A stretch of 30,815 bases of DNA from an uncultured archaeon (lineage in GTDB: Archaea; Asgardarchaeota; Lokiarchaeia; Sigyniarchaeales; SOKP01): assembly GCA_964493715.1 (NCBI GenBank), contig CAZBPC010000035.1, positions 1 through 30,815 on the forward strand. The letters are read 5' to 3'. How positions within the stretch are numbered: the first letter of the stretch is position 1; each line of letters opens with the position of its first letter. Shown in pieces: positions 1-30,815 of the stretch. The notes below the pieces were generated by a model. The model saw only the letters and a program-made list of their open reading frames with translations. It searched no databases and was not told the origin of the DNA. A program made the position numbers and the translations under genes.

Positions 1-521
1 ACAAATCCTGTATTATGCGAAGATGTCACGCCTACGTTTTCAATATCATTAAATCTCAAACAAAATTGAGGGATTATTAATTTCTTTGCAGGAGGTTCAA
101 CTTCACCAGTAATTACATAAGGTTGAAACGCTGATATTGATGCTATAGTAAAATCTGAAGTGGGATTCCATCGAGCTACACAAGGATACCGTTTTATCGG
201 TACATATCCCCTCGGCTCGAGGATTTCGACGATTTTTTTCCAAACATCTATATATGATAACTTAACTTTCACGGGGTTATTTTTAGTGACTTGGAACCCG
301 CCTGAACAGACTGGATCTCCACAGACAGTTCTTTCTTTTAACACCGTCCAGAAAAAGGTGCCACAGCATTCACACTGTTTTCTAATATATCCTAATTTCT
401 CCAATTCTTTAGTAGGAAAATATTTATCTGGATCCTTAGAGGCAATTTTTTTAAATTCCCGTTTAAGATCCTTGTCTGTTTTGCAATCCTTTAACTGAAA
501 TACTATTTCCTTAGAAATCAT
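1..521 (-). CDS. alaS: Alanine--tRNA ligase, archaeal type (N-terminal part; runs off the window)
   Basis: Not in the ORF track. Manual translation from the ATG at 521 gives MISKEIVFQLKDC...LGYIRKQCECCGTFFWT...VCGDPVC...KRYPCVARWNPTSDFTIASISAFQPYVITGEVEPPAKKLIIPQFCLRFNDIENVGVTSSHNTGF, the archaeal AlaRS N-terminal Zn motif and catalytic motifs. Confidence 0.93.
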   Translation of the reverse strand, partial: MISKEIVFQLKDCKTDKDLKREFKKIASKDPDKYFPTKELEKLGYIRKQCECCGTFFWTVLKERTVCGDPVCSGGFQVTKNNPVKVKLSYIDVWKKIVEILEPRGYVPIKRYPCVARWNPTSDFTIASISAFQPYVITGEVEPPAKKLIIPQFCLRFNDIENVGVTSSHNTGF

Positions 522-830
522 GATACTTTAATCTAGGTAATAATGAATTATTACAGAATATAATGATTCAATTCCTAAAACAATTATGATTTTATTAAAT
601 AAATAAAATTACTCAGAACCTTGGATTAGGAATTATATAATGAAATCTTGATAAATAACTATTTTCTTTTCGAAGAGGGTCCTTTAGCCTCGCATTTTTC
701 ATTTCAATATCTTTGTAGCAATAAAAAGAATGTTTTTGACTTGTTTGTAAAGGTTTTTATTTATGAATCCCTTATTGATTCTTAACATTTCTAATCCTAT
801 TTTAAAAATAGTTAGAAGGGTGAAAATTAT

Positions 831-1139
831 ATGGTTAAAATAATGGTGGTGGGTAAATATCCGCCTCATAAAACAAATGAAATGATAAAACATTACATGA
901 CTTCAGGTAAACCAGCTTATCCCGATTATTTAAAGAAAGTAGAACATTGGGCAGCACAGGTTACTGGCAATAAATATAAAACTTACGCAGTATATGAATG
1001 TCCTGATGATAAGGTACTTGATGGATTAGCTGCTCTCTCTAAAAGATTTAATTATTATGCTTCGCTAAAGGGATACACATTCAAAATTGAGATACTTATG
1101 GATTCTGATGAAGCAATAAAGATGATGTCAGGAAAATAA
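831..1139 (+). CDS. Small hypothetical protein
   Basis: 102-aa ORF with normal composition and a GGGTGA RBS upstream of the ATG; no recognised motif. Confidence 0.75.
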   Translation: MVKIMVVGKYPPHKTNEMIKHYMTSGKPAYPDYLKKVEHWAAQVTGNKYKTYAVYECPDDKVLDGLAALSKRFNYYASLKGYTFKIEILMDSDEAIKMMSGK

Positions 1140-1249
1140 GGTAAAAATTAACATAAAAACAATTATTAGTTTTTTTCTTTTTTCGTAATTGGTAGTAAAT
1201 TTAGATAATTGGCTTTACTTTTCATTCCAAAGCAAACGAGCTTTGAAAA

Positions 1250-1702
1250 TTATTGAAACTCTAAATATTGAAGGCGTGAATACCCCTTTTTTATGAAGTC
1301 ATAATCAAGGAGTTCAATTTTGTCTGGAATAATTTTTAGGATTAGATTTCTTTTTCCTCGGACTATTTTTTGAGCATTTTCAAAATCATCATCCCCTTCT
1401 CTCAAAAAAATCAATCTTTCTTTACCTGAAGCAGTAATTTGCATCCCTTGGATTTTGCCGGTATCCATGGGGGTATAGATTCCAATGCTTACAATTGGAT
1501 TTTCTTCGATATTTTTCACTTTTCTTCCCGGGGCTAATCCTACATAAATATTAAAATTCTCTTCAGAGTTCTCCATGTAGAAATCCATTGGAGTGGCACG
1601 AGGCATGTTATTTGAACAAGTACATAAAACAAGAGCTTTTCTGGTATTTAGAAATTCGCGAATTTCTGATGTTATTTCTTTTTCAGTCATTTTTTTTGAC
1701 AA
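1250..1702 (-). CDS. Pyridoxamine 5'-phosphate oxidase-like (split-barrel flavin/F420-binding) protein
   Basis: LCT...PRATPM...RKVKNIEENPIVSI...GMQITA matches the PNPOx-like pattern; TTG start. Confidence 0.8.
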   Translation of the reverse strand: MSKKMTEKEITSEIREFLNTRKALVLCTCSNNMPRATPMDFYMENSEENFNIYVGLAPGRKVKNIEENPIVSIGIYTPMDTGKIQGMQITASGKERLIFLREGDDDFENAQKIVRGKRNLILKIIPDKIELLDYDFIKKGYSRLQYLEFQ

Positions 1703-1775
1703 TTGTAATCAACTCAATATATTATAAGAGAATATATATGATTTATGATAAAAGGTTTTAATCTTAAAAAAAAAA

Positions 1776-2582
1776 TTATGGATATGTTATTGACACTAAC
1801 AATCCTTTCATTTTGCCTATCGCACCCTTTAATCTGATCTTCTCAATTGAATTGACAATAAAGGAATTTTTGAATCTATTCTCAATCTCTTCTTTTGGAA
1901 CTATTTTGGGTCCAGATCCAAAGTATTCATTGGTACAAAACATATGAAGAGTTCCTCCTGGATTTAATAAGTTTTCAATTACTTCAGCATACCTTTCCTT
2001 ATCCTTATAAGTGAGAGAGTGATAAAGACCACAATCTATAATTGTGTCGTATTTTTGGTCAGTTTTAGGCAAATTAAAGAAATCTCTCACGAAAAAATTA
2101 GCTTCAATTCCAACTTTTTTAGCATGATCTCTTGCTTTCATGATAGCCATTTCAGAGAAATCAATACCGGTTATATCTAATCCTTGTTCTGTTAAGTAAA
2201 TTACATTTGCACCGGTTCCACATCCGACGTCAAGAATCTTGCCACTCAAACCTGATTCAAATAATTTTTTAACGAATGACCTGGGTTCACTATCCTCCCA
2301 GGGAGGCATGCCCATATATCTTCGATTAAAATAATCTTTATCATATTCCAGTTGCTTCATTTCAAAAATGAAATTATTCAAATTATATATTGTTTCATAA
2401 ATAATTTCTAATCCCGGGCTAGCGTAGTTTAAATCTTCGATTTTATTAAGTACACGGTCGAGTTCTTTAATAAGCTCGACTACGTTATTATCTGTTTTTA
2501 AAAAACTTTTTGATGGAGGTTTTTCAAGTACAATATGATTTTTTTTAACTACTTTTTCTATTTCAATTTGGTTTACGTTCAT
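1776..2582 (-). CDS. Class I SAM-dependent methyltransferase with N-terminal helical extension
   Basis: Motif I ILDVGCGTG, GIDFS, YDTIIDCGLYHSL, LLNPGG; PPWE before the domain. Confidence 0.9.
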   Translation of the reverse strand: MNVNQIEIEKVVKKNHIVLEKPPSKSFLKTDNNVVELIKELDRVLNKIEDLNYASPGLEIIYETIYNLNNFIFEMKQLEYDKDYFNRRYMGMPPWEDSEPRSFVKKLFESGLSGKILDVGCGTGANVIYLTEQGLDITGIDFSEMAIMKARDHAKKVGIEANFFVRDFFNLPKTDQKYDTIIDCGLYHSLTYKDKERYAEVIENLLNPGGTLHMFCTNEYFGSGPKIVPKEEIENRFKNSFIVNSIEKIRLKGAIGKMKGLLVSITYP

Positions 2583-2801
2583 TTATTTCACCCTATAAAA
2601 TTCATTTCGGTACATATTAATTCAGTTTCGATGTATTTCTAGTTTAAAATCATAGAATAAAAAGAGATTTTGAAACTTTGATTGGCCTAAGAAAATGATA
2701 ATATGAATGCCATGGATAAAACAATCATATAAGACTTTAGAAAGTATGAAAAATGAAGAAGTAAAACGTCTCAGCAAGTATAGTTAAATTCCAAATTTAT
2801 T

Positions 2802-3944
2802 TTATAGATGGCTTAAATTAGATTGGGGAAATTCAGAATTATCAGCTGCAGCTTGAACATATGGTGAAATTGGTCCTCGACCTAACGCCATAATCCTAAT
2901 TTTTGATCCAAGTGTTGGGTTCAATGAAGTACCAAATTTAAGAGATGCTTTTTCAGGGATTTCGCTTGAAATTGCCGAAATTATTTTATCAATTTTTGAT
3001 AAAGCTAATTGATGATTTCCAGATACGGAAACAATACAATTATCAACTTTCCTGGGATCTGTTTCCAATAAAGGATTATTCAGAGCTAATTTTGCTTTTT
3101 GTATCAAATCTATTTCTTCTCCTAAAGATTCGGTAATTCCTATCAATCCAGAAGGTATATTCCCTTGTTTTTCAAGAACTTTTTTAACATCTGCATAATC
3201 AATATTTATCAAGCCACAATTATTAATTAAGCTAAGAATCTCGCGCATACACCTAATCAACACTTCATCCATTATTTTAAAACCTGTAAGAATAGGAAGT
3301 TTTTGATTAAATCTCAAAAGATTATCATTAGGTATAGGAATCAGAGTATCTACGTTTTTTAATAGATTAGTTAATCCTGTTTTTGCTCTAGTAAGTCTTT
3401 CTTTGCCTTCTGAGGAAAACGGAATTGAACAGAATGCAACTACGATCGCATTATTTTTTTTTGCCTCTCTCGCGATTATTGGAGCTGCTCCGGTACCTGT
3501 ACCTCCTCCAAGGCCAAATGTTATAAAAACGACGTCAGAATTTAGAACTTCAGATAATCTATCGACATCTTCCTCTGCTGCATCAGTCCCGATGCTAGGA
3601 TCATTTCCTGAGCCCAATCCATTACATTTATCCTTCCCAATTAATAATTTTTGCTTTGCATTTGAGTAATACAAATCATGGGCATCAGTATTAATATTTA
3701 AAGTTTGAATTTCAGAGATACCGACATCACTCATTCGTGATACCGTATTATTACCTGCTCCACCTACTCCAACTACCAGAGATTTTATTTTGATTACTTT
3801 TAGCAGCTTCGATAAATACTCATCATTATCTAAATTAGAACCTCGGTTTAAAGCTTGATTTTGCCTAGCAATATCATTAAAACGAGACCGAACTGAAATT
3901 CTTGATTCAGCAATATCACTTAAATCATATTTTTTATCTGTCAA
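2802..3944 (-). CDS. ftsZ: Cell division GTPase FtsZ family protein
   Basis: VVGVGGAGNN, INTDAHDL, GLGSGNDP, signature GLGGGTGTGAAP, PFSSEG, IPNDNL, T7 loop GLINIDYADV. Confidence 0.93.
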   Translation of the reverse strand: MTDKKYDLSDIAESRISVRSRFNDIARQNQALNRGSNLDNDEYLSKLLKVIKIKSLVVGVGGAGNNTVSRMSDVGISEIQTLNINTDAHDLYYSNAKQKLLIGKDKCNGLGSGNDPSIGTDAAEEDVDRLSEVLNSDVVFITFGLGGGTGTGAAPIIAREAKKNNAIVVAFCSIPFSSEGKERLTRAKTGLTNLLKNVDTLIPIPNDNLLRFNQKLPILTGFKIMDEVLIRCMREILSLINNCGLINIDYADVKKVLEKQGNIPSGLIGITESLGEEIDLIQKAKLALNNPLLETDPRKVDNCIVSVSGNHQLALSKIDKIISAISSEIPEKASLKFGTSLNPTLGSKIRIMALGRGPISPYVQAAADNSEFPQSNLSHL

Positions 3945-4166
3945 TATAGCAGCATTCCATGAGTATAAATCAATCTATAATATGAGTATTATATCTGAAT
4001 AATATAAGCAAGTAATATGGTTGTAATATCTTCTTAACATTTATGTATGAATTTTAATTTTAATCGTGAGTTTTCTCATTATTCGCTCGAATATTATGAA
4101 AAATGATCATAGAATTAAATTTATAAGATTGAACTTTCATTATCTTTTTGAGAGGATTTTTCGAAC

Positions 4167-4406
4167 ATGGAGATTAAATACAATAACGAAAGGGGCAGCC
4201 AACCGATCACTTCAGAATCGAGTGACAACCTAATTAAAGTTAGAGCTATTATTAGTTGTCCTACTTGCACATATAATAAAAAGTTCAAAAATCAATTTTC
4301 TCGTGAAGATTTAGAGTTAATGGTAGTAACGTTAAAAATATTCGATTGGATGGTTTGTAGTAAGTGTGGAGATTTATTGAATTTGACTTTAGAATTTAAT
4401 ATTTAA
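4167..4406 (+). CDS. Small C4 zinc-ribbon protein
   Basis: 79 aa with CPTC and CSKC pairs; GAGGA upstream; stop overlaps the convergent EndoQ-family stop by 4 nt. Confidence 0.7.
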   Translation: MEIKYNNERGSQPITSESSDNLIKVRAIISCPTCTYNKKFKNQFSREDLELMVVTLKIFDWMVCSKCGDLLNLTLEFNI

Positions 4407-5716
4407 TCTATTTCAAGCTTGATATGACCATATGTTCCCCCTCCTCCTGGTGCGTACTCAATCTCTTTTTTTCTCATCGCTATTATAACCGTCGCTAAAT
4501 CAGTATTTTCTTGTTTAATACTTTCTATCGGTTCATCAAATAATAATGAAAATTCTGTTCCAAACTTTGTAATTAGCGAATTATAAAGATTGATAATTGT
4601 TATACTTGATGAACTTTTAATTTTTTTTATAGATCGAAGAATATCGAATAATGGTATTGCGTTAATATATGGAGGGCGATGTGGGGGATGAATTGGTTTT
4701 TCTTGTGTAGCAATTAGTTCGATGCGTTCGCTTACGCCTAGTTTGATCTTATAATTTTTTTTTATTTCTTCCTTACAAGCTGGACAGATTATTTTTTCAT
4801 TAGATACATTTCTAATATATTCAATTTTAGTTTTTTGTGGATCTTGAACTGAATAAGTTATGAAATCATCTGAAATTTTATAATTATTTAGAAAAAGATC
4901 ATTTTTGTTGGTTGATTTTGAAAAAAGAATTCTTCTCCTGCATTTATTACAAAACATATTATAATATTTACCTAGTTTGGGGTGCAATCCAACATTTAAT
5001 GCGACTTTTCGATCATTTTTTCTCGTGAGTGCTAATAGAATTTCTTCGAAGGAAGGAGATTCAATTTCGAATTTATTAAATTCTCTACCTAAAGATCGGG
5101 ATCCTTCTGAATGTGCATCACTATTACTTAAGAAAGTAATACTATTTAATGAATTCAAGCGATCAGCTAATTCAGTATTTGCAGATAACCCCAATTCTAG
5201 AAAGAGAACTTTTTTCCAAGAATCTTGGTAACACTCTTGAATTGTTTTATATTTATTTTGTCGAAAGATAGCTTTAAATGGGGTAAAGGCATGAGCTGGC
5301 CCTAATATTGCTCCTGAATTATCAATTTTATCAACTAATTCTGCTGGAGACAAATTTATTCGGGGTCGGCCGCCCCATTCACCGTATATGTTTTTTGAAT
5401 GTGGAGCTAAGCATTTTTGGACTTCGAGAACACTCTGAAAGTCGGGAAACAGAATAACGTGATGGATATTTTCTTCATCTTCTATTTCAGACTGTAAGAT
5501 GAAAAAGGTATTTTTGTAAGAGAATGAACGATCTTCATTTTTAGTTAAATTTTGTTCTACGTATTTAAACCAATTAGGTTGTAAGATATCTCCAGTTCCG
5601 AGGATATTTAGACCTTTCTTTCGACTTGTCTCAATCATAGTATCTAGATTTAATGATCTGGAGACAGCAATAGAGTGAGGAGAGTGAATGTGAAGATCAG
5701 CATTAAAGAATTCCAT
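4403..5716 (-). CDS. Endonuclease Q / TIGR00375-family PHP-domain protein
   Basis: ADLHIHSPHS, GTGD, GPAHAFTP, ELGLSA, SNSDAHS, LGREFN, LGKYY-CNKC...CPAC, GVSERI, HPPHRPPY, PGGGGTYG. Confidence 0.88.
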   Translation of the reverse strand: MEFFNADLHIHSPHSIAVSRSLNLDTMIETSRKKGLNILGTGDILQPNWFKYVEQNLTKNEDRSFSYKNTFFILQSEIEDEENIHHVILFPDFQSVLEVQKCLAPHSKNIYGEWGGRPRINLSPAELVDKIDNSGAILGPAHAFTPFKAIFRQNKYKTIQECYQDSWKKVLFLELGLSANTELADRLNSLNSITFLSNSDAHSEGSRSLGREFNKFEIESPSFEEILLALTRKNDRKVALNVGLHPKLGKYYNMFCNKCRRRILFSKSTNKNDLFLNNYKISDDFITYSVQDPQKTKIEYIRNVSNEKIICPACKEEIKKNYKIKLGVSERIELIATQEKPIHPPHRPPYINAIPLFDILRSIKKIKSSSSITIINLYNSLITKFGTEFSLLFDEPIESIKQENTDLATVIIAMRKKEIEYAPGGGGTYGHIKLEID

Positions 5717-5771
5717 ATAAATTTAAAAATACAATAGCATATAAAGTTTAATTTAAAGTATATAAATATCC

Positions 5772-6791
5772 TTAACTTTCTAAATTTTTATAACATTCAA
5801 TCATATAGATTTTTACGTCATCGTCTGATGGATCCAATTCATTTACTCTCTTAAAATAGGCTAAAGCTTTCTCATGCTCTTTATATGTATCACAATATAT
5901 CTTTCCTAATTTTTTCAAAGATGTAATATTATCAGCATCAATTTCAAGGGCTTTTTGGTAAAATTTTATTGCCGTTTCAAAATCCTCTAATGCGTAATAA
6001 CTAAAACCAATATTATCATATAATACTGGATCATCCTGTTCAAATTTAATTGCTTCTTCATAACATTCTACAGATTCCTTGTATTGTTCGTTGAATGTAT
6101 AAGCTAAACCTAAATTATTCCAGGCTTCGACGTATTGAGGGTTAATCTTGACCGCTTGTTGATATGATTCAATGGCTAAAGCATAGTTCGATTGATCATA
6201 TGCGACATCTCCTAAGTCACACCAAAATTCAGCATTTTCAGGCTCTAATTCTAATGCTTTTTGATAATAATAAATAGATTTTTCATAGTTTTTTTTATCA
6301 TAATAGACGATCGCTAAATTATTGTACAATAATGGTTCGTCTGGGTTAATTTTAATTGCTTTTTCATAGCATTCTATTGCTTTATCATAATTTTCTAAAT
6401 CTCGATATATGAGAGCGATGCTGTTCCATATATCTGTATAACTAGGTTCATATTCTAGGGCTTTCATGTATTTTTCTATTGCTTTATCAAATTCTCCTTT
6501 ATCCTCATAAGCAAAACCCATATTAAAAAAAGCAATTCCATCTTCAGGATCAATCTCAATAGCGCGTTGAAAACACTCAATCGCTTTATCGTACTGCCCT
6601 TTCATTGAATAACCTAGTCCAAGATTATTCCAAACCTCAGAAAAATAAGGATTTAAATTTATGGCTTTATTATATGATTCTATTGCGCCATCGATATTAT
6701 TTGAGTCGTAATAGGCATCTCCTAAATTAATCCAACCATCTGCGTCATTGGGATCTAACTCGACATGTTTCTTATAGCGTTCGATCATCAA
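5772..6791 (-). CDS. Tetratricopeptide repeat protein (about 9 TPRs)
   Basis: Repeated 34-aa units of the form W-x-N-L-G...Y-D-K-A-I-E-x-Y-x-K-A-I-x-I-N-P. Confidence 0.93.
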   Translation of the reverse strand: MMIERYKKHVELDPNDADGWINLGDAYYDSNNIDGAIESYNKAINLNPYFSEVWNNLGLGYSMKGQYDKAIECFQRAIEIDPEDGIAFFNMGFAYEDKGEFDKAIEKYMKALEYEPSYTDIWNSIALIYRDLENYDKAIECYEKAIKINPDEPLLYNNLAIVYYDKKNYEKSIYYYQKALELEPENAEFWCDLGDVAYDQSNYALAIESYQQAVKINPQYVEAWNNLGLAYTFNEQYKESVECYEEAIKFEQDDPVLYDNIGFSYYALEDFETAIKFYQKALEIDADNITSLKKLGKIYCDTYKEHEKALAYFKRVNELDPSDDDVKIYMIECYKNLES

Positions 6792-6825
6792 TAAATCTGA
6801 TAATGATTGATTATTTTTTATTTTT

Positions 6826-7860
6826 TCAGTCTATGATTATCATTTTATCGAGAGTTTGATCAGTTAATAGTATTCGATAAAATTCTGAATCTTTATAATT
6901 TACTTTTTCGATTTTTCCTTCAACTAGAACCTTTTCTCCATCTTTTGCTTGTTCACAAAAACGTCCTCTATAGGAATTGATTTGAGTTATTTTATTCATC
7001 TGATTTTTAATGTTTATATCACTTACCAAAACCTTAGAGCATTTTATTTTATATGAACAAGGGGTAAATATAGAATAAGTTGAATCCACTATCTCTGCTT
7101 TCAGAGATATTCTCCCCATATTTTTATATTGATAGTCATAATAGTCTCCTTCCCAATCTTTCGGACTTTTAATATATCGAATGAAAAAGTCAATACCTTG
7201 ATATTTTCCTTGATGAAGTTTTCGTTGTTCAGTTTTTAGAAAGTCTTGAAATAGTATACCTGAGCCTCCTACACGCCAATCGTAGTGTTTCTTATATTCA
7301 TCCAAATTATAATTTCTGATATGCTTGTTTTTTTTGACGATATTTTGTAGCTTCTCCTGAAATTTTACGCTTGCTTGAGTTCCATAGAGAATTATATCAA
7401 TATCAGATTTCTCCGTATTTAAACCTATCATTGGAGAACCAGTTATTCCTATCTGGTCTTCAGAAATATTTCCTTGATTAATAAATAATCTACATAATTC
7501 TTTTGATAAATTTTCAATTTCGGTTAAATCTTGTTTGGCATTTACCTTTTTAAAATAATTTCTTGGGGAATATATCATTTTAATATCTTCATTTTTTACG
7601 CATTGAAGGATCATATCCATTTCTTTGGAGAAAAATGAATATTGAGGATATTTTTCATTAATAATTGCGTATCTTTGTTGAAGATCATAAATTTTAGAGT
7701 ATGATATTCCATATCTAACACGATCTCCCTCAACATCAGGAATGAATCTTAAATAACAAATTTTTCGATCATTAGGATGATGTAATCCTTTCACGTCAAA
7801 AAAAAGATGGTCTTCCTTGGTTTCTACATAATCTCCTTCAATTCCTATTGGAATCTCCAT
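6826..7860 (-). CDS. Archaeal Pol-beta-superfamily nucleotidyltransferase (COG1665-like) with C-terminal OB-like domain
   Basis: GITGSPMIGL...SDIDIILYG (hG[GS]...DxD motif); N-terminal FDVKGLHHP-DR...YLRF; C-terminal SYRGRFCEQAKDGEKVLVEGKIE. Confidence 0.78.
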   Translation of the reverse strand: MEIPIGIEGDYVETKEDHLFFDVKGLHHPNDRKICYLRFIPDVEGDRVRYGISYSKIYDLQQRYAIINEKYPQYSFFSKEMDMILQCVKNEDIKMIYSPRNYFKKVNAKQDLTEIENLSKELCRLFINQGNISEDQIGITGSPMIGLNTEKSDIDIILYGTQASVKFQEKLQNIVKKNKHIRNYNLDEYKKHYDWRVGGSGILFQDFLKTEQRKLHQGKYQGIDFFIRYIKSPKDWEGDYYDYQYKNMGRISLKAEIVDSTYSIFTPCSYKIKCSKVLVSDINIKNQMNKITQINSYRGRFCEQAKDGEKVLVEGKIEKVNYKDSEFYRILLTDQTLDKMIIID

Positions 7861-7899
7861 AAAAATCTCCTAATTGGTTAATAATTTAATAATAATAAT

Positions 7900-9003
7900 T
7901 TAATATTTTGAAGGAGTTTTTGATTTTATTTTTGATTTTGGTGGAATCTTCGCCCTCATTAGAGATTTTTCAAGCTGTTTTTTTTCACTTAAAAAGCGAG
8001 CTTTATCTTTTTCAAGTTTTTCTCTTTCTCTCTTTATTGCATTCTTTTCATCATTTATATTGGACTTTTCTTTTGCTAATGATCTTTCAGAATCTCTGAT
8101 TTCTGACGCAATTTTTGCTCTTTGGTTGTCCAAACGTTTGATCTCTGAGTTTAATTTTTTTATTTTATCTTCTGAGTCCTTTATCTTATTTTGATTGGAG
8201 TAGAATTGATTTTCGTATTTTGGAATCTTATTATCTAGTTCTTTAATCCTTGAATTAAGATTTGATTTTTTTCTTTCCAATGATTTTAAATCCTCCTGAG
8301 ATTTATTTCTCTCTTTGTCTAAATTTTCACGCTTTTTTTCAACATCTCGAGCCAAAGATTTTAATTCGGTTTTTTTAATTCGATTTTTGTCTCTTTCTTC
8401 AAGTAATTTCTTTTTCTCCTCTTTAATCCTATTTTTTTCATCAGAAATATTTCTATTCAAATCATTAATTTCTCTTTTGAGGTTATCCCTAATTCTTGTT
8501 AAATCATTTACTTCATTCCTTAAATCCATTAATCTATCTTCTAAATTGTTGATCGTTCTTTCAATGGCACTTTCTCTTCTTTCCATACCTGGGAGTTTTG
8601 TTTTAATCTGTTCTATCCGGTCTTCTACCTTTTCTTTTTCGATTCTCAGATCTTCTTTCTCTTGATCAATATTTTCTTTGATTCTTTCCAATTTTTGTTT
8701 ATATTGTTTGCTTTTTTTAATATCATCATTAATTTTTTCCAAATCCCCTTTTAGGTTTTCATTTTGTTCGGTTAGATTTCTAAGTTCGAATTCTTTTTCT
8801 TTTCTCTTCTTTTCAATATTTTCAATATCGGTGTCATAATCTTGAAGTTTTTTCACAACTTTTTCCCATTCCTCTTTTTCTCTATTTAATTTAATTCTCT
8901 CCTCTTTTATTTTCCTAAGTAATTTTGGATCTGATAATTCACTTGACTCGTCATCAGGCGTTTTTTCTCGAATTTGGTGTTTGGGAATAGGTTTTTCATC
9001 CAT
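7900..9003 (-). CDS. Long coiled-coil protein
   Basis: About 320 aa of continuous K/E/R/L-rich heptads with short Pro-containing ends; no Walker A motif or TM segment. Confidence 0.8.
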   Translation of the reverse strand: MDEKPIPKHQIREKTPDDESSELSDPKLLRKIKEERIKLNREKEEWEKVVKKLQDYDTDIENIEKKRKEKEFELRNLTEQNENLKGDLEKINDDIKKSKQYKQKLERIKENIDQEKEDLRIEKEKVEDRIEQIKTKLPGMERRESAIERTINNLEDRLMDLRNEVNDLTRIRDNLKREINDLNRNISDEKNRIKEEKKKLLEERDKNRIKKTELKSLARDVEKKRENLDKERNKSQEDLKSLERKKSNLNSRIKELDNKIPKYENQFYSNQNKIKDSEDKIKKLNSEIKRLDNQRAKIASEIRDSERSLAKEKSNINDEKNAIKREREKLEKDKARFLSEKKQLEKSLMRAKIPPKSKIKSKTPSKY

Positions 9004-9156
9004 TTTTTTTACACAGTTTTTATTTTTATATTATTGTTATATAAAAACAAATTCTAAAGTATTTGCTATTCATGAATTTGAATTTGTATTATTTTTATAT
9101 ATTATAAATTCCATTAATTTCTTACAGATTAACAACTATGAATTTGGTTTTTAATA

Positions 9157-9576
9157 ATGGATTTTGATGAAGAATTCGATGATGAATTTGACGAAGATTT
9201 CGATGAAGATCTTGACGAGGATTTAAGTGAGGATTCAGAGGATTTAAATGTACCAGCAGATAAAAAAACTCTTGATGAAGAACCTAAATCTAAAGCTCCA
9301 AGCCTCACCCCTGGAGGAGAAAAAATATCTGTATTTTTTATGTCAACTATAGGGCCCGGTGAGAAAAAACAGAAATTATTAGTAAACACCGGAAATACTT
9401 CAGGAGCAATAAAAGAAACCGTAGCTAATATTTTTGGATTAGATCCAAATGATTTTCATTTATCTACAGGGGGAGTGACATTAGATGAAATGTCTACGCT
9501 AAGAGATTATGATATTAAAGATGGCGATGATATCTTATTAATTCCGGCGAGCACTGCTGGTTTATATTTTATATAA
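9157..9576 (+). CDS. Ubiquitin-like (beta-grasp) protein 1, long acidic N-terminal tail, C-terminus -PASTAG-LYFI
   Basis: Ubiquitin-like pattern IKETVANIFGLDP..FHLSTGGVTLDEMSTLRDYDIKDGDDILLI (compare ubiquitin [23 protein letters not shown]); 52/81 identical to 11402..11737 by manual alignment. Confidence 0.85.
   Translation: MDFDEEFDDEFDEDFDEDLDEDLSEDSEDLNVPADKKTLDEEPKSKAPSLTPGGEKISVFFMSTIGPGEKKQKLLVNTGNTSGAIKETVANIFGLDPNDFHLSTGGVTLDEMSTLRDYDIKDGDDILLIPASTAGLYFI
9160..9231 (+). repeat. Six imperfect 12-bp tandem repeats encoding [DE][FL][DS][DE]
   Basis: gattttgatgaa gaattcgatgat gaatttgacgaa gatttcgatgaa gatcttgacgag gatttaagtgag = DFDE EFDD EFDE DFDE DLDE DLSE. Confidence 0.8.
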
Positions 9577-9583
9577 TTTAAAT

Positions 9584-10381
9584 TTATTTTCTTTCTTTTC
9601 TTGATGGAATAATAGCAATTTCGTCATCATCATCAATATCATATTCTTTAACTTGAGATTTTTCATTTAATAAGATACCTCCCGATGAAAGTACGAAATC
9701 CACTTGCTCGTAATCAAACAATATTCCAATACTATCTTTAAGCTCTGCTATGAAATCTGATTTTTCAATAATAATTATTTTTGTTTTCTCGCCCGGTTCA
9801 AGAAGAGATCTAATATAAACACGTAATTTGTTTTCTATTCCAAAAGGGGTTATTGCTGGAGAAAATTTGAATGGTTCGTTAGATGCATTTTGATATTTAA
9901 TCATCTCATCAATTAATCGCTTTCTTTCAGCAGCTTCAAAATATATCATTTCTCTCAAAAAAAAGATCTTATCCATTTTTGATAATTTTAATTGATCTAT
10001 CTTATGTAATTCTTCTTGATCAAATTCTGTGAAAATAAACTCATCGATTCTTGATATATCTTCATAAGATTCTTCTGAATTTGCGTATTGATCGATTAAA
10101 GGCATAGCCTCGAAGTAATCCTCAATAAGTTGAGGGAGTGTTTGGCTAAATGTTTTCTTTTTTGGAGGATATTTAACTTTTGTTGAAGTAAACTCTTTCG
10201 AACTTTTATTAGATTGAACAACTGTATAAATTGTGCTAGTTGACAAAACAGATACGCTAGATATTGTGATAAACATAAAAATTGGAAAATTATCTATCTC
10301 CAAAAGGAAGAAAAACAGGTATATAAATGCAAAAATGATATAAAGAGATATAATCAAATATACTCGATAATTTTTCTTCAT
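9584..10381 (-). CDS. Membrane protein (2 N-terminal TM helices) with C-terminal ubiquitin-like domain lacking the terminal Gly
   Basis: Hydrophobic segments at about aa 7-28 and 33-55. The last ~82 aa align without gaps to the neighbouring Ubls (PGEK, LF, FxLSSGG, KEYDI, IAIIP; 26/81 identical to Ubl2) but end in SRKERK. Confidence 0.8.
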   Translation of the reverse strand: MKKNYRVYLIISLYIIFAFIYLFFFLLEIDNFPIFMFITISSVSVLSTSTIYTVVQSNKSSKEFTSTKVKYPPKKKTFSQTLPQLIEDYFEAMPLIDQYANSEESYEDISRIDEFIFTEFDQEELHKIDQLKLSKMDKIFFLREMIYFEAAERKRLIDEMIKYQNASNEPFKFSPAITPFGIENKLRVYIRSLLEPGEKTKIIIIEKSDFIAELKDSIGILFDYEQVDFVLSSGGILLNEKSQVKEYDIDDDDEIAIIPSRKERK

Positions 10382-10436
10382 GATTTTAGGATAGATTATT
10401 TTCTAAATTTCTAATATATAATTCAAAATATAAATT

Positions 10437-10463
10437 CAATTGGAATGACTGTGAATTTTTCAT
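10437..10463 (-). promoter_or_regulatory. 27-bp conserved promoter-proximal element, copy B, followed by TATA-like TTTATAT (10434-10428)
   Basis: Minus strand ATGAAAAATTCACAGTCATTCCAATTG, 24/27 identical to 11298..11324; lies upstream of the membrane-Ubl gene. Confidence 0.65.
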
Positions 10464-10464
10464 C

Positions 10465-11136
10465 TTAATCTCCAAAAATTAATTCTTTTAATTTATAATA
10501 TTGTTGAATATCCAATTTGAATAGTATTCTTTTTTTATCCTTTTCAATTTCAACTAATTGTAAATTGTGTAAGATTTCTAAATATTTTTTAATCGTATTG
10601 TAATTTTTCTTAAGTTTATTTGAGATATCCGATACTTTTAGTGATTCATTTTGATCTAACATAAATTCAATTATTTGTTGGACAATTTCTTGGTTTAAAT
10701 AATAATATGATTCATCTAATTCTGGATTTGAATCATAGAGGAAAACAATCCGTTGATTTCCAATATCTCTTGAACGCGTGAACTGGAACTTTTCTAAGCA
10801 TGATAGATGCCAGAGAGCTTGATTGCTTCCAATATTAATAGCTTTCATAATTTCATTAATATTTGAAGGATTTTTTTTTATATAGTTAAAGATTTCATTT
10901 CTAATAGGATGTTCAATGATATTATTTTTCATTAATTTAGTTCCAGGAATTAACCGTCGTTTTTTAATGAGATCTTTAATAGTTTTTTCAATTTTGTTTT
11001 TATTTAAATAAGGTTTTGCACGCGTCCTATTACTTATATAACCTACTATGTCTTCAATTGAAAAAAAAGGTTTTTTCTTTAAATATTCTTTAATTAAGCT
11101 GAGGATAAGAGGTTCGACCTCTTCTGGAATGCTCAT
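10465..11136 (-). CDS. Tandem winged helix-turn-helix (ArsR-like) transcriptional regulator
   Basis: HPIRNEIFNYIKKNP-SNINEIMKAINIGSNQALWHLSCLEK and LKVSDISNKLKKNYNTIKKYLEILHNLQLV: two wHTH units plus a helical N-terminal domain. Confidence 0.82.
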   Translation of the reverse strand: MSIPEEVEPLILSLIKEYLKKKPFFSIEDIVGYISNRTRAKPYLNKNKIEKTIKDLIKKRRLIPGTKLMKNNIIEHPIRNEIFNYIKKNPSNINEIMKAINIGSNQALWHLSCLEKFQFTRSRDIGNQRIVFLYDSNPELDESYYYLNQEIVQQIIEFMLDQNESLKVSDISNKLKKNYNTIKKYLEILHNLQLVEIEKDKKRILFKLDIQQYYKLKELIFGD

Positions 11137-11297
11137 AAGTTGGTTAAGGTATAAAGTTCAAATTTCTGAATTTAATTAATAAATCTTCTCTCTAAATGAT
11201 AATTTTATAGAATATATATTAATAGAACGTCATAGAATTTATAAGTATATTATAAAAGGATTCTAAAGCAATAATTCATCCTAAATTATTTGATATT

Positions 11298-11324
11298 ATG
11301 AAAACTTCAAAATCATTCCAATTG
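11298..11324 (+). promoter_or_regulatory. 27-bp conserved promoter-proximal element, copy A, followed by TATA-like TTTATAA (11327-11333)
   Basis: ATGAAAACTTCAAAATCATTCCAATTG; contains a TGAA-N3-TTCA dyad; same spacing to the TATA-like box as copy B; upstream of the Ubl2-E1-E2-JAB-RING run. Confidence 0.65.
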
Positions 11325-11401
11325 GTTTTATAATACTATTTTATCGTGATATTATTAAGTTATAAAAAAAAACTTTAAAAAAAGTAATTGGAGTGATTTG
11401 A

Positions 11402-11737
11402 ATGAGTTTTGATAACAACGATTTTGACGAGGAATTAGAACCAGTTAAGTCTAAAACCCCATCAAGTAAAGTACCCTCGACAGGAAAAAAGGTGACTCTG
11501 TACTTCATGTCTACCATTGGTCCTGGTGAAAAGAAAGAGAAACTGACCGTAAATGACGCGAATCAAGTAAATGATATCAAACAGACTTTAGGAAATTTAT
11601 TTGGTCTTGATCCAGATGAATTTCATCTCTCTTCTGGTGGAAGAACAATGGATGAAAGTCATCAATTAAAAGATTATAATGTAAGTGATGGCGACGATAT
11701 TCTATTAATCCCGGCGAGCACAGCGGGATACTTTTAA
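11402..11737 (+). CDS. Ubiquitin-like (beta-grasp) protein 2, acidic N-terminal tail, C-terminus -PASTAG-YF
   Basis: GGAGTGA RBS at 11390-11396; beta-grasp pattern ending GGRTMDESHQLKDYNVSDGDDILLIPASTAGYF; first gene of the E1-E2-JAB-RING run. Confidence 0.88.
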   Translation: MSFDNNDFDEELEPVKSKTPSSKVPSTGKKVTLYFMSTIGPGEKKEKLTVNDANQVNDIKQTLGNLFGLDPDEFHLSSGGRTMDESHQLKDYNVSDGDDILLIPASTAGYF

Positions 11738-11768
11738 ATAATTCTTTTCATACAATATAATATATGGT

Positions 11769-11808
11769 AAGGGCATAAAGCCCTTCAATTTTTTTATTTT
11801 TTTTATTT
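11769..11808 (+). terminator. Hairpin plus T-tract between Ubl2 and E1
   Basis: AAGGGC-ATAAA-GCCCTT (11769-11785) followed by caa and long T runs. Confidence 0.55.
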
Positions 11809-11814
11809 AAATTT

Positions 11815-13050
11815 ATGGTGATATTATTGACTAAGGAATCAGATTTTTTTGCTAAAGGAATGTCGGCAGAGGAAAGAGATTTGTATGATCGTCAATTTCG
11901 TCTGGAAGGTTGGTCACAAAAATTAATTAAAAACTCCAGAGTACTAATCGTTGGAGTGGGAGGGTTAGGTTGTGAAATTGCTAAAAATTTAACCATGTTA
12001 GGTGTTGGTCATATAGATCTCGTTGATTTAGATATTATTGAACATTCAAATTTTAACCGGCAGATTCTTTTTATTGGAGCAAAATTAGGAGAACCTAAAG
12101 CTATCGCAGCTGCTAAAAAATTAAAAGAAATTAATCCTAATATCACAGTAAAAGGATATCATACATCCTTAGAAAGACTAAATCCCTCCTTATACTATAA
12201 TGCAGATGTTGTTGTTGGAGGTCTTGATTCAATGAATGCGCGATTAAACTTGAATGCTCAATGTGTCCGATTTAGAAAACCATTAGTTGATGGAGGAGTA
12301 TCTGGTTATCATGGTCATATTTATACTATTTTTCCTTATCGAAATGCTTGTTATGAATGTAACCCACTACCTATTTTAGAGAATGATGAAATGGCAGCCT
12401 GTACTGTGGTTGGTATCCCTCGTAAAAGGATTCATTGTCTATTTAAAGGAGATATGGTATTCAAAGAAAAATTTGACAGGGATCCAAATCCCAAAAATAT
12501 AAATGATATAAAGTTTATTCAAAAAGTCTCAAATGAATTAGTTAATACACATAATTTCTTACCTGAATTTACTGAAGATGATATTGTAAAAATTATCGAT
12601 CGTCATGATGCAGGAATCATTACCATTAATTCAGTTATTTCTGCAATGCAATCTCATGAAGTAGTGAAGATCATTCACTGGAAAAAAGGGAATAAGGGAT
12701 TAGGAGAGCCTTTAACAAATTATGTTATATTCAATGCGATGACCATGAAATTATACCATATTGAAAAGACAAGAAATCCAGATTGTATTCAATGTGGGAA
12801 AAATGTAAGAAGAGTTGTGATAAAAATGAAACCAAATTCCTGTTGCTTGAATATAATAAAAACTTTAGAAAAAAATGGATTTAAGTTGGAATCGGAGCTT
12901 GAACCATTAATAACCTTATTAGATTTTAATGATATCACGATAATAGATCTAGAAAAGAGCGTTGCAGAAAACAACTTAAGAAATTACGAATTTTTAACAA
13001 TTGCAGGATTTATTGGGGGAGAAATTTATGTTACCCTTAAATTGAAATAA
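11815..13050 (+). CDS. Ubiquitin-like activating enzyme E1 (ThiF/UBA family, Uba3/Uba2-like)
   Basis: LYDRQFRL, VLIVGVGGLGCE, DLDIIEHSNFNRQILF, Zn pairs CYEC and CIQC, catalytic segment AACTVVGIPRKRIHC. The true start may be the TTG at 11827 behind GGTGAT. Confidence 0.92.
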   Translation: MVILLTKESDFFAKGMSAEERDLYDRQFRLEGWSQKLIKNSRVLIVGVGGLGCEIAKNLTMLGVGHIDLVDLDIIEHSNFNRQILFIGAKLGEPKAIAAAKKLKEINPNITVKGYHTSLERLNPSLYYNADVVVGGLDSMNARLNLNAQCVRFRKPLVDGGVSGYHGHIYTIFPYRNACYECNPLPILENDEMAACTVVGIPRKRIHCLFKGDMVFKEKFDRDPNPKNINDIKFIQKVSNELVNTHNFLPEFTEDDIVKIIDRHDAGIITINSVISAMQSHEVVKIIHWKKGNKGLGEPLTNYVIFNAMTMKLYHIEKTRNPDCIQCGKNVRRVVIKMKPNSCCLNIIKTLEKNGFKLESELEPLITLLDFNDITIIDLEKSVAENNLRNYEFLTIAGFIGGEIYVTLKLK

Positions 13051-13108
13051 CAAGATTTAATTAAAATTAAAATATGTAAAAATTAAAAAAAAATATGGGG
13101 TTGAGAAT

Positions 13109-13636
13109 ATGAGTATAAGAAGTAGTCGTGTTTCCCGAGATTTTGCTGGGCTAAAGAAAATGGTAAAAGATGGAAGTATTGTTCAATTAAAACCGTTTAA
13201 TCCAAAAAATAAGAGCATTGATCACTTAGCTATTACAATTAAAGGACCTAAAGGAACATCATATGCAGGAGGGTTATTTAAATTAGAAATGAAATTTCCT
13301 GCACAATATCCTAATCAACCACCTTTCGTAAGAATGCATACACCAATATGGCATCCTAATTTTTGGCCAAAACCGAGTGAATATAAGGGACAAAGAAATA
13401 TTTGTTTAGCTTTAGTCGATCCTTCCTTAGTAGGCAAAAAAGGGGGTTGGAGCCCTTCAAAAACAGCAGGTACAATTGTACAAGCAATAATTGCCATGCT
13501 AAATACTCGAGGTAAATATGTAAATCCAACTGATGTTTTTAACAAAAAGGCAGCAATAGAAATGATGAAGGATCAAAAATTATTTGAGAAAAAAGTTAGG
13601 GTTTTAGTAAAGAAATACGCAAAGGATAAGTGGTGA
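13109..13636 (+). CDS. Ubiquitin-conjugating enzyme E2 (UBC fold)
   Basis: IKGPKGTSYAGGLFKLEMKFPAQYPNQPPFVRMHTPIWHPN...NICLALV...WSPS. Confidence 0.93.
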   Translation: MSIRSSRVSRDFAGLKKMVKDGSIVQLKPFNPKNKSIDHLAITIKGPKGTSYAGGLFKLEMKFPAQYPNQPPFVRMHTPIWHPNFWPKPSEYKGQRNICLALVDPSLVGKKGGWSPSKTAGTIVQAIIAMLNTRGKYVNPTDVFNKKAAIEMMKDQKLFEKKVRVLVKKYAKDKW

Positions 13637-13640
13637 ATTT

Positions 13641-14438
13641 ATGAAAATTGATGAAAAGAATAGCGATATAATAAGAGATGCAATAAAACAAAAAATAAAA
13701 GACAAAATTAAAAAAGAAATTCTTGAAGAAGTATACACTGAATTACAACTTGAAGAATTACAAGAAGAAATAACGGCTGAAATATTTGATACGAAACCGT
13801 TAGACCATTCAGAAGGGATCAAAAAAAAATTAGAACCAATTCCAATGGAACCTGTAATAACTATAGCCAAAAGTGAAAAAATTGAAGCAAAATTACAAAT
13901 AACTGTAAAAGCTATCCTTAAGATTTCAAGTCATTCGTTGAAATACGCGAATTCTAAAATTAGGAAAGAGAACTGGGTTGAGGTGATAGGGTTACTCTCT
14001 GGTAGATATGACAATGGAATACTTTACTTAGAAGATGCATATCCGATGGGCCATGGCACTGCAGTATATGCTGAGATTAAAGATTATAATAATTTTACAA
14101 GAGCATATGAAGATATAGTAAAAAGTAAGCAATTTATTTGCGGATGGTATCATTCTCATCCCTCATATGGATGTTTCATGTCAAGAGAAGACTTAGGGAC
14201 TCAAAGGAGATATCAGAAATTTTGGGATAAATCAGTTGCTCTAGTAATTGATCCATATCAAATTAATGGAAAGTCTTTAGGTTTTGAGATCTATCGTGCG
14301 AATTTTAATACAAAAAAATGGTTTTCCGTGCCATTTGATGTAAAAGGAAGTTTAGATGTAAGAATGCTGCCCGAAATTTTGGAATTCATGAATCCTATTA
14401 TTGAAGGTAAAGCTGCATACTTAGAATATGATGAGTAA
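13641..14438 (+). CDS. JAB1/MPN+ (JAMM) metalloprotease, Rpn11/CSN5-like
   Basis: EVIGLL plus GWYHSHPSYGCFMSREDLGTQ (E...HxH-x7-S-x2-D) and ALVIDP. Confidence 0.93.
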   Translation: MKIDEKNSDIIRDAIKQKIKDKIKKEILEEVYTELQLEELQEEITAEIFDTKPLDHSEGIKKKLEPIPMEPVITIAKSEKIEAKLQITVKAILKISSHSLKYANSKIRKENWVEVIGLLSGRYDNGILYLEDAYPMGHGTAVYAEIKDYNNFTRAYEDIVKSKQFICGWYHSHPSYGCFMSREDLGTQRRYQKFWDKSVALVIDPYQINGKSLGFEIYRANFNTKKWFSVPFDVKGSLDVRMLPEILEFMNPIIEGKAAYLEYDE

Positions 14439-14467
14439 AGAAACATCTTAATTGGTGAAACTAAACC

Positions 14468-15625
14468 ATGGTAAAAAAAAAACAGAAAGCGGTTGCAATT
14501 ATTCTTTTTATCTTTTTTATAATTGGTGTGATTCATGGTTTAATTTCAGCTTCATTAAATAATTTTTTAACTTGGTTATTAGTTGGATTGTGGTTAATGT
14601 TTACAATTAAACTATATAATAATATCAAACGGCACCGTGAGTTTAATTCTCCCCATAATACTGCTTTTTTTGTGATAATTCCTTTATTAATAGGAGTATT
14701 TTATTCTATCTGGGGATCCTATACAGGAATTTTAGGTGAAAATATGATACTAGGCTCTAATTTCTATTTTAGTTTATGGAGTCTCATATTTGGTTTACCT
14801 TTTGTGATTTATGGTTCACACTCAATTTATCGGTGTTTTAAAAAATATAATGTTATATATTTTGGTACCAAATCAGTGAAAGCGAAGGGATTAGGCTATA
14901 TTTTGGCAATTTCAGTTATTATTGCAATCATTTCTTATTGGATTGCTTTTTATAGTGTGAGTGAGGTTTATTCACCATTAACACCACTTCGTTTTTCACT
15001 GGATCTTAACCTTTTACTTCTACTCATTATCACCATTTTTAACCTAATCATTTTTGGATTTGTAAGTAACCGTTCCAATATACCAGAATTGACGCGTGAT
15101 TATATCGCACAACGTACCAGACGAATTAATAGCTTAACTACTCCCTCAACACAGAATTATGGTACTAGCACAAGAAGTCGAACTGTCCAAACACCAACAA
15201 CAACCAGAACAACGACACGCACAACCACCACTAAACCCAGACCTAGAAATAAACCGACATCTCAATCTCGAAGTACAACAACAAAAACAACTAAGTCCGT
15301 TCAATCTCAAGGAGTAAGAAGTGCCCCAAGAATTAAAGATTTTAGTAAATATAAGCCCAAAGGTTCATTTCTCTCCGAAGACGACTTCAAATGCATTTTC
15401 TGTTTTAGATTACCTACACTTTCTAATGATAAAAACAGAGGAATTGTAATTTGTCCAAACTGCAGATATCCAGCTCATGCTGATGAATTTAAGGATTGGA
15501 TGAAGACTTCAAACCTTTGTTCTCGTTGTAGTGCTCCAATACCATCTGGTTTTAGGCGAAATCCTCGAATTATCACAACAAAAAATTATATTACTATTTA
15601 TACCCATTTTTTAAAGCGCAAGTAA
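14468..15625 (+). CDS. Polytopic membrane protein (about 6 TM) with Thr/Arg-rich linker and C-terminal RING-like domain; putative E3 ligase
   Basis: Six hydrophobic segments in aa 1-200; TPTTTRTTTRTTTTKPRP linker; C-x2-C-x16-C-x2-C-x4-H-x2-E-x3-W-x6-C-x2-C at 15392-15529; GGTGA RBS. Confidence 0.78.
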   Translation: MVKKKQKAVAIILFIFFIIGVIHGLISASLNNFLTWLLVGLWLMFTIKLYNNIKRHREFNSPHNTAFFVIIPLLIGVFYSIWGSYTGILGENMILGSNFYFSLWSLIFGLPFVIYGSHSIYRCFKKYNVIYFGTKSVKAKGLGYILAISVIIAIISYWIAFYSVSEVYSPLTPLRFSLDLNLLLLLIITIFNLIIFGFVSNRSNIPELTRDYIAQRTRRINSLTTPSTQNYGTSTRSRTVQTPTTTRTTTRTTTTKPRPRNKPTSQSRSTTTKTTKSVQSQGVRSAPRIKDFSKYKPKGSFLSEDDFKCIFCFRLPTLSNDKNRGIVICPNCRYPAHADEFKDWMKTSNLCSRCSAPIPSGFRRNPRIITTKNYITIYTHFLKRK

Positions 15626-15835
15626 AATAGAGATTTTGTTCAAACTCGAAACAAAACAGCAATACATCACAACTTTCAACTCCGCATTTTCACGCTAAAA
15701 TCTATCCCAACGCTTTTTCAATCGATTCTGTTAATTTTTGATAATATTATCATATACCTTATTTAATAGGAAAAATATATAAAAAAATAAAATTCATATT
15801 TATTTATAAATTCAAAAGTAAAAATGTGATTTTAA

Positions 15836-16150
15836 ATGCCAAAATGCCCATATTGTAAAGCAGAGCTCGAATTAAAGCTCGAGATAAACCCAACCCCCAT
15901 CAACGACAACTTTAAGGATGATTTAATGAAAACTTACGAGAATTTCATAGAAATTCAAGCTGAGGTTGTCCCATTTGGGGGAAAGATGATTAAAAGCATG
16001 GCAAAATATGGTCTAAAATTTGTTGAACGCTATTTAGATCGAATTGGCGCCTTACCTTTAATAATACACTCTTGTTCAAACTGCGATTCTGTAATAACCT
16101 CCGAATCCTTGGTTGATTTAATGTCTTCACGAACCTCAGGCTCCTCATAA
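15836..16150 (+). CDS. Small zinc-ribbon protein with helical insert
   Basis: N-terminal MPKCPYC and C-terminal CSNC; GTGAT upstream. Confidence 0.72.
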   Translation: MPKCPYCKAELELKLEINPTPINDNFKDDLMKTYENFIEIQAEVVPFGGKMIKSMAKYGLKFVERYLDRIGALPLIIHSCSNCDSVITSESLVDLMSSRTSGSS

Positions 16151-16371
16151 AAAAAGATGACACTTTATTTTCAGTAAAGTGGAATTTTAAATTTTTTTTC
16201 CTTATTTATCCCTTCTGAGATTGTGATTTTCTTTTAAAAATTTGTAATTAAGAATTATAAGAAAGACTTGAATCTCTCCAAATTTTTTTTAGAACGCTTA
16301 ATGTTAAGCTTGAAGGCTGAATATTTTATATGCAACCAAGTCTTTTTAAAATTAATAATTAATCATTTTTA

Positions 16372-17328
16372 GTGATCTACATCCCTAAATTCAAAAAAGA
16401 TTTGCAAAACTCTGGTTCTGCCATATCAATTGGAATTGATAAAGTTGGAATTATTGGAGTTGACAAGAAGGTTGAAATTGTACAAGCGAACAAAAGATAC
16501 TCATTCTATCCCAAAATCTCAGCCTTAATTTCGCTCCCTCCAAATCAAAGAGGGATACACATGAGCCGTAGTAGCGAAACTATTGAAGAAGTCATAAATG
16601 AGAGCGTGTACAAGCCGGCTTCTACAATTGAGATAGTTTCTGACAGAATAGCAAGAAAATTGTTCAAAGAACATCCTTATACAACAAAAATCGAAGTAAA
16701 ACTTGAGGGTAAAATCATAATACAATTAAAGGAGAATAATCATCGAGTAATCCAGAAGTCGTACGATGTAAGCTCTATAGTCCATGGTAGTAGGACCGAA
16801 TCGGGGGAACAAGAATTTGATTATTTTATTGGAGCTAAAGCAATGGGCATGTCTTGTTGCCCCTGCGCCATCGATCTTAGTAAGGAATACGCTGAATCGG
16901 TCATGAAAAATAGGGATGATATTAACATCTCAAATGAGGATATTCAAACCCTTCTAAACATTTTACCTTTTTCCTCTCATAATCAGAGAACTCTGGGCTC
17001 CATAACAGTTCAGATTAAAGACATCAACAAACAACAAATTGATGTTCTTGATATCATTGATGTTATTGAGGAATCAATGAGCGGGAGAATTCAAAGTGTT
17101 TTAAAACGACCAGATGAAGCACAACTTGTACGAACAGCCCATCTTAACCCGTTATTTGCCGAAGATATCGTGAGAGGGATGGCAAAAAATTTCTATGCTA
17201 AAGGATTTCCCGATTTAGGTGAGGGAAAGATCATTTTTCAAGTAGAGAGTTTTGAGTCTATCCATCCCTATAATGTGTATTGCGAGTTAAAAATGAACTA
17301 TTCAGAACTCGTTAAAATGATGAATTGA
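16372..17328 (+). CDS. mptA: GTP cyclohydrolase MptA (FolE2 family)
   Basis: DLQ, IDKVGI, RGIHMSR, SCCPCA, SHNQR, VLKRPDE, NPLFAEDIVR, ESIHP. Confidence 0.9.
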   Translation: MIYIPKFKKDLQNSGSAISIGIDKVGIIGVDKKVEIVQANKRYSFYPKISALISLPPNQRGIHMSRSSETIEEVINESVYKPASTIEIVSDRIARKLFKEHPYTTKIEVKLEGKIIIQLKENNHRVIQKSYDVSSIVHGSRTESGEQEFDYFIGAKAMGMSCCPCAIDLSKEYAESVMKNRDDINISNEDIQTLLNILPFSSHNQRTLGSITVQIKDINKQQIDVLDIIDVIEESMSGRIQSVLKRPDEAQLVRTAHLNPLFAEDIVRGMAKNFYAKGFPDLGEGKIIFQVESFESIHPYNVYCELKMNYSELVKMMN

Positions 17329-17410
17329 GAATCATTTTTTTAAATTGCTTTAACATCTAAAATATTAAACCTTAAAGTTTATTACAATAATAAAATCCCA
17401 AAAATGTATT

Positions 17411-18580
17411 TTGGAAAGCAAAATGAGCGATAATGTTATTAAATGCGATTATGGGCTTATAGGAGATGACCTGGAATTAAAAGAAAAAATAATAATAAAG
17501 ATAAATAGAGATGGGAGAATATCTCATCTATCATTTAACACTCCTGAGAGAAATTTAAAGCTGGAAAATTCTGAAACTATTCTTATAATTCCGAGTTTAA
17601 TTAATTCTCATATCCATATTGGAGATAGTTTTGCTAAAGAAAAAGGATATAATAAAAATTTAACTGAAGTCGTTGCCCCTCCTGATGGAATAAAACATAA
17701 ACTTCTAAGCAACACTCCAACAGATGTACAAATCCAAGGTATTTTAAAAACTGCTGAAGATTTATTACGAAATGGAATAACGTGTTTTATTGATTTTCGA
17801 GAACGTGGTTTGGAGGGTATTGATTTATTAAAAAAAACCTTATCAAATTTTCCTATTGATAATCTCTTATTAGGTCGATTCGAAGATAAAGACCAAGTAT
17901 GCCCTGTTTATGATCACGCAGATGGAATTGGATTGGTTACTTATAGGCAGATGACTTCTTCAATATTCGAGGAATTAAAGAAGTGTAGGGAGGGTGAGAG
18001 AAAAAAAATCGCTTGTCATTGTGCTGAGAACATTAGAGATGGGTTCTTAATAAAAAAGATTATTGATGAGGGATTAGTTGATATTCTTGTTCATGGTACT
18101 CAATTAAATGAAGAAGACTTGGAAAAAATTAAAGCTCATAATCTTTCACTAATAATATGTCCTCGTTGTAATGGGTATTTTGGTGTAGGATTTCCTCCAA
18201 TATCAGCAATTTTGAAATTTAAAATACCAATTGCTATTGGTACTGATAACGTAATGGCAAATAGTCCAGATTTATTTGAAGAACTAAGATATTTGCATAG
18301 GATTTCGAGGGTAATTGACAATCAACAATTGATAGAAGCAAAAACTCTGTTAAAAATGATCACGATTAATGCCGCTAAAATGTTCGAATTAGATAATGAT
18401 ATTGGAAGTATTAAAGAAGGAAAATATGCTAATTTTATTACTATAAACCTTAACGACCCTAACTTATATGTGTATCCTTTCGAAATTCAAGATATATATC
18501 CCTTAATTGTGCAACGAACTAACTCATCTAATATATTAAAAACATACTTTAGAGGTAAGCCTGTTTTTGAACGAAACTGA
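17411..18580 (+). CDS. Metal-dependent amidohydrolase/deaminase family protein
   Basis: PSLINSHIHIGDS, VVAPPDGIKH, HCAE, LVHGT, CPRCN, GTDNVM, TINAA, GSIKEGKYAN. The real start may be the ATG at 17423. Confidence 0.85.
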   Translation: MESKMSDNVIKCDYGLIGDDLELKEKIIIKINRDGRISHLSFNTPERNLKLENSETILIIPSLINSHIHIGDSFAKEKGYNKNLTEVVAPPDGIKHKLLSNTPTDVQIQGILKTAEDLLRNGITCFIDFRERGLEGIDLLKKTLSNFPIDNLLLGRFEDKDQVCPVYDHADGIGLVTYRQMTSSIFEELKKCREGERKKIACHCAENIRDGFLIKKIIDEGLVDILVHGTQLNEEDLEKIKAHNLSLIICPRCNGYFGVGFPPISAILKFKIPIAIGTDNVMANSPDLFEELRYLHRISRVIDNQQLIEAKTLLKMITINAAKMFELDNDIGSIKEGKYANFITINLNDPNLYVYPFEIQDIYPLIVQRTNSSNILKTYFRGKPVFERN

Positions 18581-19238
18581 AAAACCTTTTATTATATTAA
18601 GTGCAGCAATGACGATTGATGGAAAAATTGCTTCTAGGGATGGCGATCCAGATCTTTCAGATGAAGAAGATTGGAAAGAAGTTCACAAACTAAGGACTGA
18701 AGTTGATGCAATAATGGTTGGAAAGGGTACCATTATGAAAGATAATCCGAAGCTGCATATTAAATATCATAATCATAGTGGATATTATAGGATAATTATT
18801 GATAGTAACTTAGATATACCCATTAAATCAAATGTCATTGAATTCAATCCAAAATTATATCCAACGATTATATGTACTACTGAAAGTGTTTCTAAAGAGA
18901 GAATTCGGTTATTTGAATCAAAAGGGGCGAAAATTTTAAAATCTGGAACGGGATCAACTGTAGATATTGTAAATCTCATGCCTAAACTATATAATCTTGG
19001 AATAAAATCTGTATTGTTAGAAGGGGGTGGGACACTGAATTGGAGTTTTATTCAACATAATCTTGTTGACGAAATTAGATTAACTATTGCACCTTGGATT
19101 GTTGGTGGCAGTAATGCAGTAAGTCTAGTTGAAGGGGAAGGGTTTTCAAAAATGACTGAAAGTACAAAGTTTTCACTTATCAAGGTTAAAAAAAGAAATA
19201 ATTATTTAGTCATATATTATGAGAAAGTGAAAAGATGA
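18567..19238 (+). CDS. arfC: 2,5-diamino-6-(ribosylamino)-4(3H)-pyrimidinone 5'-phosphate reductase (stand-alone RibD C-terminal domain)
   Basis: AAMTIDGKIA, VHKLR..VDAIMVGKGTIMKDNPKL, LLEGGGTLNWS, VDEIRLTIAPWIVGG. Confidence 0.88.
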   Translation: MNETEKPFIILSAAMTIDGKIASRDGDPDLSDEEDWKEVHKLRTEVDAIMVGKGTIMKDNPKLHIKYHNHSGYYRIIIDSNLDIPIKSNVIEFNPKLYPTIICTTESVSKERIRLFESKGAKILKSGTGSTVDIVNLMPKLYNLGIKSVLLEGGGTLNWSFIQHNLVDEIRLTIAPWIVGGSNAVSLVEGEGFSKMTESTKFSLIKVKKRNNYLVIYYEKVKR

Positions 19239-20335
19239 TAACGCAGAGAGATATTTTAAAATATAAGGATTTGCCGTTTAAAAAATTGAAAATGATGATT
19301 CAAGATATTCGAAATCAAAAATCTGTTGAAGAGCAAAATTTGGTTTCTTTTTCTAAAAACTTTACCTTGTCCCTCTCTAATTATTGTCAAAATCAATGTG
19401 GATATTGTTATTACAATCATCGCATTCCAAAGTCTGGAAAAGATGGAAATATTGTGTTGATCGAGTCTGAGGAAATTCAAAATCTTATTGATAAAGGCAT
19501 TAAATATCATTGTAAGGAAGCCTTGTTAATGTCTGGTGAAAATCCCGAAAAATTTGAATTTGTTCAACAGAAACTTAAAGAGAGAAATTTTGACCACTTT
19601 ATTGATTTCATAGTTCATCTTTGCCTATTACTATTAAGTAATAATATTTTACCTCACACAAACATAGGAGTGCTCTCTTTTGAAGATTTAAAGGAATTAA
19701 AGGAATATAATGCAAGCATGGGATTAATGTTAGAAAGCACGTCACAACAATTATCTCAGCAGGGAGGAGTGCATGAATATTCTCCAAGTAAAGAAGCTTC
19801 AATCAGAATTAATCATATCAAAAATGCTGGTAAATTAAAAATACCTTTTACAACTGGTTTGTTAATTGGAATAGGAGAAAGTTTTGAGGATAGAATAAAT
19901 GCGCTACTTACAATAAAGGATATTCATTTTGAATTTGGACATATTCAGGAAGTAATCTTACAGAATTTTGTGTATAAAAAAGGAATTCCCTATTTTCCTG
20001 ATAAATATTTAAAGATTGAGGAGCTATTAAGAATTGTTGGCGTTGCACGAGTAATACTTGGGAATGAAATACCGATTCAAGTTCCTCCTAACTTAATTAA
20101 AGGTCATGAGAAAGAGTTTTTAGACTTCGGAGTCGATGATTTTGGAGGAATTTCACCATTGACCATGGATTATATTAATCCATCCCAGCCTTGGCCCAAT
20201 ATAGATGAATTATCCCAAATTTGTTCTAAAAACGGTTTTCATTTGAAAGAAAGACTTCCTATTTATGATAAATTTATCAATAAAGAAGGATTTATTTCAG
20301 AAAATATTAAAAAAATACTTCAAATAATTAATTAG
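19235..20335 (+). CDS. cofG: FO synthase subunit CofG (radical SAM)
   Basis: SFSKN, CQNQCGYC, EALLMSGE, LPHTNIG, NASMGLMLE, IPFTTGLLIGIGE, GHIQEVILQNF, IQVPPNL, DFGGISPLT.DYINP..PWP. Confidence 0.93.
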   Translation: MITQRDILKYKDLPFKKLKMMIQDIRNQKSVEEQNLVSFSKNFTLSLSNYCQNQCGYCYYNHRIPKSGKDGNIVLIESEEIQNLIDKGIKYHCKEALLMSGENPEKFEFVQQKLKERNFDHFIDFIVHLCLLLLSNNILPHTNIGVLSFEDLKELKEYNASMGLMLESTSQQLSQQGGVHEYSPSKEASIRINHIKNAGKLKIPFTTGLLIGIGESFEDRINALLTIKDIHFEFGHIQEVILQNFVYKKGIPYFPDKYLKIEELLRIVGVARVILGNEIPIQVPPNLIKGHEKEFLDFGVDDFGGISPLTMDYINPSQPWPNIDELSQICSKNGFHLKERLPIYDKFINKEGFISENIKKILQIIN

Positions 20336-21466
20336 ATGTCTGACACTTGTTTACTTGATCAAATAGACCACGAAATTAAAAAGATTTTAAAAAAATCGCT
20401 AAATTCTGAAGAAATTGATAAAGAAGAAGCATTTAAATTATTAAAAGTGACAGGAAAAGAGTTTTTTGCGCTCCAAGAAGTTGCTGATCAATTATGTTAT
20501 GAAAAAAAGGAAGATGTTGTAACATTTATAATAAATCGAAATATAAATTTTACAAATGTCTGTTATCAATCCTGTAAATTTTGCTCTTTCAGTGTTTCTG
20601 CCAATGATGAAAGTGCTTTCTTATTAACAACTGAAGTTATAAAAAGAAAAGTTGAAGAAGCAAAAAATGCGAATTGCAGTGAAGTATGTATTCAAGGGGG
20701 GATCAATCCGGAAATAAGTTTTCAATATTACATAGATTTGCTTAAATCAGTAAAAGAAATCGATCCTAAGATTCATATTCATGCTTTTTCTCCACAAGAA
20801 GTATGGTATATGTCAAAATTATATCAATCCTCTATTGATGACGTTTTAAAAGAATTGAAAAAAGCAGGACTTGATTCTATGCCGGGTACAGCAGCAGAGA
20901 TACTTGTTGATAAAATAAGAAGAGAAATTTGCCCAAATAAAATTTCAACAGACCAATGGATTAAAATAATAAAGCTCGCTCATGATGAACATATCCCAAC
21001 AACATCTACAATGATGTATGGTCATATTGAAGGATTAAAAGACCGAATTGAACACTTAGACATTTTAAGAGAAATTCAAAAGGATACAGGAAGGATCACG
21101 GAATTTGTCCCTTTACCGTTTATTAAGGAAAATCCTTTTCTTTCAAAACAAAACAAATACACATTACAATGGAATCATGGAATAGATGATCTCCGCTTAT
21201 TTTGTGTAGCGCGAATTTTTTTTAATAATTATATTGATAATATTCAATGTTCTTGGGTGAAATTGGGACCAAAATTCGCTCAAATTTCTTTGAATTATGG
21301 AGTTAATGATTTCTCAGGCACTCTAATGGAAGAAAATATTTCAAAAAGTGCTGGAGCGGAATTTGGAGAATATCTGTCTCCTCAAGAAATTATTGAAATA
21401 GTTAAATCTGCAGGTAAAAAACCTGCTCAACGAGATACGGTATATAACATTTTGAAACGTTATTAG
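20336..21466 (+). CDS. cofH: FO synthase subunit CofH (radical SAM)
   Basis: VTFIINRNINFTNVCYQSCKFCSF, EVCIQGG, HAFSPQE, SMPGTAAEIL, TMMYGHIE, EFVPLPF, NIQCSWVKLG, GTLMEENIS; directly follows cofG. Confidence 0.92.
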   Translation: MSDTCLLDQIDHEIKKILKKSLNSEEIDKEEAFKLLKVTGKEFFALQEVADQLCYEKKEDVVTFIINRNINFTNVCYQSCKFCSFSVSANDESAFLLTTEVIKRKVEEAKNANCSEVCIQGGINPEISFQYYIDLLKSVKEIDPKIHIHAFSPQEVWYMSKLYQSSIDDVLKELKKAGLDSMPGTAAEILVDKIRREICPNKISTDQWIKIIKLAHDEHIPTTSTMMYGHIEGLKDRIEHLDILREIQKDTGRITEFVPLPFIKENPFLSKQNKYTLQWNHGIDDLRLFCVARIFFNNYIDNIQCSWVKLGPKFAQISLNYGVNDFSGTLMEENISKSAGAEFGEYLSPQEIIEIVKSAGKKPAQRDTVYNILKRY

Positions 21467-21475
21467 GATTTTATA

Positions 21476-22056
21476 ATGAAAGCTAAAAAATTACTCTTGA
21501 TTGGGATTTCCCATACATGGAACCTCCATTTGTATGGATTAATCTTGAAAACCGAGATCCAAGTGGAGTTGTAAAACAAGGGAATTATGAAGATATCAGA
21601 GTTAAAATTATTGATGCACTTTACAATATTAGAGATCCAGAGAATAATGAAAAAGTTGTGCAATTAGCACTTAAAAAGGAAGATGCAAGCAAGTATGGTT
21701 TAAATGGAGATCGAATTGGTGATGTTGTATACTTTTTAAAACCACCTTATGGCTTATTTGATGGAGATCTAAGAAGTTTAGATACTTCCTTTCTTTCAAA
21801 GGAATCGTTTGAAGGTCTAATATGCAATCCTTCGCGCAGATTCTTTGGAGTTCATGCATATTATCTCCCAGAAACGAGATTTGGTGAATATTCTATTAGT
21901 GTACCATTAATTATTAAAGGTCCAGGAGTTAAGAAAGGAATTCCTCTAAAAAATTCTGTAAAATTGATTGACCTCGCACCCACATTAGCCCATTTACTAA
22001 AAATACCGAAACCTAAAAACGCAAGCGGAACCATTCTTCACGAAATTTTTAATTAA
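21476..22056 (+). pseudogene. Alkaline-phosphatase-superfamily (type I phosphodiesterase-like) gene with a large internal deletion
   Basis: The ATG at 21476 gives MKAKKLLLIGI (typical first strand) and stops at codon 33. A different frame from about 21508 gives the typical C-terminal part (WINLENRDP.G.V...GD....H.......LIIKGPGVKKG...LIDLAPTLAHLL). The catalytic core is absent. Confidence 0.68.
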
Positions 22057-22097
22057 ATGATATATTTCTATAATTTAATATTCTAATAATTAGGGAA

Positions 22098-22391
22098 TTG
22101 AGAAAATTGATAACTCTTATTGCTACAATAAAAGTAAAGGAAGGAAAGATGGATGATGCTATAAAAGTATTAAAAGAAATAGCTCCTAAAATTAAAGAAG
22201 CAGAATCTGGTTGCATGGAATACCTACCACATACGGTTAAGGGCTCAGATAATACAATAATCTTTTATGAAAAATACAAAGACGGCGAAGCATTGAAACT
22301 ACACAGCGCGAACATCCCCAAATCATTAGCGAAGTTACTACCCTTGCTAGAACCAGGAATGGATGTTAAGACATGCTTTGAAATATTATAA
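22098..22391 (+). CDS. Antibiotic biosynthesis monooxygenase (ABM) / putative quinol monooxygenase family protein
   Basis: LIATIKVKEGK...ESGCMEY...IIFYEKYKDGEALKLH. Confidence 0.85.
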   Translation: MRKLITLIATIKVKEGKMDDAIKVLKEIAPKIKEAESGCMEYLPHTVKGSDNTIIFYEKYKDGEALKLHSANIPKSLAKLLPLLEPGMDVKTCFEIL

Positions 22392-22404
22392 TTCTTTTTT
22401 TATT

Positions 22405-23976
22405 TTAAACATCTTGGATATATGGTTTTCCTATATTTAGACACCATTCAGCTTTACTCAGTTCTCTTCCAATGTAATTGAGATGTTCCAAGTTTGCTGT
22501 CAGATCCAGAGATATAATTTTTTTGGATATTGATTCTGCGTTATTACCAATGAGGATATTGATGAGTTTATGGTCAATCGAATAAAACATTACGTAAATT
22601 TCTTTAGAATAATGGTTAACATATAATTTAAAGTACCCTTTTCCGTCAAGAGTATAATCCATATTAAGATCTTTTACATAAATCGGATTTTGAAGGTTAA
22701 TATCGGGTAAAATTTGATTTATTTTTCCTTTCGATTTGAATATTTGGATTCCTTGGTTAATTGGAGGTGTACTTTTTTGTTTAGCAAGAAAATTTAGATT
22801 AATACATTCTTTAAGTTCTGAGACACCACCTATCATTTTAGTGCTATGCTCTACTGTAAACAGGATGCCCATATCTAATTCAACTGCAATGCTTGCTAAT
22901 AATCCATTGATGCCTACCGAATCAATATCCATTAATTCAACTACGTTTGAAATACCAAAAAACATTGGTAGTTGGAGTGATTTATGTTCTGGTTTAGATG
23001 TCTCTTTTTTGTAAAGGAAATAAGCTTCTAAAGAATTACATATACCGGGTGTTATGGGTGTTTCTAGAAGAGGATCAGCAATTAATTTTTTAAATCCATA
23101 TCCTTGTAGTATTTTAGTTAATTCAAGTAAATTAGTAACTCTTGTTTCTGGATCTTTAGGAAAATAACCTTCATTAATTCTTGTTGGGATTATGACAATA
23201 GGGATAGTTTTTGGAATATCTAAGAATTCTTTATAATTGCTTAAATCCAAGCTTAAAATCAGATCAATGTCATTATCTACAGCGGAAAAAATTTCACTAG
23301 AAGCCATGGAATCAATACTGAGAAGGATATTATAATTATTTCTGATGAGATGAATTATTTCTTCAATTCTGGTTGGATCAGGTTTATTCACGATGCATCC
23401 GATATCAATTATATCCGCACCCGAATCGATGTAATGCTTTGCTTTTTTAAGAATCTCATCATCATTCTTTTTCGTACAATTTACGATTTCTGCAATAATG
23501 GGAGGTGGAAGACCTTGTCCAATAATTATATCAGATCTTTTTTGGTTTAGATAATATGTGTTTAATCCAAGATTTCCTTTAGCTTTTGTATACATCTCAT
23601 CAATCAGTTGTTTTAATTTGGTTTCCCCTGAAGTTTCAAGAATTCTGTTTGCAGGTATTATATTTGAAAGCTTGATATCTAATAAGTTATTTAAGATCAT
23701 GGGTAAATCAGAGGCAAATTCAGGTCCTTTCTTGATACTAATAGAAAATTCTTGTTCAATGTCAGATGAATCCCATTGAACAAATCCAGGTAGTAATACA
23801 AGTTCATAATTAGAAAGAGTAAGTTCTGTTAAAATATTTCTTGTAATTTGTTTAGTAAGAAAGGCAGAAACAGATATAGGAGCTTTCTCCACTGAAATCT
23901 GGTGGTTTTTAATAGAACCTACAATCTCTAAAATAATTGGAAAGCTTTCTTGTCCCGTAATTATTAGTATTTTAAT
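22405..23976 (-). CDS. Dihydropteroate synthase-like protein (TIGR00284-like) with C-terminal DUF4346-like domain
   Basis: SVSAFLT, VLLPG, KGPEFASDLP, IIAEIV, GADIIDIG, SIDS, IADPLL, PMFFGISNVVELMDIDSVGINGLL, DGKGYFK, EHLNYIGRELSKAE. The frame is open beyond the track start (23892) to ATT at 23976, giving (M)KILIITG. Confidence 0.85.
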   Translation of the reverse strand: MKILIITGQESFPIILEIVGSIKNHQISVEKAPISVSAFLTKQITRNILTELTLSNYELVLLPGFVQWDSSDIEQEFSISIKKGPEFASDLPMILNNLLDIKLSNIIPANRILETSGETKLKQLIDEMYTKAKGNLGLNTYYLNQKRSDIIIGQGLPPPIIAEIVNCTKKNDDEILKKAKHYIDSGADIIDIGCIVNKPDPTRIEEIIHLIRNNYNILLSIDSMASSEIFSAVDNDIDLILSLDLSNYKEFLDIPKTIPIVIIPTRINEGYFPKDPETRVTNLLELTKILQGYGFKKLIADPLLETPITPGICNSLEAYFLYKKETSKPEHKSLQLPMFFGISNVVELMDIDSVGINGLLASIAVELDMGILFTVEHSTKMIGGVSELKECINLNFLAKQKSTPPINQGIQIFKSKGKINQILPDINLQNPIYVKDLNMDYTLDGKGYFKLYVNHYSKEIYVMFYSIDHKLINILIGNNAESISKKIISLDLTANLEHLNYIGRELSKAEWCLNIGKPYIQDV

Positions 23977-25069
23977 TTATATCACTCATCAAGTTATTTC
24001 TATCAAATGGAATAAATATATCATCTAAAATCGATCCTGATGATTCGGTAATTTTTAAGTTAGATACAATTGGCTCAAATTCACCTTTCATTAACCCATT
24101 CGCAATAAAAGCAGCTCCTTGCGCTGCACGTTTTGAGAGATGACTGTAAGATTTCATTAATTTCACTGGAGCTATTTTTTTTAAATTTGAGGTGATGGCT
24201 TCTTTTATGGGTATCACCTCGGCACCTCGACCAGCTAGTAGTATTTCTTTAATTTTATCTCTCTCCGAGAAAGATGAGGTAATTCCATAGACTGCTTTAT
24301 CAACGCTTGAAAAATAAGCATCCAATGCCAATTTAGTTCTGCTATCCTTTTGTGCTAATAAAGTTATTTCTTCCAGACTCAAACCCTCATAACCAGCAAT
24401 AAATGAAACTCCACCACCATAAATATCTTTTTTCTTAACATTTTTAATAAGATATGCTAGTTCACCATCAAGGCTGCCACAAGCTCTAAATCCCATAATA
24501 TTTGAACCACCTATACCATCTATAATTTGCCCGTTTTCTATAGCTAAAACAGCTGTAAATCCATAACCAATTTCCACCATAATAAAATTAGAGTTTTGTG
24601 GGCTCAAATTAAATCTTTCGATCTGATCTCTTATTCCAGTTACTGCCGTACATAATTTATCTGCAGTGCCCATATCAATTTTATTTACTTTCCGGTATCT
24701 TGGAATAGTCGGCAAGTGTTTAACTCCTGGAATAATGACTCCTGGTATTTTCTCTTTCTTAATTAATTTCAAGACATTACCTAATCCAAGGAGTTGATTC
24801 TTTTCGTTCATATCATATTTCATTAATGTCAAGAAAAGATCCTCCTTTGACAATGCATCGACTTTTTTTAAAGGAAGACCAAAACCACTTGGAGCTACTA
24901 TTAAGTCAATCATGTCAATGGTTTTTATTATTGAAATTGCTTTTTCAGGATTACTAACTATCTCTTTTGATGGAATTGAAGTGTCTAAAATTATATCCTT
25001 TCCATTTAAACCAAAAAAATCCCAACTTAATGACCCAGGATCCACGCCAATAACAGTTAGAGGTGACAT
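23972..25069 (-). CDS. DUF1464 family ASKHA-fold (butyrate-kinase-like) protein
   Basis: VIGVDPGSLSWD, APSGFGLP, IPGVKHLPTIP.YRK.NKIDMGTADK, VEIGYGFTA, GQIIDGIGG, LDGELAY, AAQGAA.IANGL. Confidence 0.82.
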   Translation of the reverse strand: MSPLTVIGVDPGSLSWDFFGLNGKDIILDTSIPSKEIVSNPEKAISIIKTIDMIDLIVAPSGFGLPLKKVDALSKEDLFLTLMKYDMNEKNQLLGLGNVLKLIKKEKIPGVIIPGVKHLPTIPRYRKVNKIDMGTADKLCTAVTGIRDQIERFNLSPQNSNFIMVEIGYGFTAVLAIENGQIIDGIGGSNIMGFRACGSLDGELAYLIKNVKKKDIYGGGVSFIAGYEGLSLEEITLLAQKDSRTKLALDAYFSSVDKAVYGITSSFSERDKIKEILLAGRGAEVIPIKEAITSNLKKIAPVKLMKSYSHLSKRAAQGAAFIANGLMKGEFEPIVSNLKITESSGSILDDIFIPFDRNNLMSDIN

Positions 25070-25196
25070 CTTTTATTATTAATATTGATTGAAAGAAAAT
25101 TACTAAAAAACTTAATTTTTAATTTTGCTAATTATGAAATTGTAATAATTCTTTTTATTTATATTAAAAATAATATTTTTTATTGGTGAATATAAG

Positions 25197-25886
25197 ATGG
25201 GAACTCTTCAAGATTATGGTTTAAATCAAGATTGTCTCTATGAAGTTCTAGCTTGCACCATCTCAAAAAAAAATGAGATTGAATATCCAAACACAGCTTC
25301 TATGGGTATAAGAATAATTAATGATAAATTACTCAAAATTAAACCATACTATAATACCATAACTCATAAGAATATAAAAGAAAGTGGCATTGTATCTATT
25401 AATTTCATTGATAATGTGTTTCTTTTCGCTCAAGCATCTTTAAAAGAAATTAAGGGGGGTTTCAAGGGAATTCCTATTGATGAATATCATTATTATGATT
25501 ATAAATATCGAGGAAAGAACTATAAATGTCCCTATATGAAAGATTCTTGGATGGTAATATTTTGTAATGTGGTTAATGAAACTCATATCGTTAAAACCGA
25601 TAATATGGGAACAATTAATGCAACAGAATTCGAATTGAAAGTAAATTATTCTTTTAAAAAAAAAGAATCATTCAAATTATATAATAGAGCAGAAAATCTT
25701 GCATTAGAGACCATTATTCTCGCAACCAGATTGAAGATCGCGAGACAAATTAAAGATGAGATATTATATTCAAAAATTGAAACCAAAATTAACGAGTATC
25801 TAAAGATGATCACGCAATTTGGGAAAAATTTTAGTGCTTTAAAGACAATAAATCTTGTAAAAGATTATATTAAGTTTTTAAAATAA
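25197..25886 (+). CDS. DUF447 family protein (split-barrel N-terminal domain)
   Basis: YEVLACT...PNTASMGI...T.KNI......INF...YNRAENLALETIILATR; GGTGA RBS; methanopterin-gene context. Confidence 0.75.
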   Translation: MGTLQDYGLNQDCLYEVLACTISKKNEIEYPNTASMGIRIINDKLLKIKPYYNTITHKNIKESGIVSINFIDNVFLFAQASLKEIKGGFKGIPIDEYHYYDYKYRGKNYKCPYMKDSWMVIFCNVVNETHIVKTDNMGTINATEFELKVNYSFKKKESFKLYNRAENLALETIILATRLKIARQIKDEILYSKIETKINEYLKMITQFGKNFSALKTINLVKDYIKFLK

Positions 25887-25888
25887 TC

Positions 25889-26281
25889 TTATAACTCTTC
25901 GATTTTTTCAATGAACATTAGTGGGTATTTTAATTTTTCAATCCATTCAATTTTAGCCACTACTTTAATGGATTTATATTCAATAGTTACCACAGCTTTA
26001 ATTTTTTCACCATTAATTTCATCATAATCAAGTTCAGTTGATTTATTTCCCTCAATTTTATCTTGTAGTATTTTTAATTTCACTGATTTTACATATGGTT
26101 GGCAAGATATTGAAGCTTCAAATCCTTTTTCAATTGATTCTATTACTTTTTTGTCTGAAGAAACTGGGACGCCACTTATTAAATGATACAGTGCTCCTAA
26201 CTTAATACCGATTTCAAAAGTAGCTCGCTCCCTATTGCTCAAATCGGAAGAAAAATACTCATTTTCATCATAATCTTTCAT
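25889..26281 (-). CDS. mptD: Archaeal dihydroneopterin aldolase MptD
   Basis: SNRERATFEIGIKLGALYH...G.PVS...EASISCQPYV...LKYPLMFI. Confidence 0.85.
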   Translation of the reverse strand: MKDYDENEYFSSDLSNRERATFEIGIKLGALYHLISGVPVSSDKKVIESIEKGFEASISCQPYVKSVKLKILQDKIEGNKSTELDYDEINGEKIKAVVTIEYKSIKVVAKIEWIEKLKYPLMFIEKIEEL

Positions 26282-27294
26282 TCATTATCATCCAAAAATT
26301 CGATTTTTGCACCAGTATTATTTGGTTTACAAATATAAATATGGCCTCCTATGCTTTTTAATCGCTTTTGCACCTCTTTCAATAAACTCGTAGTAGTATC
26401 TTCATTCTCTGTAATCCCTATAACACTTGGACCAAAAGATGACATACCATAGGCTTTTAAGCCATAAGTATCGAAAAATTTCAACAAATCCTTAACGATT
26501 TGATGTTGTAAACTAATTTCTATTTTTTTAAATCCTATGTTTTGAATGCGTTTTAAGCCTTCTCCAAAACATTCAAGATTTTTTTTCATTAATCCAGGTA
26601 TTAATTTCATTAAAATTTGATGCGAAACTTCATTTACCTCTTCTTTAGGTATAGGAGCGTGAGATTGAAATATGCTAATTTCTTCATCACCATAAGCTCC
26701 TTTTTTAACATTTGGGATGGCTAAGAGAAAGCTCCAATTTTCTGGAATTGGATATCTCAATAGAGTGATTGCAGGATCGGCATTTGCTGATGCCGAGGAA
26801 GGCAGAAATGTTTCTTTTTCTTTTCCCTTCCCAAAATCATGTCCAGCATCTAAAATGAAACCACCCTCTTCAAAACCCCGCCATCCTATGCCTGAAGTAC
26901 CTCCTCTCTCTACTAATTTAGTCAATTCTATCAATGATAGTTTTGATATGTTTTTTAGTTTTGTTATTGCTGTGGCAATTGCTAAAGATAATTGAGTTTT
27001 TGAGCCAAGACCTACATGAGAAGGATAATATTGTTTCAAATGAAAGTGAAAATTCTTATTATTTACATTAAATGCTTTAAAAATCCTAGAGGCTTTCTCA
27101 TTGATCACTTCTATCGATTCGCGGTAATATTTATTAGCTTCAATCTTAAATTCTTGAGCATTATTCGAAGCTTCAAATACAACATTTGGACGATTCAACA
27201 TAAGTCCAATTCCTCCATCAACTCTTCCCGTGTATCCATTTTCATCAATTAAAGAGAGATGAATTCGACAAGGAGTTGTAATTCTGATTCTCAT
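26278..27294 (-). CDS. mptG: Beta-ribofuranosylaminobenzene 5'-phosphate synthase (GHMP superfamily)
   Basis: TPCRIHLSLIDENGYTGRVDGGIG, HVGLGSKTQ, RGGTSGIG, GGFILDAGH, FLPSSAS, GFKKIE, GMSSFGP, PNNTGA. Confidence 0.9.
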   Translation of the reverse strand: MRIRITTPCRIHLSLIDENGYTGRVDGGIGLMLNRPNVVFEASNNAQEFKIEANKYYRESIEVINEKASRIFKAFNVNNKNFHFHLKQYYPSHVGLGSKTQLSLAIATAITKLKNISKLSLIELTKLVERGGTSGIGWRGFEEGGFILDAGHDFGKGKEKETFLPSSASANADPAITLLRYPIPENWSFLLAIPNVKKGAYGDEEISIFQSHAPIPKEEVNEVSHQILMKLIPGLMKKNLECFGEGLKRIQNIGFKKIEISLQHQIVKDLLKFFDTYGLKAYGMSSFGPSVIGITENEDTTTSLLKEVQKRLKSIGGHIYICKPNNTGAKIEFLDDNE

Positions 27295-27580
27295 AATTTA
27301 CTCATTAGTGAAGCACTCTAAATTCAAAACTAATATAGTGAATAATCAAACTAATATAAATATAATATAATTAAGTTTATGTTGAAAACATCTCTTCTAT
27401 ACATTTTAGGTAATTGGTTCCAAATTTGCTCCAAAAAGAAACAAAATTGTTAATAATTGGAGTTTTTAATTCATATTATATAATCAAATTGATGTACTTT
27501 TTTAACATTTTTGTATATTCGATTGATTCTTCGTAAGAATTAAATATTATAATATTTCTCTATTTTAAAGAGGCAAAAAA

Positions 27581-27982
27581 ATGGTAAATATCTTAATTGT
27601 TGAAGATGACCATTCTTTACGGATATTGTATGAAAAAGCGTTAAAATTAAATGGATATAATGTAATTGGATCTGCGAAAGATGGTGAAGAAGCTGTTAAT
27701 TTATACAAAGATCTTAAAGATAAAACTGAAATTATCCTAATGGATCATAGAATGCCGATTAAGAATGGTATCGAAGCTACAAAAGAGATATTAGCAAATT
27801 CCAGCAAAAACAAACCCAAAATCATATTTGCAAGTGCAGATAAAACTATTAAAAAAATAGCATTATCTATAGGAGCAATCAGTTTTAAAGATAAACCATT
27901 TTCATTAGAAAGGTTATTTAAAAATATTGAAAAATCATTAAACATGGATTTTTCCAATCTTTCACTAGAAAACCAAAAATAA
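27581..27982 (+). CDS. Stand-alone response regulator receiver (CheY-like) protein
   Basis: ILIVEDD, AKDGEEAV, ILMDHRMPIKNGIEA (phosphoacceptor Asp), IIFASA, KPF. Confidence 0.92.
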   Translation: MVNILIVEDDHSLRILYEKALKLNGYNVIGSAKDGEEAVNLYKDLKDKTEIILMDHRMPIKNGIEATKEILANSSKNKPKIIFASADKTIKKIALSIGAISFKDKPFSLERLFKNIEKSLNMDFSNLSLENQK

Positions 27983-28072
27983 CAATACTCTTTTTCCAAA
28001 TAATTTTCCTCTCGATAATTTATTAAATTTCATTACTTTTCATAAAATATACTAGATAAACAAGATAGTGAG

Positions 28073-29476
28073 TTGACACTTTTGAGTGATTTAGAAGGAT
28101 TAACAAGAAGATTAATTCAAAAAGGGAAATCAGATGAAGAAATTCTTAAAAGGTTAATACAAGAGTATTCTGACTTTAAGGATATTGATGAAAACGTAGC
28201 CATGAGATTTGCTAGGGCTATTTTAGAAGAATGTAGAAAAAGTGATGTTACTTTGGTTTCGGATCCATTTATTAATCAGATTTTAGAATTCGAAAAGTCT
28301 AATATTACAATTGGAAAACAGGGGGTCGGTTGTCGAGGTGTAGGTGATTTTTTTATTCATAAATTACTTGGTGAAGTTTCAGAAACTGAAAACAAGCCTT
28401 ATTTATCACCAAAATCTCTAGATGATGCAGGTGCTATTCTTGTTAGTGAAATAAAAAATATTTTTAATAAATCTGTAAAAAATGAAGATTTAATAGTAGT
28501 TTCAAAAATGGAAGGAATTCACTCACGTCTTAGCGACTTTCCATTTATCTGTGGTTTTCATGTGACAAGGGCTGCACTAAGAGATCTCTATGTTAAAGGC
28601 TCAAAACCAATTTCGATAATGATTGATGCTCATTTAGGTGATGATGCTGATGTGGCAAAACTTTTTGATTTCATGGCAGGTGTCTCGGCGATTTCAGAAT
28701 TAACTGGGGTACCAATCACCGCAGGTTCAACTCTAAGGATTGGTGGAGACATGGTTATTGGAAATCGGTTTGTGGGAGGGATTGCAGCAATTGGGCTAGC
28801 AATGAAAAATTTATTAGCAAGAAGAAATATCCAAGAAGGAGATAAGATTTTAATGACTGAAGGAGCAGGGGGAGGTACAATTTCAACAACTGCAATTTAT
28901 TCTGGACATCACGAGGTTGTAAAAGAAACCATAAACATTAAATTTCTTGAAGCTTGTGAGAAAATTTTAAATTCAAACTATATAGATGAGATTCGTGCAA
29001 TGTGTGACGTGACCAATGGAGGTCTGAGGGGAGATTTATATGAAATCAATTATGAAGCAAAATGCGGAGTTACCATATTTGAACAAGAAGTAAAAAATCT
29101 AGTTAATCCCAATGTATTAAATCTATTAGAAACTGTAGGGGTTGATTATTTAGGGGTATCTTTAGATGCTCTATTAATTTATTGTTCCAGTGAAATCACC
29201 GACCGAATTATTAGTGATCTAAATGAAATCCACGTAAAATGTAAAGAGATAGGTTATGTGGATAATTCAATGGAAGTATCAATGATCTTTGAAGGAAAAA
29301 AAAAGAAAAATATTTTACCACGATTTAGAGAATCTGCTTATACGAAAATTAAACAAGAAATAGGAGAAGAAACCCCTGATATAATAAATTTTATGGAAAA
29401 GAATGTTGAAAGAGCAGCTCGTCAATCTTTGAATAAACGAAAGAAAATTATCGATTATATTAATCTTCCAAAATAA
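28073..29476 (+). CDS. AIR synthase (PurM/ThiL/HypE)-related protein, archaeal family
   Basis: GVGCRGVGDFFIH, DDAG, GIHSRLSDFPFICGFHVTRAALRD, AGSTLRIGGDMVIG, MTEGAGGGTI, MCDVTNGGLRGD. Confidence 0.85.
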   Translation: MTLLSDLEGLTRRLIQKGKSDEEILKRLIQEYSDFKDIDENVAMRFARAILEECRKSDVTLVSDPFINQILEFEKSNITIGKQGVGCRGVGDFFIHKLLGEVSETENKPYLSPKSLDDAGAILVSEIKNIFNKSVKNEDLIVVSKMEGIHSRLSDFPFICGFHVTRAALRDLYVKGSKPISIMIDAHLGDDADVAKLFDFMAGVSAISELTGVPITAGSTLRIGGDMVIGNRFVGGIAAIGLAMKNLLARRNIQEGDKILMTEGAGGGTISTTAIYSGHHEVVKETINIKFLEACEKILNSNYIDEIRAMCDVTNGGLRGDLYEINYEAKCGVTIFEQEVKNLVNPNVLNLLETVGVDYLGVSLDALLIYCSSEITDRIISDLNEIHVKCKEIGYVDNSMEVSMIFEGKKKKNILPRFRESAYTKIKQEIGEETPDIINFMEKNVERAARQSLNKRKKIIDYINLPK

Positions 29477-29765
29477 AGAATTAGATTAAAAACAAATTTA
29501 TTTAATAAATTTTGTAATTTGAATATTTTTATGAATCCTAATGTTTTAGAGCATATTATTATTATTTATGTAAAAAAACTTAACCTCTATACATAAAATT
29601 CTCCTAGAATTTCCACTTTTATCGATGAAGTAGAAAAAAAATCTAAATATCTCGAGGAGTAAACATTAAATAAAGGAAGAGCAGCAACGATAAATGCTTT
29701 TATTTATAAATTGAAATGAATTAATTATAGTTGAAAACTAAATAATTAAATATAAGTGATTTAAA

Positions 29766-30707
29766 ATTAGTCAGATTCAAATAACCTTACCTAATGACCT
29801 TGAAAATTATATCCAAACGATACTTGATGTATTGAAAAATGAGCTAAAGATCAAAAATATTCTATTAATAAAAGGAGTAGATAATTCACTCATTATAATT
29901 AGAAGTAATAGAATGATGGTACCAGAAATAGTTAAGAATCTAAATAAGAATGGAGTCGGAACAATTCATGGAATAATTGATATTTTATCACTTAAGGCAT
30001 CAATTCCAGAAATCACTTTAAATGAAGAAGAACAGGAAAAAAAGATTCTAACGCAAAGAGTTACAATTGAGGAGATTAAGAAAAATTTAGAAGAAACTTC
30101 GACATTCAGTCCTGATTTTTTTGCCTTTGTATTTTTATCCGCGTTAGTTGCCGGAGTAGGATTAATCTTAAATTCTGGAATTATACTTATCGCTTCTATG
30201 ATTTTATCTCCGTTAATGAGTCCGATTTTGAGAGTTTCTTTCGGGATAGCAAGTAAGGAATTCAAAATGGTAAAGATTGGAATTTTAGAACAGATTTTAG
30301 GTTTACTTATTTCAATTGGTACTGGTATGCTAATAGGTGTATTAGGGTTGGTCTTTCTAACACCTCCAACTATTACGGCACAAATGGTTGGGAGAGGATA
30401 TCCTAATTTATTTGATTTAATTGTAGCAATCTGTGCGGGTATTGCTGTCGGAATTGGAATCACTGGAAGTATCAAAACTTCATTAATTGGAGTAGCCGTT
30501 GCCGTTGCATTAATGCCTCCTGCTGTGAATATAGGTCTTGTCATTATTTATAATAATCCCCTGCTTTCTTTGGGAAGTTTTACCCTATTGCTCATGAATA
30601 TAATAGCTATTAATATTTGTGCATTGATTGTATTTAAGCTAAAAAGGATAACGACTATACCAAAAGCTTATATTTTTTGGGAAGGAACTAAAGAAATACC
30701 TGATTAA
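29766..30707 (+). CDS. DUF389 / TIGR00341-like membrane protein
   Basis: LSALVAGVGLILNS..ILIASMILSPLMSP, DLIVAICAGIA, LIGVAVAVALMPP, LLLMNIIAIN. The track start is 29832, but the frame is open to ATT at 29766 behind AGTGAT. Confidence 0.85.
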   Translation: MSQIQITLPNDLENYIQTILDVLKNELKIKNILLIKGVDNSLIIIRSNRMMVPEIVKNLNKNGVGTIHGIIDILSLKASIPEITLNEEEQEKKILTQRVTIEEIKKNLEETSTFSPDFFAFVFLSALVAGVGLILNSGIILIASMILSPLMSPILRVSFGIASKEFKMVKIGILEQILGLLISIGTGMLIGVLGLVFLTPPTITAQMVGRGYPNLFDLIVAICAGIAVGIGITGSIKTSLIGVAVAVALMPPAVNIGLVIIYNNPLLSLGSFTLLLMNIIAINICALIVFKLKRITTIPKAYIFWEGTKEIPD

Positions 30708-30815
30708 ATAAATAATATTAGAGAGATTTTCTAATTTTTTAAGAGATTCGTTCCGTAAGTTTGAGATCTTTATGAAAGATTAACAATCCACATTTGAAGA
30801 TTATTGATGATCTAA

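Follow-up and report, generated by a model that had tools for sequence, protein, structure and literature searches.

The two ubiquitin-like proteins (Ubl-1 and Ubl-2) encoded in the window, by which we mean the whole 30,815-nucleotide stretch of DNA analysed here, are ubiquitin-family proteins and probable modifiers from a Lokiarchaeia-type Asgard archaeon. The large family in which they fall has a flexible C-terminal tail that closes invariably with Ala-Gly. This Ala-Gly family is an apparently undescribed variant of the known archaeal ubiquitin system. We consider it likely that the tags are conjugated by the E1 and E2 of the adjoining operon once any residues beyond the Gly have been trimmed away, most likely by the JAB metalloprotease of the same operon. 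Sequence comparison and structure models are the basis on which we infer that the tags are conjugated, that the cut falls after the Gly, and which protease makes it.

Features of the tag locus and its flanks; nucleotide positions refer to the window, residue positions (aa) to the protein
Feature	Position	Strand	Properties
Lys/Glu-rich coiled-coil protein	7900..9003	-	367 aa; C-terminus ...KSKIKSKTPSKY with K-S-K-T-P as in the Ubl arms
Ubl-2 (paralogue of Ubl-1)	9157..9576	+	139 aa; longer acidic arm with KSKAP motif
Ubl-2 end	Gly codon 9559-9561; LYFI 9562-9573	+	...DGDDILLIPASTAG-LYFI-stop (PASTAG)
Membrane-anchored protein with C-terminal Ubl domain of the tag family	9584..10381	-	Pfam PF00240 on aa 195-255
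Winged-helix (ArsR/TrmB-like) protein	10465..11136	-	Pfam HTH_5 E 5.8e-9; divergent from Ubl-1
Ubl-1	11402..11737	+	111 aa; end ...DGDDILLIPASTAG-YF-stop
Ubl-1 layout	aa 1-111		aa 1-29 disordered acidic N-terminal arm; aa 30-104 ubiquitin-type beta-grasp; tail P104-A-S-T-A108-G109; Y110-F111; stop
K-S-K-T-P motif of the Ubl-1 N-terminal arm (aa 16-20)	11447..11461	+	
Ubl-1 Ala108-Gly109 codons (invariant end)	11723..11728	+	Invariant alignment columns; ungapped register with Ub Gly75-Gly76
Ubl-1 Tyr-Phe tail (TAC TTT)	11729..11734	+	Followed by TAA at 11735-11737
E1 (ubiquitin-activating enzyme)	11815..13050	+	411 aa; Pfam ThiF E 2.6e-59
E2, canonical UBC fold	13109..13636	+	175 aa; HPN...C active-site region; Pfam UQ_con E 4.8e-26, 91.5 bits
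JAB/MPN+ metalloprotease	13641..14438	+	265 aa; Pfam JAB E 4e-13; intact E114, H171-S-H173...S181..D184
Polytopic membrane protein with C-terminal Cys/His zinc domain	14468..15625	+	Candidate membrane RING/U-box-like E3

Ubl-1 and Ubl-2 share 58 of 95 aligned residues (61% identity, E 2e-42, BLASTP) in a common stretch that reaches the Gly. Both open reading frames and the alignment confirm the original prediction that the two proteins share an identical stretch up to this residue and then part into Tyr-Phe and Leu-Tyr-Phe-Ile. A third paralogue, on contig C25 of the same genome, ends in ...PASTAG-IF. The membrane-anchored protein with a Ubl domain of the same family ends instead in ...IIPSRKERK, without a Gly, and it is therefore presumably not conjugatable; its homologue P0267 lacks the Gly as well.

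To place the tags among known families, we compared them with Pfam profiles and with solved structures. Against Pfam PF00240 (cut-off 25.4 bits), Ubl-1 scores 32.6 bits (E 7e-8) and Ubl-2 25.7 bits (E 9.7e-6), and the same ubiquitin profile is matched by 39/39 family members. The AF2 model of Ubl-1 is a beta-grasp with a core pLDDT of about 88; its best Foldseek match is the ubiquitin of Candidatus Caldiarchaeum subterraneum (6fno_D, E 3.9e-8), with 6fj7 also at the top, and structure comparison by VIA gives Z 13-14.3 to ISG15, ubiquitin and NEDD8. Superposition of model residues 31-111 on ubiquitin 1-76 yields Z 13.0 and an rmsd of 1.9 Å over 76 aligned residues. The beta-grasp fold expected at the outset is thus borne out by model, Foldseek and VIA alike, and the modelled fold is of the ubiquitin type, superposable on ubiquitin itself. 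At the sequence level, phmmer places query residues 47-103 without gaps on ubiquitin 14-70, which brings Ala108-Gly109 over Gly75-Gly76.

Conservation in the family halts at the Gly. IPxxxAG plus 0-4 residues forms the C-terminus of all of the nearest database proteins (120/120), and IPxxxAG stands at the corresponding place in 136/136 family open reading frames from 80 loci of named Asgard MAGs; in an alignment of 39 members with identities as low as 42%, the columns of A108 and G109 are invariant and nothing beyond them can be aligned. This conservation is far above chance expectation. All three data sets agree with the predicted invariant Gly and variable tail, but the 'single Gly' that was to define these modifiers is rather an Ala-Gly, with both residues invariant: the C-terminal Gly-Gly of the ubiquitin family is lacking, in that Ala has taken the place of the penultimate Gly and only the terminal one remains. 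The family is found in 120 of the 299 genomes sampled from the phylum, and in 58/66 of those in the window's own taxonomic family. Two poly-Ubl genes (P0121 and P0122) carry three and two tandem units, each of which ends ...IPHSTAG or ...IPFSTAG and is followed by the acidic arm of the next unit, so that cleavage after every Gly would be needed. We found no paper on an Ala-Gly or single-Gly end of Asgard or Loki ubiquitin-like proteins among the main texts searched; supplementary alignments may show such ends. The earlier concern that GG-based searches would overlook the family holds for a literal GG filter alone, as homology searches do find it.

The residues that follow the Gly have a different origin. 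In the 80 loci, the stop codon lies directly 3′ of the Gly codon in 98 of the 136 open reading frames, and 1-7 further residues are encoded in the other 38. The Tyr-Phe tail of Ubl-1 arose by a change of TAA to TAC, with a new stop two codons downstream, and its DNA corresponds by homology to 3′ UTR sequence in orthologues that lack a tail (GGx TAA ACT TAT ATA ATT...). For RLI, KLI and TFK, the loss of a single nucleotide at the stop or Gly codon created the tail, and the DNA downstream of the tailed ends can likewise be aligned with the UTR of tail-less orthologues. The tails are therefore read-through into the AT-rich 3′ UTR after a stop-codon substitution or a 1-nt deletion. They had been described as short aromatic masks; 'aromatic' is true of the genus only (YF, LYFI, IF), with K, N, RLI, KLI, CFE, LN and others elsewhere, and a mask is not what stop-codon damage designs, most members being born mature. 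We propose that a point change or the deletion of one nucleotide would disable the stop codon next to the Gly, a few UTR codons would then be translated, and the resulting tails would have no designed function in themselves. Such accidental tails may persist because a resident protease renders them harmless, in which case they exemplify tolerated damage: the protease appears to make the loss of the stop codon bearable.

The tag genes are encoded together with an E1, an E2 and an Rpn11-like JAB, as in the operon of the Caldiarchaeum type. The best PDB relatives of the E1 are UBA2, UBA1 and UBA3 (about 120-125 bits, against about 60 for UBA5), and its alignment with UBA3 covers aa 35-361, beyond the adenylation core; the PDB relatives of the E2 are Ubc15, Cdc34, UBE2T, Ubc9 and Ubc13. 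This operon thus has neither a UBA5-type E1 nor a UFC1-type E2. The best PDB match of the JAB is 6fjv, the Rpn11 homologue of Caldiarchaeum (E 5.9e-16), with Rpn11 and CSN5 next, and its catalytic motif residues are invariant in 21 orthologues. The membrane zinc protein has a Cys/His pattern (C-x2-C...C-P-x-C...H-A-D-E-F-x-D-W...C-S-R-C) that is invariant in 28 orthologues and an AF2 model with pLDDT 78.5; it has no RING match in Pfam, and the Foldseek matches of its zinc domain are nearly all RING/U-box (RNF8, Ring1b, HRD1, CHIP), though weak (best E 9.3e-3, none at 1e-3). The divergently oriented winged-helix protein is likely a regulator.

This arrangement is conserved. In 60/80 loci the Ubl is followed downstream by an E1 at a distance of no more than 400 nt; an E2 was found in 57 of these 60 operon loci, 53 have the JAB and 51 the membrane Zn protein, and several of the loci end inside the operon. 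The winged-helix protein is kept in 59 of the 60, and the membrane-anchored Ubl-domain protein lies upstream in 56. No ESCRT genes adjoin the tag genes in the window, and the loci examined show no linkage of the Ubl genes to any other protease. The genome as a whole has five JAB-family genes, five ThiF-family genes and a second E2; it also encodes separate MoeB/ThiF-sized E1s and a Gly-Gly Ubl (contig C58), and no tag gene was seen near the second E1/E2 pair (contig C14) among open reading frames of at least 60 aa within 18 kb. In a search of sequencing runs, 24 DNA runs, mostly labelled salt marsh metagenome, contain part of the locus, seven of them with half of the words or more; no RNA run containing it was listed.

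Based on these relatives, we predict that the UBA3/UBA2-like E1 would adenylate the terminal Gly at its free carboxylate and then form a thioester, that the UBC-type E2 and the candidate membrane RING/U-box-like protein would hand the tag to target lysines, and that the Rpn11-like JAB would undo the attachment. In Ubl-1 the conjugated carboxylate would be that of Gly109, with the cleavage site directly after it. Because the E1 requires a free Gly carboxylate and all three copies are tailed (YF, LYFI, IF), trimming after the Gly would have to come first, and the operon JAB is its most likely agent, after the precedent of Caldiarchaeum pro-ubiquitin. The earlier description of the Ubls as pro-proteins fits the tails on all three Ala-Gly copies here, but they are pro-proteins only if they are conjugated at all. 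Caldiarchaeum pro-ubiquitin has nine residues beyond Gly-Gly and resists E1 until these are taken off by Rpn11 (PMC5654768), and CsRpn11 cuts exactly after the Gly-Gly motif (PMC6043591).

We modelled the complex of JAB residues 80-265, Zn and Ubl residues 28-111. The model scored 0.84, compared with 0.09 for the best of three controls; its pass mark is reached by 58/80 solved complexes and 2/110 mismatched pairs, a calibration that holds only roughly here because the alignments were custom-made and the Zn rode along. Contacts coincide between runs to at least 97%, the partner pLDDT is at least 89, and Ubl residues 37-42 and 101-111 contact JAB residues 114, 116-117, 171 and 181-184; because a like complex (6fnn) has been solved, the pass may reflect mere likeness or memory. 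The model and the comparison with Caldiarchaeum make the operon JAB a plausible trimmer of the tails, and it would then serve as both maturase and deconjugase. Some of what has been reported for CsRpn11 sits uneasily with a simple transfer of its properties: the Gly77Ala change, the counterpart of the natural Ala here, made processing much slower, and bulky residues just beyond the cut (Cys79Glu, Gly80Trp) blocked cleavage (PMC6043591). With Tyr, Leu or Ile after the Gly, the Loki JAB would need a pocket different from that of CsRpn11. In addition, given the further JAB-family and ThiF-family genes and the second E2, another protease or E1 could serve.

It is accordingly worth asking whether the tags are conjugated via the Gly but trimmed by the product of one of the other four JAB-family genes or by an unrelated enzyme, leaving the operon JAB as a deconjugase only. 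We judge this unlikely. The genome does hold five JAB-family matches, and the published slowness of CsRpn11 with a penultimate Ala and its block by bulky residues beyond the cut would fit such a division of labour (PMC6043591). So would the observation that 98/136 genes need no trimming, yet the JAB is kept in 53/60 operon loci: if most members need no trimming and the JAB is still kept, its conserved job would be something other than maturation. However, the operon JAB is the closest relative of the sole archaeal enzyme shown doing both jobs, the complex model puts Ubl residues 101-111 at its catalytic residues, and the loci examined link no further protease to the Ubl genes. Ubiquitin-like proteins can also act non-covalently, as Hub1 does, and the tailed copies might remain unprocessed as binding modules of this kind or be inactive, with Ala-Gly conserved for binding. 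The stop exactly after the Gly in 98/136 genes, with nothing conserved beyond it, makes this quite improbable, as do the E1-E2-JAB operon kept beside the tag gene and the poly-Ubl precursors known in the family; with all three copies tailed, it would leave an intact E1/E2/JAB operon without a substrate. What speaks for it is the Gly-less Ubl domain of the neighbouring membrane protein, a sign of non-conjugated uses of the fold at the locus.

Two further readings would move the tags out of the ubiquitin family altogether. The original prediction saw in them a UFM1-, ATG8- or MoaD/SAMP-like 'intermediate' class of single-Gly modifiers apart from ubiquitin, in view of the single terminal Gly, the short propeptide and the P-x4-G spacing of the tail, which occurs in UFM1 too. 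That register is equally ubiquitin's own, as the ungapped alignment shows. The Pfam ubiquitin profile matches 39/39 members, and UFM1, ATG8, ATG12 and URM1 are absent among the 24 families listed for them at E <= 10, a list to be read with the HMMER filters in mind, which drop most matches above about 0.1. ThiS appears weakly, in 2/39 members (best E 0.013). There is no UFM1 chain among the matches listed by Foldseek (49), VIA (50) and phmmer (60), where absence from a list is not proof; structurally, the family comes nearest to ubiquitin (archaeal and eukaryotic), ISG15 and NEDD8. For the E1, the scores to UBA2/UBA1/UBA3 are about double that to UBA5; the E2 is UQ_con and the protease an Rpn11-like JAB. 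Pfam profiles and the relatives of E1, E2 and JAB thus speak against a UFM1 likeness of the family, and a separate intermediate class is highly improbable. Lowest of all we rate the idea that the proteins are no tags but sulphur carriers (ThiS/MoaD/Urm1-type) that the E1 would activate to form a thiocarboxylate. Membership of the E1 in the ThiF superfamily and the weak ThiS matches would suit them, but the operon conserves a UBC E2, an Rpn11-like JAB and a candidate RING/U-box-like protein, the alignment of the E1 with UBA3 exceeds the adenylation core, and distinct E1s of MoeB/ThiF size occur in the genome, as does a Gly-Gly Ubl (contig C58). With the ThiS match confined to two members and an E2 present and conserved, the SAMP/MoaD/ThiS type was rejected.

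SKTP occurs in the N-terminal arm of 120/120 nearest homologues, and a looser form in 30 of the 39 diverse members. The Lys/Glu-rich neighbour open reading frames of related loci end in IK-[S/T/A]-K-x-x-S-x-Y in 45/46 cases (by eye), some with 2-3 tandem copies. Genome-wide, K-S-K-T-P occurs nine times in open reading frames of at least 50 aa, against about one expected from composition, a rough guide only because this set includes spurious frames. Fusions also exist in which HerA-like ATPases and Cdc48N-vWA proteins carry the tag at their C-terminus. A speculative reading, to which we give only a minor chance, is that Ala-Gly and a co-adapted E1/JAB form a tagging channel insulated from the Gly-Gly tag and the remaining E1 and JAB enzymes of the cell, with I-K-[S/T]-K-T-P-S as an acceptor or docking site. 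Chains would then be built on the tag's arm and not on globular lysines, the coiled-coil neighbour would be a built-in substrate, and the HerA-like ATPase and Cdc48N-vWA fusions would be whole enzymes ligated to targets.

A large conserved branch with an Ala-Gly reactive end would mean that the Gly-Gly rule is not fixed. The family may also offer an E1 and a JAB naturally adapted to Ala in the penultimate position, where the same residue cripples processing in Caldiarchaeum. Because K90 is the last Lys before the end, trypsin would leave a 19-residue remnant (D91-G109) in place of di-Gly; Ala-Gly modification would escape di-Gly remnant proteomics as well as GG-motif filters.

Compared with known systems, the tags recall UFM1 in the single terminal Gly freed from a 2-residue propeptide and the P-x4-G spacing, but unlike the UFM1/UBA5/UFC1 set they have no UFM1 profile match, and the enzymes that accompany them (E1, E2, protease) belong to the ubiquitin/NEDD8/Rpn11 kinds. 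With eukaryotic ubiquitin, NEDD8 and the ISG15 C-domain they share the fold (Z 13-14.3, rmsd 1-2 Å over 73-79 residues), tail length and register, a UBA3/UBA2/UBA1-type E1, a UBC E2 and poly-tag precursor genes. They differ from these in identity (about 20%), the penultimate Ala, the N-terminal arm and a longer beta1-beta2 loop with an invariant S-T-I-G-P-G, and acidic spacers separate the units of poly-tags that in eukaryotes are joined head to tail.

Closer to home, the ubiquitin and E1/E2/RING of Hel-, Heimdall- and Odinarchaeia have been linked to ESCRT (PMC9192718; bioRxiv 10.1101/2023.07.25.550441), and a Helarchaeial pro-ubiquitin with a 4-residue tail is conjugated in vitro (bioRxiv 10.1101/2023.07.25.550441). 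The present tags come from the same phylum and have the same kind of cascade, the Helarchaeial tag being likewise a pro-form; those other tags are described with a conserved di-glycine end, in contrast to the Ala-Gly and the lack of adjoining ESCRT genes here. The Caldiarchaeum operon (PDB entries 6fj7, 6fnn, 6fno and 6fjv) encodes pro-ubiquitin, proteins resembling E1 and E2, a small RING finger protein and an Rpn11 homologue (PMC5654768, PMC6043591). Unlike it, the Loki system has Ala-Gly where Caldiarchaeum has Gly-Gly (the equivalent CsUb mutant, G77A, being reported as poorly processed by CsRpn11), an acidic N-terminal arm of 30-60 residues with K-S-K-T-P, three tag paralogues and a membrane-anchored, presumably non-conjugatable copy, a candidate RING-like domain on a polytopic membrane protein, and tails of 0-7 residues that are unstable and usually absent. 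Both systems nevertheless pair a ubiquitin-fold tag that has a short C-terminal propeptide with a clustered compact E1, UBC E2 and Rpn11-like JAB, the RING finger protein of Caldiarchaeum having only a candidate counterpart here, and Caldiarchaeum provides the best structural match of the Ubl and the best sequence match of the JAB.

The two ubiquitin-like (Ubl) proteins of the window, Ubl-1 and Ubl-2, end alike. The original prediction that they are the same up to a Gly and then differ (YF versus LYFI) is confirmed by their open reading frame (ORF) ends and by pairwise comparison: they are 61% identical (58/95, E 2e-42), with a match that extends up to the Gly and none beyond. Pfam assigns both to the ubiquitin family. 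The genome holds a third copy of this Ala-Gly tag, which stands alone 3′ of the gene for a 405-aa protein whose P-loop region is of small-GTPase-like type.

Tag genes, neighbours and partner enzymes in the window and on other contigs (C) of the source genome; L numbers denote loci
Feature	Position	Strand	Remarks
K/E-rich coiled-coil protein	7900-9003	-	C-terminus ...KSKIKSKTPSKY, at 7903-7929
Ubl-2	9157-9576	+	139 aa, C-terminus ...DGDDILLIPASTAG-LYFI; arm motif about 9286-9300
Membrane-anchored tag paralogue	9584-10381	-	C-terminal Ubl domain; ends IIPSRKERK, without any Gly
Winged-helix protein	10465-11136	-	
Ubl-1	11402-11737	+	111 aa, C-terminus ...DGDDILLIPASTAG-YF; arm motif 11447-11461
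E1	3′ of Ubl-1		Pfam ThiF, E 2.6e-59
E2	3′ of Ubl-1		Pfam UQ_con, E 4.8e-26
JAB/MPN+ protease	3′ of Ubl-1		Pfam, E 4e-13
Polytopic membrane protein	14468-15625	+	C-terminal Zn domain (Cys/His), invariant
Third Ala-Gly tag	C25:6483-6815 (L005:1366-1707)		ends ...PASTAG-IF
Ubiquitin-family protein	C58 (L001:1444-1707)		87 aa, ends Gly-Gly-Phe
Second UBC-type E2	C14 (L086:2370-2879)		169 aa
Second, larger E1	C14 (L086:14177-15760)		527 aa; ~11 kb from this E2

The Ala-Gly end is fixed in all family members examined. Of 820 candidates from a word-indexed protein search, 817 reached E ≤ 1e-3, with source names of Promethearchaeota and Hodarchaeota, and an exhaustive search of 50%-identity representatives returned 568 at E ≤ 1e-3 and 147 at 1e-10. 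Among the best 120 listed, all 120 carry an IPxxxAG end; 34 terminate at AG and 86 extend by 1-4 residues (YF 38, RLI 10, YI 7, others). When 39 members were aligned, the most distant at 42% identity, the invariant columns were T38, G40, P41, T62, L69, G80, L101, I103, P104, A108 and G109, and nothing aligned past G109, as expected for an invariant Gly and a variable tail. Scanning one genome per species gave 174 relatives, from which 80 loci were kept; in these, IPxxxAG closes 136/136 family ORFs, with a stop right after the Gly in 98 and tails of 1-7 residues in 38. The locus titles are those of Asgard MAGs, save one: contig DATKTW010000176.1 (L011) holds the entire Asgard operon, with a tag 93% identical, under a 'Nanopelagicaceae bacterium' MAG, a label that is probably a binning error. 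Matches at E ≤ 1e-10 occur in 120/299 genomes sampled from the phylum and in 58/66 from the window's own taxonomic family; several other families have no match among the genomes searched (for example, 0/76). Tag domains with the Ala-Gly end are also found at the C-terminus of larger proteins, namely a HerA-like ATPase and Cdc48N + vWA proteins (database representatives P0140, P0167 and P0186).

An AF2 model built on the family alignment predicts a beta-grasp at Ubl-1 residues 30-104 (block pLDDT ~85-90); because pLDDT is low near the N-terminus (<50 for residues 1-16, mean 61 for 21-30), the N-terminal arm is modelled as disordered. Foldseek places Caldiarchaeum ubiquitin nearest to this model (6fno_D, E 3.9e-8; 6fj7), followed by ISG15, ubiquitin, NEDD8, SUMO and Hub1, and VIA gives Z 13-14.3 against ISG15, ubiquitin and NEDD8, superimposing ubiquitin 1-76 on model residues 31-111 (rmsd 1.9 Å over 76 residues). 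In phmmer, Ubl-1 47-103 aligns with ubiquitin 14-70 without a gap, and therefore P104...A108-G109 fall at ubiquitin positions 71...75-76; in this register, the tag end reads as a ubiquitin tail with Ala in place of the penultimate Gly.

The P-x4-G spacing had been taken as the mark of a UFM1-like or 'intermediate' Ubl class. The spacing is present, but ubiquitin has it too. Pfam ubiquitin is matched by 39/39 family members, UFM1, ATG8, ATG12 and URM1 are absent from the 24 Pfam families listed for them, and ThiS is matched weakly by 2/39. The nearest solved relatives of the operon E1 are UBA2, UBA1 and UBA3 at ~120-125 bits (the UBA3 alignment spans aa 35-361), against ~60 bits for UBA5; those aligning to the E2 are canonical UBCs, and those of the JAB are the Caldiarchaeum Rpn11 homologue, then Rpn11 and CSN5. 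The Pfam results and these enzyme relatives reject the UFM1-like or intermediate reading.

In 60/80 loci the tag gene is followed within 400 nt by an E1 gene, and the other 20 hold stand-alone copies like that on C25. Among the 60 are an E2 in 57, a JAB in 53 and the membrane Zn protein in 51, in counts that include several loci stopping within the operon; upstream, 59 have the winged-helix gene and 56 the membrane Ubl gene. The E...HxH...S..D residues of the JAB are invariant in 21 orthologues. At L015:5351-6148, one in-frame stop falls inside the tblastn range of the JAB orthologue, possibly through a sequencing error or frameshift, or because the gene is broken. Compared with known folds, a model of the Zn domain gives consistent but weak RING/U-box matches (best E 9.3e-3), and the protein is a candidate membrane E3. 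The membrane-anchored paralogue has a beta1-beta2 loop type in common with the tag; it resembles a membrane-located Ubl domain that cannot be conjugated, next to a membrane RING/U-box-like protein.

The 87-aa Ubl on C58 is a separate tag type, with a 250-aa ThiF/MoeB-like gene ~7 kb upstream. No tag gene was seen near the C14 E1/E2 pair among ORFs of ≥60 aa. Because the genome has 5 JAB-family matches, 5 ThiF-family matches, 2 E2s and this separate Gly-Gly-Phe Ubl, insulation between tagging channels would be a reasonable idea.

The tails had been proposed to mask the Gly. Across 139 genes (the 136 locus ORFs, the two window genes and the C25 copy), the codon after the Gly is a stop in 98 (TAA 67, TAG 19, TGA 12) and otherwise mostly TAC (11), AAA (9), TTA (4) or AGA (3). 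In most species the operon copy reads GGx TAA ACT TAT ATA ATT TTC TTC ATA, and Ubl-1 reads GGA TAC TTT TAA ATA ATT CTT TTC ATA at the same place; the ancestral stop has become a Tyr codon, with a replacement stop two codons on. RLI and KLI tails are the same UTR read once the stop codon has lost one T, and TFK results where one nucleotide has gone missing at the Gly/Tyr junction. Because altered stops and the same UTR explain YF, RLI, KLI and TFK, the tails are accidents of read-through into AT-rich DNA. Their content of Tyr, Phe, Ile, Leu, Lys and Asn is explained in the same way, and they do not form a conserved mask. That such tails persist, on 3/3 copies in this genome, argues for whatever follows the Gly being removed or, at a minimum, harmless.

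Poly-tag genes occur as two of the representatives: P0121 has three units and P0122 two, and every unit closes with ...IPHSTAG or ...IPFSTAG, ahead of the next unit's acidic arm. A complex model of JAB 80-265, Zn and Ubl 28-111 scored 0.84 (best control 0.09), on a mark reached by 58/80 solved complexes and 2/110 mismatched pairs; contacts agree by at least 97% between runs, partner pLDDT is at least 89, and the invariant Ubl loop 37-42 and tail 101-111 lie against JAB 114, 116-117, 171 and 181-184. Because the CsRpn11-CsUb complex is already solved, the model shows likeness to that complex, not binding of this copy. The poly-tag genes and the model would lend further support to cleavage after the Gly.

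The tag arms carry a K-S-K-T-P motif: SKTP is found in the arm of 120/120 nearest homologues (best 120 listed), and a looser form in 30/39 diverse members. The same motif closes the coiled-coil neighbour (I-K-S-K-T-P-S-K-Y), and K/E-rich neighbour ORFs in related loci end with such a motif in 45/46 cases by eye and 28/46 by a strict pattern, several having 2-3 tandem copies. This motif may serve for docking or as an acceptor.

Overall, the original observation on the sequence holds, and its interpretation does so only in part, the class assignment and the mask having failed. The system belongs with the known archaeal ubiquitin operons, as a variant marked by its invariant Ala-Gly end, by the motif in the arm and by tails that originate at the stop codon; none of these features was found in the main texts of the literature searched. 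Caldiarchaeum pro-ubiquitin has nine residues past Gly-Gly, and E1 is inactive on the pro-form until the Rpn11 homologue trims it (PMC5654768); the CsRpn11 cut is placed exactly behind the motif (PMC6043591), and a Helarchaeial pro-ubiquitin is described with a 4-residue tail beyond the di-glycine (bioRxiv 10.1101/2023.07.25.550441). In the Caldiarchaeum protein, Gly77Ala made processing much slower, and Cys79Glu and Gly80Trp blocked cleavage (PMC6043591). In contrast to Caldiarchaeum ubiquitin, the natural Loki tag has the Gly77Ala-equivalent Ala and a bulky residue past the cut; by this analogy, either the Loki JAB and E1 would have to be adapted or a different protease would have to be at work.
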